NCBI GenBank assembly: GCA_947501605.1
Contig: CANMWZ010000010.1
Location: 1-64,000 of the forward strand
Length of the DNA: 64,000 nucleotides
From: Planctomycetota bacterium
GTDB taxonomy: Bacteria > Planctomycetota > UBA1135 > UBA2386
Direction of reading: 5' to 3'
In this document: piece after piece, positions 1-64,000 of the stretch
How the letters are laid out: each line of letters starts with the position of its first letter
How positions within the stretch are numbered: position 1 is the stretch's first letter
Notes under the pieces: generated by a model
Databases searched by the model: none
What the model saw: the letters and a program-made list of their open reading frames with translations, nothing else
Told to the model about the DNA's origin: nothing
Translations under genes and position numbers: made by a program

Positions 1-136
1 GCGCAAGGTGTCGCCCTGCACGATGCGGCAGGTCCGCGCGTCGTTGACGTTCCTGTACACGACGACGCTCGGGCGCCCCGTCGAAGTGGATCACCTGCCG
101 ATGCAGCGGCGGATGAAGCGGTTGCCGTTGGTCCTG
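1..136 (+). pseudogene. Truncated fragment of the tyrosine recombinase gene (identical copy of 643-778)
   Basis: Bases 1-136 read identically to 643-778 (encoding ...VSPCTMRQVRASLTFLYTTTLGRPVEVDHLPMQRRMKRLPLVL) and then diverge abruptly. The window edge cuts the 5' part. Confidence 0.8.
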
Positions 137-276
137 GCGTCCGTGTGCGTGCACCGCCGTCCCCCGAGGCCCTGCGAAGAATCCTCGCCAGCGCGCCGCC
201 TTCGACCCCGTGGACGGGCCCCATGGCCGCCAGGGTCACCCGGCTCGCGCCTCGGCCGCGAGTACTCTCCAGACCC

Positions 277-302
277 GTTGAACGAAGCCGCTTCGCGGCA
301 GC
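277..302 (+). repeat. Left terminal inverted repeat (begins with GTTRRRY core-like GTTGAAC)
   Basis: GTTGAACGAAGCC-GCTTC-GCGGCAGC versus the reverse complement of 2845-2869, GTTGAACGAAGCC-CGTA-GCGGCAGC: 13 + 8 bp identical. Confidence 0.8.
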
Positions 303-472
303 TACGTCCCGGTAGTTCGAGTCCACCCCGCAAGTTCCGTCGTTCCCGCCACCGTCCCCGCAGGGGTTCCGCATCCCCGCGATCAGGACGATCCCCGTAG
401 CGGTTGTTGCCCTTCCCGTGGCTGCTCACGACGGTCGCAGCCTTCCCTGTTCCAACGCCGACGGAGGGCGAC

Positions 473-1330
473 ATGGGCGAGCTTTGCGAGAAGATGCGTG
501 GCGATCTCAAGATTGCCGGTCACAGCCCGAGCACGACGAAGATCTACCTGATGTACGCGCGACAGCTGGCGCGCCACCACATGCGGTCGCCGGCCGAGAT
601 GGGCCGTGACGAGATCCGCGAGTTCATGCTGCATCTTGCCGAGCGCAAGGTGTCGCCCTGCACGATGCGGCAGGTCCGCGCGTCGTTGACGTTCCTGTAC
701 ACGACGACGCTCGGGCGCCCCGTCGAAGTGGATCACCTGCCGATGCAGCGGCGGATGAAGCGGTTGCCGTTGGTCCTGAGCGGCACCGAGGTGGGGCAGA
801 TCCTCGGCATGATCCGCAAGGACAGCTACCGCGTGATGGTGATGGCGATGTACTCGGCCGGCCTCCGCTCTCTTGAAGCGGTGCGGCTGCGCGCCAGTGA
901 CGTCGACAGCAAGCGCAACGTGATCCGGGTGGAGCAAGGCAAGGGCAAGAAGGACCGCTACACGCTGCTGTCGAAGCGGTTCCTGATCGAGTTGCGTGCC
1001 TACTGGGCGAAGCATCGGCCCGCAGGCCCCTGGTTGTTCCCGGGCGACACGGCCGACGGCCACATCAGCACCGAAGCCGTGCGCCGCGTCTTCACGGACG
1101 CCGTCGAGGCCGCGGGCATCGAGAAGCGCGTGCGCCCGCACTCTCTGCGCCACAGCTTCGCCACGCACCTGCGCGAGCTCGGCGTCGACCTCTCAGTGAT
1201 CCAGGCGTTGCTCGGCCATGCGAACATCAAGTCGACGGCGATCTACCTGCACACGTCGGTCGAGACGCTGATGAAGACCAAGAGCCCGCTCGACCACCTG
1301 GGCACCTCGACCGGCCAGGCCCTCGGGTAG
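473..1330 (+). CDS. Tyrosine recombinase/integrase (N-terminal SAM-like domain + catalytic domain)
   Basis: GGAGG RBS at 463-467 before ATG 473. Catalytic motifs GLRSLE (R), GKGKKDR (K), HSLRHSFATH (HxxR), LGH and TAIY (Y) are all present. Confidence 0.93.
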   Translation: MGELCEKMRGDLKIAGHSPSTTKIYLMYARQLARHHMRSPAEMGRDEIREFMLHLAERKVSPCTMRQVRASLTFLYTTTLGRPVEVDHLPMQRRMKRLPLVLSGTEVGQILGMIRKDSYRVMVMAMYSAGLRSLEAVRLRASDVDSKRNVIRVEQGKGKKDRYTLLSKRFLIELRAYWAKHRPAGPWLFPGDTADGHISTEAVRRVFTDAVEAAGIEKRVRPHSLRHSFATHLRELGVDLSVIQALLGHANIKSTAIYLHTSVETLMKTKSPLDHLGTSTGQALG

Positions 1331-1333
1331 GCG

Positions 1334-2599
1334 GTGCCGTCGGGGTTCTCGCGGCCTCGGTTCGAGGTCGCGGACATCGTGCGTGCGCACGAGGCGGAGC
1401 TGCGCCTTCGCCGTGTCGTGACGCACCGAGAAGCCAAGGTGCTGCGGCACATTGGCCAGTGCCGCACATTGTCTCTTGGCGGCCACCGCGACGTCTGCGA
1501 CGGCTGCGGCTACGAGAAGCTCTCCTACAACTCGTGCCGCGACCGGCACTGCCCGAAGTGCCAGGGGACCGAGCGGGCGAAGTGGCTCGACCGCCGGCTG
1601 GAGCACGTCCTGCCGATCCCGTACTTCCACGTTGTCTTCACGCTGCCCCCTGCCGTCCACGCGCTCGTGTTCGCGAACAAGGAGCTGCTGTACGCCGCGC
1701 TGTTCGAGGCGTCCGCGGGCAGCCTGCAACAACTGGCTCGCGACGAGCAACGCCTAGGTGCCGAGCTCGGCTTCACCTCGGTGCTGCACACCTGGGGCCA
1801 GAAGCTCACGTTCCACCCGCATGTGCACTGCGTCGTCACCGGCGGCGGGCTCCGCAAGGACGGCACGCGGTGGGTGGCTGCGCGCGAGCAGTACCTGCTG
1901 CCGGTGAAGCCGATGTCGCGGTTGTTCCGAGGGAAGTTCGTGGCCCTGCTGCAGGGTCTGCGCCGCGCAGGGGAGCTGCACCTCCCGGGGAAGCTCGAGG
2001 CCCTGCGCGACGACGCGACGTGGGCGGCGTTCCGCGCCAAGCTCTATGCCACGGAGTGGGTGGTGTACTGCAAGCCGCCGTTCGGCGGTCCGGAGCAGGT
2101 GTTCGCGTACCTGGGCCGCTACACGCACCGCGTTGCGATCAGCAACCATCGCATCCGCGCCTTCGCCGACGGCCGCGTGACGTTCGCCTATCGCGACTAT
2201 GCCGACGGCAATCGCAAGAAGGAGCTGGCGCTGTCGGGGGTCGAGTTTCTGCGGCGATTCCTGCTGCACGTCCTGCCGCGCGGGTTCGTGCGGCTCCGCC
2301 ACTACGGCCTGCACGCGTCGAGCAACGTGAGCACCAAGCTGGTCGAGGCGCGAAGGCTGCTGGGGGACGCCCCCGCGCCGGCCACCGAGGAGGCTTCCGC
2401 CGACGTGTCCGCTCCGGCGACGGCGGTCCGCCCCGAGCGAGCGCGAGCTGTCGTGCCGGCGAAGGAATCGTGGTGGGAGACGATCCTGCGGCACACCGGG
2501 GTCGACGTCCGGGCTTGCCCGCACTGCAAGACGGGCCGCCTGGTCCGCCATCCGCTGTGGGGATCGGCCGAACCGGCACGAGGGCCACCGGCGGCATGA
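1334..2599 (+). CDS. IS91-family rolling-circle transposase (Zn-binding N-terminus + Y2 domain)
   Basis: CDGC and SCRDRHCPKC zinc motifs, HVVFTLP, HUH motif HPHVH, Y2 motif YLGRY, RFLLHVLPRGFVRLRHYG, and C-terminal CPHC. Confidence 0.93.
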   Translation: MPSGFSRPRFEVADIVRAHEAELRLRRVVTHREAKVLRHIGQCRTLSLGGHRDVCDGCGYEKLSYNSCRDRHCPKCQGTERAKWLDRRLEHVLPIPYFHVVFTLPPAVHALVFANKELLYAALFEASAGSLQQLARDEQRLGAELGFTSVLHTWGQKLTFHPHVHCVVTGGGLRKDGTRWVAAREQYLLPVKPMSRLFRGKFVALLQGLRRAGELHLPGKLEALRDDATWAAFRAKLYATEWVVYCKPPFGGPEQVFAYLGRYTHRVAISNHRIRAFADGRVTFAYRDYADGNRKKELALSGVEFLRRFLLHVLPRGFVRLRHYGLHASSNVSTKLVEARRLLGDAPAPATEEASADVSAPATAVRPERARAVVPAKESWWETILRHTGVDVRACPHCKTGRLVRHPLWGSAEPARGPPAA

Positions 2600-2844
2600 G
2601 CTGGCTCGACGAACTCAGCAGGTCAGCGATTCCTCCCGGCCGATGGACTCGATCGGGCAGGGATCTTCGTCGTCGACGTCGGTCGTGCGCGGCGATTGCC
2701 AGAGCGATAACCCGCCATGGCGACCGGCCCTCGGTGTTAATCCGACCTGCCTTGGGCGGGGGCATGGAGCGGATCGGGTCCATCAGCCGAGGTCCTTGGG
2801 CGTCCGGGCCGAGGCGCGCGCTCGAAACCCCATAGGGCGGGGCC

Positions 2845-2869
2845 GCTGCCGCTACGGGCTTCGTTCAAC
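2845..2869 (+). repeat. Right terminal inverted repeat (ends in RYYYAAC inverse-core-like GTTCAAC)
   Basis: Reverse complement of 277-302, apart from a 4-5 nt central segment. Confidence 0.8.
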
Positions 2870-2952
2870 AACGAGTTGCGCGCATGCGCGATGTTGGCCG
2901 CCGATCGAGCGTTGCGGGCCTCGCGACGCGCGCAACTCGCTGTCTCTTAACC
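2863..2952 (+). other. attC-like imperfect palindrome (putative ssDNA recombination site)
   Basis: GTTCAAC - 5 nt - GTTGCGC ... GCGCAAC - 9 nt - CTTAACC. CGAGTTGCGCGC (2872-2883) and GCGCGCAACTCG (2928-2939) form a perfect 12-bp inverted repeat. Confidence 0.5.
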
Positions 2953-3112
2953 AGAGAACCGGCTCTCCCCAACTCTCCGGAGAGCACGCCGCCGAACCTG
3001 ACCGCGAGCCTCGCAGTACGAACCCGCACAACCGCGCCCATCACCCCGCCACCCGCCACTCTGCCGCAACCCCCGGCAACTCCACCCCTTCCACCCGCCC
3101 GCCACAAACGAC

Positions 3113-3143
3113 ACCGCCCCGTGGTTCATCACCACGAGGCGGT
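3113..3143 (-). terminator. Putative intrinsic terminator downstream of tRNA-Asn
   Basis: Minus-strand hairpin ACCGCCTCGTGG / CCACGGGGCGGT (one G-U pair), followed by GTCGTTT. Confidence 0.55.
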
Positions 3144-3166
3144 CTCGATCGCTGTCTCCAGCGAGC

Positions 3167-3242
3167 TGGCTCCTCGAGCAGGACTTGAACCTGCGACCCG
3201 GTGATTAACAGTCACCTGCTCTACCAACTGAGCTATCGAGGA
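3167..3242 (-). tRNA. tRNA-Asn(GTT)
   Basis: Reverse complement TCCTCGATAGCTCAGTTGGTAGAGCAGGTGACTGTTAATCACCGGGTCGCAGGTTCAAGTCCTGCTCGAGGAGCCA: 76 nt, cloverleaf, GTT anticodon, encoded CCA. Confidence 0.97.
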
Positions 3243-3588
3243 TTACTGCCGCAGCCTTGTCGGCCAACAGCGGCCGAGAACCGTAGCAACCGGCCTGTTC
3301 CGGTCAAGCGCGACCTGAAGGGAACTCTTGGGCCAAAGGCAGGATCCGCCGACGGTTGCGGTGCCTTCTCGAACCGGTCGCTCAGGCGAGGGGCCTGGGT
3401 TGGCGGCGTGGTCTTGGCGAGCGGCGGAAAGCCGGTGGCCACTCACCTCCTGCCTGCGGGCGCGGTAGCTGGTCCGAATTCTGCGGCGCACGAACTGCGG
3501 CGAAGCTGCAGACTCGACTCCGTTCGCGCTCCTTGATCGGAAACCAGATCCCGAGCCTTCGGCGACGGAGCCGTTGTTCAACCGGCTG

Positions 3589-4755
3589 CTAGGCGCGCCG
3601 CAGCGCCTGGGTTGGGAGCATGCGAGCGGCTCGCAAGGCCGGGAAGGCACCTCCGACAAGGCCCAGAAGGGTGGCAAACAGGATGGCCCAGCCAAGTACC
3701 GAAGGCGTGGTGCGGAACGCAAACGTGACCTCCGAGAAGGTCTGGTTCATGGTGCCGGTCTCCATGCCTTGGAAGGGTACGACGAGCACGCAGCCAAGGA
3801 CTCCGCCGAGCATGCCGAGCAGGGTCGCCTCAAACAGAAACGATGCGAACACGGCGAACGGCCGGTAGCCGACTGCCTGCAGGATGCCGATCTCGTGGGT
3901 CCGCGAACTGATGGCAGCCAGCATCGCGTTGGTACCGGTGAACACCGCGGCGATGCCCATGATGACGGCGAGAAACAGGCCGAGGATCGTGAACTGCAGC
4001 GTCAGGCGCTCTGTCTGGCTCGCCAAGTACTGGCGTTCGGACTGCACCCTGGGCTGGAGGCGGAGGTCCTCTGTGTAGCGCGCTTCGACGGCGGCTAGGT
4101 CGGCATCGGGGCGGACCTTGGCGATGACGCGACTTCGGACTGGCCGCTGGAGAGCCTGACTGAGGCGCTCTAGGTCACCCCAGATTTCACTCCGGTAGCC
4201 ACCTTTGCCTGAAAACACGCCGACCACGCGGAATGGCACAGTGTTGATCTGCATGACTTCGCCGAGGCGGCACTCTGGCACGCGACCGACGAGGCCTTCG
4301 CCGACGATGATCTCGTCGCTATTCGCCACAAAGTTGCGCCCGTCGACGATGCGAACGTCGTCGCCATGGATTGCAAACGTCATGGGTTCGACACCGCGCA
4401 ACGCGACATTGGTCTCACCGCCGTCGGCCTTGCGGCGGCGCACGGCGAGATACATCTCCGCGCTCGCGAGTGGTCGACCGTTGCTGTCTTGCACCACCTC
4501 GGGCACTTCCTTGGTGAGCAGTTGCGTCTGCTCCTTGGTGATGCCTGATTCGCCTTCGGACGTGGCGCCCTTGCGCAAGAACACGGCGATGTCATTGCGG
4601 CCATTCTGTTGAAAGAGCGTCACGAAGCCTTGCTGCAGCGACAGCATGAACGCGAGGACTGCGACGGTGGCGCCGATTGCGCACATCGTCAAACCGGTCG
4701 AGGAGCGGCGCACCCACAAGCTACGCAGGTTGTAGCGGAATGGAACGAGAGCCAT
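3589..4755 (-). CDS. MacB/FtsX-like ABC transporter permease
   Basis: N-terminal TM, large periplasmic loop, RTHEIGILQAVGY motif, C-terminal GGAFPALRAARM. TGATG overlap with the upstream gene. Confidence 0.9.
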   Translation of the reverse strand: MALVPFRYNLRSLWVRRSSTGLTMCAIGATVAVLAFMLSLQQGFVTLFQQNGRNDIAVFLRKGATSEGESGITKEQTQLLTKEVPEVVQDSNGRPLASAEMYLAVRRRKADGGETNVALRGVEPMTFAIHGDDVRIVDGRNFVANSDEIIVGEGLVGRVPECRLGEVMQINTVPFRVVGVFSGKGGYRSEIWGDLERLSQALQRPVRSRVIAKVRPDADLAAVEARYTEDLRLQPRVQSERQYLASQTERLTLQFTILGLFLAVIMGIAAVFTGTNAMLAAISSRTHEIGILQAVGYRPFAVFASFLFEATLLGMLGGVLGCVLVVPFQGMETGTMNQTFSEVTFAFRTTPSVLGWAILFATLLGLVGGAFPALRAARMLPTQALRRA

Positions 4756-5924
4756 CACCCGACCTCCCTGAGAGCTGCGACGGTCGTTAGTCGCGCCGCG
4801 CGCAAGCCTGGCACGATGCCGGACACGAGTCCGATCCCGAGTGCCAAGCCGGCGCCGAGCAGAAGCGTGGACCGATCAAAGGCGAAGCCCGGCATCATGG
4901 CTGAGACCGAGGCCTGAAACGCGGGCTCGAGTGCGACGCCGAGGCCGATGCCGACGACGGCGCCGAGTGCACACAGCAGGAGCGATTCGCCGATCAGGAG
5001 GCCTGCAGTCACCGCATCGGAGAAACCCAGTGCCTTCAGGATGCCGATGTCCTTCGTCCGCTCGCGGCCAGCCATGATCATGGTGTTGAGCACGGCGAAG
5101 AAGATCGCGAACAGCACCGCGCTGCCGACCATTTGCATCAGTGTGGGGACGTCCCCGAGCATCGTCACGAACTGGCGATTGAACTCGGCTTCCGTTGTGG
5201 TTTGCACGCGCTGCGGCCCATTCTCGAAGAGCGCATCCGCCGCGCTCTGCACAGCGACCGGGTCGGCTCCCGGCGCGACGCGCAGCATGTATAGGCCGAC
5301 GCCCTCGGGGCCTTGCGCGCCGCCCTGCTCGAGCGACTCGCGCAGGTAGTCGAAGCGAAAGTACATCGTCTGCTGGTCGATCGTCGGGGTGTCGCTGACG
5401 TAGATACCAGCAATGGTGAACTGCCAGGGTTGGCCGTCCGTGCGCTGAAAGATGGTGCCCAGGATGGGGACTGTCTGCCCGACCTTCCAGCCGTACTTCG
5501 TCGCGGTGTCCCGGCCGACGATGCAGGCGGTGCGGTTCTTGGCGAATTCCTCGTAGCTGCCCTCTGCAATCGTGATTTCTGGGTAACTCGTGCGGAACGG
5601 TTCGGCATCGATCCCGAACTGTGCAAAGAAACCACCTTTGTCTTGCTCATAGCGACCGCCGAACCACTGCCACTTGCAAATCGCCTCGACGCCGGGGACG
5701 GCTGCGAGCTTCTGCTGGTAGGCCATTGGCAGGTCCACATAGAGGCTCACTGCGGACTGCACCAGCAAGCGGTTCGAAGCGGCCGCGCTGACGGTGCGGG
5801 TGAGGCCCGAAACCACTGCGTTCAGCACGCAGATCAAGAACACCGCGACGGCGACGGACAGAATCGTCAGTAGCGATCGCAGCCAGTGGCCGGTGACATT
5901 GCGGAACAGGAGGTGGAACGGCAT
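4755..5924 (-). CDS. MacB/FtsX-like ABC transporter permease
   Basis: Likely start MPFHLLFRN at 5924 (overlaps the ATPase stop). ERTKDIGILKALGF and SGIVPGLRAARL motifs. Confidence 0.9.
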   Translation of the reverse strand: MPFHLLFRNVTGHWLRSLLTILSVAVAVFLICVLNAVVSGLTRTVSAAASNRLLVQSAVSLYVDLPMAYQQKLAAVPGVEAICKWQWFGGRYEQDKGGFFAQFGIDAEPFRTSYPEITIAEGSYEEFAKNRTACIVGRDTATKYGWKVGQTVPILGTIFQRTDGQPWQFTIAGIYVSDTPTIDQQTMYFRFDYLRESLEQGGAQGPEGVGLYMLRVAPGADPVAVQSAADALFENGPQRVQTTTEAEFNRQFVTMLGDVPTLMQMVGSAVLFAIFFAVLNTMIMAGRERTKDIGILKALGFSDAVTAGLLIGESLLLCALGAVVGIGLGVALEPAFQASVSAMMPGFAFDRSTLLLGAGLALGIGLVSGIVPGLRAARLTTVAALREVG

Positions 5925-6634
5925 CAGGCCTTCCCCGCGAGCTTGCGGTTGTCCTCGATGCGGCCGAGCTTGCCCTTGTCGAGGTGGATCACCTTGTCGG
6001 CGTAGCCCGCGGCCTCGGGATCGTGTGTGACCATCAAGATGGTCTTCTTCAACTCGCGGTTGAGCCGCTGCAGTAGCTGGAGAACCTGGTTGGCGGTCGT
6101 GCGATCGAGGTCGCCTGTGGGTTCGTCGGCCAGGATCAAGGTGGGATCGGTCGCAATCGCGCGGGCAATGGCGACGCGTTGTTCTTGGCCACCGGACAGT
6201 TCGCGCGGCTTGTGGTCCATGCGGTCGGTGAGGCCGACGAGCTCCAGAGCCCGCTCGGCTTGCGCGCGCCGTTCGCGCTTCTTCAGTGGCGATAGCATCA
6301 GTGGCAGTTCGACGTTTTCGCGCGCGCTGAGTACCGGCAGAAGATTGAATCCCTGAAAGACGAAGCCGACGTTCTCGGCGCGCCAACGAGCCAGTTGGCT
6401 GCCCGAGTAGTTGCTGAGATTCTCGCCGCCGATGATGACGTCACCGGTGTCGGCGACGTCGAGGCCGCCGATCAAATTGAGCAAAGTTGTCTTGCCCGAG
6501 CCCGACGGACCCATCAGCGCATAGAAGGTACCCGCATCCATGTGCAGGTCGAGCTCATCGAGTACGCGCAGCGTTTCGCCGCCGCGCTGGTAGGCCTTGG
6601 TGAGGCGGCGGATTTCGATCGTGGAGTCAGTCAT
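5924..6634 (-). CDS. ABC transporter ATP-binding protein (LolD/MacB-like)
   Basis: Walker A GPSGSGKT, signature LSGGQEQR, Walker [10 protein letters not shown]-loop VTHD. Confidence 0.95.
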
Positions 6635-6684
6635 GGCGGGTCAGGGGCAAGCGTCGTGGGGTCGCGCTGTGGTGGGGGCGAAGG

Positions 6685-8109
6685 TCACTTGCTGTCGATG
6701 CGGATGCGGTCGCCGGAGTTGAGGGTCGGCGGCGGGGCAATGACGACAGTCTGACCTGGCGTGAGACCGCTTTCGACCGCGATGCTGCCCGACTTGGGTT
6801 CGCCGAGTTGCAGGGCGACGAAGGTCACGGTGTCGCGTTCGACGACAAAGGCGCCGCGCCTTTGGTCGAGCGTGACGATCGCACTCTCCGGCAGGATCGC
6901 GAGCGCGGGACTTGCCGTCGTGGCCTCGGCGTCGCCTTCGACGACTCCCTGGACGGTCCGGAACACGATGCGAACACCCATCTCGGGTCGGAGTGCCTCG
7001 ACGCGTTCGAGCAGCTTGACGCGCACCTCGACGGTCGCCTTCTGGCGGTCAGCAGTTGGCCAGATGCGATCGACGACGCCGCGCATTCCCTGCCCAGGGA
7101 AGGCGTCGAGAAAGACCATCGCGGGCGCGCCTTGGCGCACGGCCGACAGAGCTGTCTCCGGTACGTTGGCTTGCACCTCGAGCGAGTCGAAGTCGACCAT
7201 CGTGCAGACGGCGCCGCGCGCGTTGCTGCCGCCCTGGCTGTTGGGCGACACCACCTCGCCGACTTCGGCATCCTTGAGCACAACGACGCCGTCGAACGGC
7301 GCGCGCACGTTGGTCTTGTCGAGCGTCGCCTGCGCCTGCTGCTGGGAGGCTAGGGCCGCTTGCCGCTGCGCTGCTGCTACCTGCTGATCGGCGATTGCGA
7401 CTTCCACGCGCATGGCGGCGCTGGTCGCTGCCGATCGAGCGCGGCGCAACACGGCCTCCAACGAGTGGACCCGCGCCAGCGCGGCGTTGGTCTCGCTGCG
7501 CGCCCGCTCGACGTCGCGCGGCGAACCGATGGTCTGCTGCAACAGGTCCTCGGCGCGTCGCAGGTCGGCAGAGGCGAACTCCTGCTGCGCCTTTGCCTCT
7601 AGGAGTTGCTGCTCCTGACTGGTCACGGTGTCGAGGCTCTGGTTGGCTTCGGCCAGGGCGGCCTCGTAGGCGGCCTTGCTGCGTACGACGTTGCTCGCCG
7701 CCACCGCGGCATCGGCCTTGCTGCGGTCGAGGGCGGCCACGAGCTCGTCGCTGTAGAGCTTGGCAACGATCTCGCCCTGCTTCACCACGGAGCCCTCGGT
7801 CACCAGCATCTCGACGATGCGACCGGGCACGTCGGACGACAACGCGGCTCGCCGTGCAGCGATGACGTAGCCATTCGCTGACGTTCCGGAGATCGCTGCG
7901 GCCGCCGCCGCCGCGGGCGCGCGCACGACCAGCACTTTGACCTCGGGGAGCTGCATGCGGTCGCGGAACTGCAGCACCGCCGGCAAGAACAGCCAGGCGG
8001 CAGCAACCAGCGCGAGCAACGCGAGGCCCCGGAGGATCCAGGGCTTGCCCATTCGGTGACTGGGTGTGGTGCTGGTCTTACGATCGATTTTGAGCTGCTG
8101 CAGATCCAC
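6685..8109 (-). CDS. Efflux membrane-fusion (periplasmic adaptor) protein, MacA-like
   Basis: N-terminal TM, lipoyl half-motifs PGRIVEMLVTEGSVVKQG and VRAPFDGVV, long coiled coil, LRPEM. Confidence 0.9.
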   Translation of the reverse strand: MDLQQLKIDRKTSTTPSHRMGKPWILRGLALLALVAAAWLFLPAVLQFRDRMQLPEVKVLVVRAPAAAAAAAISGTSANGYVIAARRAALSSDVPGRIVEMLVTEGSVVKQGEIVAKLYSDELVAALDRSKADAAVAASNVVRSKAAYEAALAEANQSLDTVTSQEQQLLEAKAQQEFASADLRRAEDLLQQTIGSPRDVERARSETNAALARVHSLEAVLRRARSAATSAAMRVEVAIADQQVAAAQRQAALASQQQAQATLDKTNVRAPFDGVVVLKDAEVGEVVSPNSQGGSNARGAVCTMVDFDSLEVQANVPETALSAVRQGAPAMVFLDAFPGQGMRGVVDRIWPTADRQKATVEVRVKLLERVEALRPEMGVRIVFRTVQGVVEGDAEATTASPALAILPESAIVTLDQRRGAFVVERDTVTFVALQLGEPKSGSIAVESGLTPGQTVVIAPPPTLNSGDRIRIDSK

Positions 8110-8232
8110 CGCCGCAGGATAGCGGCCTGTTGGTGCGCAGTCGCGATTGTGTCCTCAATGCCGCGCCGATGTCAGCGCCGGGCGAAGGACACAAGGTTCG
8201 CATCCGCCTGCGCCGATCGTAGTCTTGCGCCC

Positions 8233-8691
8233 ATGTCGACTCCGGTTGTGCGAAGGATCCTGGCTCCCGTCGAGCTGGCCGACTCGAGCGAGCCGGACCT
8301 CGGCTACGCGATTCGGCTGGCCGCGCAGTTGCGGGCGGAGTTGGTACTCCTAGCCGTGATCGACACGCCGACCACCGTTGGTTTGATCGGGCGTCACCGG
8401 GCGATGGCAGGAGGCGGTCGCGACTTCGAGCAGAACCTCATGCACGAAGTGAAGGGTATCCTGCAAACCAATGTCGATCTGGCCGCGCGTTCTGGGGTTC
8501 GGGCGCTCGGACATGCGACCCGCAGCGAAGAGGTCGAAGAGCAGATCCTGAAGGAGGCCGTGTTGCAGCGCGTCGATCTGATTCTGGTGCGATCGCATGG
8601 CAAGACAGGCTTCATGAAGGCACTGCTCGGAAGCACGGCTGGCGAGATCCTCAAGGCAGCGCCGTGTCCGGTGCTGGTGGCGCGCGTCTGA
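8233..8691 (+). CDS. Universal stress protein (UspA family)
   Basis: RRILAPVE...DLILVRSHGKTGFMKALLGSTAGEILKAAPCPVLV, a typical USP C-terminal motif. Start assumed at ATG 8233. Confidence 0.9.
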   Translation: MSTPVVRRILAPVELADSSEPDLGYAIRLAAQLRAELVLLAVIDTPTTVGLIGRHRAMAGGGRDFEQNLMHEVKGILQTNVDLAARSGVRALGHATRSEEVEEQILKEAVLQRVDLILVRSHGKTGFMKALLGSTAGEILKAAPCPVLVARV

Positions 8692-11324
8692 TGGGCAAAC
8701 ACGATAAAAACAGCAAGGGGAAGCGATCGGCTTCGAGCGGATCGACGACGCCCCGGGGTCCAGAGAGTGCGCGGCCACCGCGCGCCAACGCGCGGACAGG
8801 TCGTGGCAAGGACGCGAGAACGGGCTCGACGCCGATGGCCAAAGCGCGCGTCGCACCGATCGCGGCAGCGCGCCAAGCGATCGCGGTCCGCAAGGCGAAC
8901 CGTTCGGCCGCCACTCCAGCGAATTCGGCCGGCGTCCACCGCGCGCGTGCTGCCACGGCGCTGCCGGTTGCGAGCCTGCGATGGACCTGCCCGCCGCTGC
9001 AGCCGTCGGGCCAGCCGCCGACGGCGGCGTTTCTGCTCGGCCAGGATCGGCCGATGCAGGCGCTGCGGACCGGCCTGTCGATTCACGCGCATGGCTACAA
9101 CCTGTTCGTCTCGGGCCTGATCGGCTCGGGTCGTTCGACGGTCGTCGAGTTCCTGCTTCGCGACATCCAGCCGGTGTGTCGGCGCGGACCGGACCACGTG
9201 CTCGTGCACAACTTTCGCGGCTCCAACAGCCCGCTGTTGGTACCGCTGCCGCCGGGCCGTGCCGCCGCGTTTCGCGAAGAGCTGTCCGACCTGGGACGCG
9301 AGTTGCGCTCGGCGTTGATTTCTGCGCTGCACAGTCGGCCGCACCGCATCTCGCGACGCGTCGTGCTGCGCACCAGTGATGCGCGCGAGCGGCGCATCAT
9401 GGACGCGCTGCAGCGGCAGGCGCAGAAGCTCGGTTGCCAGCTCGTGAGCTTTCAATCCCAGAGCGGCGCGAGCACTGCGGACATCTACCCCGTGATCGAC
9501 GGTGAGGCGATTACCCTCGACGCCCTGAGCGCGCTGGTGCTCGAAGGCAAAGTCCAGGAGTCAACGCGCGCCGAGATGGTGCGCAGCCGTGAGCAACTGG
9601 TCGAACGACTCGACGAGGTCACCGACCGGGTGCGCAGCGAACGTCGGCGCATGGCGAGCGAGTTGCGCGAAATGGACCAGCGCCTCTCCTGGCACGTCCT
9701 GGCCTCGCACCTCAAGGACTTCCGCCAGCGATGGCCGCAGATGCAGGTGGCCGACTGGCTCGACGCCGCCGGCGAGTGGATTGAACGACATTTGCGGAGC
9801 TGGCTCGACAGCATCGTGGACGACAGTGAGGACCAGCCGGAGGAACAGCCGCAACCGCGCGGACCCGAAGTGCGTGTGCCCGAGTTTCAGGCACAGGTGG
9901 TCAAGACCTCGCTCAACGACGCGTGCCCGGTTGTCTTCGAGAGCAACCCGACCTTCGCGCGGCTGTTCGGCACGATCTCGGCTGCCCGCGAGGGCCATCT
10001 GCCGTCGCCGTTGCAGTGTCATCCGGGAGCCTTGCTGCGGGCCGACGGCGGCTACTTGATTCTGCGCTGTGTCGACATCCTGCAAGAGCAGGGCCTGTGG
10101 CCGGCGCTGAAGCGCGCGCTGCAGACGGGTCGCGCCGAGATCCGTGAACTCGATCCGATGACCGGCCAACCGGGCGGATCGCTGCAGCCTGAGTCGATTC
10201 CGTTCGACCTCAAGGTCGTGCTCATTGGCGAGCCCGGCATCTACGAACAACTCGCTGGTGAGGACCCGCAGTTTCCGCAGATCTTCAAGATCCACGCCGA
10301 GTTCGACAGCACGATCCCGCTCGACGACGACAACCTGCGTCGCTACGCAGACTACCTGCAATGGCTCGTCGGTCGCGAAGGGCTCCTGCCGTTCGAGCCG
10401 AGCGGCTACGCCGCTGTCGCTGAGTACGGCGCCCGTGCGGCGGGACGTCGCGACCGGTTGAGCACGCGCTACGGCGAGCTTGGCGACGTGGCCCGTGAGT
10501 CGGCCCACATGGCCGAGCAAGAAGGGGATCGCGCGATCTGCCGCGAACATGTCGAGGAGGCCGTGCGCCGCCAGCGCTATCGGCACGACCTGCCGCAAGA
10601 GCTCGTCGAGCGCGACTACGCCAGCGGCTACATGCAGCTGTCGACGTCAGGGCGATCCGTGGGACAGGTGAACGCTTTGACCGTGCTCAACACCGGCACG
10701 CTGGAGTTTGGCCGTCCCTGTCGCATCACTTGCAACTCCGGCGTCGCGGTGCCGACGCGTTCGGGCCTGATCAACATTGAAGGTGCGGTCAACTTGTCGG
10801 GTCCGATCCACGACAAGGGCGTCATGATTCTCGAGGGCTACCTGTTGCAGCAGTTCGGTGGCGATGGGCCACCGTGCGTGCAGGCGACCATCTGCTTCGA
10901 GCAGCTCTACAACGGCGTCGAAGGGGACTCTGCCTCGCTGGCGCAGTTGCTGGCGCTGCTGAGTTCGCTGGCCGAGGTGTCGCTCGAGCAGGGCTTTGGG
11001 GTCACCGGTTCGATCAACCAGAAAGGTGAGGTGCAAGCAGTCGGTGCGGTCAATGAAAAGACCGAGGGCTTCTATCGACTCTGTCGTGCTCGGCGCCTCA
11101 CGGGTCAACAGGGCGTCGTGATCCCCGCCGCGAACCAGAGCGATCTGATGCTGGATCCCGAAGTGACGGCGGCGGTCGCTCGTGGCGAGTTTCAGGTCCA
11201 TGTCGTCAGTCACTTCGAGCAGGCGCTCGAGTTGTTGACCGGCGAGCCCGCGCAGTCGGTCTTGGATCGCGTGCGCAAGCGCCTCGATCTCTTCCGCCGC
11301 GTTGGCGGTGTTCGCGGCTCGTAG
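8691..11324 (+). CDS. Lon-like (LonC/AAA_32-type) protease
   Basis: LLGQDR, GLIGSGRST, HPGALLRADGGYLIL, LSGPIHDKGV, FEQLYNGVEGDSAS (catalytic Ser), VGAVNEK (catalytic Lys), QGVVIPAAN. Confidence 0.9.
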   Translation: MGKHDKNSKGKRSASSGSTTPRGPESARPPRANARTGRGKDARTGSTPMAKARVAPIAAARQAIAVRKANRSAATPANSAGVHRARAATALPVASLRWTCPPLQPSGQPPTAAFLLGQDRPMQALRTGLSIHAHGYNLFVSGLIGSGRSTVVEFLLRDIQPVCRRGPDHVLVHNFRGSNSPLLVPLPPGRAAAFREELSDLGRELRSALISALHSRPHRISRRVVLRTSDARERRIMDALQRQAQKLGCQLVSFQSQSGASTADIYPVIDGEAITLDALSALVLEGKVQESTRAEMVRSREQLVERLDEVTDRVRSERRRMASELREMDQRLSWHVLASHLKDFRQRWPQMQVADWLDAAGEWIERHLRSWLDSIVDDSEDQPEEQPQPRGPEVRVPEFQAQVVKTSLNDACPVVFESNPTFARLFGTISAAREGHLPSPLQCHPGALLRADGGYLILRCVDILQEQGLWPALKRALQTGRAEIRELDPMTGQPGGSLQPESIPFDLKVVLIGEPGIYEQLAGEDPQFPQIFKIHAEFDSTIPLDDDNLRRYADYLQWLVGREGLLPFEPSGYAAVAEYGARAAGRRDRLSTRYGELGDVARESAHMAEQEGDRAICREHVEEAVRRQRYRHDLPQELVERDYASGYMQLSTSGRSVGQVNALTVLNTGTLEFGRPCRITCNSGVAVPTRSGLINIEGAVNLSGPIHDKGVMILEGYLLQQFGGDGPPCVQATICFEQLYNGVEGDSASLAQLLALLSSLAEVSLEQGFGVTGSINQKGEVQAVGAVNEKTEGFYRLCRARRLTGQQGVVIPAANQSDLMLDPEVTAAVARGEFQVHVVSHFEQALELLTGEPAQSVLDRVRKRLDLFRRVGGVRGS

Positions 11325-11355
11325 CGGGCGTTCGGAACGCGGGACCAAGAAACGA

Positions 11356-11392
11356 CCCGGCCCCGGCGATGACGGTCATCGCCGGGGCCGGG
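11356..11392 (-). terminator. Strong GC hairpin between convergent genes
   Basis: CCCGGCCCCGGCGATGAC-G-GTCATCGCCGGGGCCGGG is a perfect 18-bp inverted repeat. TCGTTTCTT follows on the minus strand. Confidence 0.8.
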
Positions 11393-11429
11393 GATGGTCG
11401 CGCAACGTTGCGCGCGCTGCACGGACTCG

Positions 11430-13256
11430 TCAGAGGCCGACGGTCCACTGGCGGGCGTTCGAAGAGACCAAGCCGAGCGCGTTCACCGGCGCGAGGATCG
11501 CGATCTGCGAGTTCAGCGTGACTCCGGTCATGTAGATGTCGTACGGCACCGGCACCGTGATGCCGCCGGACGTCGCACCGGCCGTGAAGGCGAGCGGGAA
11601 ATCGCTCAGGAGGTTGGTGTAGACACTGCAGCCCGGGGCCTGGCCCGCGCCGAAGATCGAGTCGAGTGTGACCGAGAGGGCCTGGTCGCCGAGGATCACG
11701 ATGCCGAACCCGATGTTGCTCACCGGGGCGTTGGTGAACGTCAGCGACAGCGGCAAGCCGATCTGCGCAGCTGTCGAGCCGTGCGCGAGCGGGATGATGC
11801 TCGTGGCGGTGCGCGGCCCGACGACGTTGGCGATGCCGGCTGTGGCCAGGTCGCTGCTGCCAAGGTTGGCGGAGCTGACGCCGGCGATGCCGACGAGTGG
11901 CGGGTTCGACGTGACGGTGCCCGTGAGGCCGAGGTAGCCGAGCGTGATGTCGCCCGTGGCATGATCCATCGAGATCTGGATCGTCTGCGTGCCAGCACCG
12001 GTGAAGAGCGGGACGTTGTGCCAGGTGGCCTGGAACTTCGTCGCCGTGTTCTCTACGTAGATGGGCGCCGTGGTGGTGTTCGGCGAGAGGTCCTTCCAGT
12101 AGCCAGCGATGCGCGGCAGCGCTCCCGTGTGGAAGGCCGCGGCCGTTGCATTGAAGGCCTGCGTCGTCGACGTGCCGAGCCAGAGGAACCCGTTCGTGCT
12201 CATCGTGACGGTCGTGACCGGCGTCGCGCCGAAGGCGAAGGTGCTGGCCAGCGCGTGCACGTGCAGCGAGTCATCCGTAACACCGGTCTGGATCGTGCCC
12301 GTCGCTGCGTAGTTCGCATCGAACGTGCCCACGCCCGTCGTGTAGGTGTCGCCGGTGCGCGTGAAGCGGATCGCCGTGTTGGCGAGATCGATCGGGTTCA
12401 CGCCCGTTCCGATCGTGAAGAGTTCGTAGAGCGAGCCGCTCGCAAGAGCCGAAGGGCAGCCGGCGCCCGTGGACGTCGGAGTCGTGGCAATCGCTGGCAG
12501 GAACGCGTAGGGGACGCAGGTCGGGTTCGCCGTGTTGTTGGGCGTGTAGGCGATCGGCGGCACCCCGTTCGGCGGCGTGTTCGGCACCAAGTTCAGGGTC
12601 GAGTTCGCGAGGTCGAACGGCTGGAGGCCGGTGTTGGCCGTGAACGACTCATAGGCCGTGGAGTCCAAGACGCTGCCAGGCAGCGTTGGGCTCCAGTTGA
12701 CGAGGCTCGCCACGGCGCCCGGGCCGCGGCTGGTGCCGGTGATGCACGTGCTGGTTGACACGCCCATCGTCGAGTCGAAGTAGAGATGGATGCCGCCGCT
12801 GGCGGTCAGCACGCACTCCATGTTGGCGAAGACCGTCGTGCTACCGAAGCGCGGGATGCCCTTCCAGACGACCGAGCACTGCGTCGCGTCGGCCGAGAAG
12901 AACACGCCACCGCCAGGAGGGATCACCGCGAAGTTGTCGGTGTCCCAGTCGTCCCAGCACACCGCGACGCGCGCGGGTTGCGACAGCATCTCGGCTGTCG
13001 TGTCGGAGAGATCGTTGGCGCCGGTGATCGGGCCCGTGCCGAACCAGACGAAGCCGTTCGAGCAGACCGTGATGCGGTCGTAGTTCACGCCGTGGAACGG
13101 GAACAGGAAGGGCAGGCCGAAGGTGCGAACCGCATCGTCGGCGATCGCGAACTGGCTACCGGGAGGCGTGTTCGCGAACTGGAAGCACTGGGCGGTCGCC
13201 GACGTGGCGAGCGTGGCCGCGATTGCTGCGGTCGTGAGGAGACGGGAGAGGCGCAT
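11430..13256 (-). CDS. Secreted Thr/Ala/Gly-rich protein with two nidogen(NIDO)-like repeats and conserved C-terminal domain
   Basis: GGAG RBS, then signal peptide MRLSRLLTTAAIAATLATSATA-Q. Motifs LPFLFPFHGVNYDRITVCSNGFVWFG...VAVCWDDWD and FAFGATPVTTVTMSTNGFLWLG...IAGYWKDLSP. The ORF-track start at 13868 is too far upstream. Confidence 0.75.
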   Translation of the reverse strand: MRLSRLLTTAAIAATLATSATAQCFQFANTPPGSQFAIADDAVRTFGLPFLFPFHGVNYDRITVCSNGFVWFGTGPITGANDLSDTTAEMLSQPARVAVCWDDWDTDNFAVIPPGGGVFFSADATQCSVVWKGIPRFGSTTVFANMECVLTASGGIHLYFDSTMGVSTSTCITGTSRGPGAVASLVNWSPTLPGSVLDSTAYESFTANTGLQPFDLANSTLNLVPNTPPNGVPPIAYTPNNTANPTCVPYAFLPAIATTPTSTGAGCPSALASGSLYELFTIGTGVNPIDLANTAIRFTRTGDTYTTGVGTFDANYAATGTIQTGVTDDSLHVHALASTFAFGATPVTTVTMSTNGFLWLGTSTTQAFNATAAAFHTGALPRIAGYWKDLSPNTTTAPIYVENTATKFQATWHNVPLFTGAGTQTIQISMDHATGDITLGYLGLTGTVTSNPPLVGIAGVSSANLGSSDLATAGIANVVGPRTATSIIPLAHGSTAAQIGLPLSLTFTNAPVSNIGFGIVILGDQALSVTLDSIFGAGQAPGCSVYTNLLSDFPLAFTAGATSGGITVPVPYDIYMTGVTLNSQIAILAPVNALGLVSSNARQWTVGL

Positions 13257-13451
13257 CGGGTACTCCGAGACAGGCGTCGTCGGCCGGGGTGCAGAGCCGC
13301 GCCCACGGGGAAGCAGACGACCGGCCGGGGACCGTATCCCTCCTGGTGCGCATGCGGAAGCCATCTCCACGGCGCGCCGTCGGCTTGCTCGCTCTGTCGA
13401 ATCCGGAGTCAGCCGTTGCGCCGGGGCCGTTTGAGGTGTGACCAAAAATGG

Positions 13452-13490
13452 CGCTGCCCCGCACTGCGGCGTTCGCAGTGCGGGGCAGCG
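13452..13490 (-). terminator. Intrinsic terminator after the 13508-14626 gene
   Basis: 17-bp perfect stem CGCTGCCCCGCACTGCG / CGCAGTGCGGGGCAGCG, followed by CCATTTTT on the minus strand. Confidence 0.85.
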
Positions 13491-13507
13491 GGTGCAAGCG
13501 CTACGGC

Positions 13508-14626
13508 TCAGAGGCCGGCGACGTGGCGCAGGCCGTTGCTGGTGATCACGCCGAACGGCGTCAGCGTCGACCATGCTGCAGCCTGCGTGAACAGTTCCAT
13601 GCTGATGGAGGGCTCGTAGGGGACCGGGATCGAGTGGATCATGTCCGAGCCCGGGGTGAAGAACGTTGGGAAGTAGGACAGCTCGTCTGTGGCGTACTGC
13701 GTGCAGCCGATCATGCCGTAGACATCGAGCGGCACGCCTGGGTTGGACACGCCGATGACGAACAGACCGAAGAACGAGGTCGGGTCCGGCAGCTGCGCTT
13801 CCATCGTGAACGTCGTGCCCATGGCGATCACGTTCGACGTGTGCGTCATTGGGTTCGAAGCCGGGCAACCGACGCCGATCGACGTTGGACCTTCGGAGAT
13901 CTCGGGCAGGATCTTCAGCGGCAGTGGGCAGTTCGGGAGGATCGTCTTGCCGATCGAGTAGTCGCCTGGGCCCGTCGGCAGGATCGCGTAGCTCCAGCCA
14001 GCAAGCTCGAAGCCCTTCGTGCCGGAGTTGAACACGTGGAAGCTCGTGGAGTCGCTGATCGACACGCTGACGTTCGGCGTGAACTGGTTCGCCGGGGCGC
14101 CGCTGCCGCGGCTGATCGCAGCGATCGAGTCGCCGCTCGCCTGAAGAGTGCAGGCCGCCGAGTAGTGGTAGTGGATGCTGCCATCTGGCATCAGGACGAT
14201 TTCACCGTCGAGCAAACCAGCGCCGGCGCCGAACTGCGGCACGCCCTTCCAAGCAACCGAAGCGCGCGTCGCGTCCGCTTCGTAGAAGATGCCGTTGCCA
14301 GGCGCGGCGGCCGTGGAGTCCCAGTCGTCCCACAGCAGTGCAAGCGTCGGATGCGGGTCATTGAGCAGCTCCGAGCTGGTCGGCGAGAAGTCCGAAGGAT
14401 TGGACAGCGTCGAATCGCCAAGGCGGACGGTGCCGTTCGAGTCGATCGTGATACGGCTGTAGTTTGCGCCGTTGAACGGGAAAACGAATGGCAGCGACAC
14501 GACGCGGACGTTGTCATCGCCGAGCAGAAGGTCCGTGCCCGGAGGGTCGTTGTTGATGATGAGGCACTGGCTGATTGCCGGAGCAGCCAGCAGTGCAAGC
14601 ACGGGAAGGAAACGCGACAGACGCAT
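13508..14626 (-). CDS. Secreted protein, one NIDO-like domain; paralog of 11430-13256
   Basis: Signal peptide MRLSRFLPVLALLAAPAIS-Q. LPFVFPFNGANYSRITIDSNGTV...LALLWDDWD, VAWKGVPQFG, and C-terminus ...GVITSNGLRHVAGL align with the neighbour. Confidence 0.75.
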   Translation of the reverse strand: MRLSRFLPVLALLAAPAISQCLIINNDPPGTDLLLGDDNVRVVSLPFVFPFNGANYSRITIDSNGTVRLGDSTLSNPSDFSPTSSELLNDPHPTLALLWDDWDSTAAAPGNGIFYEADATRASVAWKGVPQFGAGAGLLDGEIVLMPDGSIHYHYSAACTLQASGDSIAAISRGSGAPANQFTPNVSVSISDSTSFHVFNSGTKGFELAGWSYAILPTGPGDYSIGKTILPNCPLPLKILPEISEGPTSIGVGCPASNPMTHTSNVIAMGTTFTMEAQLPDPTSFFGLFVIGVSNPGVPLDVYGMIGCTQYATDELSYFPTFFTPGSDMIHSIPVPYEPSISMELFTQAAAWSTLTPFGVITSNGLRHVAGL

Positions 14627-14857
14627 GATCAACCTTGGAAAGGAAAGTCAAAGAACGGCCAGGGGCGAGCACCTGGAAATGCCAAAGGAGAGTACTTCAT
14701 GGCGATGCCGGCGGCCGATGGCATCGGCGAGCGGTTTGGTGCCGGTGCGCTGCCATCGAGAGTTGCGCTGCGGCCGCTTTTCGCAGGGCGCATTGCCAAC
14801 CGTGGATGGCCAGTTGCAGGGGCTTCGGCGATCGCCTTTGGCCGGCGCCCGCGCCGC

Positions 14858-15646
14858 TCAGCGAACGGGAGCGATCGGCATCTGCTCGGCGCGGCTCACG
14901 TGCCACTCGATGGCGCCGGTGCGCACGTCGACGGTAGCCGGAACGGTGCGCAGCGGTGCTCGCGTAGCTTGCTGGCCGGTCGTTGCGACCGGGCCGCGGA
15001 TCGCGGCATCGAGTTGCTCACACTGCAGCAGCGCCTGCGCGTGAGCGAGTCGGAGGTCGCGCCGCCGAGCGAGTTCGCGGGCCTTGGCGCTGCGGTGCTC
15101 GGCGCGCGGCACGGTCGCGGTGTCGGGCTTCTGACTCGAGTTCTCGCCGAGGCTCGGGCAGCCCGTGTGCGTGAGCACGATGCACAGCGATACGCGATGT
15201 TCCTGCGCAGCGTAGAGAGCCAGATCGGCCGCCTCGGCATCGGCACAGGCTCCGGCGTTGCTGATCCACAGCAGGTCCTGCGGACGGAGCCCGAGCAACG
15301 CTGGCACATCGACCGCGGCGTCCGCGCAGCCGATCACCGCGACGACGAAGCGCCCAGCGCCAGCCGGGCGCGCCATCGGTTCTGCGGGTGACGCGCCACG
15401 CTTCCGAGCCTCGACGTAGCGTTGGTTGCCCTCACGTACGTGTTCCAGGGCGGCTTCCGGTGGCAACGATGGCTGCGCGTGGTGGACAAGGGCTACCACC
15501 GTCTTGGCGGCCTGCTTTGGTTGCGTGCCAGCACTCTCGGAGGTGGTCGCCGCGGCCGGGGACCGTGCTGGCGCGCCTGTGCCGCCGTGGTCCTGGCCTT
15601 GGATCCACGACGTGAGCAGCAGGAGGAGCACGGCCGTTCTCGGCAT
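14858..15646 (-). CDS. Beta-carbonic anhydrase-like protein with signal peptide
   Basis: ALEHVREGNQRYV, VIGCAD (Cys/Asp), SNAG, VLTHTGC (HxxC zinc ligands). Confidence 0.75.
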   Translation of the reverse strand: MPRTAVLLLLLTSWIQGQDHGGTGAPARSPAAATTSESAGTQPKQAAKTVVALVHHAQPSLPPEAALEHVREGNQRYVEARKRGASPAEPMARPAGAGRFVVAVIGCADAAVDVPALLGLRPQDLLWISNAGACADAEAADLALYAAQEHRVSLCIVLTHTGCPSLGENSSQKPDTATVPRAEHRSAKARELARRRDLRLAHAQALLQCEQLDAAIRGPVATTGQQATRAPLRTVPATVDVRTGAIEWHVSRAEQMPIAPVR

Positions 15647-15759
15647 GCGGCCCTCGTCGGCGCGGGGGAGCGTGGGACTTGACCATCGGCCCGAGGCTGA
15701 CCTTGCGTTGGTGGAAAGGGCCCTTGCTAATGGCGGTGCGGCGGCTACGGAATGCAGCT

Positions 15760-17649
15760 ATGGACCAGGGCAGCCCTTCCAGTGCAGTTCGCAAAGGCAT
15801 CGAGGATCGCGACCAAGTCGTCATTCGATTCGCCGGTGACTCCGGCGACGGCATGCAACTGACCGGCGACCAGTTCACTCGCACCACGGCGCTGATGGGT
15901 AACGACATCGCGACGTTCCCCGATTTTCCCGCCGAGATCCGGGCGCCTGCCGGAACCTTGCCTGGCGTGTCGGCCTTTCAGTTGCGCTTCTCCAGCTTCG
16001 ACATCCACACGCCCGGCGATGCTCCCGACGTGTTGGTGGCGATGAATCCAGCGGCGCTGAAGGTGCACCTGAAGGAACTGAAGAAGGACGGGATACTGAT
16101 CCTCAACACCGCCTCGTTCAGCGCCCTCGACCTGAAGAAGGCGAAGTACGAGGTGGACCCGCGCACGGACGGCACGCTGGCGGGGTGGCGGCTGATCGAG
16201 GTCGACCTCGAGGCCCGCACGCGCGAGGCACTCGCAGAAACCGAACTCGATGCTCGCAGCAAAGATCGCTGCAAGAACATGTATGCGCTCGGCATCCTCT
16301 ATTGGATGTTCCATCGCGACATGGCTCCGACCGAGCGGGCCATGGCGGAGAAGTTCAAGAAGAAGCCTGATGTCGTCGCCGCCAACCTGATGGCGATGAA
16401 AGCGGGCTACGACTACGCCGAAACGACAGAGGTTTTCCAGACGTCGTACCGAGTCCCGCCGGCGCACCTGCCGAAGGGCACGTATCGGAACATCATGGGC
16501 AACCAGGCCCTCTGCCTCGGCCTCGTGGCCGGCGCGCAGCGAGCGGGTCTTGAACTCTTCCTCGGCAGCTATCCGATCACGCCCGCCAGCGACATCCTGC
16601 ATCAGCTCAGCACCTACAAGCACCTCGGTGTCGTGACGTTCCAGGCCGAAGATGAGATCGCTGCTGTTGGCGCAGCCATTGGCGCGAGCTACGCCGGCAG
16701 CCTTGGCCTTACCTCGACTTCGGGTCCTGGCCTTGCACTGAAGAGCGAGGCGATCGGCCTCGCCGTGATGGCCGAATTGCCGCTCGTTGTGATCGACGTG
16801 CAGCGAGCGGGGCCGAGCACTGGCATGCCGACGAAGACGCAGCAAGCCGACTTGTTGCAAGCGATGTACGGTCGCAACGGTGAGAGCCCGGTCGCGGTAA
16901 TCGCGGCTTCGACGCCGGCCGATGCGTTCATGGTCGGGTTCGAGGCGGTTCGTATTGCGGTGCAGTTCATGACGCCGGTGATCGTGCTCAGCGACGGCTA
17001 CATCGCGAACGGCAGTGAGCCTTGGTTGCTGCCGGACACCCAAGCACTGCCGACGTTCGCAGTCGAGTTCGCCGCGCCGCAGTCCGCCGGTACCAAGTTC
17101 GAACCGTACAAGCGCAATCCAAAGACCTTGGCGCGGCCCTGGGCCAAGCCCGGAACGCCGGGTCTGATGCACCGCATCGGGGGTCTCGAGAAGCAAGACG
17201 TGACCGGCAACATCAGCTACGACGCGGAGAACCATCAGCACATGGTCGACACGCGCGCGCAGAAGGTCGCCAACATCGCCTTCGCCGTCGAGCCCGCGGT
17301 GACGCTGGGTGAAGACCATGGCGACTTGCTGGTGTTGGGCTGGGGCAGCACCCGCGGGGCCATTACGAGTGCGGTGCTGCAGTTGCAGAAAGACGGGCAC
17401 AAGGTCAGCGCGTGCTTCCTGCGTTGGCTCAACCCGCTGCCGCAGAACCTCGGCGATTTGTTGAAGCGGTTCCGGCACGTTCTGTTGCCGGAACTCAACA
17501 AGGGCCAACTCTGCATGATGCTGCGCAGTCGCTACCTCGTAGATGTCGAGAGCTACAGCAAGGTGGACGGGTTGCCGTTCAAGAGCCACGAGATCACCGC
17601 GCGCCTGACGGAGTGTCTGGCGTCGCTGAAGAACAAGGGAGGCCGCTGA
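15760..17649 (+). CDS. korA: 2-oxoacid:ferredoxin oxidoreductase alpha subunit
   Basis: VIRFAGDSGDGMQ, FPAEIRAPAG, GSYPITP, FQAEDEIAA, TSGPG, QRAGPSTGMPT. Substrate specificity is not established. Confidence 0.92.
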   Translation: MDQGSPSSAVRKGIEDRDQVVIRFAGDSGDGMQLTGDQFTRTTALMGNDIATFPDFPAEIRAPAGTLPGVSAFQLRFSSFDIHTPGDAPDVLVAMNPAALKVHLKELKKDGILILNTASFSALDLKKAKYEVDPRTDGTLAGWRLIEVDLEARTREALAETELDARSKDRCKNMYALGILYWMFHRDMAPTERAMAEKFKKKPDVVAANLMAMKAGYDYAETTEVFQTSYRVPPAHLPKGTYRNIMGNQALCLGLVAGAQRAGLELFLGSYPITPASDILHQLSTYKHLGVVTFQAEDEIAAVGAAIGASYAGSLGLTSTSGPGLALKSEAIGLAVMAELPLVVIDVQRAGPSTGMPTKTQQADLLQAMYGRNGESPVAVIAASTPADAFMVGFEAVRIAVQFMTPVIVLSDGYIANGSEPWLLPDTQALPTFAVEFAAPQSAGTKFEPYKRNPKTLARPWAKPGTPGLMHRIGGLEKQDVTGNISYDAENHQHMVDTRAQKVANIAFAVEPAVTLGEDHGDLLVLGWGSTRGAITSAVLQLQKDGHKVSACFLRWLNPLPQNLGDLLKRFRHVLLPELNKGQLCMMLRSRYLVDVESYSKVDGLPFKSHEITARLTECLASLKNKGGR

Positions 17650-18659
17650 TGACCACTGCCGCACGACCCGTCATGCAAAAGAAGGACTACAAGTCGGACC
17701 AAGAGATCCGCTGGTGTCCTGGTTGTGGCGACTACGCGATCCTGAACGCGGTGCAGAGCGCGTTTGCGAAGCTCGGCAAACAGTTGCACGAAACCGTCAT
17801 CATCAGCGGGATCGGCTGCAGTTCACGGTTTCCGTACTACATGGAGACCTATGGCTTCCACACGATCCACGGCCGCGCGCCGACGATCGCCACGGGAGTC
17901 AAGATCGCCAACCCTGCACTCGATGTGTGGGTCGTCACCGGCGACGGCGACGCAATGTCGATCGGTGGCAATCACTTCATCCATGCCCTGCGGCGCAATG
18001 TCGGCCTCAAGGTGCTGATGTTCAACAACCGCATCTATGGCCTCACCAAGGGTCAGTTCTCGCCGACCAGCGAGCAGGGCAAGGTCACCAAGAGTTCCCC
18101 GCTTGGTTCGGTCGACTATCCGTTCCACCCGATCGCGCTCGCGCTCGGGGCCGGGGCGACGTTCATCGCACGTGGCATCGACGTGTTCTTGCCGCACCTC
18201 GAAGAAGTGATCACGAAGGTCTCGTCGCACACGGGCACGGCGTTCTGTGAAATCTATCAGAACTGCAACATCTTCAACGACGGCGCCTACAAGGGCATCA
18301 CGGAGAAGGAACTACGCGACGACCGCGTGCTCTACCTCGAGCATGGCAAGCCGCTCTTGTTTGGCAAGGACAAGGACAAGGGCATTGCCTTCGACGCCAA
18401 CTTCCAGCCTCACATCGTGACGGGTGCCGAGTTGTCGCGTGCTTTTGTGTGGGACGAGACCGCCGCGAGCCCCGCACCGGCCATGGCCCTCGCCAATATG
18501 AGCGAGACCGACTTCCCAGTCCCCGTTGGTGTTTTCCGCCGCCGCGAAATGCCGGCGTTCGAGACCGGGATTCGTGACCAGATCACGGCCGCCAAGCAGA
18601 AGAAATCGCAGTCACTGCATGAGTTGCTACGGCAGGGCGAGATCTGGGATGTCGGCTGA
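17649..18659 (+). CDS. korB: 2-oxoacid:ferredoxin oxidoreductase beta subunit
   Basis: WCPGCGD, SGIGCSSR, HTIHGRA, TPP-binding GDGD...NNRIYGLTKGQ. TGATG overlap with the alpha gene. Confidence 0.92.
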   Translation: MTTAARPVMQKKDYKSDQEIRWCPGCGDYAILNAVQSAFAKLGKQLHETVIISGIGCSSRFPYYMETYGFHTIHGRAPTIATGVKIANPALDVWVVTGDGDAMSIGGNHFIHALRRNVGLKVLMFNNRIYGLTKGQFSPTSEQGKVTKSSPLGSVDYPFHPIALALGAGATFIARGIDVFLPHLEEVITKVSSHTGTAFCEIYQNCNIFNDGAYKGITEKELRDDRVLYLEHGKPLLFGKDKDKGIAFDANFQPHIVTGAELSRAFVWDETAASPAPAMALANMSETDFPVPVGVFRRREMPAFETGIRDQITAAKQKKSQSLHELLRQGEIWDVG

Positions 18660-18671
18660 ATCCAGTCGCTA

Positions 18672-19727
18672 TCAGCCGCCGGCGCCCATGCTTTGGCCGG
18701 CCCACAGGCCGGCAAAGTAGGCGGGTAACTGCCGAAGGTCGCGGCCGCGCAGCGCGCACAGCAGCGGATGCACCAGCCAGGCATGGGCCAAGAAGAGGCG
18801 GCGCTGCACGCCGGTCATGGTTCGCCTCGATAGCCGCACTTGGTCGCAGGCGTGCCCACCAATGAGGTGGTTACGGAGTATCCGATCGTCGTCGTACTCA
18901 ACCGTGGCCGCTTGCGTCACCCAGATCGCACGACCGATGGCGCGGACCCGCAGACAGAGGTCCGCATCGGCGCCGCTGCGTTGATAGCTCGCGTCGCGAC
19001 GGATCCCCATGCGGAGCAAGGCGGCATCCACGAGCATGCACGCTCCTGAGGCGAAGTCCGCCTCGCACTCGGTGGCGCCGCTGGACGCAGTCGACTCGGA
19101 CGGCACCGCTGCGAGTGTGGCGAGCGATCGTCTTGGCTGGACCTGATCGCAGCGCGGTGCCACGACGCGACAGCCAACGATGCCGACGTCCGGCCGCCGA
19201 TCGGAACAACTACGCATCGCCTGCAGCGTCCCCGGGCGGAGTCGGGCTGCGGCTGACAGGAGCAGGACCGAGGCCGCGCTCGGATGGAACTGCATCGCTG
19301 CGTCGATGCCGCGATTGGCCGCCTCGATCTCGGTGTCGTGCGCTCTCGCCTCGACGGCGCGCACAAACCTCGAGTTGGCGATGCGAGCGCGGATCTCCGT
19401 GACTTCGGCGCACTCTCGCGCACCGACGACCAGCACCACGGTCGTGCTGGGGGCGTGCTCTTCGATGCTGGCGAGGCAGGCGGAGGTCGAGTTGGCACTG
19501 CGACCATGAACAACCACGGCCACTGCTCCGGCTCCCTGCGTTCCGTGTCGGGTGTCGGCGGGGGCCGCAGGCAGGCGCGCGGTCGCCGAAGTCGAGGTCG
19601 TCACGGTGGGCCCGATCGGCTCGCCCGTGACCCTGCTACAGCCAGAGGGCCTAGGAACGTCCCAGGACGGGGCCGCAGGGGTGAAAGCGAGCCGCGGTCG
19701 GGTGGGGGTTGCGGCGGTCGGTGGCAT
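18672..19727 (-). CDS. GT2-family glycosyltransferase-like protein (degenerate motifs; start uncertain)
   Basis: ACLASI, AANRGI, PDVGIVGCRV, DFASGACMLV and DADLCLRVR match the GT2/WbbL-like layout. Confidence 0.6.
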   Translation of the reverse strand: MPPTAATPTRPRLAFTPAAPSWDVPRPSGCSRVTGEPIGPTVTTSTSATARLPAAPADTRHGTQGAGAVAVVVHGRSANSTSACLASIEEHAPSTTVVLVVGARECAEVTEIRARIANSRFVRAVEARAHDTEIEAANRGIDAAMQFHPSAASVLLLSAAARLRPGTLQAMRSCSDRRPDVGIVGCRVVAPRCDQVQPRRSLATLAAVPSESTASSGATECEADFASGACMLVDAALLRMGIRRDASYQRSGADADLCLRVRAIGRAIWVTQAATVEYDDDRILRNHLIGGHACDQVRLSRRTMTGVQRRLFLAHAWLVHPLLCALRGRDLRQLPAYFAGLWAGQSMGAGG

Positions 19728-19773
19728 CCGCCTAGCCCGGGTCGAGGAGCGGTTTGGCGAAAGGGCGGAACGT

Positions 19774-19801
19774 TTGAAACATCAGCGCGTCGTGATACAT
19801 T
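19774..19801 (+). promoter_or_regulatory. Putative sigma70 promoter with overlapping ATCA-N8-TGAT operator
   Basis: -35 TTGAAA (19774-79), 16-nt spacer, extended -10 TGaTACATT (19793-19801). Palindrome ATCA-gcgcgtcg-TGAT at 19781-19796. Confidence 0.5.
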
Positions 19802-19811
19802 GATTCACTCG

Positions 19812-20801
19812 ATGGCGACTGCCCTTGCGAACCTGACTTCGGCCCTCAAGCTGCTCTCGGATCCGGTCCGGTTGCGGCTTTGCGGGCTGCTCGCTCGCAA
19901 CGAGCTGGCGGTTCAGGAGATGGTCGCCGTAACGGGCATGCAGCAAAGCCGCATCAGCAACCACCTGGCGCTGTTGAAGCGGTCCGGGCTGGTGCGAGAC
20001 CGCCGCGAGGGCACCTGGAGTTTTCACTCGCTGGTCGAGCCGCAAGCAACTGGGCCGCTGTCGCCCGAGCTGTTCACTGCCGCGATCGAGCCGTGGTTGG
20101 CGAGTCCCGAAGGGCTGCGGGATCTGCATGCACTTTCGGCGATTCTCGAGCAACGACGCGAGAAGAGCCGCAGCGCGCATGACCGGCTGGCGGAGCGGTG
20201 GGAGGCGCGGCAGGACTTTGCCCAGGGATCGCTGCGCGCCGAAGTGATGGCGCTAGCGTGGCCACAGGGTTTCATCGTCGCCGATCTTGGTTGCGGTACC
20301 GGCTTCCTGACGGCGCAGCTCGCGGGTTCGGCGCACCGCGTGATCGCCGTCGATCACAGTCCCCGAATGCTGGCGGCAGCGGCCAAGAAGCAGCTGCCGT
20401 CCAACTGCGAGTTCCGTCGCGGCGAACTCGACGCTTTGCCGATCGATGACGCCTGCATCGATGCCGCGTTCGCCAACCTCGTATGGCATCACCTGCCGGA
20501 CCTTGCCGCTGCCGCGCGCGAAGTGTTCCGGATCCTCAAGCCGGGTGGCGCGGTCGTCATTTCCGACTTGTTCCCACACGAGAGCGAGTGGATGCGAGAG
20601 TCGCTGGGCGATCTTCGCCTTGGCCTCAAGCCCGAACAGGTGATTGCTGCGCTCGCCCAAGCTGGCTTCCATGCGCTGCGTCACGAGCGCGCCGTGGACC
20701 GCTATCGCGGCCAGCCGCCTCTTGGCGGTGAAATCGAATTGCCCATGTTCCTCGTGCGCGGCCAAAAGCCGTCGCGCACGAACGATGTCCTTGCCTCCTG
20801 A
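19812..20801 (+). CDS. sahR: ArsR-HTH + SAM-methyltransferase-fold regulator (SahR-like)
   Basis: LKLLSDPVRLRL...QSRISNHLALLKRSGLV (ArsR HTH) fused to VADLGCGTG domain, directly upstream of ahcY. Confidence 0.82.
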   Translation: MATALANLTSALKLLSDPVRLRLCGLLARNELAVQEMVAVTGMQQSRISNHLALLKRSGLVRDRREGTWSFHSLVEPQATGPLSPELFTAAIEPWLASPEGLRDLHALSAILEQRREKSRSAHDRLAERWEARQDFAQGSLRAEVMALAWPQGFIVADLGCGTGFLTAQLAGSAHRVIAVDHSPRMLAAAAKKQLPSNCEFRRGELDALPIDDACIDAAFANLVWHHLPDLAAAAREVFRILKPGGAVVISDLFPHESEWMRESLGDLRLGLKPEQVIAALAQAGFHALRHERAVDRYRGQPPLGGEIELPMFLVRGQKPSRTNDVLAS

Positions 20802-20829
20802 TCCAAACCTTCGTCAAGATACATAGACC

Positions 20830-22329
20830 ATGACCACCCTGCAGAAGCCCAAGACCAACCCCACCAAGGCCGCTACCAAGCAAGGCGGCGTGCTCAGCGC
20901 CGACGACTTCAAGGTGAAGGACTTGGCGCTCGCCGAGTTCGGCCGCAAGGAGATCGAGCTCGCTGAAATCGAGATGCCAGGCCTGATGGCGCTGCGCGCC
21001 GAGAACCGAAAGAAGCGCCCGCTTACCGGGGCGCGTATCACGGGCTCGCTGCACATGACGATCCAGACGGCTGTGCTGATCGAGACGCTGGTCGAACTCG
21101 GCGCCGAAGTGCGTTGGGCTTCGTGCAACATCTTCAGCACGCAAGATCACGCGGCGGCAGCGATCGCTGTCGGCCCCAAGGGCACGGTCGACAAGCCGAA
21201 AGGCGTGCCGGTCTTCGCCTGGAAGGGTGAAACGCTGGCCGAGTACTGGTGGTGCACCGAGCGCGCACTCGAGTGGGGCACCGAGGGCCCGAACATGATC
21301 CTCGATGACGGCGGCGACGCGACCATGATGGTCATGAAGGGTGCCGAGTGGGAGAAGGCTGGCAAGGTCCCGGGCACCAAGGCGGGCGACGCTGAGGACT
21401 GGGTCGAGTTGCTGAAGTGCCTCAAGGCCTCGGTCGCGAAGTTCCCCGGCAAGTACACCAAGATGCTCGCGGGCATCCGCGGCGTCACCGAGGAAACGAC
21501 GACTGGCGTTCATCGCCTCTACATGCTGCAGAAGGAAGGCAAGCTGCCGTTCCCGGCGATGAATGTGAACGACAGTGTCACGAAGTCGAAGTTCGACAAC
21601 GTCTACGGCTGCCGGCACTCGTTGGTTGATGGCCTGATGCGCGCCACGGACGTCATGCTCTCGGGCAAGGTCGCGGTCGTCTGCGGCTACGGTGACGTAG
21701 GCAAGGGCTGCGCGCAGTCGCTGAAGGGCCAGGGCGCTCGCGTCATCGTGACCGAGATCGATCCGATCTGCGCGCTGCAGGCGGCGATGGAGGGCTATCA
21801 GGTCCTCACGCTCGAAGACTGCGTTTCCTACGCCGATGTGTTCGTCACGGCGACCGGTAATTTCCAGGTCATCACCGTCGACCACATGAAGGCGATGAAG
21901 AACAACGCGATCGTCGCGAACATCGGCCACTTCGACAACGAGATCGACATGCAGGGTCTCGCCAAGGTCGAGGGCGTTCGTCGCGACATCATCAAGCCGC
22001 AGACCGATCGTTGGATCTTTGCCGACGGTCATGGCGTCATCGTCCTCGCGGAAGGTCGCCTGATGAACCTCGGTTGCGCCACGGGCCACCCGAGCTTCGT
22101 GATGAGCAATAGCTTCAGCAACCAGGTGATCGCGCAGATCGAGATCTTCAACAACCACAAGAGCTACGACAAGGCGGTCTATGTGCTGCCCAAGCACCTC
22201 GACGAGAAGGTTGCGCGCCTGCACCTCGAGAAGCTCGGTGTGAAGCTGACGAAGCTCAGCAAGAAGCAGGCAGAGTACTTGAGCGTGTCGGTCGACGGTC
22301 CGTTCAAGGCCGGCCACTACCGCTACTGA
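20830..22329 (+). CDS. ahcY: S-adenosylhomocysteine hydrolase
   Basis: [64 protein letters not shown]-terminal HYRY. Confidence 0.98.
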
Positions 22330-22332
22330 TCG

Positions 22333-23001
22333 ATGCGCCCGCACGACGGGGTCGACCTGGCGCGCGTCGGTGACGCATTCGTCGACGACGCGCGCGACCG
22401 CACGGTCAAGCGCGGGTATCTGAGGCACCTGGTCGGTGCCTCGCGCGTGCTCGATGTCGGCTGTGGCGCGGGCCGCTTTCTAGACATCTTGAAGGCGGCG
22501 GGCATCGACTGCCTTGGTATCGACCAGAGCCAGGCTGCGTGCGCGCAGTGTGCCCGGCTCGAGCATCGGGTGCTGCACGGTGACGCCTTGGTGCTCCTGC
22601 GCCGTCTGCACGAGGAGCGTGAACGGTTCGAGGGCGCACTGTTGGCGCACGTGGTCGAGCACTTGCCGGCGGCGTCCGTGTTGGAGTTGTTCGCCGCCAT
22701 CGGGCGTGTGCTGACGCCGGGTGGCAAGCTGGTGGTCGTCACACCGAACGTGCGCAACCTCATCGTGCTGCAGGAGGTCTTCTGGCTCGATCCAACGCAC
22801 GTTCGCCCGTACCCGCGGGCACTGCTCGCGCAGATCGGCATGGCCGCCGGCCTGCACGCAGTAGCGAGTTACGACGACCCGGCGACGGTGCCGGTACGCT
22901 CGCCGCTGCGGCGGGCGATCGCATCGCTGCGCAGTGTGTTGTCGGGTGCCGATCGCAGTGCACCGATGGATGCAGTCGTCGTGTTCACCGCGCCGGCGTG
23001 A
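22333..23001 (+). CDS. Class I SAM-dependent methyltransferase
   Basis: VLDVGCGAG, HVVEHL, LTPGGKLVVVTPN, FWLDPTHVRPY. Confidence 0.88.
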   Translation: MRPHDGVDLARVGDAFVDDARDRTVKRGYLRHLVGASRVLDVGCGAGRFLDILKAAGIDCLGIDQSQAACAQCARLEHRVLHGDALVLLRRLHEERERFEGALLAHVVEHLPAASVLELFAAIGRVLTPGGKLVVVTPNVRNLIVLQEVFWLDPTHVRPYPRALLAQIGMAAGLHAVASYDDPATVPVRSPLRRAIASLRSVLSGADRSAPMDAVVVFTAPA

Positions 23002-23007
23002 TCGCCT

Positions 23008-24090
23008 TCAGCTTCGGCGCAACAAGTAGCGATCGGTCATGCCTGCCAGGTAGTCGCAGACCACGCGCTCGACTCCGGCGCCACGAATCCGGCCGCGGTG
23101 TGACTCCGGCAGTTGCGAAGGGTCAGCAAGCAGTCCGAGAAAGCGTGCACGAATTGCGGCTGCACCAGCGTTCATCACCGTCAGCACTCGTTCGTTGCGG
23201 TAGAAGCGCTCGCGCAAGAACTCGAGCAGCTCATTGGCGGCTACCGTGCGCGCGTCCGAATGCGTGATCCGCGGCGGGCCGCTGGACAGCAGCCGGTAGC
23301 GGAGCGCCGAGTCCGTGGTCTCGACGAGGTCTGTAGTCAGGAGCCCAGTGATGCGACTGACGACGCGGTGGCGCAGTGGTGTGCCGGCCAGCTCTTCGGC
23401 CTCGCGCCAAAGGCGCAGTTCGCGGGCAGCGTCGATGACGAAGAGCCCGGCGCGCAGGCCGTCGTCGAGGTCATGCGCGAGATAGGCGATTTTGTCGCAG
23501 AGATCGACGACATGGGCCTCGAGCGGTGGCGGCTGCTTGGGCAGCAGGTCTAGCGCCAGGGGGAAGCCATCTGGAACTCGCCCTTTCAGCAGGCTGCGAC
23601 GCAGCATTTGGGTGAGGTTGAGCCCGTAGCCATAGCCGTAGCGGTCTTCGAGGGTGTCGACGACGCGCGCGCCCTGCGCATTGTGGCGGAAGCCGCCGTG
23701 TCCCTGCATCAGCTCGTCGAGCGCGTGTTCGCCGACATGGCCGAAGGGCGGGTGGCCGAGGTCGTGGGCAAGGGCGATGGCTTCGCACAGGTCGCCGTTC
23801 AGTTGCAGCGCGTTGGCGACGCTGCGGGCGATCTGCGACACCTCGAGCGAATGGGTCAGGCGCGATCGGTAGTGATCGCCTTCGAATGCGGCGACGACCT
23901 GCGTCTTGCCCTGCAGTCGACGGAAGGCGGTGCTGTGGATGATCCGATCGCGGTCGCGCTGGAAGGTCGTGCGCAGCGAGTCCTCCTCTTCGGGCAGGCG
24001 GCGCCCTCCTGAGTCACGACTGCGCGTAGCCCATGGGGACAGGCTGTGTACCTCGCGGTCTTCCTGATCTTCGCGGCGTAGCCAGGACAT
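23008..24090 (-). CDS. dgt: dGTP triphosphohydrolase-like HD-domain protein
   Basis: FQRDRDRIIHSTAFRRLQGKTQV, RLTHSLEV, AHDLGHPPFGH, IAYLAHDLDD, DYLAGMTDRY. Confidence 0.93.
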   Translation of the reverse strand: MSWLRREDQEDREVHSLSPWATRSRDSGGRRLPEEEDSLRTTFQRDRDRIIHSTAFRRLQGKTQVVAAFEGDHYRSRLTHSLEVSQIARSVANALQLNGDLCEAIALAHDLGHPPFGHVGEHALDELMQGHGGFRHNAQGARVVDTLEDRYGYGYGLNLTQMLRRSLLKGRVPDGFPLALDLLPKQPPPLEAHVVDLCDKIAYLAHDLDDGLRAGLFVIDAARELRLWREAEELAGTPLRHRVVSRITGLLTTDLVETTDSALRYRLLSSGPPRITHSDARTVAANELLEFLRERFYRNERVLTVMNAGAAAIRARFLGLLADPSQLPESHRGRIRGAGVERVVCDYLAGMTDRYLLRRS

Positions 24091-24117
24091 CGCGGTTTCC
24101 GCGGCGGCAAAGGCAAC

Positions 24118-24142
24118 GCCCGGCAGGACGAGCCTGCCGGGC
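24118..24142 (-). terminator. Hairpin immediately 3' of tRNA-Glu
   Basis: GCCCGGCAGG / CCTGCCGGGC 10-bp stem, with a weak U-tract (GTTGCCTTT) on the minus strand. Confidence 0.55.
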
Positions 24143-24145
24143 GAT

Positions 24146-24221
24146 TGGTACCCCCTAGGGGATTTGAACCCCTGTCACATGGCTGAGAACCACGGATCCT
24201 AGGCCGCTAGACGAAGGGGGC
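24146..24221 (-). tRNA. tRNA-Glu(CTC)
   Basis: Reverse complement GCCCCCTTCGTCTAGCGGCCTAGGATCCGTGGTTCTCAGCCATGTGACAGGGGTTCAAATCCCCTAGGGGGTACCA: 76 nt, CTC anticodon, CCA end. Confidence 0.95.
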
Positions 24222-24383
24222 TTAGGGCCGAACTTTCTAGGCAGCGGTCTGGCGCGGGTCAAGAGTCTTGTTCCGCTCGCGGAATACGCGGCGGTAACGC
24301 CCGTTCTGCTGCGCCTTGCGTCAACCTGACGACGCTACCGTGTCGATCACGTTCCAGGTCCTCGCAAGCGTGCCAACGCCACC

Positions 24384-25643
24384 ATGAACCCAATCTCCTC
24401 CGGTCTGCTCTCCGCGCTATTGCTGCTAACTGCCGTTGTCCAAGGCTGGCTCGGCGTCTACCTCGATGAGGACAGCGAGGTGCCACGCGTGGTCGAGTGC
24501 GTGCCCGGCTCGCCGGCCGAAGCGGCGGGCCTGAGGCCGGGCGATGTGATCCTTGCGATCGATGGCGAGGCACTGGCGACCCGCGCAGCCTTGACGGCCG
24601 CCATCCGCAGCAAGCCGGCAGGCCAGGAGATTGTGCTGCGCATCGACCGCAACGGCTCCGAGAAGACTCTGAACGTGACTCTCGCCGAAGTCCCGCCTGC
24701 AGGTGGTGTCCCACCCGAGCCCGCCGCGCCGACGCCGTCGTTGCGGCCCGGTAGAGTCCCACCTGGTCCGGCTGCCGCACCCGCGGCCGAGCCAAGCTCT
24801 GGCCGCCCCTTCCTCGGTATCGCGGTTGTCCAGCAGGCGGCTGGTCTGACCGTCGCCCGCGTCTTGGACAACTCACCAGCCAGGCGGGCAGGCTTCGAAC
24901 GGGGCGATGTCTTGCTGCGGGTCGGCGAGCGAACGCTGCGCGCGTCGTCAGGACTCGACGAGGTCCTCGCCACCGCGCGCGCTGGCTCGAAGTGCACGTT
25001 CGTGGTGCAGCGCGGCGACGCGGAGCGCTCGCTGGAGGTGCAGTTTGGCGGCAGTGGCAGCGGTGAGGCGAACTCGCCCGAATCCGTGCCTGATTCGTCG
25101 GCTTCCCGCCGCGCTGCTGCCGAGGGCCGCGCGCCCATCCTCGACGACTACGACGCGGCAATGACCGCGGCTGAAGCCAGCGGGCTCGACGTGCTCGTGG
25201 TCTACGGCCGCCAGAAGAGTGGCCCGAGCCAGGCGCAGCGCCGCGCCCTCGAAGCGGAGGGCGTACTGGAAGCCCTCTCAGGGTTCGTGGTGGTCTACGT
25301 GGACATCGACAAGGAGCGCGAGCTGAGCGCCGCGCACAAGGTCGAGACGGTCCCCACCGTCGAGATCCAGAAGAAGGGCAAGGTGGTCTGGCAGCATGCG
25401 GGCTATCTGCCGCCTGAGGCTCTGCGCAAGGCACTCAGGTCGGAGCCGCAGGCTCGCACGCGCCGCCCGCAGCGAGCGGCAGCGCCCGACACAGCGCCCG
25501 ACGCGGCCTCGGCCTCCCCGGAAATCGCGGGCTCCGCCGCCGAAGTGCGTGACGAGATCGCGCGCCTGCGCGCCGAAGTCGAGGCTCTGCGTGCCGAACT
25601 CGAGAAGCTGCGCGGCGAACGCCGGCCGAGTCGACGGCAGTAG
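24384..25643 (+). CDS. Exported protein: two PDZ domains + thioredoxin-like fold + C-terminal coiled coil
   Basis: WLGV...GSPAEAAGLRPGDVI and FLGI...NSPARRAGFERGDVL (PDZ). DYDAAM...VVVYVDIDKERELS...VETVPT (Trx fold). Confidence 0.8.
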   Translation: MNPISSGLLSALLLLTAVVQGWLGVYLDEDSEVPRVVECVPGSPAEAAGLRPGDVILAIDGEALATRAALTAAIRSKPAGQEIVLRIDRNGSEKTLNVTLAEVPPAGGVPPEPAAPTPSLRPGRVPPGPAAAPAAEPSSGRPFLGIAVVQQAAGLTVARVLDNSPARRAGFERGDVLLRVGERTLRASSGLDEVLATARAGSKCTFVVQRGDAERSLEVQFGGSGSGEANSPESVPDSSASRRAAAEGRAPILDDYDAAMTAAEASGLDVLVVYGRQKSGPSQAQRRALEAEGVLEALSGFVVVYVDIDKERELSAAHKVETVPTVEIQKKGKVVWQHAGYLPPEALRKALRSEPQARTRRPQRAAAPDTAPDAASASPEIAGSAAEVRDEIARLRAEVEALRAELEKLRGERRPSRRQ

Positions 25644-25765
25644 GACGGAGGGAATAGGCGGCCGGCGGCCGCGTCGGAGTCCGCCCCTCGACGCGAGGCT
25701 CAGAAGGGCCGTTCGATCCGGTCCACACCAAGTGGTGATCGCGCGGGACGAGGCCTCGCGTTCTA

Positions 25766-26854
25766 ATGCCGCCGCCAATGCCCAGTCGACCCACCCCCGT
25801 GCCGCACGCACCGCCTGCTCCGCGCGCGTCCACACCGGCCGACGTGCGGGGGCATTTGGGTGAGGTGGTGGTCACTGGCGGCGCTGGCTTTCTGGGCTCC
25901 CATCTGGTCGAGCAGTTGCTGCGCGAAGGCCACTGGGTCCACGTGCTGGATGACCTATCCTCCGGTTCCTTCGAGAACCTCGCCGTCGTGCGCGATCATC
26001 CGCGCTTGCGGCTGACGATCGGCTCGGCGGCCGATCCAGCGATTGCGCAGCGAGTCTGCAATTCAGCAAGCGCTGTGTTCCACCTCGCGGGCATGGTCGG
26101 AGTGCAGCGCCTCGCTGCCGAGCCCCTGGTCGTCATGCAGGGCAATCTGCGCTGCACCGAGGTCATGCTGGAGGCCGCCGCTGCAGCGCGCTTGCCGATC
26201 CTGATCGCTTCGAGTTCTGAGGTCTATGGCCAGGGACCGGTGCCGTTTCGTGAGTGCGACCCGGTCCGCCCCGGCTCGACTCAGAATCTGCGAGGCGGCT
26301 ATGCCTGCGCCAAGGCGATGGGTGAGTGGTTGGCGCTGGCGCACAACCACCAGCAGGGTCTGCCGGTCACCATCGCTCGGTTGTTCAATGTCGTCGGGCC
26401 GCGGCAAAACGGTGCCTACGGCATGGTTCTGCCGCGCTTCTTGCAGCAAGCGCGAACCGGTCAGCCGATCACTGTCTTTGGCGACGGCAGCCAGACCCGT
26501 TGCTTTGGCGGTGTGCGTGAGATTGCACGGGCCTTGGCGCAGTTGCTGGCGACACCAGCTGCGCGCGGTCAGTGCGTGAACGTCGGCAGCGATCGCGAGA
26601 TCACGGTGCTGCAGCTTGCAGAGATCGTGCGCGCTGCACTCGGCAGCCGTTCTCCGATCGTGCTCGTCCCGCACGATCGCGTGTTCCCGAAGAGCTTCGT
26701 CGATCCACATCGCCGAGTGCCGAGTCTCGACCGATTGCGCGAGTTGATCGGCTGGGTGCCCGAGCAGCGGATCGAGTCGATTGTCGAGGAGCTCGCTGCG
26801 GCGGAGCCGTCGCCGAGCGTTCAGCGCGCGCTGGCAGCGCGCGCTTTCTCGTAG
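25766..26854 (+). CDS. NAD-dependent nucleotide-sugar epimerase/dehydratase
   Basis: VTGGAGFLGSH, SSSEVYG, YACAK (YxxxK), RLFNVVGPRQ, GDGSQTRCF. Confidence 0.92.
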   Translation: MPPPMPSRPTPVPHAPPAPRASTPADVRGHLGEVVVTGGAGFLGSHLVEQLLREGHWVHVLDDLSSGSFENLAVVRDHPRLRLTIGSAADPAIAQRVCNSASAVFHLAGMVGVQRLAAEPLVVMQGNLRCTEVMLEAAAAARLPILIASSSEVYGQGPVPFRECDPVRPGSTQNLRGGYACAKAMGEWLALAHNHQQGLPVTIARLFNVVGPRQNGAYGMVLPRFLQQARTGQPITVFGDGSQTRCFGGVREIARALAQLLATPAARGQCVNVGSDREITVLQLAEIVRAALGSRSPIVLVPHDRVFPKSFVDPHRRVPSLDRLRELIGWVPEQRIESIVEELAAAEPSPSVQRALAARAFS

Positions 26855-28206
26855 TTCGACTGCGCTGTCGCGTCATCGGGCAGCTGCTGCGCTGCCTTTG
26901 CAAAGTGAGCGAGCGCGCGAGTGCCGTCGCCGCGTTGATAGTGGCAGATGCCCAGGTTCGTGTGTGCCAGTGCCACGCCTTTGCTCGCCGCCTCCTCCAG
27001 CAACGGCAAGGCCTCCTCGAAGCGGCGCTGCTCGACTCGGACTGCCCCGAGTCGATTGAGCAGGGTTGCGTCACCAGGCTTGAGCGAGAGTGCCGTCGCG
27101 AAGTCCATCGCGGCAGCATCGAGGTCGCCCTGCCTTTGTGAGTGTTCCCCGAGATGGACCAGCAGGTCGCAGGCTTGATCGAGCGGGAACCAGCACGCCG
27201 ACAGCGCCCAGCGCCATAGCTTCCGGGCCTGTGGAGCTTGGTCGAGGTGAAGGTGGCACAGCCCAAGTTGCGTGACGGCGCCGGAGTGAAGCGGGCAGCG
27301 TGCGAGCAGTGCTTGCAGCAATGGCCGGGCTTGTGCCCATTGGCCATGTTGGCAATGCCATCGTGCGAGCCACCAGTCGGCGTCGGGCCATGCTGGATGC
27401 AGCCGCTGCGCCGCCATCGCCGCCAGCGCTGCCGCACCGAGGTCGTTGGTCATCGATGCCAGCACCGCGCGACCGGCCGGATCGCGCTGCCACTTCTTGG
27501 CGAACACCGCGTGCTGGCGACGGATCTCCTGGTGCACGTCGATGCCGAGCGCGCGGAATGACTGGTGGGCTTCGTGATGCAAGTACGCGTCGCGGGCGAT
27601 CACGAGTCGGAGACCCAAGAGGCGGGCACGAAGGCACAGGTCGTCGTCTTCGAAGTTGCCAGGCATGAACCGCTCGTCGAATCCCGAGAGTCGTTGCCAC
27701 GTGCTGCGCAGCGCCAGCAGGCATAGGCCCGAGAGCGAATCGACATCTTGCACCAGACCGTCGCACGGCTGACAGAGTTCGCGTTCGAGTCGTTCGCGGC
27801 CCTCTACGGTGGCGCCCAGTTCGCCGACAGCGACCCGCGCATCGCCCTTCACGCGGTTGCTGATCGGTGCGGCAAAGCCGATGCGGTCGTCGCCGCCGAG
27901 TGCCCGGTGGAGGCGCGTCAGCATCGACGGAGCGGCTTGCGTGTCGTTGTTGAGAACGAGCACGAAGGGTGCAGTCGCCGCCGCCAGTCCGCGATTGCAG
28001 GCTCCGGCAAAGCCCAGGTTGCGGGTCTGAACCAGCACGCGAACCCGCTCGGTCACCGATGCGAGTGCCTGCGTCGCCGGGTCGTTCTGGTTGTCGACCA
28101 GTACGATCTCGAGTTCGTGGCCACCGGTCTGCGCCCGCAAGCTGGCGATACATGCGCGAGTCAAGTCGGCGCGGCCCAGGCACGGGATGACAACAGAACA
28201 GTACAT
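26821..28206 (-). CDS. GT2 glycosyltransferase with C-terminal TPR repeats
   Basis: SVVIP, LVDN, NLGFAGACNRG, LNNDT, GFDERF, FEDDDLCLR, followed by TPR helices (AHTNLGICHY). Confidence 0.88.
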   Translation of the reverse strand: MYCSVVIPCLGRADLTRACIASLRAQTGGHELEIVLVDNQNDPATQALASVTERVRVLVQTRNLGFAGACNRGLAAATAPFVLVLNNDTQAAPSMLTRLHRALGGDDRIGFAAPISNRVKGDARVAVGELGATVEGRERLERELCQPCDGLVQDVDSLSGLCLLALRSTWQRLSGFDERFMPGNFEDDDLCLRARLLGLRLVIARDAYLHHEAHQSFRALGIDVHQEIRRQHAVFAKKWQRDPAGRAVLASMTNDLGAAALAAMAAQRLHPAWPDADWWLARWHCQHGQWAQARPLLQALLARCPLHSGAVTQLGLCHLHLDQAPQARKLWRWALSACWFPLDQACDLLVHLGEHSQRQGDLDAAAMDFATALSLKPGDATLLNRLGAVRVEQRRFEEALPLLEEAASKGVALAHTNLGICHYQRGDGTRALAHFAKAAQQLPDDATAQSNYEKARAASAR

Positions 28207-28381
28207 CGATCCCGTGATCGGCAAGATGGGGGGGCTAACCCAACGCGCCCTGCTATCGGGCCGAACGACCTTCGGCGAAGGCACCTCCGACCGTTTGCGC
28301 CGCGCCGGTCGGCGCGGTCGCCGGCGGCGGCCAGGCGAGCCGGGTTGTCGGCGGCAAAGAAAGGGCTACGCTGCTCGGCCT

Positions 28382-29380
28382 TTGTCCGCCCAAGAGCGCC
28401 AAGTCCTGACGGTACCTGAATCTCTGGCTGGAGTTCTGCTGCAGGACTTCCTCGCCTTGAGTTATCCCTCCGTGGATCGGGCCGTGCTTCGGCAGCTCGA
28501 AGGGCGTGGGCTCGTGGTCGTGAACGGCATGCCGCCCGCGCGGAACGGGCGGCTTCTGCCCTTCGACTACATCGAGGTGCGCGTGCCGATGAGCGAGTTG
28601 CCGGCCAATCGTGGGGCAGCGAGCAAGAGCGAGGCGCGCGAACTCGTCGTGCTCCACGAGACGGCGCACACTCTCGTGATCGACAAGCCGGCCGGCGAAG
28701 TGACGGTTCCCGATCGAACGGGCGAGCAGTCGGGTATCCACGGCCGGCTTCTGGAACTGCGTCCAGGGCAGGACCTGCGCATCGTTCATCGACTCGACCG
28801 CGACACTTCGGGTTGTCTGATCCTGGCCAAGGGTGCGGACGCCGCCCGCCATTTCGATCGATTGTTCCGCGACCAACTTGTGCACAAGTGTTATGTCGCG
28901 CTGGTCCACGGCAAGGTTGCACGCGTGGAGCAGGAGATCGATCACCTCCTCGGTCCCGATCCACGGCGAAAGGGCAAGGTCCTCGCCGCCACCAAGGAAC
29001 GCGACGGCTATCGCGAGGCCAAGACGATCGCGCGCGTGCGCGAGGCCTTTGCGCAGCACACGCTGATGGAGTTGCAGCCCAAGACCGGGCGGACCCATCA
29101 GATCCGAGTACACCTCCAGGCGATCGGCCACTCGATCGTCGGCGACGAGGACTACGGCGGCTTGCCGTTGCTGCTCTCGCAACTGAAGCGCGTCTACAAG
29201 CTGCGCACGGGCTTGCACGAGCGTCCGTTGCTAGCGCGCATGTTTCTGCACAGCGAACGGATCGCGTTCCCGGACGTCGACGGGATGCAGATCGAGGTGC
29301 AGGCGCCGCTGCCGGTGGATCTGCAGCGTGCTCTTTCCAAGGTGGCGAACTTCGGCGCAGCGCGGATGCGGAGGCAATGA
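28382..29380 (+). CDS. RluA/RluD-family RNA pseudouridine synthase (start uncertain)
   Basis: S4-like N-terminus, VIDKPAG, catalytic VHRLDRDTSG, TGRTHQIRVHL, IVGDEDYG. Confidence 0.9.
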   Translation: MSAQERQVLTVPESLAGVLLQDFLALSYPSVDRAVLRQLEGRGLVVVNGMPPARNGRLLPFDYIEVRVPMSELPANRGAASKSEARELVVLHETAHTLVIDKPAGEVTVPDRTGEQSGIHGRLLELRPGQDLRIVHRLDRDTSGCLILAKGADAARHFDRLFRDQLVHKCYVALVHGKVARVEQEIDHLLGPDPRRKGKVLAATKERDGYREAKTIARVREAFAQHTLMELQPKTGRTHQIRVHLQAIGHSIVGDEDYGGLPLLLSQLKRVYKLRTGLHERPLLARMFLHSERIAFPDVDGMQIEVQAPLPVDLQRALSKVANFGAARMRRQ

Positions 29381-29381
29381 A

Positions 29382-30764
29382 ATGCGACTCAAGGTGACAC
29401 CCGATGACTTCCGCGTACGCGAGCTGCTCGAATTCCGGCCTGATCCGGGCGGTGAGCACTTCGTGCATTTGCTGCAGAAGGAGAAGCTCTCGACCCAAGA
29501 GGCCTTGTCGCGCATCTGCCACGTCGCGGAAGTCGATCGCTCGCAGATTGCCTACGCAGGCCTGAAAGACCGCCAGGGCATCACCGAGCAGTACATCAGC
29601 ATCAGTGGTCGACCGTTCGAATGGCGCGAGCCGGGATTGCGACTCACGCCGATCGGGCGCGCGGCAAACCCGATCAACAGTCGGATGAGTCGCGGCAACG
29701 CCTTCACGATCGTCATTCGCGACCTGAAGCCGTTCGAGGCCGCTCAGCTGCGCCGGAGCCTGCCATCGCTGCAGAAGACCGGGTTCCCGAACTACTTCGA
29801 CGATCAGCGTTTTGGTTGCCTTCGCCACGGCCAGGGATTCGCCATGCTGCAGGTGCTGCGCGGTGACTACGAAGCGGCGTTGCACCAACTCGTCGCCGCA
29901 CCCTCGCCGCGCGCGATCACTGGCGACGTCAAGCTGAAGACCGCACTGCACAAGCTCTGGGGCGATTGGGAGGCCTGTTTGCGGACGGCACGTGGGCCGG
30001 TCTACCAACCCATGTTCGAGCACTTGCGCGATCACCCCGGTGACTTCCGTGCAGCTCTCGAGTTCCTGCCGCTCAGGCAGCGAGTGATTCAGGCGTTTGC
30101 GTACCAGTCCTTCTTGTGGAACCGAGCGGTCAGCCTGCTGCTGCGCGGCGGCGTCAATTCGTCGCAGCGCCTTCGCATCACCACGCTGGCGGGTGACCTG
30201 ATCGGCTGGAAGTACCTCGACCCCGAGCGGGAGCAGAAGCTGATGGCGATGGAGACGCCGCTGTTCGGCCCCGACGGCACGGGTGGCAGCGAGCCGTTCC
30301 AGAAGGCAATGCACACCGAACTCGAGAACGCCGGCCTGCTGCCATCGAACTTCGCCGACAACCAAGTGCCTGGCATGATCTGGCGAGAAGAGCCGCGTCA
30401 GGTGTTCATCAAGCCGAAGGACATGAGCGACGTGAAGCTCCTGCCCGACGAGATCTACGAGGGCCGCGTCAAGGCGACGATCTCGTTCTCGTTGCCGCGC
30501 GGCGCCTATGCGACCATGTTGTTGAAGCGCCTCTTCGCGCCGCCGTACTACACCGAAGAAGGGGATCGCCGCGGTCAAGGCACCTCGCGTTCGTACGAGG
30601 ATCGAACCGGCGGCAATCGCTCTGGCACGTCCGCTCGGTACGAAGGTCGCAGCGAGGATCGCTATGGTGCGCGTCGCGACATCCGTGGCCCGTCGAGTCC
30701 GCGGCCCGATGTGCGTTCCGTCACGCCGTGGGAGTCGGGTGGCGAAGAGGATACAGACGCATGA
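29382..30764 (+). CDS. truD: tRNA pseudouridine(13) synthase TruD
   Basis: LKVTPDDFRVRE, YAGLKDR (catalytic Asp), GNAFTIVIR, PNYFDDQRFG, AYQSFLWN, FSLPRGAYAT. Confidence 0.92.
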   Translation: MRLKVTPDDFRVRELLEFRPDPGGEHFVHLLQKEKLSTQEALSRICHVAEVDRSQIAYAGLKDRQGITEQYISISGRPFEWREPGLRLTPIGRAANPINSRMSRGNAFTIVIRDLKPFEAAQLRRSLPSLQKTGFPNYFDDQRFGCLRHGQGFAMLQVLRGDYEAALHQLVAAPSPRAITGDVKLKTALHKLWGDWEACLRTARGPVYQPMFEHLRDHPGDFRAALEFLPLRQRVIQAFAYQSFLWNRAVSLLLRGGVNSSQRLRITTLAGDLIGWKYLDPEREQKLMAMETPLFGPDGTGGSEPFQKAMHTELENAGLLPSNFADNQVPGMIWREEPRQVFIKPKDMSDVKLLPDEIYEGRVKATISFSLPRGAYATMLLKRLFAPPYYTEEGDRRGQGTSRSYEDRTGGNRSGTSARYEGRSEDRYGARRDIRGPSSPRPDVRSVTPWESGGEEDTDA

Positions 30765-31630
30765 GCGAACGTACTCTGGGGATCATCGGTGGGTCCGGCA
30801 TCTACGACTTGCCAGAACTGGAGCGGCGACAGGAAGTGTTGGTCGAGACTCCGTTCGGCCCACCATCCGATGCGCTGATCACCGGCACGCTGCACGGTGT
30901 GAAGATGGCGTTCCTGCCGCGTCACGGTCGGGGTCATCGTCTCGCACCCCATGAGTTGCCGTTCCGGGCCAACCTTCATGCCATGAAGCAGCTGGGCATG
31001 GAGTGCGTGCTCGGCATCTCGGCTGTCGGCTCGCTGAAAGCCGAGTTGGTGCCAGGCCACTTCGTGCTCGTCGACCAGTTTTTGGACCGCACGCGCGGGC
31101 GCACCGGCGAGTCGACGTTCTTCGGCGACGGCTGTGTCGCGCATGCCCACTTCGCCGATCCAGTTTGGGAACCGCTGCGAAAGTTGGCCTTGCAAGGAGC
31201 GCGAGCAGCAGGCGCTACGGCCCATGACGGTGGCACCTACATCTGCATGGAAGGTCCGCACTTCTCGACACGCGCAGAATCGCGGCTTTACCGCAGTTGG
31301 GGTTGCGACGTCATCGGGATGACCAACTTGCAGGAAGCGAAGCTCGCGCGCGAGGCCGAGATTGCCTACGCGACAGTGGCGCTCGTGACGGATTACGACT
31401 GCTGGCACGAGACCGAGGGCGACGTCGACGTCAGCAAGGTTGTCGCCGTGGTGCAGAAGAATGCAAACTTGGCGCGACGGACCGTGGTCGAGACGGCTCG
31501 GCTGATCGCTCAGAGTTCCCCGATCTCGGCGAAGGGTTGCATGGCCCATTCCATCATGACGGCGAAGGACCGGATCTCGGCCGATGCTCGCCGCCGCCTC
31601 GATTTGTTGATTCGCGATCAGCTCGGCTGA
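30761..31630 (+). CDS. mtnP: S-methyl-5'-thioadenosine phosphorylase
   Basis: GIIGGSG, TPFGPPSD, PRHGRGH, EGPHFSTRAES, IGMT, TDYDCWH. Confidence 0.93.
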   Translation: MSERTLGIIGGSGIYDLPELERRQEVLVETPFGPPSDALITGTLHGVKMAFLPRHGRGHRLAPHELPFRANLHAMKQLGMECVLGISAVGSLKAELVPGHFVLVDQFLDRTRGRTGESTFFGDGCVAHAHFADPVWEPLRKLALQGARAAGATAHDGGTYICMEGPHFSTRAESRLYRSWGCDVIGMTNLQEAKLAREAEIAYATVALVTDYDCWHETEGDVDVSKVVAVVQKNANLARRTVVETARLIAQSSPISAKGCMAHSIMTAKDRISADARRRLDLLIRDQLG

Positions 31631-31636
31631 TTGCAG

Positions 31637-32254
31637 TCAGTTCGCGCCTGCAAGAGTGTTGCTGAGGTGCAACGCACCCGCGTGCGCTTTTGCAAAGCGA
31701 GCAACTTCAGGCCAGAACGCGTCGAAGTCGTTGGCGAACTCGTCGTAGTGCGTGGCCAAGAAGTCGGCGCCGCTGCTGAATTCGACCGAACGGCGCATGC
31801 GCAAGGAGATGCGATCGAGCACCGTGCGTACGCCCCGCAAGTCCGAGGTCTTCTCGAGCCAACGATTCTCGATCATGCGCGGCAACGATGCGCGCAGGCC
31901 TTCTGGCATCGATCCGCACCGTGCATGCAGCAGCGCGTAGATCGCTGCGGCGAACTGCTCGGCGCTCGTTCCCGAGCCGAGTTGAGCCCAGCGCCTCAGC
32001 AAGAAGTGGTCGTAGAACACATCCACCAGAACGCCAGAGTAGCGGCGGAGCGAGCCACCGATTCGCTGCCGGCTGGCGGTGAACTGCGGATGCGCGTCGG
32101 TGAATGCGTCTACCGCGCGATGCAAGGCGATCCCGTGTTGGATGGGGGCTGGCCACTGTCGCCAGTTCTCGCCGCGCACGAAGTCACCGAGCAGTGAGCC
32201 GATCTGCCAGTCGGGATCAGGCGGCGACAACAGCAGGTGCGCGAGATGGTTCAT
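31637..32254 (-). CDS. acpH: ACP phosphodiesterase (AcpH/DUF479)
   Basis: MNHLAHL, GSLLGDFVRG, GIALHRAVDAFTDAHP, DVFYDHFL. Confidence 0.88.
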   Translation of the reverse strand: MNHLAHLLLSPPDPDWQIGSLLGDFVRGENWRQWPAPIQHGIALHRAVDAFTDAHPQFTASRQRIGGSLRRYSGVLVDVFYDHFLLRRWAQLGSGTSAEQFAAAIYALLHARCGSMPEGLRASLPRMIENRWLEKTSDLRGVRTVLDRISLRMRRSVEFSSGADFLATHYDEFANDFDAFWPEVARFAKAHAGALHLSNTLAGAN

Positions 32255-35200
32255 CCGCGCGTGGTTCTGATCAGGAGCAGACGCTTTTCTTCAGCGCGAT
32301 CGATCGTTGCGAGGATGCGGATCCAGTCGGCATAGACAGAGGGTTCAATCACCGCTGGGTGCAGGCGCACTCGACGGTCGACCACCACGGCTTTGCCGTC
32401 ACGCGCGAAGGTCAACTGGTAGTCGAGCGGTCCGAACGAGTGCAGGCGCGGCGACGGCAGTTCCGCGAACGCGCGTCCGTCGCCAGCCTCCATGCGCACT
32501 CGGTGATGGAACTGCAGATCGGTCTGTTGATGCAGGGGCAGTTGGCGGTGGTCGCGATCGCCAAAACTGGCGCGCAACGACATCGGCGGCAATGGCAGAG
32601 TCGCCAGCCAGCGGCCAGCGCCGTCGGCCTGCGCTGCCGGCCCTGTGACCTCGAGATCGAGTTGCAGCGGTTGGCCCGCGGGCTCGAGACCGCTGCAGGC
32701 CGCGCTGCGGATGCGCCAGCCTTCGAGGAACTGCTGCCCGAGTTGCCGAGCCGCGAGCTTCTGGCGGTCGCCAGGGATCTTGCGGATCTGTTCCGCCACG
32801 CTGAATCCCGAGTGGCCGAGGAGGCGGACTGCCGCGCTCATTCGCGTCCCGTCATCACCAAAAGTGCACGAGGCGTCGATTGCGAGGTCCTGCACTGCGC
32901 CAATTGCGAGCGGCAGCCGGATCTGTTCGGCGGCATCGGCACCGATCACGTACGCCAGCGCACCACTGCGGTGGGCGGGGACCTCTCCGAGCGGCCAGTA
33001 GCGCGGGGTGTCGTAGAACAGCCACTTGGCGGCGCCATCGCGTGGGCGCAGGCGGGCGCAAGGCAAGCCGGTGCGGTCGCCTGTCGCGAATAGCGGCGGG
33101 CCGTTGCCGGTCACCTCTGGGAGCGCGATCTCGCAGGCGGCGAAGTCGAGTGGAACTTCCGCCGCCCGCAGCAACGCCAACGTCAGCAAGTAGCGGTTGC
33201 CCTTCTTCCGCAACAGCACCTCGGTGGCATCGCTGCCCTCGCCATCGGCGATATCGCGCTGGCAGAACTCGACGATGCGCGCAATGCGCGCGCTGTCCGT
33301 GGTCAAGCCCTGCAGCAGTTCGCTGGCAAAGTCGACGACCACGGGCGTCGGGTGCGTGCGCCACAGCATGGCCGCGCGCTCCGACCGCAATTGCGGCCAC
33401 GCGTCGGCGTCCTCGCCGTAGCCCGCCATCGGGATCATCTCTTCGCTCGGCGGTGGCGAGCTCTCCTGCGGCAAGCGGGCCACATCGTTGCGGCGCACAA
33501 TGTAGGCGGTGCGGTCGCCGTCGAGCGCGAGCGTCTCCGGGGTGATGCCGAGGTTGCGCAAGCGCAGTTCGCCGCGGCTGCCCTTGTGCACGATCAGGAT
33601 CCACTCGGTCACTTCGAGCGCTTCCTGTTGCGAGGCGAACAGGAAGTCGTCGAGACGCCACGGTTCGGCGCCGGAGGCCCGATGGTGGTCGCGATAGCGC
33701 CATTCGACAAAGGCACCCGGTTCGAGTCGCGGCATCGAAAATCCACCCTCGACGCGGGATGGGATGTACGTCTTGCCGTCCTTGCCGACGGTCCGCAGTA
33801 GCAGCAGTTCGCTGGCGCGTGCAGGCGCTTCCGCGGCGCGGAGCGCTTCGACGCCTTGGAGGTCGTTGACCGCGCGCAGTTCGTGGATCTCTACCAAGTG
33901 CGAGCCATCCGGCAGCAGTTCGACGATGCGCTGGTCGACCAGCATGCTGGTGGATGCACCGCGCTCGGACTCGCCAGGCGTGAAGGCCGCGATCGCGGCA
34001 TCGCCGTCCTTGCGGAAGCGGGCGAAGTCAGCGCCTTCGGCCGGTGCTCCTCCGAGGGCTTCTCGCAGCACTCGAAGGTTGCGCTGGTCAGCGTCGAGGG
34101 CGAGGCTCGCTTCCATCCTCGTGATGGCCTCGCTGTCGGCGTCGAGCTGCAGCAAGTGCGCAGCTACTTCGGCGTGTGTGTTGGCGTTGGCGTCCTCGTG
34201 CTGGGCCAACGCCGTGAGGGCCGCGCGCTGCGCCGTCTTGTCACCGCAACTCTGGGCCATGGTGAGGCGGAGGTTCATCAACCACAGCGGCGTCTTGCCT
34301 GCCGGCAAGCGCTGCTCCATCGCATCGATCTGCATGTCGGCGTAGGCGACGTCGCCGAGGTCGAGCGCGAGCAGCACGGCTCGGCGAAGAAGGCCCGAAT
34401 CCGCAGGCAGAAGGGCGCGGGCGCGATCGACGAAGGCGAACGATCGGCGGACATCGCCGAGGGCCGCGTGATGGTCGGCGAGCTGCAGCAGCGGGCGAAC
34501 ATCACCAGGGCACACGGTGCTCCACTGCTGCAGCAGGTTCGGCACTTCGGTCTGAAAATGCAGTGCGCGCAACACGGAGTTGGTCGTCGCGAACGTCATC
34601 GGTCCCGCGCGCCCGGCGTCGATCTCGGCGCGAAGCAGGCGCAGGGCCTGCTCGCGTTGGTCCTGATCCTCGAACTTGCGCACCCGTGCCAGCAGCGCCT
34701 GGTGATGCGACAGCGGCAAGTCCTTGGTCGCGAGTGCGACTAGGGCGCGTGCTTTCGCGTTGCGGATCTCGTCAGGAAACTCGGTGGCGCGAAGCCACAA
34801 CTCGGCGAACGCCAGTTGCAAGCTCGGGTCGGTGGGCGGGTCCTGTTCGAGTTGACGCAGCATCGTCACCGCCGCATCGGTGTTCTGGGCGCGGCGGAAC
34901 TCGTGCACGGCAGCGAGGCGCAGCGTAGCGCGGTCGTGGCCCTCAGCCGTCGCGGCGGCCTCGGCGAGAGTCGTCGCCGCGTCGCGGAAGGAGCCCTGAT
35001 GCCGCGGGTCGCCGGCGCCCGGTGCGGCCTCGCTAGGGCCCGGTGCGGCCTCGCTAGGGCCCGGTGCGGCCTCGCTAGCGGTAGCGCTGGCTGCCAGTTC
35101 GCTCACCTGTGCCAAGCCGCTGCCAGCAGCATCACAGCAGCGAAGTCCGAGGGGCGAATCGCTGTCGTCGCCGGTCTTGATGAGGATCTCGTGGACGCCG

Positions 35201-35976
35201 ACACCAAGTTGAATCGGCCAGCGCTTCACGCGTGGTTGTGGCGCGAGATAGGGATCGCTGCGACCGACCTCCGTGCCGTCGATGCGCGCCCAGAACGAAC
35301 CGCGGTAGTCGACTTCGAGGAAGCCGGACGTTGCAGCCACGGCAGCAACGCGCCACAACACGAAGTGGCTGCCGGCTCGCTGTGCTGCGCGCCCCTGCAG
35401 ATCAAAGCCTCGTCGATCGTGGTCGCGTTGAAGCGTGCGGACGCGAACTTCCCCAAAACGACCGGCGAGCGTCTCCATCGCAGCGGGAAACCGCGCCTCG
35501 GGCGCGAACCAGACATCGAGGTAGTGCCGTCCTGAATCGCCGAACGGGCCGACCACCTGAATGGACGCGGCGAAGCTCGCGTAGGTGGCAGCCGACCGCG
35601 GTTGCCCCGAGCGCAGCAGGATCTCGTCACGCAGTTCGTCGAGCTCGAGCTGCAACAGCCCGTGCCGCGGAGCACTCCCTTGGACTTCGCCGAGCAGCGT
35701 CAAGATGCCAGGGGTCGGCTTGCCGGCCAGCAGGCGCTGGCGAGCCTCTGCGACCAGCGCGCACGCAACGGGCGACCGCGGCGACACGAGGGCGGCAGTC
35801 AGCAGGGTCTCGGCATCGCGAACCGGGTCGTCGACCGCCGAGGTTTCGGCTTCGACCAGGGTGCGGGCGAGGATCAGCGTTGGGTCCTGGGCTGCGGCCG
35901 GGGCCGCCAAGATCGCGAGCAGCGCGCGCGCATAGATCGGAGCCAAGCGGTACGCGAGCCGGGCAGAGAGCTTCAT
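32251..35976 (-). CDS. Large secreted TPR + DUF3857 + degenerate transglutaminase-like protein
   Basis: Signal peptide from MKLSARL (ATG 35976, ATGA overlap). Paralogous to the upstream gene (QVVGPFG, MPRLEPGAFVEW, FGPLDYQLTF...RRVRL). Catalytic Cys absent. Confidence 0.75.
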   Translation of the reverse strand: MKLSARLAYRLAPIYARALLAILAAPAAAQDPTLILARTLVEAETSAVDDPVRDAETLLTAALVSPRSPVACALVAEARQRLLAGKPTPGILTLLGEVQGSAPRHGLLQLELDELRDEILLRSGQPRSAATYASFAASIQVVGPFGDSGRHYLDVWFAPEARFPAAMETLAGRFGEVRVRTLQRDHDRRGFDLQGRAAQRAGSHFVLWRVAAVAATSGFLEVDYRGSFWARIDGTEVGRSDPYLAPQPRVKRWPIQLGVGVHEILIKTGDDSDSPLGLRCCDAAGSGLAQVSELAASATASEAAPGPSEAAPGPSEAAPGAGDPRHQGSFRDAATTLAEAAATAEGHDRATLRLAAVHEFRRAQNTDAAVTMLRQLEQDPPTDPSLQLAFAELWLRATEFPDEIRNAKARALVALATKDLPLSHHQALLARVRKFEDQDQREQALRLLRAEIDAGRAGPMTFATTNSVLRALHFQTEVPNLLQQWSTVCPGDVRPLLQLADHHAALGDVRRSFAFVDRARALLPADSGLLRRAVLLALDLGDVAYADMQIDAMEQRLPAGKTPLWLMNLRLTMAQSCGDKTAQRAALTALAQHEDANANTHAEVAAHLLQLDADSEAITRMEASLALDADQRNLRVLREALGGAPAEGADFARFRKDGDAAIAAFTPGESERGASTSMLVDQRIVELLPDGSHLVEIHELRAVNDLQGVEALRAAEAPARASELLLLRTVGKDGKTYIPSRVEGGFSMPRLEPGAFVEWRYRDHHRASGAEPWRLDDFLFASQQEALEVTEWILIVHKGSRGELRLRNLGITPETLALDGDRTAYIVRRNDVARLPQESSPPPSEEMIPMAGYGEDADAWPQLRSERAAMLWRTHPTPVVVDFASELLQGLTTDSARIARIVEFCQRDIADGEGSDATEVLLRKKGNRYLLTLALLRAAEVPLDFAACEIALPEVTGNGPPLFATGDRTGLPCARLRPRDGAAKWLFYDTPRYWPLGEVPAHRSGALAYVIGADAAEQIRLPLAIGAVQDLAIDASCTFGDDGTRMSAAVRLLGHSGFSVAEQIRKIPGDRQKLAARQLGQQFLEGWRIRSAACSGLEPAGQPLQLDLEVTGPAAQADGAGRWLATLPLPPMSLRASFGDRDHRQLPLHQQTDLQFHHRVRMEAGDGRAFAELPSPRLHSFGPLDYQLTFARDGKAVVVDRRVRLHPAVIEPSVYADWIRILATIDRAEEKRLLLIRTTRG
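35017..35078. repeat. In-frame 21-bp tandem repeat (~3 copies)
   Basis: GCCCGGTGCGGCCTCGCTAGG x2.95, encoding (SEAAPGP)n in a linker. Confidence 0.9.
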
Positions 35977-38900
35977 CGCGCCTCCTTCTTCAACACGATG
36001 CGCTGCGAGTCGGCGCTGCGCAGGCCGGCCACGAAGTCGCGGAACGCTGGGTAGTCGGCGGCTTCGACGCGTGGCTTCGCGAGTGCGAGCTTGCGATCGA
36101 CGACGATCTGGTCGCCCTGCAATCGCCAAGTCATCGTGAAGCTGCCGAACGGTCCTTTCTGCTCCACGGGTTCTGGAAGCGACGTTGGCCGGTAGCCTTC
36201 AGGCAGGCGGTAGCACACCGTGCGCTCGTCGGCGCGCGGGACACCCAGCAGCAGCGGTGTCGTCCGTTCGGTCTCCGCCGTCATCTGCGCCAAGGGCTCG
36301 TCGGCAAACGTGGACGGCAACTGCCATTCGATCGCGCTGCGTTGGCCGAGTTCTTTCACGGCGAAGTCGACCCGCAGGCGCACGGGTTCGGCCAGCGCGA
36401 GGACATCGCTGCAGTCGACGTCGCCAAGGGTCACCGGGCCAAAGCGCGACACGAGCTGCCGCTCGAGGTGTTCTTTGCGGCGTGCAGGTTCGACTGACAG
36501 TTGCGTGCGCGCGCGCACGGCGGCGTTGCCGAGCGGGGTCTCCACCTGCGTCGCGCGCAGGGTGGTGTCGCGCAATTCAAGATCCCATCGCACGCGGTCG
36601 TTGTTCTGCTCGGGCGTAGTCCACGGAACCGTCTCGATGCGCGCCTTGCCCTGCTCGACGACGACAACCTTGGCCCCTTGGTCCATCTCCGGCAACGTGC
36701 CCGCCGGGTGTAGCGTTGCGGTGCCGTCGAGGAACATCGCTGGGCGACCGTCTTGCTCGGGCATCCACGCGATGCAGTGGTTGAAGTGGTGCACCATGGC
36801 GAGCTCGAGGTTGTCTTCGCTGCGCATGTCATCGGCAAAGATCACCACAGGCGAGGCCTTGACGCCGATCTCGGAGAGCAAGGCGCACAGCAGGAGAGCC
36901 TTGTCCTTGCAGTCACCGTGGCGACGTTCGTAGATCACCGAGGTTGCGTACGGCTTGTAGCCGTGCACGCCGAACTCCCAGGCCTCGTAGCGAACCTCGG
37001 TGGACACGAACTGGTAGATCGCAGCAATGCGCTGCTCTTGCGTCGTGCAGCCGTTCACGAGTTCTTGCACCTTGGCGCGCATCGGCGGCGTCGTCTCCAG
37101 TTGGCCCTGGATCAGGTTCCACCACCAAGAAGCGAAGTGATCCCACGAACGAAAGGTGGTGAAACGGACGAGTGGTGCGCGTTCGCGCGCATCGGGGCGG
37201 CCGGGTTCAGGCTTGTCGCGGGCAACGGCATCGAGCGCGAACTTCCACGCGGTGGAGCCGTCGGCCAGCGTAGAAATGTGTGGTTGCGGCGCGCCCCCGG
37301 AGGCCTGAAAGAGGTAGTCGCGGCCGAGTTCCCCGATGACGACGAGTTCGGAGCGCACCACCGCGTTGCCGTCGTCGGCGGCGAGGAAGTGGGCGAGACC
37401 GAAGTACTCGCCGAAGAAGCTCGGACCCATGTCATCGACGCGGCCCTGCACGTCGACCATGTCGCCAGGACGCAGCGAGGGCAACGCCACCGACGCTCCG
37501 CGCAGGCGCGGCTCTTCGACCGTGCCGTCCGCCTTGTAGATCGTGCAGGCGAGCAGGCGCGCACGTTGCTCCCCGGCGTAGTAGGGCAACCGGTAGCCTG
37601 ACATCTGGCGCGCACCGGCGTCACTCAAGATGCGGACGCAAACGTGGTAGTACTCGCTGGTGGTGCCGTTCTTGTGCGCTTGCACGACGCGCTGGCGTAG
37701 CAGATGGACCAGTGGATCGTTGTTGTCGATCGACTCGGCGGGAGTGCCCGCATTGCGCAGGTCCTTGGTATCGATCGCCCAAGCGGTATGGAACGGGACG
37801 GTCTCACTCGCGAGATAATCCAGGTAGCGCTGGTCGTCGCGGCGATTCGGGTTGCATTCGATCGCCGCGCGCAAGGTCTCGATCTGGTCGTCGGTGCGGC
37901 CGAGTTGGCGGTAGAGGCGGCTCTGCGCGACCAGGGCGTCGTCGTCGTCAGGGCAGAGGTGCAGCCACTCTGACCAGTGACGCAATGCGGCTTCGTGGTC
38001 GCCGTCGCTCTCGGCAAGCTCGGCGCGCAGTTCGAACACGCGACGCATCAGAGGTTCGCAACGGAGCGTCGCGTCGGCGGCTGCGAGGGCGTCGTTGCGG
38101 TTACCAAGACGCAAGTGCAGTTCGGCGAGGGCCAGACGATCGTTGGCGTCGCCGCTGCGGTCCGCGATGCGTTGCTGCAACGCGACCACGGCTTCGCGGC
38201 CGTCGCGGTTGCCGTCGGCCAAAGCGCGCAAAGCAGCGCGCAAGCAGAGAACGCTAGCATCCTCGTGTTCTGCGGCGACATCGAGTTCGCGAGCCGAGTG
38301 GGCAACCAGACCTTGCTGCTGCAGCACTTCGGCGAGTAGCAGGCGCGATGGTTCGTGGTCGCCGGCGATCGAGAGGGACCGTCTCGCAAGTCCTTCGGCA
38401 GTGGCTACGAGGCCAGTGCCCGTCAGCAGCATCTGGCCCAGCAGGGTCCGTGCCTCGACATGATCCTGGTCGACCGCGAGGATCGATTCGTAGTCAGCGC
38501 GGCGTTCGTTCTCGTCGAGCTCGGCCGAGGTCTTGGCGGTGCGGACGCGCGAGGCGGCGAGCAGCATGCGCGCCTGCGGCCATTGCGGCAGATCGGTTGC
38601 CGCAACGGCAGCCAGTCGATGGTCGCGGCGGTCGTTGGCCGGATCGGCATTGCGGCCGAGCCACAGCATCGCGAGCCAGAAGGCGTCGTGGCCGTGAGCC
38701 GCATCGGTGTCGAGCAACGAACGAGCTCCTTGTGCTGCCCGCGCTGTCGGCGCCGTCTCTGCAGGCTTCTGCCCAGCGGCCATCGCCATGATTTGCGGCT
38801 CCGCACTCGCGCGCACGCTGTCGATCGGCCCGCCCTCTACGGCGCTCACGCGCAGCGAAGTTGCGAACACGCCGTTCTCTTGGTGGCAGAGCTTGACGAC

Positions 38901-39722
38901 GACGAGGTTCGGGCCCGCCACGAGCGGCAGGGTGATGGCGTCTTGCTCGAATGCAAACGGCCGGTCGGCATCGCGGCGTTGCACGGGGGCACCATTGCAG
39001 CGAACTTCGAAACTGCCCGACGAGCCCAGATGCAGGGCGACGGCGGTCGCGCGGTCCGCGACCAGCGCGAACGCGGCGACGCACGCGACCTGTTCCGCGG
39101 GCTTCAGAATGGCGCCGAGCCAGAGTGAGCCCCGCGGGGCCATGCCATCGAGGCGACGCCATGTGACGGGCCGCTGCTTGCCCGGAAACGTCGCATGGAG
39201 AGCGAAGCTCATCTCCGGCGGAAGTTCGCGCGTCAGCGCCGCACCGCGCTCGTTGTCGAACGGACCGCAGATCCAGATGTCGTCGAGGAAGCCGAGTTCG
39301 CGCGTCAGTTCTGCGGCGCGTGGGTCGCCGCGCTGGGTCATCGTCTCCAGAGCGAGAACGCCGATCTGGTCAGCGAAGGAAGGGTCCGTGCGCGCTAGTG
39401 GGGCGCGCCGCAGCAAGAGAACCTCATCGAGGTGAAATCCGCGGCTGCGCGCATCGAGGTACAACGCGGTGGAAGCTGCACCTTCGGCAGCGATGCGGTC
39501 GCTCGTCGTCGGTCGCGCTAATCCGGCGTAGATCGCGGCCGCCGCAGCAAGGGCACTTGCCGCTTCGCGGTTGCGGCCGCGTGACTTGTGCACAAAGCCC
39601 TGCTCGATCGTCGCCAGTGGATCGGCGGTCGAGGCTTGGTCTTGGGCCGGTAGCCACGACGCTGCCCAAAACAGCACAGCCAAGCAGGGACGAGAGAAAA
39701 CAGCAGGGGTCGCGCGGCTCAC
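35973..39722 (-). CDS. Large secreted TPR + DUF3857 + transglutaminase-like protein
   Basis: Signal peptide, WICGPFDN, TPR helices, LPSLRPGDMVD, and catalytic triad GDCKDK / FNHCI / FLDGT. Confidence 0.85.
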   Translation of the reverse strand: MSRATPAVFSRPCLAVLFWAASWLPAQDQASTADPLATIEQGFVHKSRGRNREAASALAAAAAIYAGLARPTTSDRIAAEGAASTALYLDARSRGFHLDEVLLLRRAPLARTDPSFADQIGVLALETMTQRGDPRAAELTRELGFLDDIWICGPFDNERGAALTRELPPEMSFALHATFPGKQRPVTWRRLDGMAPRGSLWLGAILKPAEQVACVAAFALVADRATAVALHLGSSGSFEVRCNGAPVQRRDADRPFAFEQDAITLPLVAGPNLVVVKLCHQENGVFATSLRVSAVEGGPIDSVRASAEPQIMAMAAGQKPAETAPTARAAQGARSLLDTDAAHGHDAFWLAMLWLGRNADPANDRRDHRLAAVAATDLPQWPQARMLLAASRVRTAKTSAELDENERRADYESILAVDQDHVEARTLLGQMLLTGTGLVATAEGLARRSLSIAGDHEPSRLLLAEVLQQQGLVAHSARELDVAAEHEDASVLCLRAALRALADGNRDGREAVVALQQRIADRSGDANDRLALAELHLRLGNRNDALAAADATLRCEPLMRRVFELRAELAESDGDHEAALRHWSEWLHLCPDDDDALVAQSRLYRQLGRTDDQIETLRAAIECNPNRRDDQRYLDYLASETVPFHTAWAIDTKDLRNAGTPAESIDNNDPLVHLLRQRVVQAHKNGTTSEYYHVCVRILSDAGARQMSGYRLPYYAGEQRARLLACTIYKADGTVEEPRLRGASVALPSLRPGDMVDVQGRVDDMGPSFFGEYFGLAHFLAADDGNAVVRSELVVIGELGRDYLFQASGGAPQPHISTLADGSTAWKFALDAVARDKPEPGRPDARERAPLVRFTTFRSWDHFASWWWNLIQGQLETTPPMRAKVQELVNGCTTQEQRIAAIYQFVSTEVRYEAWEFGVHGYKPYATSVIYERRHGDCKDKALLLCALLSEIGVKASPVVIFADDMRSEDNLELAMVHHFNHCIAWMPEQDGRPAMFLDGTATLHPAGTLPEMDQGAKVVVVEQGKARIETVPWTTPEQNNDRVRWDLELRDTTLRATQVETPLGNAAVRARTQLSVEPARRKEHLERQLVSRFGPVTLGDVDCSDVLALAEPVRLRVDFAVKELGQRSAIEWQLPSTFADEPLAQMTAETERTTPLLLGVPRADERTVCYRLPEGYRPTSLPEPVEQKGPFGSFTMTWRLQGDQIVVDRKLALAKPRVEAADYPAFRDFVAGLRSADSQRIVLKKEAR

Positions 39723-39733
39723 AGCCGATCGGT

Positions 39734-40711
39734 TTATCGCCCGGCGCTGCGTTCGACCATGCCCTTGCTCTTCCCGTTGGCTGATGGCGGCAGTTCGCCT
39801 GCACGGATCACGCCGTCACTGTTGCGGTCAAGTCCTAGGAGCACCTGAGGTGCCCAACGCGCCATCTGCGGGTCGATGCGGCGAAGCGCGTGTTCCAGTT
39901 CGTGAACGCTGATTGCTTGGTTGCCGTCGAGATCGAGTGCGGCGAACGGGCTTTGCGCGACTGCGGTGGTCGGTGACTCGGCGGTGGCCTGCGGCAGCAT
40001 TCCTGGCGCGAACTGTTGCAGCGGCGGGCCGAGTTCGAGTTCGGTGAACTTGCCGTCGTGGTCGCGGTCGAACATCTGCAGCAGGCCGAAGGCAGTCGGC
40101 GGTGCGCCCAGGCTGCGCAACAGGGCTTCGGTTTCGCCCTTGTTCAGCGACCGATCGCGATCGGTGTCGAACAGCTCGAACGTCGAGCGGAGCGGTGAGA
40201 GCGCCTCGCGCGTCGCGACTGCTTGGGTCTCGGCCAATGGCCGCGCGAGCTGCAACTGCAAGATGCCACCGTTGCGGACGAGGTCGCGGTAGTAGCGGTC
40301 GAACTCTGGCCAATCGAGGAAGCCATCGCGGTCGTGGTCGAGTCGTCGGTACCAACCGCCCTGGTTCTGGTCGCCGATCCGGCGCAGCGCTGCCCTTGTT
40401 TCGAACAGATCGAGGCGGTCGTCAGCATCGACATCACAGGCCGTGAACAGGTTGCGGCTCTTCCCGTCGTCGTGGTCCTGGATCTGGACGCGCCTTGGAT
40501 CGTCCTTCTTGGCCTGCCTCGCGGCGCCTTGGTCCGGCGCCGACTTGCCGCCGGCTTGCTTGCTGGCGATGGGCTTGTTGTCGGTGCGGTCTGTACTGCC
40601 GGCGCGACTCGGGGCCTGTCCCGGCAGCTGCGGTAGTGGGAGTTGGGCGCGTACGAACGGGCCCGCAGCCACCACGGCAGACATCGCAGCGATCAGCAGT
40701 TCACGCATCAT
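39734..40711 (-). CDS. Secreted multi-EF-hand calcium-binding protein
   Basis: Signal peptide plus six EF-loop-like 12-mers: DVDADDRLDLFE, DHDRDGFLDWPE, DTDRDRSLNKGE, DRDHDGKFTELE, DLDGNQAISVHE, DRNSDGVIRAGE. Confidence 0.85.
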   Translation of the reverse strand: MMRELLIAAMSAVVAAGPFVRAQLPLPQLPGQAPSRAGSTDRTDNKPIASKQAGGKSAPDQGAARQAKKDDPRRVQIQDHDDGKSRNLFTACDVDADDRLDLFETRAALRRIGDQNQGGWYRRLDHDRDGFLDWPEFDRYYRDLVRNGGILQLQLARPLAETQAVATREALSPLRSTFELFDTDRDRSLNKGETEALLRSLGAPPTAFGLLQMFDRDHDGKFTELELGPPLQQFAPGMLPQATAESPTTAVAQSPFAALDLDGNQAISVHELEHALRRIDPQMARWAPQVLLGLDRNSDGVIRAGELPPSANGKSKGMVERSAGR

Positions 40712-40784
40712 CCCGTGTTTCGGCCTCGATCGACCCGCAGCATAACTCACAGGCCAGCAGAAGTGCCGCTGGCTGCTCGCGGGC

Positions 40785-42230
40785 TCACGGCACGAACATG
40801 CAGTTCTTGCCCAGCATTCGTACCGACGCGCCCGAACTGGTAGCGGAACTTGCGATCGCACCGAAGCCAGCTAGCGCGACCGCACGGCTCCCGGTCTGTG
40901 CCGACGACAGGTCTGCATCCGTTGGCGCGCCGGCGAGGACCAGCACTTCCACCGACCAGTCCGTGGAACGAGCGAGGTCGAGGAGGGCGGTGCGGCCGTC
41001 CTCCGCGCGCTCGTAGCTGTGCAGTTCGAAGCCGGTGCTGCGCAGCGCGCTGCGGCAACTCTCGGATGCCTCCGTGGGAACGAGGCAAATGGCATGCAGG
41101 ACTTCGTCGCCCGCGGCCAGCTCGCCGCGGAGTTTGCGGAAGGCGAGTTCGCCTCCCTGACTTCGTACTTGCGCCATGAGCACGCCGAGGTCCACGAGCA
41201 AACCGATGCGCTTTTGCGGAGCGGGCGGCGGCATCGTGGGAGCTGGACGGCCACCGCGGTGCACGGGGAGTGCCGGGCGCGGTTGTTGGCCGTAGTCCTC
41301 GTCCTCGTCGCGGAAAGGGCGGGCATCGCGACCATCTCGGCGCGGGCCGCGGTCGTGATGCGGTCCGTGGGTGCGACCGCGATCGCGGCCATGCTCGCGT
41401 GGCTGCTCGCGCCCTGGTGGCGTTTGCGCATCGCGCGGAGCTTGGCTTCTCGGTGCTGCGGACTCGCTGGCAGGAGCACTGGTCGATGGGCCGCGTGTCG
41501 GCCGGATCGCGTCGAGAGTGTCTGTTGGATCTGCTGGAGCTGCGCTCGTGTCGTGCGCGCTGTGGGGTGCGCGTTCGTCCTCTTGGCGGCTCGCGCCGCG
41601 GCGGCCGCGCCGGCCGTGGCGGTTTGCACCGCGGTCCTCGCTGCGGGTGGGCTCGGAATCGAGCGGGTGATCGTCCCTGCTGGCCTCGTCGTCGCGGCTT
41701 GTGGTGCGGTCGTCGGTGGCTGGCGTTGGCGTTGGATCCGAGTTCCAGCTCGGTGTCTTCGGCCAAGTCGGTGCCGCGGGCCTGCTGGTCGCCGTCGAGT
41801 CGGTCGGTCCAGCTTTTGGTTCTGGTGTCGGCTCGCGCTCCGGGGCTCGCGTCGCGGCCTCGTTGCGCCGCGTGCGCCGCGGGGCTTGCTGGGGCTTCTG
41901 GTCCGTGGACTCAGGTTCGGTCGGGGCCAACGGCGTGACTGGTGGTTCGGCCGCGGCCGCGTTGGCTTTCGCCGAAGCTGTCTTCGACGGGAACACGACA
42001 TCCTCGGCATCGGCGTGGATGCGACGGGGTCGGCGGGTGGGAGCTCGGGTCGCCGGTCCAGGTGCGGCGGCGCTCGCCGGGGGCGCAGAGGGCTCAGGCG
42101 GTGAGGCCGGTTTGACCTCGGTCAAGGGTGTGGCTGCGGTCGCGTCGGCGGGTTTGCGCGTGCGGCGGCGCGGCGGCTTGCGCGGCGGCTCGTCGTCGAA
42201 GATGTCGGCCCCGAATTGGCTCATGAACAA
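40785..42230 (-). CDS. Long disordered N-terminus + degenerate NYN/LabA-DUF88-like domain
   Basis: About 340 aa of P/R/D/T-rich low complexity, then RIGLLVD...FRKLRGEL...ALRSTGFE...EVLVLAG...VALAGF following the NYN fold pattern. Confidence 0.55.
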   Translation of the reverse strand: MFMSQFGADIFDDEPPRKPPRRRTRKPADATAATPLTEVKPASPPEPSAPPASAAAPGPATRAPTRRPRRIHADAEDVVFPSKTASAKANAAAAEPPVTPLAPTEPESTDQKPQQAPRRTRRNEAATRAPEREPTPEPKAGPTDSTATSRPAAPTWPKTPSWNSDPTPTPATDDRTTSRDDEASRDDHPLDSEPTRSEDRGANRHGRRGRRGASRQEDERAPHSAHDTSAAPADPTDTLDAIRPTRGPSTSAPASESAAPRSQAPRDAQTPPGREQPREHGRDRGRTHGPHHDRGPRRDGRDARPFRDEDEDYGQQPRPALPVHRGGRPAPTMPPPAPQKRIGLLVDLGVLMAQVRSQGGELAFRKLRGELAAGDEVLHAICLVPTEASESCRSALRSTGFELHSYERAEDGRTALLDLARSTDWSVEVLVLAGAPTDADLSSAQTGSRAVALAGFGAIASSATSSGASVRMLGKNCMFVP

Positions 42231-42390
42231 CGGATCCTAGCTGCCGGTCTGCATCGGGTCCGTAGCGAAGTCATGCAAAAGACAGCTAGGCTACGTCGCA
42301 GTTTTCTGACTGCAGGCTTGTCGCCGATGGGTCGGGCGGGTTGCATCTCGCCTCCCTCCGCAGCCCTCCGACCCCATTCGAGGATCCCCC

Positions 42391-42828
42391 TTGAACGCTC
42401 GCAAAGCTCTCCTCGCAGTCACCTTGACGCTGACCGCCACGCTGACTTCCTGCGGTTCCCTGCGTCGCGCCGGCAAGGATGCCTTCGTCGGCATCACTTC
42501 GCCCTTCCTGATCGTTTACGGCGGCGCCACTGACGGCTTCGACTCGGCGCGCTCGGTTCGTACCGGCCTCGATAGCGGCTCGGCGATGGAAGTGCTCGCC
42601 TTCCCGTTCACGTTCTTCTACCACGCGATCGAGCACTCGATTTACTGCGGTATCCACGTGCTGGATCTGCCGTTCACGCCGCTCTACGCGCTGACAGAAC
42701 TGCCGCCGGCAAGCACTCCGGTCCAGCCGCTCGACTTCTACCAAGGCACTTGGTTCGACGTCGAACCGTCGGGAAGCGGGACGGATGCCACGAGCGGCGA
42801 GTCGCTGCCTCCTGGCTATAATCGATAG
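42391..42828 (+). CDS. Putative lipoprotein of unknown function
   Basis: TTG start after GAGG, basic-hydrophobic leader ending in lipobox LTSC, repeated ..PFT.. hydrophobic segments. Confidence 0.7.
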   Translation: MNARKALLAVTLTLTATLTSCGSLRRAGKDAFVGITSPFLIVYGGATDGFDSARSVRTGLDSGSAMEVLAFPFTFFYHAIEHSIYCGIHVLDLPFTPLYALTELPPASTPVQPLDFYQGTWFDVEPSGSGTDATSGESLPPGYNR

Positions 42829-42997
42829 TCAGACGGCGATACTCAGACGGCGATGACGGAGTTGGCGCGGATCGGAATCGGCGCTGCTCCTCACCGCGCC
42901 AACCGCGGACCGCGCTGACGCGCGCTTGGTTCTCGAACTGGCCCGCGGCGGCGACGGCGGCAGACCTTCGGGTTGGGCGCCGTGCTGTTGGATTGGC

Positions 42998-43033
42998 GCC
43001 GCGACAGGTTGCCGCGACAGGTTGCCGCGACAG
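42998..43033. repeat. 13-bp tandem direct repeat (~2.8 copies) in convergent intergenic region
   Basis: GCCGCGACAGGTT GCCGCGACAGGTT GCCGCGACAG. Confidence 0.8.
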
Positions 43034-43120
43034 CAGTCATGTCGCGTAGCAGTCCTGGTCGGTGCGGCGCGGCACTCGTCTCTGACCGTGCGCACCGCGG
43101 TTCGGTCGCGAGATCGAGAC

Positions 43121-43984
43121 TCAGCGGCGCTGCGCTGTAGTGGAGCGCAGTCGCTCGGCATAGATCGGCATGCGGTCGAGTAGCGCGAAGGCTCGCTCAG
43201 GAGTTGTCACGGCCGCGGTTTCGAGCGCCTGCTGCAACTGCCGCAACGTCTCTCGTTCGCCGCTGCTCAATTGGCGCTCGCGCTGCCAGCCCGCGAGATT
43301 TTCGCGCACTCGTTGCCATGCCGCCTTAGGGTCGCCAACCCAGGGTTGCGGCCGCCAGTTGGGGAAAGCGCGGCTGCGCAACGCGGCGGCGTCCTCGCTG
43401 CGGTCGGAGAGCTCGGCGCGGACGATCTCGTTGGCGCGGATGCGCTCGAGCACGCGCGACGCTTCGCTGGTCATTTGCGTCGCTCGGCCGCGAGCGCCTC
43501 GAAACAGCTCGGCCATCGCCGGGTCGGTCTGCTCGGCGGCAGCTTGCGCGGTCGCTTGGACCAGCGGTCGCAGTTGGGGGACTTCGGAACTGGCGAGAAA
43601 CAGCTTCGCTGCTTGGAACTCACCTTGTCCGGCCGTGAGTTCTCGCTGCAGGGCCACTGCCAACGCCTCCTTGTCCTCGACCGCGGTCACCTGTTGGCCC
43701 AGAAGATCTTGCAGCGACTTGCCCTCGACCTCTGGACCGGCCTCCTCGATGCCGAGTCGGTGCAGTTCGGCGAGGCGCGCAGTCGCAACCAGGCGTTCGG
43801 TGACGAGGTTCTGACCGTCGCGCGCGATCTCGCGGTAGATCTTGGCCGCCCCGTGCACATCGAGGTCGAGGATCTCACGCAGCCACGCTGCGTGTAGTTG
43901 AGGGCCGGGCGTCTGGGCCACGCCGACTGCCGCGATCGACGACGCGGCGGCAATGACGAGGATCCAGTTCGAGCGGCAGCTCAC
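43121..43984 (-). CDS. Hypothetical exported helical protein co-transcribed with the two-component system
   Basis: GTG start overlapping the response regulator stop (GTGA). Signal-like WILVIAAASSIAAVGVA-Q. Confidence 0.65.
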   Translation of the reverse strand: MSCRSNWILVIAAASSIAAVGVAQTPGPQLHAAWLREILDLDVHGAAKIYREIARDGQNLVTERLVATARLAELHRLGIEEAGPEVEGKSLQDLLGQQVTAVEDKEALAVALQRELTAGQGEFQAAKLFLASSEVPQLRPLVQATAQAAAEQTDPAMAELFRGARGRATQMTSEASRVLERIRANEIVRAELSDRSEDAAALRSRAFPNWRPQPWVGDPKAAWQRVRENLAGWQRERQLSSGERETLRQLQQALETAAVTTPERAFALLDRMPIYAERLRSTTAQRR

Positions 43985-44709
43985 GGCTTCCCTTCTGCCA
44001 GCGGCTTCGATTCGAAGCAGTAGCCGAGACCGTGCACCGTGACGACATGCACGGGTGCGTCCACGTCGCGCTCCACCTTCTTGCGCAAGCGAGCGATGTG
44101 GTTGTCGACGGTGCGGGTGGTTGGCAGATGCACGTAGCCCCAAACTTTGCGGAGGAGGTCCTGACGGCTCACGACCTCGCCGCGGCGGTCCACGAGCATC
44201 CGCAGGATCTCGGCCTCGTAGCGCGAGAGTTGGATCTCCTGACCGTCGCGGGTGACGGTGAACCGCTTGAAGTCGATGACGAGATCCTGGAACTGCAGCA
44301 CCGGCGCCGCCTCCTCCACCTGGATCGTCGGTCGGCGGACCTGCGTACGACGAAGAACGGCGCGGATTCTCGCGGTCAGCTCGGACAACGTGAAGGGCTT
44401 CGTCAAGTAGTCGTCGGCGCCGAGTTCGAGCCCCTGCACTTTGTCGCGGTCCTGGCCCTTTGCCGACAGAATGATCACTGGTGTCCCATGGCCCGCGGCG
44501 CGGAGTTGGCGCAAGACCTCGATGCCAGGCAGGACAGGCAACATCAGATCGAGAAGGATCAGCGCGGGGTTCTCTTGCAGCGCCTTGCGCAGGCCTTGCT
44601 TGCCGTCCGCAGCCGTGTCGATCGAGTAGCCCTCGAGTTCGAGATTGTGCTGTAGTCCGGCGCGGAGATCCGGTTCGTCTTCGATCAAGAGAATGCGTGT
44701 GTCGTTCAT
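43981..44709 (-). CDS. OmpR/PhoB-family response regulator
   Basis: ILLIEDE, LLDLMLP, LSAK, GADDYLTKPF, winged-helix RTVDNHIARLRKK...TVHGLGY. Confidence 0.95.
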   Translation of the reverse strand: MNDTRILLIEDEPDLRAGLQHNLELEGYSIDTAADGKQGLRKALQENPALILLDLMLPVLPGIEVLRQLRAAGHGTPVIILSAKGQDRDKVQGLELGADDYLTKPFTLSELTARIRAVLRRTQVRRPTIQVEEAAPVLQFQDLVIDFKRFTVTRDGQEIQLSRYEAEILRMLVDRRGEVVSRQDLLRKVWGYVHLPTTRTVDNHIARLRKKVERDVDAPVHVVTVHGLGYCFESKPLAEGKP

Positions 44710-46838
44710 GTCGAAGGAGACAGAAGGGGGAGTGTCAGTCGAAAGATGCAGCCGTGCCCGTCGCGCGGGAGCACGACGGCGGTACCGCCATGCGCGGTCG
44801 CAAAGTGCCGGACGAGGCTGAGGCCGAGGCCGGCGCCACGGACTTCGCCGGCGTTGCTGGCTCGATAGAAGCTGTCGAACACGGCCTCTCGCTCGTTCGA
44901 CGGAATGCCGCGACCGCGGTCCTGGACGTCGATCTCGGCGTTGTTGTCGCGGCGGCGCAGCTCGATGCGGATCTCGGCGCCGGGTTCGTCCTCGCGCGCG
45001 TACTTGACCGCGTTCTCGAGGAGGTTCAACACGACGCTTCCCAGCGCCGCTCGATCCACCGAGGCGAGGATGCCGGCCGGCAGGTCGGTGGTCAACGACG
45101 CCCCTTTGCTCTGAAGGTGCGGTTGGTAGGTGTCGGTGACCTCGTGGATCACATCCGAGAGATCGGACTCGCGGCGCTCGTACACCATAGTTCCGGCCTC
45201 CTGGCGCGAGAAGTCCAGGATGCGCTGGATCATCGTCGTGAGGCGTCCGGCCTCGCGTACGATCACGGTGCCGAAGTGTGCCGCTTGATCGCTATCGCGC
45301 GCGCGTTTCAGCGCCAGCGTCTCGCCGTACAGGCTGATCAGCGACAGCGGGGTCTTGAGTTCGTGGCTCACCCGAGAGACGAGGTCCACTTTGAGCGATA
45401 GCAGTTCGGATTCGCGCGAGACCGAACGCCACAACCAGATGGCGCCGATCAGCGCGAGCAAGAACGAACCTCCGAGCAGCAGTGCTGCGCTCCGCTTCGC
45501 TTCGCCGATGTTCTGCAGATAGCGATCGACATCGGCCGGAAACGCTCGTAGCACCATGCCGTGCGTCGCGAGCGCCGGCGGCACATAGTCGTTTGGGGCG
45601 TGAGGGGCGCCGATCACCGGCTGGTCGTCGCTGTCGGCGATGGCCAACACGAACGAACCATCTCCGTGCACGAAGGGTTCGATCGCGCTGGCGAGCATCT
45701 GTCCAAGGTCGAGGCGCAGTCCGATCCACGCGGCTCGCTCCTGCTGGCTCTCGGTGGCGCGCCGCAGTAGCAGCAGGGAACTCGGATTGCCGGCCGTGAT
45801 GACCGGTCGCAAGCTCAGGGTGTCGTTGCTGGCCGCAAGGTCGGGCGAGAGGCGAAGTCGACGGCGAACGGTTTCGCGCAGCAGTCGGTCGTAGTCCGTC
45901 GCGAAGGCGCGCGCGTGCAGGTGGATACCGGCCTCAGTCCAGAGATCGGTTGCTGCCGTCCGATGCGTCTCCGGAGCACCGGCAAGCAGCCGGTCGGCAA
46001 CTGCGTTCAACAGCGCGTCGCCGAGATGATCGCGGTCGCCACGCGCAATCGCGGCCAGCAACTCGAGTCCTGTCTCGGGGACCCGGGCCAGTTCGGCCAG
46101 CGCCACTTCGGCGAGCAGTCCAAGCGTCAGCCAGTCGCTATCGAACACCGGGTCGAACGACCGGCTGTTGCGAGGGTTGGCGCTCAGGGCCGTGGCCTGA
46201 TCGGCGACCAACCGAAACGACGCCTCGGCCTCTGCGGCCTTGCCAAGTCGCCGCTGCACCGTGGCAAGCCGGAATTGCAGCGGCAGCTGCAGCACGGTTT
46301 GCTCGCCGCGTCGCCGCCCCATGCGCTCGCGTTCTGGCTCGGCATCGGCGAGTGCCGCGATGAGGTGTCGTTCGGCGTCCTCGAACTTTCCGTGGGTCAG
46401 CAGCAGATCCACGAGGTGGAGCGTGTCGGCGCTGGCGTCACCGGCCCCGCGCGTGCGCGCATCACGGTGGAACGGCAGCGCCAACCTGGAACTGCCGGAC
46501 TCGGGGTAGCGAAGGCGACAGTCGGGACCGATCAGCACGAGGTCGAGCACGGCACCGAAACCGCGCGCGCGCAGTTCGCGAACCGTGGCGGCTGGGGTGC
46601 GCTCGGCGAGCAGCGTCTCGCATTCCTGCTCCACCGCAGGAACGACGGCTTCAAATCGCTGCTCGAGGGCCTGCGCTGCGGTTCGGAGAAACTGCAGGCC
46701 TTCGCGATCCGCGGCGCTGCGGACCTGATCGGCCTGGCGGCCGAGCTCCCGCTGGCCAAGCCAGGCCAATGCCCCCAATGGCACAAGAAATGTGCACATC
46801 GCTAGGAGATGGCGACGGACAGAACGCGGGCGGGACAT
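44706..46838 (-). CDS. Membrane sensor histidine kinase
   Basis: Two TMs flanking a large periplasmic domain. H-box VSHELKTPL, N-box NLLENAVKY, G boxes DRGRGI and GAGLGL. Confidence 0.93.
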   Translation of the reverse strand: MSRPRSVRRHLLAMCTFLVPLGALAWLGQRELGRQADQVRSAADREGLQFLRTAAQALEQRFEAVVPAVEQECETLLAERTPAATVRELRARGFGAVLDLVLIGPDCRLRYPESGSSRLALPFHRDARTRGAGDASADTLHLVDLLLTHGKFEDAERHLIAALADAEPERERMGRRRGEQTVLQLPLQFRLATVQRRLGKAAEAEASFRLVADQATALSANPRNSRSFDPVFDSDWLTLGLLAEVALAELARVPETGLELLAAIARGDRDHLGDALLNAVADRLLAGAPETHRTAATDLWTEAGIHLHARAFATDYDRLLRETVRRRLRLSPDLAASNDTLSLRPVITAGNPSSLLLLRRATESQQERAAWIGLRLDLGQMLASAIEPFVHGDGSFVLAIADSDDQPVIGAPHAPNDYVPPALATHGMVLRAFPADVDRYLQNIGEAKRSAALLLGGSFLLALIGAIWLWRSVSRESELLSLKVDLVSRVSHELKTPLSLISLYGETLALKRARDSDQAAHFGTVIVREAGRLTTMIQRILDFSRQEAGTMVYERRESDLSDVIHEVTDTYQPHLQSKGASLTTDLPAGILASVDRAALGSVVLNLLENAVKYAREDEPGAEIRIELRRRDNNAEIDVQDRGRGIPSNEREAVFDSFYRASNAGEVRGAGLGLSLVRHFATAHGGTAVVLPRDGHGCIFRLTLPLLSPST

Positions 46839-46983
46839 CAGGGAGACGAGGGCGACGGTCGGTTCGAGTGCGGCAGATTATCCAAGGTACGCAGGTCGTG
46901 CCGACCAGCCCATGCACGATTGGAGGTTGTGACCATAATGTGGCGACGGATTTCCTCGGCCCATCGTGGTAAGCACTATCGCG

Positions 46984-47775
46984 ATGACGGTGCCTGCGGC
47001 ACGAAACGATCCGAAGCTGTCGCGCTTTCCGCTGCGTCGCCTGCGGCTGTCGATGGCAGACGGAACGGTATCTGTGGTGTTGCCGCGCGGCGCCACGTGG
47101 ATGCGGCGCGAAGCCATGGCGGCACCGCTGGACGAGCCACCGTACTGGGCGGACGTCTGGCCGGCCGCGGTCGCAATCGCGCGCTGGCTGTCGCGGCGGC
47201 GCAATCTCCTCGGGCTGCGTGTGCTCGACCTTGGCTGCGGCCTCGGAGTCCCTGGGATTGCCGCGGCGCGCTGTGGCGCCGAAGTGACGTTTGCGGATCG
47301 TCAACCCGACGCCCTGGCCTTCGCCGAGTGGAACGCCAAGCATCAGTCGCCGCCGCGCCAGAAGCTCCTCATGGAACCGCGTGGCGTCAACGCGCCCATG
47401 GTGCGCTGCGTCGTGCACGATTGGCACGCTGCTACCCTGCCGGGCACCTTCGATCTGATCTGCCTCGCGGATGTCAGCTATCGTCCTGTGCATCACGCGC
47501 CCTTGTTGCGGCACCTGCGACAGTGTCTGGCCGACGGCGGCATGTGTGTGCACGCCGATCCGGAGCGTCGTGAGTCGGATGGCTTCTTGGTGCAGTTGCG
47601 CCGCGAATTCGCTACTCGCGAAGAACTCGTCGAGACGCATTTCGAGGAGACGCGCCGGCAGGTGCGGATGACGTTCGTCGCGCGTAACCCCAAAGTACTC
47701 GAGCAGTGGCACGAAGTGCGTCGACCGCACGCCACCGCCCCGACCGCGACCGACGAGGCCACGAGATCCCAATGA
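46984..47775 (+). CDS. SAM-dependent methyltransferase (Methyltransf_16/protein-lysine MTase-like)
   Basis: PYWADVWPAA, VLDLGCGLG, FDLICLADVSY. Confidence 0.8.
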   Translation: MTVPAARNDPKLSRFPLRRLRLSMADGTVSVVLPRGATWMRREAMAAPLDEPPYWADVWPAAVAIARWLSRRRNLLGLRVLDLGCGLGVPGIAAARCGAEVTFADRQPDALAFAEWNAKHQSPPRQKLLMEPRGVNAPMVRCVVHDWHAATLPGTFDLICLADVSYRPVHHAPLLRHLRQCLADGGMCVHADPERRESDGFLVQLRREFATREELVETHFEETRRQVRMTFVARNPKVLEQWHEVRRPHATAPTATDEATRSQ

Positions 47776-48707
47776 CAGTCCAACTCGACCAAGTCGTGAT
47801 CCGCTACGGCACGTTCACGGCGGTGGCAGGCATCACGGTTACGTTGCCTCAGGGCGCCGTCGGCTTGCTGGGCCGCAATGGTGCTGGCAAGAGCTCGGTG
47901 CTGAAGGCGCTGCTCGGATTGGTGAAGCCGACCTCTGGCCGCATGCGGATCCTCGATCTTCCCGAGCATGCGAGTCCGTCCGAAGTGCGTTCGCGGGTCG
48001 GCTACATGCCCGAGCGCGACTGCCATCTGCCCGGCATGACCGGGTTCGAGATGGTCAGCGTGCTGGGGCGTCTGAGCGGCCTGCCAGAACGGGATGCATA
48101 CCGCCGCGCCCACGAGGTCCTCTACTTGTGCGGGCTCGAGGAACAGCGCTACCGCCCGGTGTCCGGCTATAGCGCCGGCATGCGGCAGAAGGTCAAGCTG
48201 GCGTCAGCACTGGTGCACGACCCCCAGGTTCTGTTCCTCGACGAGCCGACAAATGGGCTCGACCCGGATGGCCGCACGGAGATGTTGGCCATGGTCAAGC
48301 AGCTCGCCGGCAAACTCGGCAAGTCGGTGGTGTTGTCCACGCACATCCTCCAAGACGTCGAGATGGTCTGCGACTCGGCCGTGGTGATGGAGAAGGGGGC
48401 CGTCGTGGCAGAGGGGCGCATCGTCGATCTGTGCAAGACCAGTGAGCGTCGGTTCCATCTTCAGGTCGAACCGGCCGGACTGACGTTGCCCGAACGAATG
48501 GCAGACGGCATCCGGATCGCTCCCTTGGGTGCCGGTCGATTCGATATCGAGGTCGACGGCGACTTGTTGCCGCACGAGATCTTCGCGCTCGTCCAGGCGA
48601 ACGGTGGCACCGTCCGCGAACTCTTGCCGCATCGCCGCTCGCTCGAAGAGGTGTTTCTCGGAGCAGTGCAGGATCACGCCCAGAAGGCGGGGGAGGCTCA
48701 CTGGTGA
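47772..48707 (+). CDS. ABC transporter ATP-binding protein
   Basis: GRNGAGKS, YSAGMRQK, LFLDEPTNGLD, STH. Confidence 0.93.
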   Translation: MTVQLDQVVIRYGTFTAVAGITVTLPQGAVGLLGRNGAGKSSVLKALLGLVKPTSGRMRILDLPEHASPSEVRSRVGYMPERDCHLPGMTGFEMVSVLGRLSGLPERDAYRRAHEVLYLCGLEEQRYRPVSGYSAGMRQKVKLASALVHDPQVLFLDEPTNGLDPDGRTEMLAMVKQLAGKLGKSVVLSTHILQDVEMVCDSAVVMEKGAVVAEGRIVDLCKTSERRFHLQVEPAGLTLPERMADGIRIAPLGAGRFDIEVDGDLLPHEIFALVQANGGTVRELLPHRRSLEEVFLGAVQDHAQKAGEAHW

Positions 48708-49597
48708 CGGTCTATGGTCTTGAGTACCGGCCGAAGGCGTACACGCCGACCGGCCCATTCCAGCGATTGCGGCCACTCGTGCACAGCGAACTCCACGTGC
48801 TGTTTCGCAGCAAGTGGGGCATCGGCCTGTATGGGCTCTGCGTGTTCCCCGTGCTGGTGCGGCTCGTCATGCTGCTCGGCTACCTGGGACTCCTGCCGCT
48901 CGGCAATCAGCTGCGCGAAACGGCGCAGGCGCTGCCGCCTGAATTGCGCTTGTTCGTGCCAGTCAACATCGAGTTCTACGTCGAGCAGGTGGTCCGCATG
49001 GATCAGGGGTTCTTCATCATGCTCGTGCTCACGGCGATGGCGACGGCGCGTGCTGTGGCCAAGGATCGTGCGACGAACGCGCTCGAGCTCTACTGGACCC
49101 GAGGCATCCGCCCCTCCGGCTATTTCTTCGGCAAGTGGTTGGGAGCGTTCTTGCTGGTCGCTTCGATCACCGTTGGCGCGCCGATGCTGCTCTGGGTCAT
49201 CGGAGTGATGTTTGCGGCGGACTGGGCATTCCTCAGCGACACGATTGGCTTCATGCCGCGGGCGTTGGCTGCGCTGGCCGTGTTCACGTTTCTTCTGACG
49301 GGCCTGTGCCTCTTGGTGTCGGCGATTGCGGCCTCGGCCAACGTCGCGACGATCCTGTGGTGCCTGCTCCTTGGCGGCTCCTCAGCAGTGGCGCAGGTGA
49401 TTTCGGAGTTGCAGGGTGGCAACGCCGGCACCTCGATCAGCGTGTGGGACGCCGCCGCAACTCTGGCGCGGGACGTAGCCGGCATCCCGGAGCGCGGAAC
49501 CAGTACCGCGGGCGCTTTGATGCTGATGACCGGGTTCGGGGTCGTGTTGGGGTGGTTCGCGCGGCGCCGCTTGCGGCTCTCGGAGGCGATCGGATGA
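48704..49597 (+). CDS. ABC-2-type transporter permease
   Basis: Multiple TMs, AKDRATNALELYWTRGI...YFFGK motif, overlaps both neighbours. Confidence 0.85.
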   Translation: MTVYGLEYRPKAYTPTGPFQRLRPLVHSELHVLFRSKWGIGLYGLCVFPVLVRLVMLLGYLGLLPLGNQLRETAQALPPELRLFVPVNIEFYVEQVVRMDQGFFIMLVLTAMATARAVAKDRATNALELYWTRGIRPSGYFFGKWLGAFLLVASITVGAPMLLWVIGVMFAADWAFLSDTIGFMPRALAALAVFTFLLTGLCLLVSAIAASANVATILWCLLLGGSSAVAQVISELQGGNAGTSISVWDAAATLARDVAGIPERGTSTAGALMLMTGFGVVLGWFARRRLRLSEAIG

Positions 49598-50541
49598 GTG
49601 TTGCAACCGAGATTTCGACAGGAGCCGCGTCGCCACGCCTGCAGTACTCCTCTGCCAGCAAGTGGTACGGCCAGGTGTCCGCCCTGATGGACGTCACACT
49701 CGCTGTCGGCAATGAGGTGGTGGGGCTCGTCGGCCGCAACGGCGCCGGCAAGTCGACTCTGATGAAGCTCGCCGCGGGACTACTGCGGCCGAGTCTGGGT
49801 GAAGTGCGGATCGCCGGCGCAATCGCTGGAACGGTCGCCGCCAATGCCGTGCTCGGGTTCAGCCCCGACCTCGATCGACTGTACGAACGCTGTAGCGGCC
49901 GGCAGTTCGTCGCCTGGATGCTGCGTCTCCATGGGCAGTCGGGGGCGACGGCGAATGCGCGGGCAGGCGAAGTCCTTGACGAGTTGGGGCTCGGACCGCA
50001 CATGCACCGTCCGATTCGGGAGTACAGCAAGGGCATGCGCCAGCGTGTCCGGCTGGCGCAGGCCTTGGCCCATCGGCCGCGAGTGCTACTGCTGGACGAA
50101 CCGATGACCGGGCTCGACCCGATTGCTCGCCATGAACTCGCAGAGCAGATCAAGCGACTTGGACGCGAGGGTTTGGGCGTGCTGGTCAGCAGTCATGTGC
50201 TGCACGAGTTGGAGGCAATCGTCGATCGCGTTGCGTTGATCCACCAAGGGCGCTTGGTCGCCGAGGGGCGGATTGGCGAACTGCGGGGCCAGTTGCGCGA
50301 ACAGCCGCACAGGATCCGTCTGCACAGTCCGTCGCCTCGAGATCTCGCCGGTCTTTTGGCAGCGTTGCCACAGGTGATCGGAATCGAATGGCGCCCCGAT
50401 TCTCTCGATGTTGCCCTGAGCGGCGAACCGGGCTTCTACGCCGCGTTGACGTCTATCGGTGCCGGAGTGCGCGGGCTCGTGCTCGACGTGCGGCCACTCG
50501 ACGACTCGTTGGCTTCGGTGTTCGGCTACCTGGTGGGTTGA
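49594..50541 (+). CDS. ABC transporter ATP-binding protein
   Basis: GRNGAGKST, YSKGMRQR, LLLDEPMTGLD, SSH. Confidence 0.93.
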   Translation: MSVATEISTGAASPRLQYSSASKWYGQVSALMDVTLAVGNEVVGLVGRNGAGKSTLMKLAAGLLRPSLGEVRIAGAIAGTVAANAVLGFSPDLDRLYERCSGRQFVAWMLRLHGQSGATANARAGEVLDELGLGPHMHRPIREYSKGMRQRVRLAQALAHRPRVLLLDEPMTGLDPIARHELAEQIKRLGREGLGVLVSSHVLHELEAIVDRVALIHQGRLVAEGRIGELRGQLREQPHRIRLHSPSPRDLAGLLAALPQVIGIEWRPDSLDVALSGEPGFYAALTSIGAGVRGLVLDVRPLDDSLASVFGYLVG

Positions 50542-50545
50542 TTCG

Positions 50546-51355
50546 ATGCATACCCTGCGAATCGTGTTCGAGATCGCGCGTCAGACCGCGCTGCTGCAGT
50601 TGCAGAACCGGTTGTTCCGCTTGCTGTGGCTCGCCTTGCTCGGCGTCGCGGCGTTGGTGTTTTTCATCGGCCTCAATGCCCCGACACACTTGCAGGGCCG
50701 ACACCTGTTCGCAGTGGCCACGTGGTGGATCCTGATGAACGTCACGATGCCATGGACGACCATGTACTTTGGTGTCCAAGCAGTGCACGGAGACGTAGAG
50801 GACCGAACGTTTCAGTACCTGTTCATCCGACCCGTTCCTCGCTTTGCCGTGTTGCTGGGCAAATGCATGGCGGTGGCTGGCTTGGCCGCGTTGAGTCATG
50901 CTTTCGGCATGGCGATGGTGTTCTTGGCGGCAGCGCTCCATCCTGATCGCTGGGCCGATGGCATCGAATGGGAGCTGTTGGTGGTGTTCGCCCAAGCGAG
51001 CTTGTTGCTGGCCGTCGCCTACTCGGCGGTTGCCTGCCTGTTCGGCGCGTTCTTCAAGCGGCCACTGGTCTGGTGCGCGGGCTTCATCCTGTTCTGCCAG
51101 ATGTTCTTGGCCAACCTGCCCTCTCAGGCTGGTATCCGGTTGGCGACCATTGCCGACCCGGTGCGCCGCTTCGTGCTCGATCGTCTCGACCCGGACCCGC
51201 GGCTTGCTCGTGCTTTGTGGCCGAGCGAGCGGAACTGGAACGATGCTCTGATCGGCAACCCGTTGCTGAACTTGTCCATCTTGGTGGCTGTCGCCCTCGT
51301 CCTCGCCCTCGTTTCGTACTCGCGCAGCGAGTACGACTCGCGCGAGCGAGAATGA
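50546..51355 (+). CDS. ABC-2-type transporter permease
   Basis: Multiple TMs, GDVEDRTFQYLFIRPVPR...LLGK motif. Confidence 0.85.
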   Translation: MHTLRIVFEIARQTALLQLQNRLFRLLWLALLGVAALVFFIGLNAPTHLQGRHLFAVATWWILMNVTMPWTTMYFGVQAVHGDVEDRTFQYLFIRPVPRFAVLLGKCMAVAGLAALSHAFGMAMVFLAAALHPDRWADGIEWELLVVFAQASLLLAVAYSAVACLFGAFFKRPLVWCAGFILFCQMFLANLPSQAGIRLATIADPVRRFVLDRLDPDPRLARALWPSERNWNDALIGNPLLNLSILVAVALVLALVSYSRSEYDSRERE

Positions 51356-51382
51356 CCTCCTTCGGGGCCTCGCGCGCTGCGC

Positions 51383-52720
51383 ATGCCGAATAGTCCACTG
51401 AATCCGGGACTGCTGATCCCCGGCGAGGCACCCCAGACGCGCCACCTGCTCTCGCAGGTTGCATGGTTCAACCGCTTGCGCATCTACGCCGCCGCTGGAG
51501 TGGTGTGGGGCACGGCGTTGGCAACGCATGTGATCGCCGTCGTCGAGCAGCCGTGGCCGCTGTACTCGCTGGGCGCGCTGATTGCGCTCGTCGACGGCGG
51601 CTACATGCTGTACTTCCCGACGCTGTCGCGGCTGTCGATCCGGCACGTTCGCAGACACGTGTTCTCGCAGATCACCATCGACCTGCTGATCCTGACGACG
51701 CTGCTGCACTTCACCGGCGGAGTCACCAATCCGCTGCTGTCCTTCTACCTGTTCCACGCGTTCATCGCGGCGCTGGTGCTGTCCGAGGTTGCGGGCTTTG
51801 CCGTGGGTGCGATGTCGTTGGTGTTGGTTTGCGGGCTCGCGTTCGGCGAACGCTCAGGGCTGCTGTCGCACCACCCACTGTCCCTGGGTCTGGTGGACCT
51901 CTTTGCCGTCGAGCCGCTGGGGTTTGCGCTGGTGCTGTTTGCCTTTGCGACGACGTTGGCGTGCTCCGTCTACTTTGTCGCGCAGGTCCTGCGGCGGCTG
52001 CGCGCGGGCGAAGCCCAGCTCATCCGTATGGGGCGTCACCTGGCTCTGAGTGAAAAGCTCGCCTCGATCGGGACTCTGGCGGCCGGAGTCAGCCATGAGA
52101 TCAACAACCCTGTCGGCGTCATCGCCAACAAGGTGCAGGTGCTGCGCTACCGGGTGCAGGACGGGGACGAACCGCAGAAGCTGCTCTTGGAACTCGATGT
52201 CGTCGAGAAGCACGCTCGCCGGATCGGCCAGATCACTGCTGGGCTGCTGGCGTTCTCGCGCGAGACGCCGTTCGAGTTGCGCTCGGTCGATGTTGCGCAA
52301 CTGGTCCGCGAAGCCGTCGACCTCGTGCGGGTGCCGTTCCGGTCGGCTCAGGTCGAGTTGCGCGTGTCACCAGGAGACGCTGTGACGGTGCTCGGGTCGA
52401 CGAATCACCTGCTGCAGGTGCTCATCAACATCCTGCTCAACGCCAAGGACGCGTCGTCGGTGGGCCGCGAGGTGGAACTGCGATGGGAGCACTTGGGGTC
52501 GGAGGCGGCGATCTCGATCGTCGATGAAGGCACCGGGATTCCGCCGGACGTGCTGGCAAAAGTGTTCGACCCGTTCTTCACCACGAAGGACGTGGACAAG
52601 GGCACAGGTCTTGGCCTCGCGATCAGTCACGGGATCGTGGAGCGGCACCACGGCCGCATCGAGGTCGAGTCGAAGCTCGGGGAAGGGACGGTGTTCCGAG
52701 TCATCCTGCCGACCGAGTGA
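51383..52720 (+). CDS. Membrane sensor histidine kinase (NtrB-like)
   Basis: Multi-TM N-terminus ([11 protein letters not shown]), [50 protein letters not shown]. Confidence 0.93.
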
Positions 52721-52823
52721 AGTCGCACGTCGTTGCGGTGGCTGCGGCGCGCTGCGACGACATCTGGTGGCGGCAACGTCAAGAAGTGCTTGCGGGGCGG
52801 CGCACGCGCCGTAGCCTCTGCGC

Positions 52824-53051
52824 CTGTGTTGGGCGGTCGCACCTTGGGAGGGGGCCACCTGCACGAACCGCCAGGACTAGGCATCCTGGTGGTTCGCTCT
52901 GGTCGCTCGTTCGCGGGCTTGGTCGGCTTGCCGACTGCGGCAGATTCCGGTTGGGACCGGTCTTCGACAAGCAAGGCTGCTCGCTGTCGCTGCTCGCGGA
53001 TGAGCCTAGGGAAACCGCGCCGTCGGGGTGCAAGCTCCGGCGGCGCTCTTT
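52824..53051 (+). ncRNA. Candidate structured non-coding RNA (unidentified)
   Basis: No credible ORF. Promoter-like TTGCGG-16-TAGCCT upstream, stems 52864-52896 and 53017-53046 with G-U pairs valid only on the + strand, ending in TCTTT. Confidence 0.4.
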
Positions 53052-53187
53052 ATCGATGCTGGGCCCGAGCCATCGATTGCGGTGTTGGCCGGCAGCGCCC
53101 GCCTCGCAGTCGGGTGCGGAGCCGATCCAGCGGAGGTGAGGCCAGCCGTCGCCGGGCCAGCGTTCGAGTCGGCTGGCGGCAGAAACA

Positions 53188-53222
53188 ACGCAGGCCGCTT
53201 GGTGGAACCAAGCGGCCTGCGT
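53188..53222 (-). terminator. Terminator of the tex operon
   Basis: 16-bp perfect stem ACGCAGGCCGCTTGGT / ACCAAGCGGCCTGCGT, followed by TGTTTCT on the minus strand. Confidence 0.75.
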
Positions 53223-53282
53223 AAGTGCTCATGCCACCCTCCGGAGCAGTGGCCTCCGGGGACGGCTGCGTGTGAGCGATCG

Positions 53283-53504
53283 TCAGAGTTTGACGTCGAC
53301 GACCTGATCGACACGGAAATCAAAGCTGATCTCCTCGTCGATGTTGATCAGGCGGCCCGTGCCCTTGAACTCGTTGAAGATGATGGCGCCCGACAGCGAG
53401 CGGCCATCATCGAGAGACAGCTGCACCCAGTCGGCTTGACGGGCGTTCATCAGCAGGTCGTAGACCTCTTCCCGCGTGGGGCGAGTGACATTGCGCTCAG
53501 CCAT
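53283..53504 (-). CDS. Small hypothetical protein, possible Sm/Hfq- or SH3-like fold
   Basis: Strong purine-rich RBS (GGAG..AGAGG), coding-like composition, helix followed by VQLSLDDGRSLSGAI. Confidence 0.7.
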   Translation of the reverse strand: MAERNVTRPTREEVYDLLMNARQADWVQLSLDDGRSLSGAIIFNEFKGTGRLINIDEEISFDFRVDQVVDVKL

Positions 53505-54231
53505 TTTCATTCCTCTCTACTCCTTCCGTTTGCGCGGAACGTGTCCGCAGCGCTCGGGAAACCGCATTGGGACCGGCAAGGCCGGCTTGGAACAGTATCC
53601 GTGACCAGGATTCGAATCGGGCCGGATCTTGCCACAGGTTGTCCAACTCAGCAAGGTGCCGGAAGCCCCCAGCCATTTTGGAGACCTCGCGAACGCGCAC
53701 GATGGGCACGCCGGGAGCCGGGCTCGGGAAATCGAGGGCGTAGACCAAGCCGCAATGTACGCGACCGACTTCGGTCGCGTCGTCGTTGAGCAGGCCGCAA
53801 AAAGCCGGTTTGGGCACGTCGCGGACCTCGCCGTCGGCCGTCGCCGCCGCGGTGACGAAGGCGAGTTCTTCCTCGAGTTCCTGCAGCAGCGCGGCCGCGA
53901 AGAAGCTGTGAGACCCGGTCAGGGCTGCGGGCCTCGGGTTGATGTGGCCACCGATGCCGATCGAGAGCAGATTGTGTAGGCGCACCTCGGTCTGCGCCTG
54001 CTTTCGCTGCACGCAGAACACCTGCGCGGGGCGGCGCAGCACGCAGTACGGAATCAGCTGCTTCCATTCCGGGTTCTGCTCGGCCTCGGGGCGGCCGACG
54101 AAGAAACCACGCTGGACGAATTCGTCGAGCATTCCGGCCGTGTGGGCCCCTTGCTCGAGGAAACCCTGCGGCCAGTCACCGCCGAAAAAGTCGCGACGGG
54201 CGACAACGAAGACTTCTTCCACGGCGGCCAT
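53497..54231 (-). CDS. Predicted NUDIX-family phosphoesterase (YmaB/COG4112-like)
   Basis: AEQNPEWKQLIPY, RLHNLLSIGIGGHIN, QELEEEL, GLLNDDATEVGRVHCG, FESWS. Confidence 0.82.
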   Translation of the reverse strand: MAAVEEVFVVARRDFFGGDWPQGFLEQGAHTAGMLDEFVQRGFFVGRPEAEQNPEWKQLIPYCVLRRPAQVFCVQRKQAQTEVRLHNLLSIGIGGHINPRPAALTGSHSFFAAALLQELEEELAFVTAAATADGEVRDVPKPAFCGLLNDDATEVGRVHCGLVYALDFPSPAPGVPIVRVREVSKMAGGFRHLAELDNLWQDPARFESWSRILFQAGLAGPNAVSRALRTRSAQTEGVERNENG

Positions 54232-54247
54232 CGATGGGTCTCGCCTC

Positions 54248-56989
54248 TCAGCTCTTCGAGCCGTCGCCCGAGCCCCCATCGCCCGAGCTTCCGTCGCCCT
54301 TGGACTTGGGCTCGGCCTGCTTTTGCAGCAGGTTGCGGAGGCCCGCGAGCGAGGTCAACTCGCCGCGGTGGCCCTTGGTCTCCGCTGCTTCGCGACCGCT
54401 CTCGATCGTGAACACGCGCGGATCGTTGGCGCGGCCAGGACCGCGATCGTCGCGATCGCGCCCGCCACGGTCCCCGCGATCGTCGCGGCCGCCAAAGCGG
54501 CTACCCCGGCCGCCACCATCGCGGCCACCAAAGCGCCCGCCGCCGCCTTCGCGACCGCGTCCACCGTGGCGCTCACCGCCGCCCTTCTGGCCTTCTCCGA
54601 CGGCTGCCGGCGTTGCGCCTTCGACCGGCGCTTCGCCGCTCTCGAGCAGCATCCGATCCTTCTCGGGCTTGCCTTCCGGGGTCAGCGGCGCCGAACGGTT
54701 GCGGCCGCGGCGGCTTTCCGGGGCCCGCGCGGCGCGCGACAACACCGGTGTCTGCGGCTCGTCGCGGCGCGGGCGGCGCTCACGGCGATCGGCCGGGCGA
54801 TCGAGTTTCTCGCCGAGCGTGGGGGCCCGCCCTTCGAACACGTGACGCGGCGGGTGCATCGTCAGCGAGATCTTGCGCGTCTCCAGGTCAAGGTGCGCGA
54901 TCCAGACTTGCACGACCTCGCCGACGCGTAGCATTTGCTGCGGGTCGCGGAGCCGGTAGCCGGGGATCTGCGAGATGTGGATCAGCCCGTCCTGACCGAT
55001 GCCGAGATCGACGAACGCGCCGAACTCTGTGAGATTGGCGATCCGACCCCGCAGTTCGAGGTCGACTCGCAAGTCGGCCATCGTGTGCACGCCCTGGTTG
55101 GTCGTCGCGGTTAGTTCCCCGCGCGCGTCCGTGCTGGCGTTGCGCAGCGCATTCACGGTGTTCAGCACACGTTGACGGTCGACATCCGGGCCGGTGAAGG
55201 CATCAAGGTCCGCATCCCGCAGGTCCTTGCCGAACAGCTCTTGGACCGCGACGCCCTGCTTCTGCGCGATCGCGCGGGCGATGTCGTAGTCTTGCGGCAG
55301 CACCGGGCTGCGATCGAGTGGCTCGTCGCCGCCTTCGATGTGGAGGAAGCTGCTGAAGTTGGCGACGGTTGCTGCATCAAAACCCGCAACCTCGAGTAGC
55401 TGCGCCCGATTGCGGAAGCCGCCGATCTTCTTCTTGTGGTCCAGGATCGACTTGGCGCGCTCCGCGCCGACGCCGGGCACATAGGCCAACAGATCGAGAT
55501 CTGCCGTGTTCAGGTCGACCCCGACGGCGCCGACGCACGAGCTGACGACGGCGTCGAGCTCGCGCTCCAGCACGCCCTGGTGCACGTCATCCAGGGTCTG
55601 GCCGAGTCCCAGTGTGCGGAACTCCATCCCGAGCAATTCGCGCATCGGGTCCTGCAGCCGGCGGCCCAGTGAGATCGCAGTGCGCACGCCGACTTCGACG
55701 CCAGGCATCGCGCGGCGGCCGGTGGAGCTGGTCGCGAAGATCGCCGAAGCCGCTTCGTCGACCGGGATCAGCATCGGTAGCTCTTCTTTGGTGAGCGACT
55801 GGCGCAATGACTCGACGAGTTTCTCGGCGGCAATCTGGCGCTTGCCGTGCGGCAGTGCGATCGCGGCCGGCTTCTCGGTGCGGATCAAGGTGCAGAGTTC
55901 CGCGACCATCGCCGAGCGCTGTTCGTCGGTCTCGCTGTGCAGCGTCTTGTGCTGTGCGACCGAGCCATCTTCGCCGAGCAGGGCGAGCCACACCGTCTTG
56001 CTGCTGTTGCGCAGAGCCAGCACCTTCTTGTGCCCGAGCGGGGGGGCCATCAACTGCGAGCGGAGGTTGCGCGCGTAGGTGCGCACCGCTTCGCGGTCGG
56101 CCTTCTCTTTGAGGCGGCGACGGACATCGCGACCGCAGCCAGCGCACAAGCCGCTCTGCCAGGCGTGGTCGAAGACGACGTCATAGAACTCGCGCAGCGG
56201 CGAATCGGCCGGCAAGTCGTCACAGTGCAAGGATCGCAGCACCTCGCGGTGCTGTTGGTCGGGCAGCGTCAGTTCGAGCTCAAGGATCTTCTCACGCTCG
56301 GCGCGGCGCAGCGCCAGCATGCGGCTGGCAGAGATACGGCTGATGGGCTCGGCGAAGTTGAAGAACTGCTCATAGCGTTCTTGACCACCCTTGCCGGGAT
56401 TGACAGCCTTGGCGCGCAGGACGCCGCGGCGCAGTTCGTCGCGACACTTTGCCCGCGTCGTTGGATCGAGCACGATCTTCTCGGCGAGGATCAAGGCAAC
56501 GCCTTCGAGTACGGACTCCACGGACGGCATGCCGTTCGCTTCCGACACGTACTGCTGCGCGGCTTCGGCGAGGCCTTGTTCCCCGAGTTGCCGGTGCTGG
56601 ATCGCCAAGGCCAATGGCAGCAGGCCCTTCTCCTCCATCTGCATCGCCGTCGTGCGGCGGCGCGGACGCAGCGACTGGTAGAGATCGTCGATCAGGTCCT
56701 GGTCGAAGCAGGTCTGCAGCATTGTGCGCAGCGGCTCGACCTCCCGACCGCGCTCCTGCGCTTGCTGGAGGATCGCATCCTTGCGCTGCTCCAGTTCGAG
56801 GAGGAAGTGCAGCCGGTCCGCGATCGCCGCCAGCCGGTCTTCCGGCATGCCGCCGCACAGGTGGCGACGGAAGCGAGCGATGAGGACGGGCGGCTCACCG
56901 TGTTCGAGCAGGGACACCGCGGCGGCGATGTGGTCCTTGTTGCTGTCGAATTCGGCGCAGAGACGATCGAGGGTGGCGTCGTTTGCCAT
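54248..56989 (-). CDS. Tex/YhgF-like RNA-binding protein (HhH + S1) with RGG-rich tail
   Basis: DDLYQSLRPRRRT, RMLALRRAERE, AISLGRRLQDP, VGVDLNTA, S1 domain NLTEFGAFVDLGIGQDGLIHISQ. Start MANDATL assumed. Confidence 0.88.
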   Translation of the reverse strand: MANDATLDRLCAEFDSNKDHIAAAVSLLEHGEPPVLIARFRRHLCGGMPEDRLAAIADRLHFLLELEQRKDAILQQAQERGREVEPLRTMLQTCFDQDLIDDLYQSLRPRRRTTAMQMEEKGLLPLALAIQHRQLGEQGLAEAAQQYVSEANGMPSVESVLEGVALILAEKIVLDPTTRAKCRDELRRGVLRAKAVNPGKGGQERYEQFFNFAEPISRISASRMLALRRAEREKILELELTLPDQQHREVLRSLHCDDLPADSPLREFYDVVFDHAWQSGLCAGCGRDVRRRLKEKADREAVRTYARNLRSQLMAPPLGHKKVLALRNSSKTVWLALLGEDGSVAQHKTLHSETDEQRSAMVAELCTLIRTEKPAAIALPHGKRQIAAEKLVESLRQSLTKEELPMLIPVDEAASAIFATSSTGRRAMPGVEVGVRTAISLGRRLQDPMRELLGMEFRTLGLGQTLDDVHQGVLERELDAVVSSCVGAVGVDLNTADLDLLAYVPGVGAERAKSILDHKKKIGGFRNRAQLLEVAGFDAATVANFSSFLHIEGGDEPLDRSPVLPQDYDIARAIAQKQGVAVQELFGKDLRDADLDAFTGPDVDRQRVLNTVNALRNASTDARGELTATTNQGVHTMADLRVDLELRGRIANLTEFGAFVDLGIGQDGLIHISQIPGYRLRDPQQMLRVGEVVQVWIAHLDLETRKISLTMHPPRHVFEGRAPTLGEKLDRPADRRERRPRRDEPQTPVLSRAARAPESRRGRNRSAPLTPEGKPEKDRMLLESGEAPVEGATPAAVGEGQKGGGERHGGRGREGGGGRFGGRDGGGRGSRFGGRDDRGDRGGRDRDDRGPGRANDPRVFTIESGREAAETKGHRGELTSLAGLRNLLQKQAEPKSKGDGSSGDGGSGDGSKS

Positions 56990-57239
56990 GGGGCTTAGCC
57001 GTGGGGGATCCCAGGCTGGCTGTCTTCGGGAGAGAACCTGTGGACGGAGGATCCTGCTGCAGCGGGCTGCAGCGTGCGGCGAAAGCGCAGGGTCGCTAGG
57101 CGGCGCGGAAACGGCGCGGAACCATAGCAGACATCTTCGCCGGACCACAGGGGCCCATGGCCAGACCCGCGGCGTTCGCGCCCAGGCGGAGGACAGAACG
57201 TTGCGGTGGGCCCTCCTGGACTCCAAGATCAGATCCCCG

Positions 57240-58310
57240 ATGACCGCCAACGGCGAGCTTTCCAACGTCCGTCGGATTTTTGTGCGGGCGCCAAACTGGG
57301 TCGGGGATTTCGTCATGGCGACGGCCGCGTTCGCCCGCATCCGGCGGGCGTTTCCTGCGGCTCACATTGCCCTCGGCGGGCGACCCTTCTTGCAGCCGCT
57401 GATCGCTGGCAGCGATTGGTGCGATGAGTTCCTGCCGACCCCTAGAGCCGGCGGCCTGCGCGGGTTGCTCGCCCAGATTCGGGCTGTGCGGCAGGGCCGC
57501 TTCGACCTCGCGGTGGTGTTGCCGAACTCCCTGGAGACGGGGCTGGTACCGTTCCTCGCCGGTGTGCCGCTGCGCCTTGGCTACCGCCAGGGGCGGCCGC
57601 TGCTGATGAACCGCGGCCTCACCGTGCCGGCGCAGCGCCAGCTGTGGCAGAAACGCGTCGGTCCAAGGCGCAAGCCGGTACCGATGCCGCGCTACTACAA
57701 AGAACTGCTCGACGTGCTGCAGTTGCCGGGCGCCGATATGCACCCGCAACTGTGTGTGACCCAGGAGGAGTCGGCCTGGGTCGATGCCGACCTCGAGGCT
57801 CGCGGGATCGGCCCACACGAACGCATCGTCTTGATCGTGGTCGGAGCCAACTTCGGCGCCAGCAAACTGTGGTTGCCGGAGCGCTTCGCCGAGGTCGCCC
57901 GCCACTTCCGAGCGCTTGGCTACCGCCCGCTCGTGACCGTGGGGCCGAGCGAGGTTGACCTCGGCAAGCGAATCGCCGAGGCCGGCGGCGTGCAGGCCCT
58001 GGTCGATCCCGTTCTGCCGCTCGACAAGCTCAAGGCTCTGGTTCAGCGTTGTGTGCTGATGGTGACCGGGGACACCGGCCCTCGGCACCTCGCCGTGGCG
58101 TTCGATCGACCCGTCGTGTGCTTGATGGGGCCGACCGACCGCAGCTACACGGATTACTGCACGGAACGCACCGAGTTGATCCAGAAGGACCTCCCATGTG
58201 TGCCGTGTCAGCGCAAAGTGTGCCCACTGGGGCACCATCAGTGCATGCGCGATATCGCGGTCGCGGACGTGGTGGCTGCAAGCGAGCGGTTGCTCACCCG
58301 CTGGACGTAG
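57240..58310 (+). CDS. waaF: GT9 lipopolysaccharide heptosyltransferase II-like
   Basis: VRAPNWVGDFVMA, FDLAVVLPNS, GANFGASKLW, TGDTGPRHLAVA, CVPC...CPLGHHQCM. Confidence 0.85.
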   Translation: MTANGELSNVRRIFVRAPNWVGDFVMATAAFARIRRAFPAAHIALGGRPFLQPLIAGSDWCDEFLPTPRAGGLRGLLAQIRAVRQGRFDLAVVLPNSLETGLVPFLAGVPLRLGYRQGRPLLMNRGLTVPAQRQLWQKRVGPRRKPVPMPRYYKELLDVLQLPGADMHPQLCVTQEESAWVDADLEARGIGPHERIVLIVVGANFGASKLWLPERFAEVARHFRALGYRPLVTVGPSEVDLGKRIAEAGGVQALVDPVLPLDKLKALVQRCVLMVTGDTGPRHLAVAFDRPVVCLMGPTDRSYTDYCTERTELIQKDLPCVPCQRKVCPLGHHQCMRDIAVADVVAASERLLTRWT

Positions 58311-58322
58311 GGCCGGCGGGCG

Positions 58323-59552
58323 TTACTGCGTGAAGGCCGCGGCGCAGAAGCTGACGACCTGACTACCGTCCTCAGCAAGAGCTTGGCCGTAGTGGAGCAG
58401 CGACGCCTGGCCTTCCGCCAGCAGCGCACACAGGGTGATCGCGGGCGCCGAGCACACCCGGTCGTCGTTGCCCGGCCCTTCGATGGCCTGATGAAACGCT
58501 CCGGCATCGCCGCGCGTCAGGTGGACTAGGCGCCCCCGGTCATCGTGCTCCAGGCGCGCGCAGCGGGCGCGGTCCACCGGTTCGACATCGTCGAATAGCG
58601 GGCCCAAGTGGGCGAGGTCGGCACCGGCGATCCACAGGACCCGACCGCCGCGCTGCGCGGCCGCAGCTCGGAACGATGCGACCAGCCGGTGCAGCCAGGG
58701 CTCGCGGGTCGGGTCACCATCCCCAGAGGGCAGGGCGCCGCAGAGAAACGCGGCGACGGTCGGCGGCGGCAGGCGCAGCTGTTCATGAACGAACTGCAGC
58801 CACAGCACCTGGAACTCCAGCGAGTGTTCGCCGCGGTGCATCAGCACGTCCTCGGTCCGGGGGGCGTGAACTTCTTGGTGCACGGCGGCCACAAAGGCGC
58901 GGTCCGTTCTGCAGGTTCCAAGCGGCGTGCTCCAGTCGAGCGCAAGGCCCGCGACGGGGCCAGCTGGGCCTTGGTGACCGGTCCCGAAGAGAACGTAGAG
59001 ATCGGCTGGTCCGCTAGCGAGTAGGTGACCGTAGGCGGCGCCGTAGCCGAGCTGGCCACGAAGGAGATCGATGTGCGGCGCGATCAGCCCCGTGGTGACA
59101 CTCGTCAGTGCGGGGCGGGTCCGGCACAGAGACAGCGTCCGTTCGAGTTCGCGGCGCAGACCAGCAGCGTCGGCGGGATAGCCAGCCGACCCGGCATGCG
59201 CCGCCTCGCGAACGCCGGTCGCAAGCCACTGCGCCAAAACCTGGTCGCGGGCACGTTCGTAGCGCTCAGAGTGAAGCAGGAGTCGCTCGTCAAGGTGTGC
59301 GACGAGACCGGCGACGTCCGCCGGTCGGATGGCAAGGCGGAGCTCGCGGCTCGCTGCCGTTGCGATCGCGGCCACCGACTGCATGCCATCGAGACGTATT
59401 AAGACCGGCAAGAACTCGCGCGGTACGAAGCTCGGCTCGGCAATCCCCAGCGGATCATGGAAGGCGATGCCATCGACGTTCTGGTGCACGACGCGTTCGC
59501 TCGGCAGGGCGCGTAGCGGCGGCGGGCAGTACGAAGGATCGGCCTTGGACAT
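58323..59552 (-). CDS. MEMO1-family protein (AmmeMemoRadiSam system protein B-like)
   Basis: REAAHAGSAGYP, GLIAPHID, GTGH, TPLG, EHSLEFQ, GADLAHLGP, VCSAPAI. Confidence 0.85.
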   Translation of the reverse strand: MSKADPSYCPPPLRALPSERVVHQNVDGIAFHDPLGIAEPSFVPREFLPVLIRLDGMQSVAAIATAASRELRLAIRPADVAGLVAHLDERLLLHSERYERARDQVLAQWLATGVREAAHAGSAGYPADAAGLRRELERTLSLCRTRPALTSVTTGLIAPHIDLLRGQLGYGAAYGHLLASGPADLYVLFGTGHQGPAGPVAGLALDWSTPLGTCRTDRAFVAAVHQEVHAPRTEDVLMHRGEHSLEFQVLWLQFVHEQLRLPPPTVAAFLCGALPSGDGDPTREPWLHRLVASFRAAAAQRGGRVLWIAGADLAHLGPLFDDVEPVDRARCARLEHDDRGRLVHLTRGDAGAFHQAIEGPGNDDRVCSAPAITLCALLAEGQASLLHYGQALAEDGSQVVSFCAAAFTQ

Positions 59553-59641
59553 GGGCGGGGTAGGATAGCTGGCCGGGGGGTCGCTGCGGCGACGCCCACA
59601 GGCTAACCAAGACTGCTGGGGCGAGACCCCGCGTCCGATCC

Positions 59642-61651
59642 ATGTCGCAAGAAACCTTCCTGCTGCTCGTTGCCCGCGATGGCCAGACGGAGACGCATGC
59701 ATTCCGTCAGGATGCGGTCACTATCGGCCGTTCGCATGAGTGCGACTTGGCCCTCCCGGATCGGCTGATCTCCCGAATGCACTGTCGCGTCGAGCGGGTG
59801 GACGAGGGCTTTGCGCTGGTCGACCTCGGGGCCCAGAACCCTGCCCGGCTGCGCAATCGGCCAGTGGTCCGCGCCGAGTTGCGCCCAGGGGATTCGTTCA
59901 CGATGGGCAGCTACGAGATCACGCTCTCGGTGCCAGCCGAGGAGCATGCCTCGATCGAGGACACCCGTCTGCACGGCGACGCGCGCAGCGCCCACGACCT
60001 TTCGACGTTCCTCTCGATCGCCAAGTCACTGAACGAAGAGCACCAACTGACGCGACTGCTCACGCAGATCGTCGATGCGGCGATCGAACTGGGCTCGGCC
60101 GAGCGGGGCTTCTTGATCCTGGCCAGCGGCGAGGACCACTCGGTCGAAGTTGCGCGGAACTTCGCGCAAGAAGAGGTGCTGTCGCCAGAACACAAGGTGT
60201 CGCGCACGATCGCGCGTCGAGTGCTCGAGTCCGGCGTCCCGGAGTTGACGACCAACGCGCAGCAGGATGATCGCTTCCGCGATCTGCAGTCGGTATCCGA
60301 TCTGCGGCTGCGCTCGGTGCTGTGCATGCCGATCCGCATCCAGGGCAAGGTCGGCGGCGTGCTCTACATCGACAACCGGCTACAGCAACAGGCCTTTGGG
60401 GAGCGCGAGAAGCAGTTGCTGACGTCGCTGTCGGACTATGCGGGCGTTGCGATCCAGAACGCGCGTACGCGCGAGGAAATCGAGCGCAAGACGCTCGACT
60501 TGCAGCAGGCGCTCGACCGGGTCGATCAGCTGAACGCGGCCTTGAAGGGCCAGCTGCAACAGAAGACGGCGGAGCTGAGTGAGATTCGTGAGGAACTCTC
60601 GTCGCAGAGCCACGGGCCGCGAACGAAGTACGACTACAAGCACATAGTCGGCACGGGGCGCGCGATGCGTGTCGTGTTCAACCTGCTCGACAAGTACATC
60701 GAGACCGATGATCCGGTGATGGTCGCTGGCGAATCCGGCACTGGCAAAGAGCTGGTCGCCCGCGCCATCCATTCACAGAGCCATCGGGCGCAGAAGCCGT
60801 TCATCAGCGAGAACTGCGCGGCGCTGCCCGAGTCCTTGCTCGAGAGCGAGTTGTTCGGTTACGTCAAAGGTGCCTTCACTGGGGCTACCGGCAACAAGAA
60901 GGGCCTGCTCGAACTCGCCGACGGTGGCGTGCTGTTCCTCGACGAGGTCGGAGATATGCCGCTCGACCTGCAGAAGAAGTTGCTGCGCGTGCTGCAAGAA
61001 GGCGAAGTGCGCCCGATTGGCGGCAGCGAGACCAAGAAGGTCGACGTGCGGTTGATCACGGCCACCAACCGGAATCTCGATGAGATGGTGAAGGAAGGCG
61101 ACTTCCGCGAGGACTTGTTCTATCGGATCTCGGTCCTGCCGATCACGCTGCCGCCACTGCGCGAGCGCCGCGAGGACATCCCGTTCCTCATCAAGCGGTT
61201 CCTCACCGACGTCATGCACCCGCAGCACGGACGTGTGCGACTGTCCGCCGAAGCGCTGCAGAAGCTGGTCGAGTTTCATTGGCCCGGCAACGTGCGCGAG
61301 CTGCAGAACGAGTTGCGGCGTGCGTCCGTTCTTTGCGATGGTCTGATTCTCGAGTCCCACCTGTCGCCGCAAGTTCGCTCCGGTGGCGGACCGCCCGTTG
61401 CTGACTTTGCCGATCACGGGCTCGTACCTGCCGAACGCGGCACGTCATTGCCCGACATGGTCACCGACCTCGAGGTGCGTGAGATCAAGAAGGCCTGGGC
61501 CAAAGCCCTCGGCAACAAGAGTCGCGCGGCGGACATGCTTGGCCTGTCGCGCTTCACGTTGCAGCGCAAGCTGGAGAAGTACGGCATGGATGCGGGCGGC
61601 GGCGAGGGCAGCAGTCGAGACGAAGCGGGCGAGGACCGCGCCCCGTCATGA
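59642..61651 (+). CDS. Sigma54-dependent activator: FHA-GAF-AAA+-Fis HTH
   Basis: FHA IGRS...[16 protein letters not shown]...[62 protein letters not shown]. Confidence 0.95.
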
Positions 61652-64000
61652 CCTTCGCGCAGCCCTTCCGCGAGTATGAGATCCTCGATCGCGTCGGCGC
61701 CGGGGCCATGGGGACCGTGTTCAAGGCACGGCACGGCAAGCTCGGGCGCATCGTCGCCCTCAAGGTGCTTCGTCCGTCGCTCGCGCGCGACAAGCGTTAC
61801 GTCGATCGACTGCGGCGCGAGGCGCGCATCGTCGCGGCGCTGAACCACCCCAACATCGTCACGGGCTACGACCTTGGTGAGGAAGGCGGCTACCACTACT
61901 TCGTCATGGAGTTTGTCGAAGGCCGTTCGCTCCGGTCGTTGCTGACGGAGTGGGGCATTTTCCCGGAGGACCAGGTTCTCAACGTCGCCATCCAGGTCGC
62001 GGCCGCGCTCGACCATGCCTTCCAGCGTGGTGTGATCCATCGCGACATCAAGCCAGGCAACATCCTCATCGACGAAGCGGGCGCGGTCAAAGTCACGGAC
62101 ATGGGGCTGGCCAAGGGCCCTGCCGACCTGGCGCTCACGCGCGATGGTTCGACGGTTGGAACGCCCCAGTACATTTCCCCGGAGCAGGCTCGCAACCCGC
62201 AGGATGCGGATGTGCGCAGCGACCTCTACTCGCTCGGCGCAACCCTGTACCACATGGCCACGGGCCAGCCGCCGTTCCAGGGAACGTCCTTGGCCGAGGT
62301 CATCACCCAGGTTTTGAACGACTCGCCGGTTGCACCGCGGGTCATCAACCGCGACCTCAGCGAGGGCATGGCGCTGGTCATTCGCAAGCTCCTGGCCAAG
62401 AGCCCGAAGCTTCGTTACCAGACACCACGTGAGTTGCTCGACGACCTCGATCGCGTCAAGAAGGAGCTGCCGCCGCAGGTCGACGAGAGTCGACTGTCGA
62501 CTGAAGACACCGACCGGCAACCAGCGTTGTTGCGCTGGTCTCTCGCGATCGTCGGTGCCGGCGCGTTGATTGCCTTCGGCTACTGGCTCGGTCTTGGGCG
62601 CGGCGACCTACCGACGACTCCTGGAACGCCCGATGCGTTTGTCGCCGCGTTGCGCGTCGAACTCGACGCGATGGACACACCTGGACAACAGTGGCTTCGC
62701 TACCTCGCACGGACGAAGGATGCGCCTTTTGGCGGCAGCGAGGCGCGGTTGCGGCTGCAGCGAGAGCTCGTTGCCGACCTGCAGACGGCAGTTGACACGC
62801 TGATTGCCGAGCTGCGTTCGTCCGGCTTCGCGCGCATCGCTGCCGATGTGCGCGACCCACAGCGCTGGCCCGAAGCCGCGGTCGTTGTCCGCGACCATGT
62901 CGGAACGTTGCTGCAATCCCGAGTCGGTCTGCTCCAGGACCAGCTACCGAATGGCGTCGTCGCGACCGAACTGGACCGCCTTCTGAACGACATCGACCAA
63001 CTGGTACGCCAGCGCGATCGCGCGCTTGTCGACCGCGCGCGCCTGCACCTCGAAGTCGAGCTTCCCTTGCGCGCGGAGGAGCGCGTGCGACAGCGGGACT
63101 TCAGCGGGGCGGAGCGCCTGTGGCGCGAAGGCTTCGTCGGCTTCTTCGATGGACTGCGGCAGCCGTTGCCGGAGCGGCTGGCGACGCCGCAGCGGCAAGC
63201 TCTCGAAGACAAGTTCGAACGGCTGCGCACTGTGGGCTTGGCGCAGCTCGATGCCGCGGAGCAGCTGACGCTCGCGGCCTTGCGCTTCGAGGCCGCCGAA
63301 GGTGCGAGAACCTTGCGCGCAGGGCTGGCTGCCGCAGCCGATCTCGACGGCGAGTTGCGGCGCGTACTGCTCTTGGCTTCGCGATTTCGCGAGCAGCTTG
63401 CCGCGGCGTATCCGCAGCCGGGTCGATTTCGGGCAGCCACCGATCCTTGGCAAGAGATCGCTGCCGCCGCGACCGCGTTGGAGCGCGAGGTGGACGAGCG
63501 GTTGACGGCGGCGATTCGTCGTCACGAGAACCAGCTTGCGGATCTGGCGTGGCGCGCATTCGTCGACGGCGATGCCGCGGCTGGCCTCTCGGTGTTGCCT
63601 CCACCTTCGAGCCCTGGTGCGGACCAGGTGGACTGGACCGAGGCACATCGAACGGCGTTGCGCGCCGCCGACGCGGTCGCGCGCGCCTGCGTCGAGGCGC
63701 TGCAAAAGGCCGCACCGCCGATCCCGGGCTACCCGCGTAACGGCGGCGTCCCGGTGGAACTGCGCGCCGGAGCGGATGGGCGACTCGATGCCCGCGCGGT
63801 GGGCGGCACTTGGCGACAGGTGCAGTTGCAGGAGTTCCGGTTTGGCGACTTGTTGCAGCGCGCCATGGCGGCGAGTCCGGAGCGTATGCAAGCGATCCCT
63901 GCTGACGATTTGCGCATCGGACGGACGGTGCTAGCGATGGCCTGCGATCAGCTCGATGTCCTCGCGGCGGACCTGCCGGCCGGGGATCGGACCTTCCTTC
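61648..64000 (+). CDS. Membrane Ser/Thr protein kinase (Hanks type), truncated by window end
   Basis: Absent from the ORF track because it has no stop. Hand translation from ATG 61648 gives VGAGAMGTVFKA, VALKVL, HPNIV, HRDIKPGN, VTDMGLAK, GTPQYISPEQA, SDLYSLG, then a TM segment near 62530-62600. Confidence 0.93.
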   Translation, partial: MTFAQPFREYEILDRVGAGAMGTVFKARHGKLGRIVALKVLRPSLARDKRYVDRLRREARIVAALNHPNIVTGYDLGEEGGYHYFVMEFVEGRSLRSLLTEWGIFPEDQVLNVAIQVAAALDHAFQRGVIHRDIKPGNILIDEAGAVKVTDMGLAKGPADLALTRDGSTVGTPQYISPEQARNPQDADVRSDLYSLGATLYHMATGQPPFQGTSLAEVITQVLNDSPVAPRVINRDLSEGMALVIRKLLAKSPKLRYQTPRELLDDLDRVKKELPPQVDESRLSTEDTDRQPALLRWSLAIVGAGALIAFGYWLGLGRGDLPTTPGTPDAFVAALRVELDAMDTPGQQWLRYLARTKDAPFGGSEARLRLQRELVADLQTAVDTLIAELRSSGFARIAADVRDPQRWPEAAVVVRDHVGTLLQSRVGLLQDQLPNGVVATELDRLLNDIDQLVRQRDRALVDRARLHLEVELPLRAEERVRQRDFSGAERLWREGFVGFFDGLRQPLPERLATPQRQALEDKFERLRTVGLAQLDAAEQLTLAALRFEAAEGARTLRAGLAAAADLDGELRRVLLLASRFREQLAAAYPQPGRFRAATDPWQEIAAAATALEREVDERLTAAIRRHENQLADLAWRAFVDGDAAAGLSVLPPPSSPGADQVDWTEAHRTALRAADAVARACVEALQKAAPPIPGYPRNGGVPVELRAGADGRLDARAVGGTWRQVQLQEFRFGDLLQRAMAASPERMQAIPADDLRIGRTVLAMACDQLDVLAADLPAGDRTFL

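What the first reader, a model, noticed from the sequence alone, without database searches (positions are those of the whole stretch)
277..2952. Self-mobilising 'integron-cassette-like' element: tyrosine recombinase + rolling-circle Y2 transposase framed by GTTRRRY / RYYYAAC and an attC-like hairpin
Seen: the element begins with GTTGAAC (fits the integron core GTTRRRY) and ends with GTTCAAC (fits the inverse core RYYYAAC). The two ends are complementary over 13 bp plus a further 8 bp. The right end continues as R''-5 nt-GTTGCGC...GCGCAAC, the same R''/L'' spacing as classical attC sites, with a perfect 12-bp stem. Established: integron cassettes have this start/end complementarity, IntI recombines folded ssDNA attC, canonical IS91 elements lack terminal inverted repeats and generate ssDNA circles via a HUH/Y2 enzyme, and recombinase + IS91-transposase gene pairs are known. 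Inference: the HUH enzyme makes an ssDNA circle in which the ends fold into an attC-like substrate, and the element's own recombinase integrates it. That would be an autonomous cassette bridging IS91 and integron biology. Deviations from canonical attC: no obvious extrahelical base in L'', and a 9-nt L'-R' spacer.
Basis: partly seen in the sequence, partly recalled or inferred. Interest (0 to 1): 0.82.

Follow-up and report, generated by a model that had tools for sequence, protein, structure and literature searches.

The report
IS91 element built like gene cassette
This is an intact copy of a known two-gene jumping element (a rolling-circle transposase plus a recombinase related to integron integrases) whose two ends can pair into a hairpin on one DNA strand and which lands at one exact base of a conserved site, so it probably moves like a self-propelled integron gene cassette.

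Summary
The element is 278-2946: a same-genus genome and metagenome contigs show the empty site joined at 277|2947, without target duplication. It encodes an integron-clade tyrosine recombinase lacking the IntI insertion and an intact IS91 Y2 transposase, the known ISAzo26-type pair. Across relatives from several phyla the ends share one plan: terIS-like left end, internal oriIS-like motif, a box complementary to the left end (409/468 matches, shuffled 328), then a hairpin (57/82 vs 19/410) favouring the bottom strand. Entry occurs at the IntI cut position. This lineage targets a conserved site behind a tRNA in a genome without detectable IntI; another lineage sits as cassettes in real integrons. 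The site is not a canonical attC (no extrahelical base, 4-5 extra bases). Best model (0.55): the HUH enzyme releases a bottom-strand circle and the element's recombinase integrates its folded junction. No circle was seen; enzyme roles are inferred. In print I found only the gene pair and one remark on ISShvi3 as a cassette. This scan noted the family before (14 findings, other genomes).

The parts
278..2946 (+). Whole mobile element (2669 bp; could equally be written 280-2948 because TT is shared)
   Evidence: Empty site in same-genus G314 (L108); contig joint 277->2947 in run X7 and loose end at 2947 in run X6
250..277 (+). Left half of the target site, ending in G
   Evidence: Aligns to the empty site in G314 and to family target sites
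277..289 (+). Left arm of the 13-bp end pairing (G from target, TT, GAAC...); becomes the R'-like box once the ends are joined
280..299 (+). terIS-like end: tetranucleotide GAAC (GTTC on the bottom strand), 3 nt, 5-bp palindrome 287-299
   Evidence: Same layout as IS91 terIS in L226 and as described in PMC13181058; 69 of 83 distinct left ends have the palindrome (the search pattern includes part of the stem)
473..1330 (+). Tyrosine recombinase, 285 aa (PF13495 + PF00589); R132, H223, R226, H249, Y258; no IntI insertion
1334..2599 (+). IS91-family Y2/HUH transposase, 421 aa; Zn motifs C55/C58/C73/C76, HUH 163-165, Y259/Y263
   Evidence: PF14319 + PF04986; NF033538 416 bits, cut-off 125; motifs
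2824..2835 (+). oriIS-like motif, internal (about 110 nt before the right end)
   Evidence: AA at positions outside the search pattern in 77 and 76 of 82 right ends; resembles the terminal oriIS of IS91 and IS1294; role inferred
2845..2869 (+). R''-like box: reverse complement of the left end (2857-2869) plus 8-bp extension (2845-2852)
2872..2939 (-). Inner hairpin, perfect 12-bp stem 2872-2883 / 2928-2939 (L''/L'-like), longer on the bottom strand through G-T pairs
2940..2946 (+). R'-side spacer with 4 unpaired extra bases next to the crossover
   Evidence: Fold of the joined ends; 4-5 extra nt in most relatives
2947..2985 (+). Right half of the target: TTAACC and a CTCTC/GAGAG hairpin
   Evidence: Conserved in 15 family loci, 222-244 nt from the tRNA end
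3167..3242 (-). tRNA-Asn(GTT), with terminator-like inverted repeat 3114-3142; landmark of the target site
1..136 (+). Exact copy of 643-778 at the contig start: end of a truncated second copy upstream
   Evidence: unitig 250-778 has depth 24 against 12.8 for 749-2976 in run X1

Best explanation
A two-enzyme, single-strand mobile element. (Inferred) The Y2/HUH transposase peels off the bottom strand by rolling-circle displacement, ending at the terIS-like GTTC of the left end, and closes it into a single-stranded circle. (Shown as sequence potential) In that circle the left end pairs with the R''-like box and the inner stem forms, giving an attC-like two-box hairpin with a 4-5 nt bulge instead of extrahelical bases. 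(Inferred) The element's own IntI-related recombinase exchanges that one strand with a target carrying the core dinucleotide, cutting at the IntI position, and host replication resolves the junction. (Shown) The result is a precise insertion at x|TT, with no duplication and one orientation, at a lineage-specific site: here a conserved site about 230 nt behind a tRNA; in other lineages attI/attC sites of integrons or short palindromes. Where the transposase starts is open: just beyond the right end, or at the internal oriIS-like motif.
For: Boundaries. Strict gene coupling: recombinase directly upstream in 75 of 79 transposase loci; transposase directly after the recombinase in 71 of 72 loci with room. 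End pairing covaries: 409 of 468 positions in 36 distinct pairs, shuffled mean 328, max 360. Of 59 mismatches, 22 are G-T on the bottom strand and 5 on the top; the hairpin folds better on the bottom strand in 48 of 57. Inner stem of 9 or more in 57 of 82 right ends vs 19 of 410 controls. Entry point is left of the dinucleotide: right ends are constant up to that point, and in the alphaproteobacterial lineage empty targets have a 4-nt gap in 53 of 74 (6 or 7 nt in 4), all 4 nt staying on the right flank. In that lineage the two bases before the terIS tetranucleotide vary among near-identical copies (5 kinds in 14 copies), which fits an exit cut that differs from the entry cut. IS91 inserts only its bottom-strand circle (PMC13181058). 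Best PDB match of the recombinase is IntI4. No IntI over cut-off in the host genome.
Against: No right-end to left-end joint in four runs (contigs cannot show absence). The recombinase lacks the ~41-residue IntI insertion that blocks the second, abortive exchange in integrons (PMC4792948); how that exchange is avoided is unexplained. The bases next to the right end do not form a fixed IS91-type tetranucleotide, so a transposase start there needs structure-guided cutting. Carry-over of the two bases from the donor flank is only suggestive (11 of 14; P 0.03 under a uniform null, 0.13 under permutation). 32 of 59 mismatches pair on neither strand. The shuffles ignore relatedness. Hairpins are also substrates of HUH enzymes.
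Confidence: 0.55

Rival explanations
1. The HUH transposase alone cuts and joins, guided by the paired ends (IS91/IS608/Helitron-like); the recombinase is a regulator or resolvase, like Orf121 of IS91.
For: Intact terIS layout and GTNC tetranucleotides matching IS91-tolerated sites; no IntI insertion; in L012 a duplicated right end starts at CAAG directly after the ori-like motif, an IS91-type joint (one case); bottom-strand bias fits HUH chemistry too.
Against: Entry boundary lies two bases away from the terIS tetranucleotide; targets share a YR-type core and not a fixed tetranucleotide; the ori-like motif is internal; catalytic residues of the recombinase are intact; insertion at attI/attC crossover points.
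Confidence: 0.2
2. The recombinase both excises and integrates (via the folded strand or a cruciform); the HUH protein is only a replication initiator that amplifies the excised circle from the internal ori-like motif, as in CTX-type phages.
For: Internal position of the ori-like motif: a nick there on an integrated copy would leave the hairpin behind, but on a circle it would copy everything. Entry at the YR position.
Against: The terIS-like left end is conserved and would have no role; variable bases at the left junction of identical copies (L274 vs L281) are not expected from clean recombinase excision; the left flank here offers no attC partner.
Confidence: 0.15
3. An ordinary integron cassette that happens to carry two mobility genes and is moved by a host IntI.
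For: Another Planctomycete lineage sits at attI or attC in true arrays (L014 follows an IntI of 427 bits); ISShvi3 was reported as a cassette (PMC9229058); IntI is common in the family (12 of 19 genomes); loss of extrahelical bases or of the conserved G costs IntI1 only 3-6-fold (PMC2727003).
Against: No IntI over cut-off in the host genome, 91% complete; only 9 of 41 G|TT-type left flanks score as attC (home-made scan); alphaproteobacterial members use a different core; 4-5 extra bases on the R' side.
Confidence: 0.1

Closest known systems
IS91-family elements with an upstream tyrosine recombinase (ISAzo26; ISWz1, ISShvi3 and others recalled from ISfinder as the same group)
   Same: Same two genes in the same order; ISAzo26 on NC_006824 (46% identical transposase) shows the same left end, internal ori-like motif, R''-like box and hairpin. 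Its recombinases are placed in the 'Integron-like' subgroup without the IntI insertion in bioRxiv 10.1101/542381 (passages).
   Different: A distinct Planctomycete lineage (5 rows, support 100) with its own tRNA-proximal target. The end anatomy and target rule were not found described in the papers searched.
Canonical IS91, IS1294 (rolling-circle insertion sequences)
   Same: Y2/HUH transposase; terIS layout; oriIS-like motif; no target duplication; bottom strand implicated.
   Different: Transposase under 30% identical; oriIS is terminal in IS91/IS1294 but internal here; ends pair; no tetranucleotide target; a recombinase replaces orf121.
Integron gene cassette / attC-IntI system
   Same: Starts TTRRRY after G, inverse core near the end, 5-nt R''-L'' spacing, bottom-strand hairpin, crossover position, relatives inside arrays.
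   Different: No extrahelical base, 4-5 extra nt on the R' side, pairing extends 13 bp outside the core, carries its own enzymes, recombinase lacks the IntI insertion, core varies between lineages.
CTX-type phages (HUH Rep plus XerCD on folded ssDNA) and strand-biased circularizing elements
   Same: HUH-made single strand integrated by a tyrosine recombinase (CTX recalled; mentioned in PMC9345347, passage).
   Different: CTX borrows host XerCD at dif; this element carries its recombinase and has no phage genes.

Membership tests
IS91 family | Y2/HUH transposase | tested here: met
   NF033538 416 bits over cut-off 125; HUH and YxxxY present
IS91 family | terIS: tetranucleotide beside a subterminal palindrome | tested here: met
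   280-299 matches the layout of IS91 in L226; 69 of 83 relatives
IS91 family | No target-site duplication | tested here: met
   Empty site joins 277|2947; only TT is shared
IS91 family (canonical) | oriIS is the terminus, flush with a CTTG/GTTC target | tested here: not met
   Motif lies about 110 nt inside; right flank is TTAACC
IS91 family (canonical) | No inverted repeats at the ends | tested here: not met
   13-bp asymmetric inverted repeat, covarying
IS91 family | Single-stranded circular intermediate | tested here: inconclusive
   No end-to-end joint in four contig sets; contigs cannot show absence
ISAzo26-type subgroup | PF13495+PF00589 recombinase directly upstream of the IS91 transposase | tested here: met
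   same ends as ISAzo26
Integron integrase (IntI) | IntI-specific insertion; TIGR02249 cut-off; IntI clade | tested here: not met
   189 bits < 265; motif spacing 60 vs 100 residues; IntI rows form their own branch
attC site | R''/R' cores and L''/L' stem folding on the bottom strand | tested here: met
attC site | Extrahelical bases on the R''-L'' arm | tested here: not met
   Perfect 12-bp stem in the window; 28 of 57 relatives pair 12 or more of 14 without a gap; definition from PMC2727003
attC site | Near-symmetric unpaired central spacer (5 vs 5-6 nt, recalled) | tested here: not met
   9-nt L'-R' spacer; 4 or 5 extra nt called in 21 of 35 AA-type ends, 6 more are mis-calls that read 5 by eye
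attC site | Recombined as a single strand by a tyrosine recombinase | not testable with these tools
   Needs a suicide-conjugation or in vitro assay

The most novel reading that the evidence does not exclude
ISAzo26-type elements are autonomous single-strand cassettes: an HUH enzyme makes the circle and an insertion-free IntI relative integrates a bulged hairpin with no extrahelical base. They would be a living model of the step before integrons (hairpin substrate first, IntI insertion later), with attC sites and IntI derived from such an element, and their recombinases might also shuffle the gene clusters bordered by their short palindromic targets in Alphaproteobacteria.
Probability: 0.3. 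Interest if true: 0.9.

Novelty: new variant of a known kind. Interest (0 to 1): 0.7.

Why it matters
The role of the recombinase in this widespread IS91 subgroup is unknown (377 plasmid records match the transposase at E<1e-50). The conserved end plan gives a precise, testable mechanism joining rolling-circle transposition to integron-type single-strand recombination. It also bears on the chicken-and-egg problem of how the IntI insertion and attC arose (raised in PMC4792948): here is a hairpin substrate with a related enzyme that lacks the insertion. This copy is a clean test case, because its empty site is known to the base and the host has no detectable IntI.

Tried and rejected
No second full copy in the host genome, so ends came from relatives and empty sites. 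Rfam gave only the tRNA. Single-sequence AlphaFold of the recombinase failed (mean pLDDT 38.6); no fold search was run on it. No PDB match for the transposase. Circle search: no right-to-left joint in runs X1, X3, X6, X7; not evidence of absence. My first stem-symmetry test of the alphaproteobacterial target and the first gap-length search (10 hits, control 19) did not discriminate; one search did. The first R'' finder mis-called many rows and was replaced. The right-end pattern missed three of four genomes through my own spelling. The careful tree did not finish; the quick tree leaves the position of IntI among element recombinases open, so no order of origin is claimed. No conserved structure beyond a 4-bp stem for the tRNA-side target, so whether it is used double- or single-stranded is open. 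Chance origin of the repeats is rejected. Ten paper searches found no account of the end anatomy. Passages of PMC5737581, PMC5072296, PMC11322121, PMC7923331, PMC8876359 added nothing.

Full report
Observation. The window is the start of contig C10 of a 4.6-Mb, 66% GC genome whose closest relatives are titled Planctomycetota. It encodes a 285-aa tyrosine recombinase (473-1330; PF13495 + PF00589) and a 421-aa IS91 transposase (1334-2599; PF14319 + PF04986; NF033538 over cut-off), both with their catalytic residues. The element is single-copy; 1-136 repeats 643-778.

Boundaries. A same-genus genome (G314, L108) matches window 168-279 and 2947-3290 as one continuous stretch. Contigs of run X7 join 277 to 2947, and run X6 shows the window's left flank as a loose end at 2947 (neither run is marked as a possible source). 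The element is thus 278-2946, with TT shared and no duplication. The target is conserved: I picked it by eye in 14 of the 29 non-self loci plus L004, 222-244 nt from the tRNA end, with core G|TTAAC and a CTCTC/GAGAG hairpin. L001, L002 and L008 are inserted at like sites, and L003 holds a copy that lost its right end beside an empty one; these form one branch with the window (support 100).

Family plan. The recombinase lies directly upstream in 75 of 79 transposase loci, and the transposase follows in 71 of 72 recombinase loci with room. Of 169 oriented loci (duplicates included), 119 show an ori-like motif followed by an R''-like box; 26 of the 137 with enough downstream DNA failed, some truncated and several with the box just under my cut-off. 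Of 82 non-redundant right ends 57 have an inner stem of 9 or more pairs, against 19 of 410 control positions; stem sequences differ widely, with up to four pair types per position (the stems were found by searching for pairing, so only the control counts as a test). Left end and R'' box, located by family profiles, match at 409 of 468 positions in 36 distinct pairs (3 rows dropped by eye as doubtful calls: L019, L097, L186), against 328 (max 360) with shuffled partners; variable columns change together (TT/GT/AA-type dinucleotide, GAAC/GGAC/GCAC/GTAC). Relatedness is not corrected for. Of 59 mismatches 22 are G-T on the bottom strand, 5 on the top and 32 on neither; the hairpin folds better as bottom strand in 48 of 57. 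ISAzo26 itself has this plan.

IS91 features. The left end has the terIS layout of IS91: tetranucleotide, 3 nt, palindrome. The motif at 2824-2835 resembles the last bases of oriIS in IS91 and IS1294, but there it is terminal and followed by CAAG, while here about 110 nt with the hairpin follow. PMC13181058 (passages and Introduction) states that IS91 members lack terminal inverted repeats, make no duplication, target CTTG/GTTC and insert only the bottom-strand circle.

Crossover. Multi-copy genomes place the right boundary just left of the core dinucleotide (L010-L013, L014-L015, L050-L051). In genome G317, 14 full copies differing at 0-14 columns have a constant right end, but five different dinucleotides before the terIS tetranucleotide; L274 and L281 are identical inside and differ there. 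Those bases match the copy's own right flank in 0 of 13 distinct junctions in G317 but in 3 of 7 in G319. Empty targets in four genomes have a 4-nt gap in 53 of 74 matches, 6 or 7 nt in 4 (13 control matches), and occupied sites keep all 4 nt on the right, so the two bases come in with the element. Entry is therefore at the IntI position, two bases from the terIS cut. Whether the two bases are picked up from the donor's right flank is suggestive only (11 of 14; P 0.03 or 0.13 by null).

Integron link. L014 carries a true IntI (427 bits), then the element as first cassette, then genes with typical attC sites. L015, L095, L103 and L106 follow an attC; L088, L090 and L093 follow attI-like sequences by eye. 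Overall only 9 of 41 G|TT-type left flanks scored as attC in a home-made scan, three of them doubtful. The window's genome has no IntI over cut-off, although 12 of 19 family genomes do. The recombinase's best PDB match is IntI4, but about 41 residues of IntI are missing (spacing 60 vs 100), as reported for IS91-linked recombinases in bioRxiv 10.1101/542381 (passages). The quick tree keeps IntI as one branch and leaves its place open. The hairpin lacks extrahelical bases and has 4-5 extra bases beside the crossover. PMC2727003 (passages) reports that removing extrahelical bases lowers bottom-strand recombination 6.2-fold and changing the conserved G at most 2.8-fold, so C|TT and a clean stem do not exclude IntI-like chemistry.

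Mechanism. Shown: limits, target, conserved bottom-strand fold, entry position. Inferred: HUH release of a bottom-strand circle, integration by the element's recombinase, replicative resolution (0.55). Rivals: HUH-only with an accessory recombinase (0.2); recombinase in and out with HUH as replicator from the internal ori (0.15); host IntI (0.1). Against my reading: no circle joint; no known way to block the second exchange without the IntI insertion (PMC4792948, passages); no fixed tetranucleotide at the right end; and one IS91-type joint at the ori-like motif in L012.

Prior art. The gene pair is known. [quoted passage not shown] I read no supplements; those of the papers above, ISfinder/TnPedia and subscription journals may hold more. 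This scan's notes list 14 findings on this family in other genomes (8 shown), none with look-alike DNA to this window; my reading was set before I saw them. What this copy adds is a base-exact empty site in a host without detectable IntI, the terIS/internal-ori anatomy and the entry-versus-exit offset.

Verdict. Real, intact member of the ISAzo26-type IS91 subgroup; works like a self-mobile cassette but is not a canonical attC cassette. New variant of a known kind; interest 0.7.

Noticed in passing
L028, L032, L150, L151, L159, L222 (left ends): A sequence I recognise from memory as the 5' end of a group II intron is inserted in reverse at one position of the element's left end (after the G of the tetranucleotide) in six loci, beside the terIS-like palindrome. 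Suggests that the bottom strand there is a stem-loop target.
   Followed up: partly
L327, L328, L329 (G320:C1, G320:C12, G319:C25): The short palindromic targets of the alphaproteobacterial lineage occur in same-strand clusters, mostly between genes of mixed orientation, 1-5 kb apart. Could be a cassette-like system without IntI; not tested.
   Followed up: partly
window 2947-3160 and L108-L128, L004: A conserved 230-nt non-coding block behind tRNA-Asn in this family, with variable DNA upstream of its GTTAAC core; no Rfam match. The repeats targeted in L010-L013 resemble it in reverse by eye. Its own function is unknown.
   Followed up: partly
window 1-136; L001 712-990; L003: Truncated copies pile up directly upstream of the element at the tRNA-side site in three genomes; runs X1 and X6 show further short rearrangements at the left end.
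   Followed up: no
L012, L015, L095, L104, L146; run X6 at 2942: Short duplications (4-20 nt) of the element's last bases recur at right junctions; in L012 the whole hairpin is duplicated, starting at CAAG right after the ori-like motif.
   Followed up: no
G000:C88:1-900 and G000:C50:23000-23902: Two stop-containing fragments of a related recombinase; the C88 one has the left end of the integron-dwelling lineage preceded by an attC-like sequence.
   Followed up: partly
L169, L178, L047: Head-to-tail tandem copies in which one element's right end abuts the next one's left end, the junction predicted for a circle.
   Followed up: no
L014 900-2015: The integron integrase is transcribed toward, and in the same direction as, its cassette array.
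   Followed up: no
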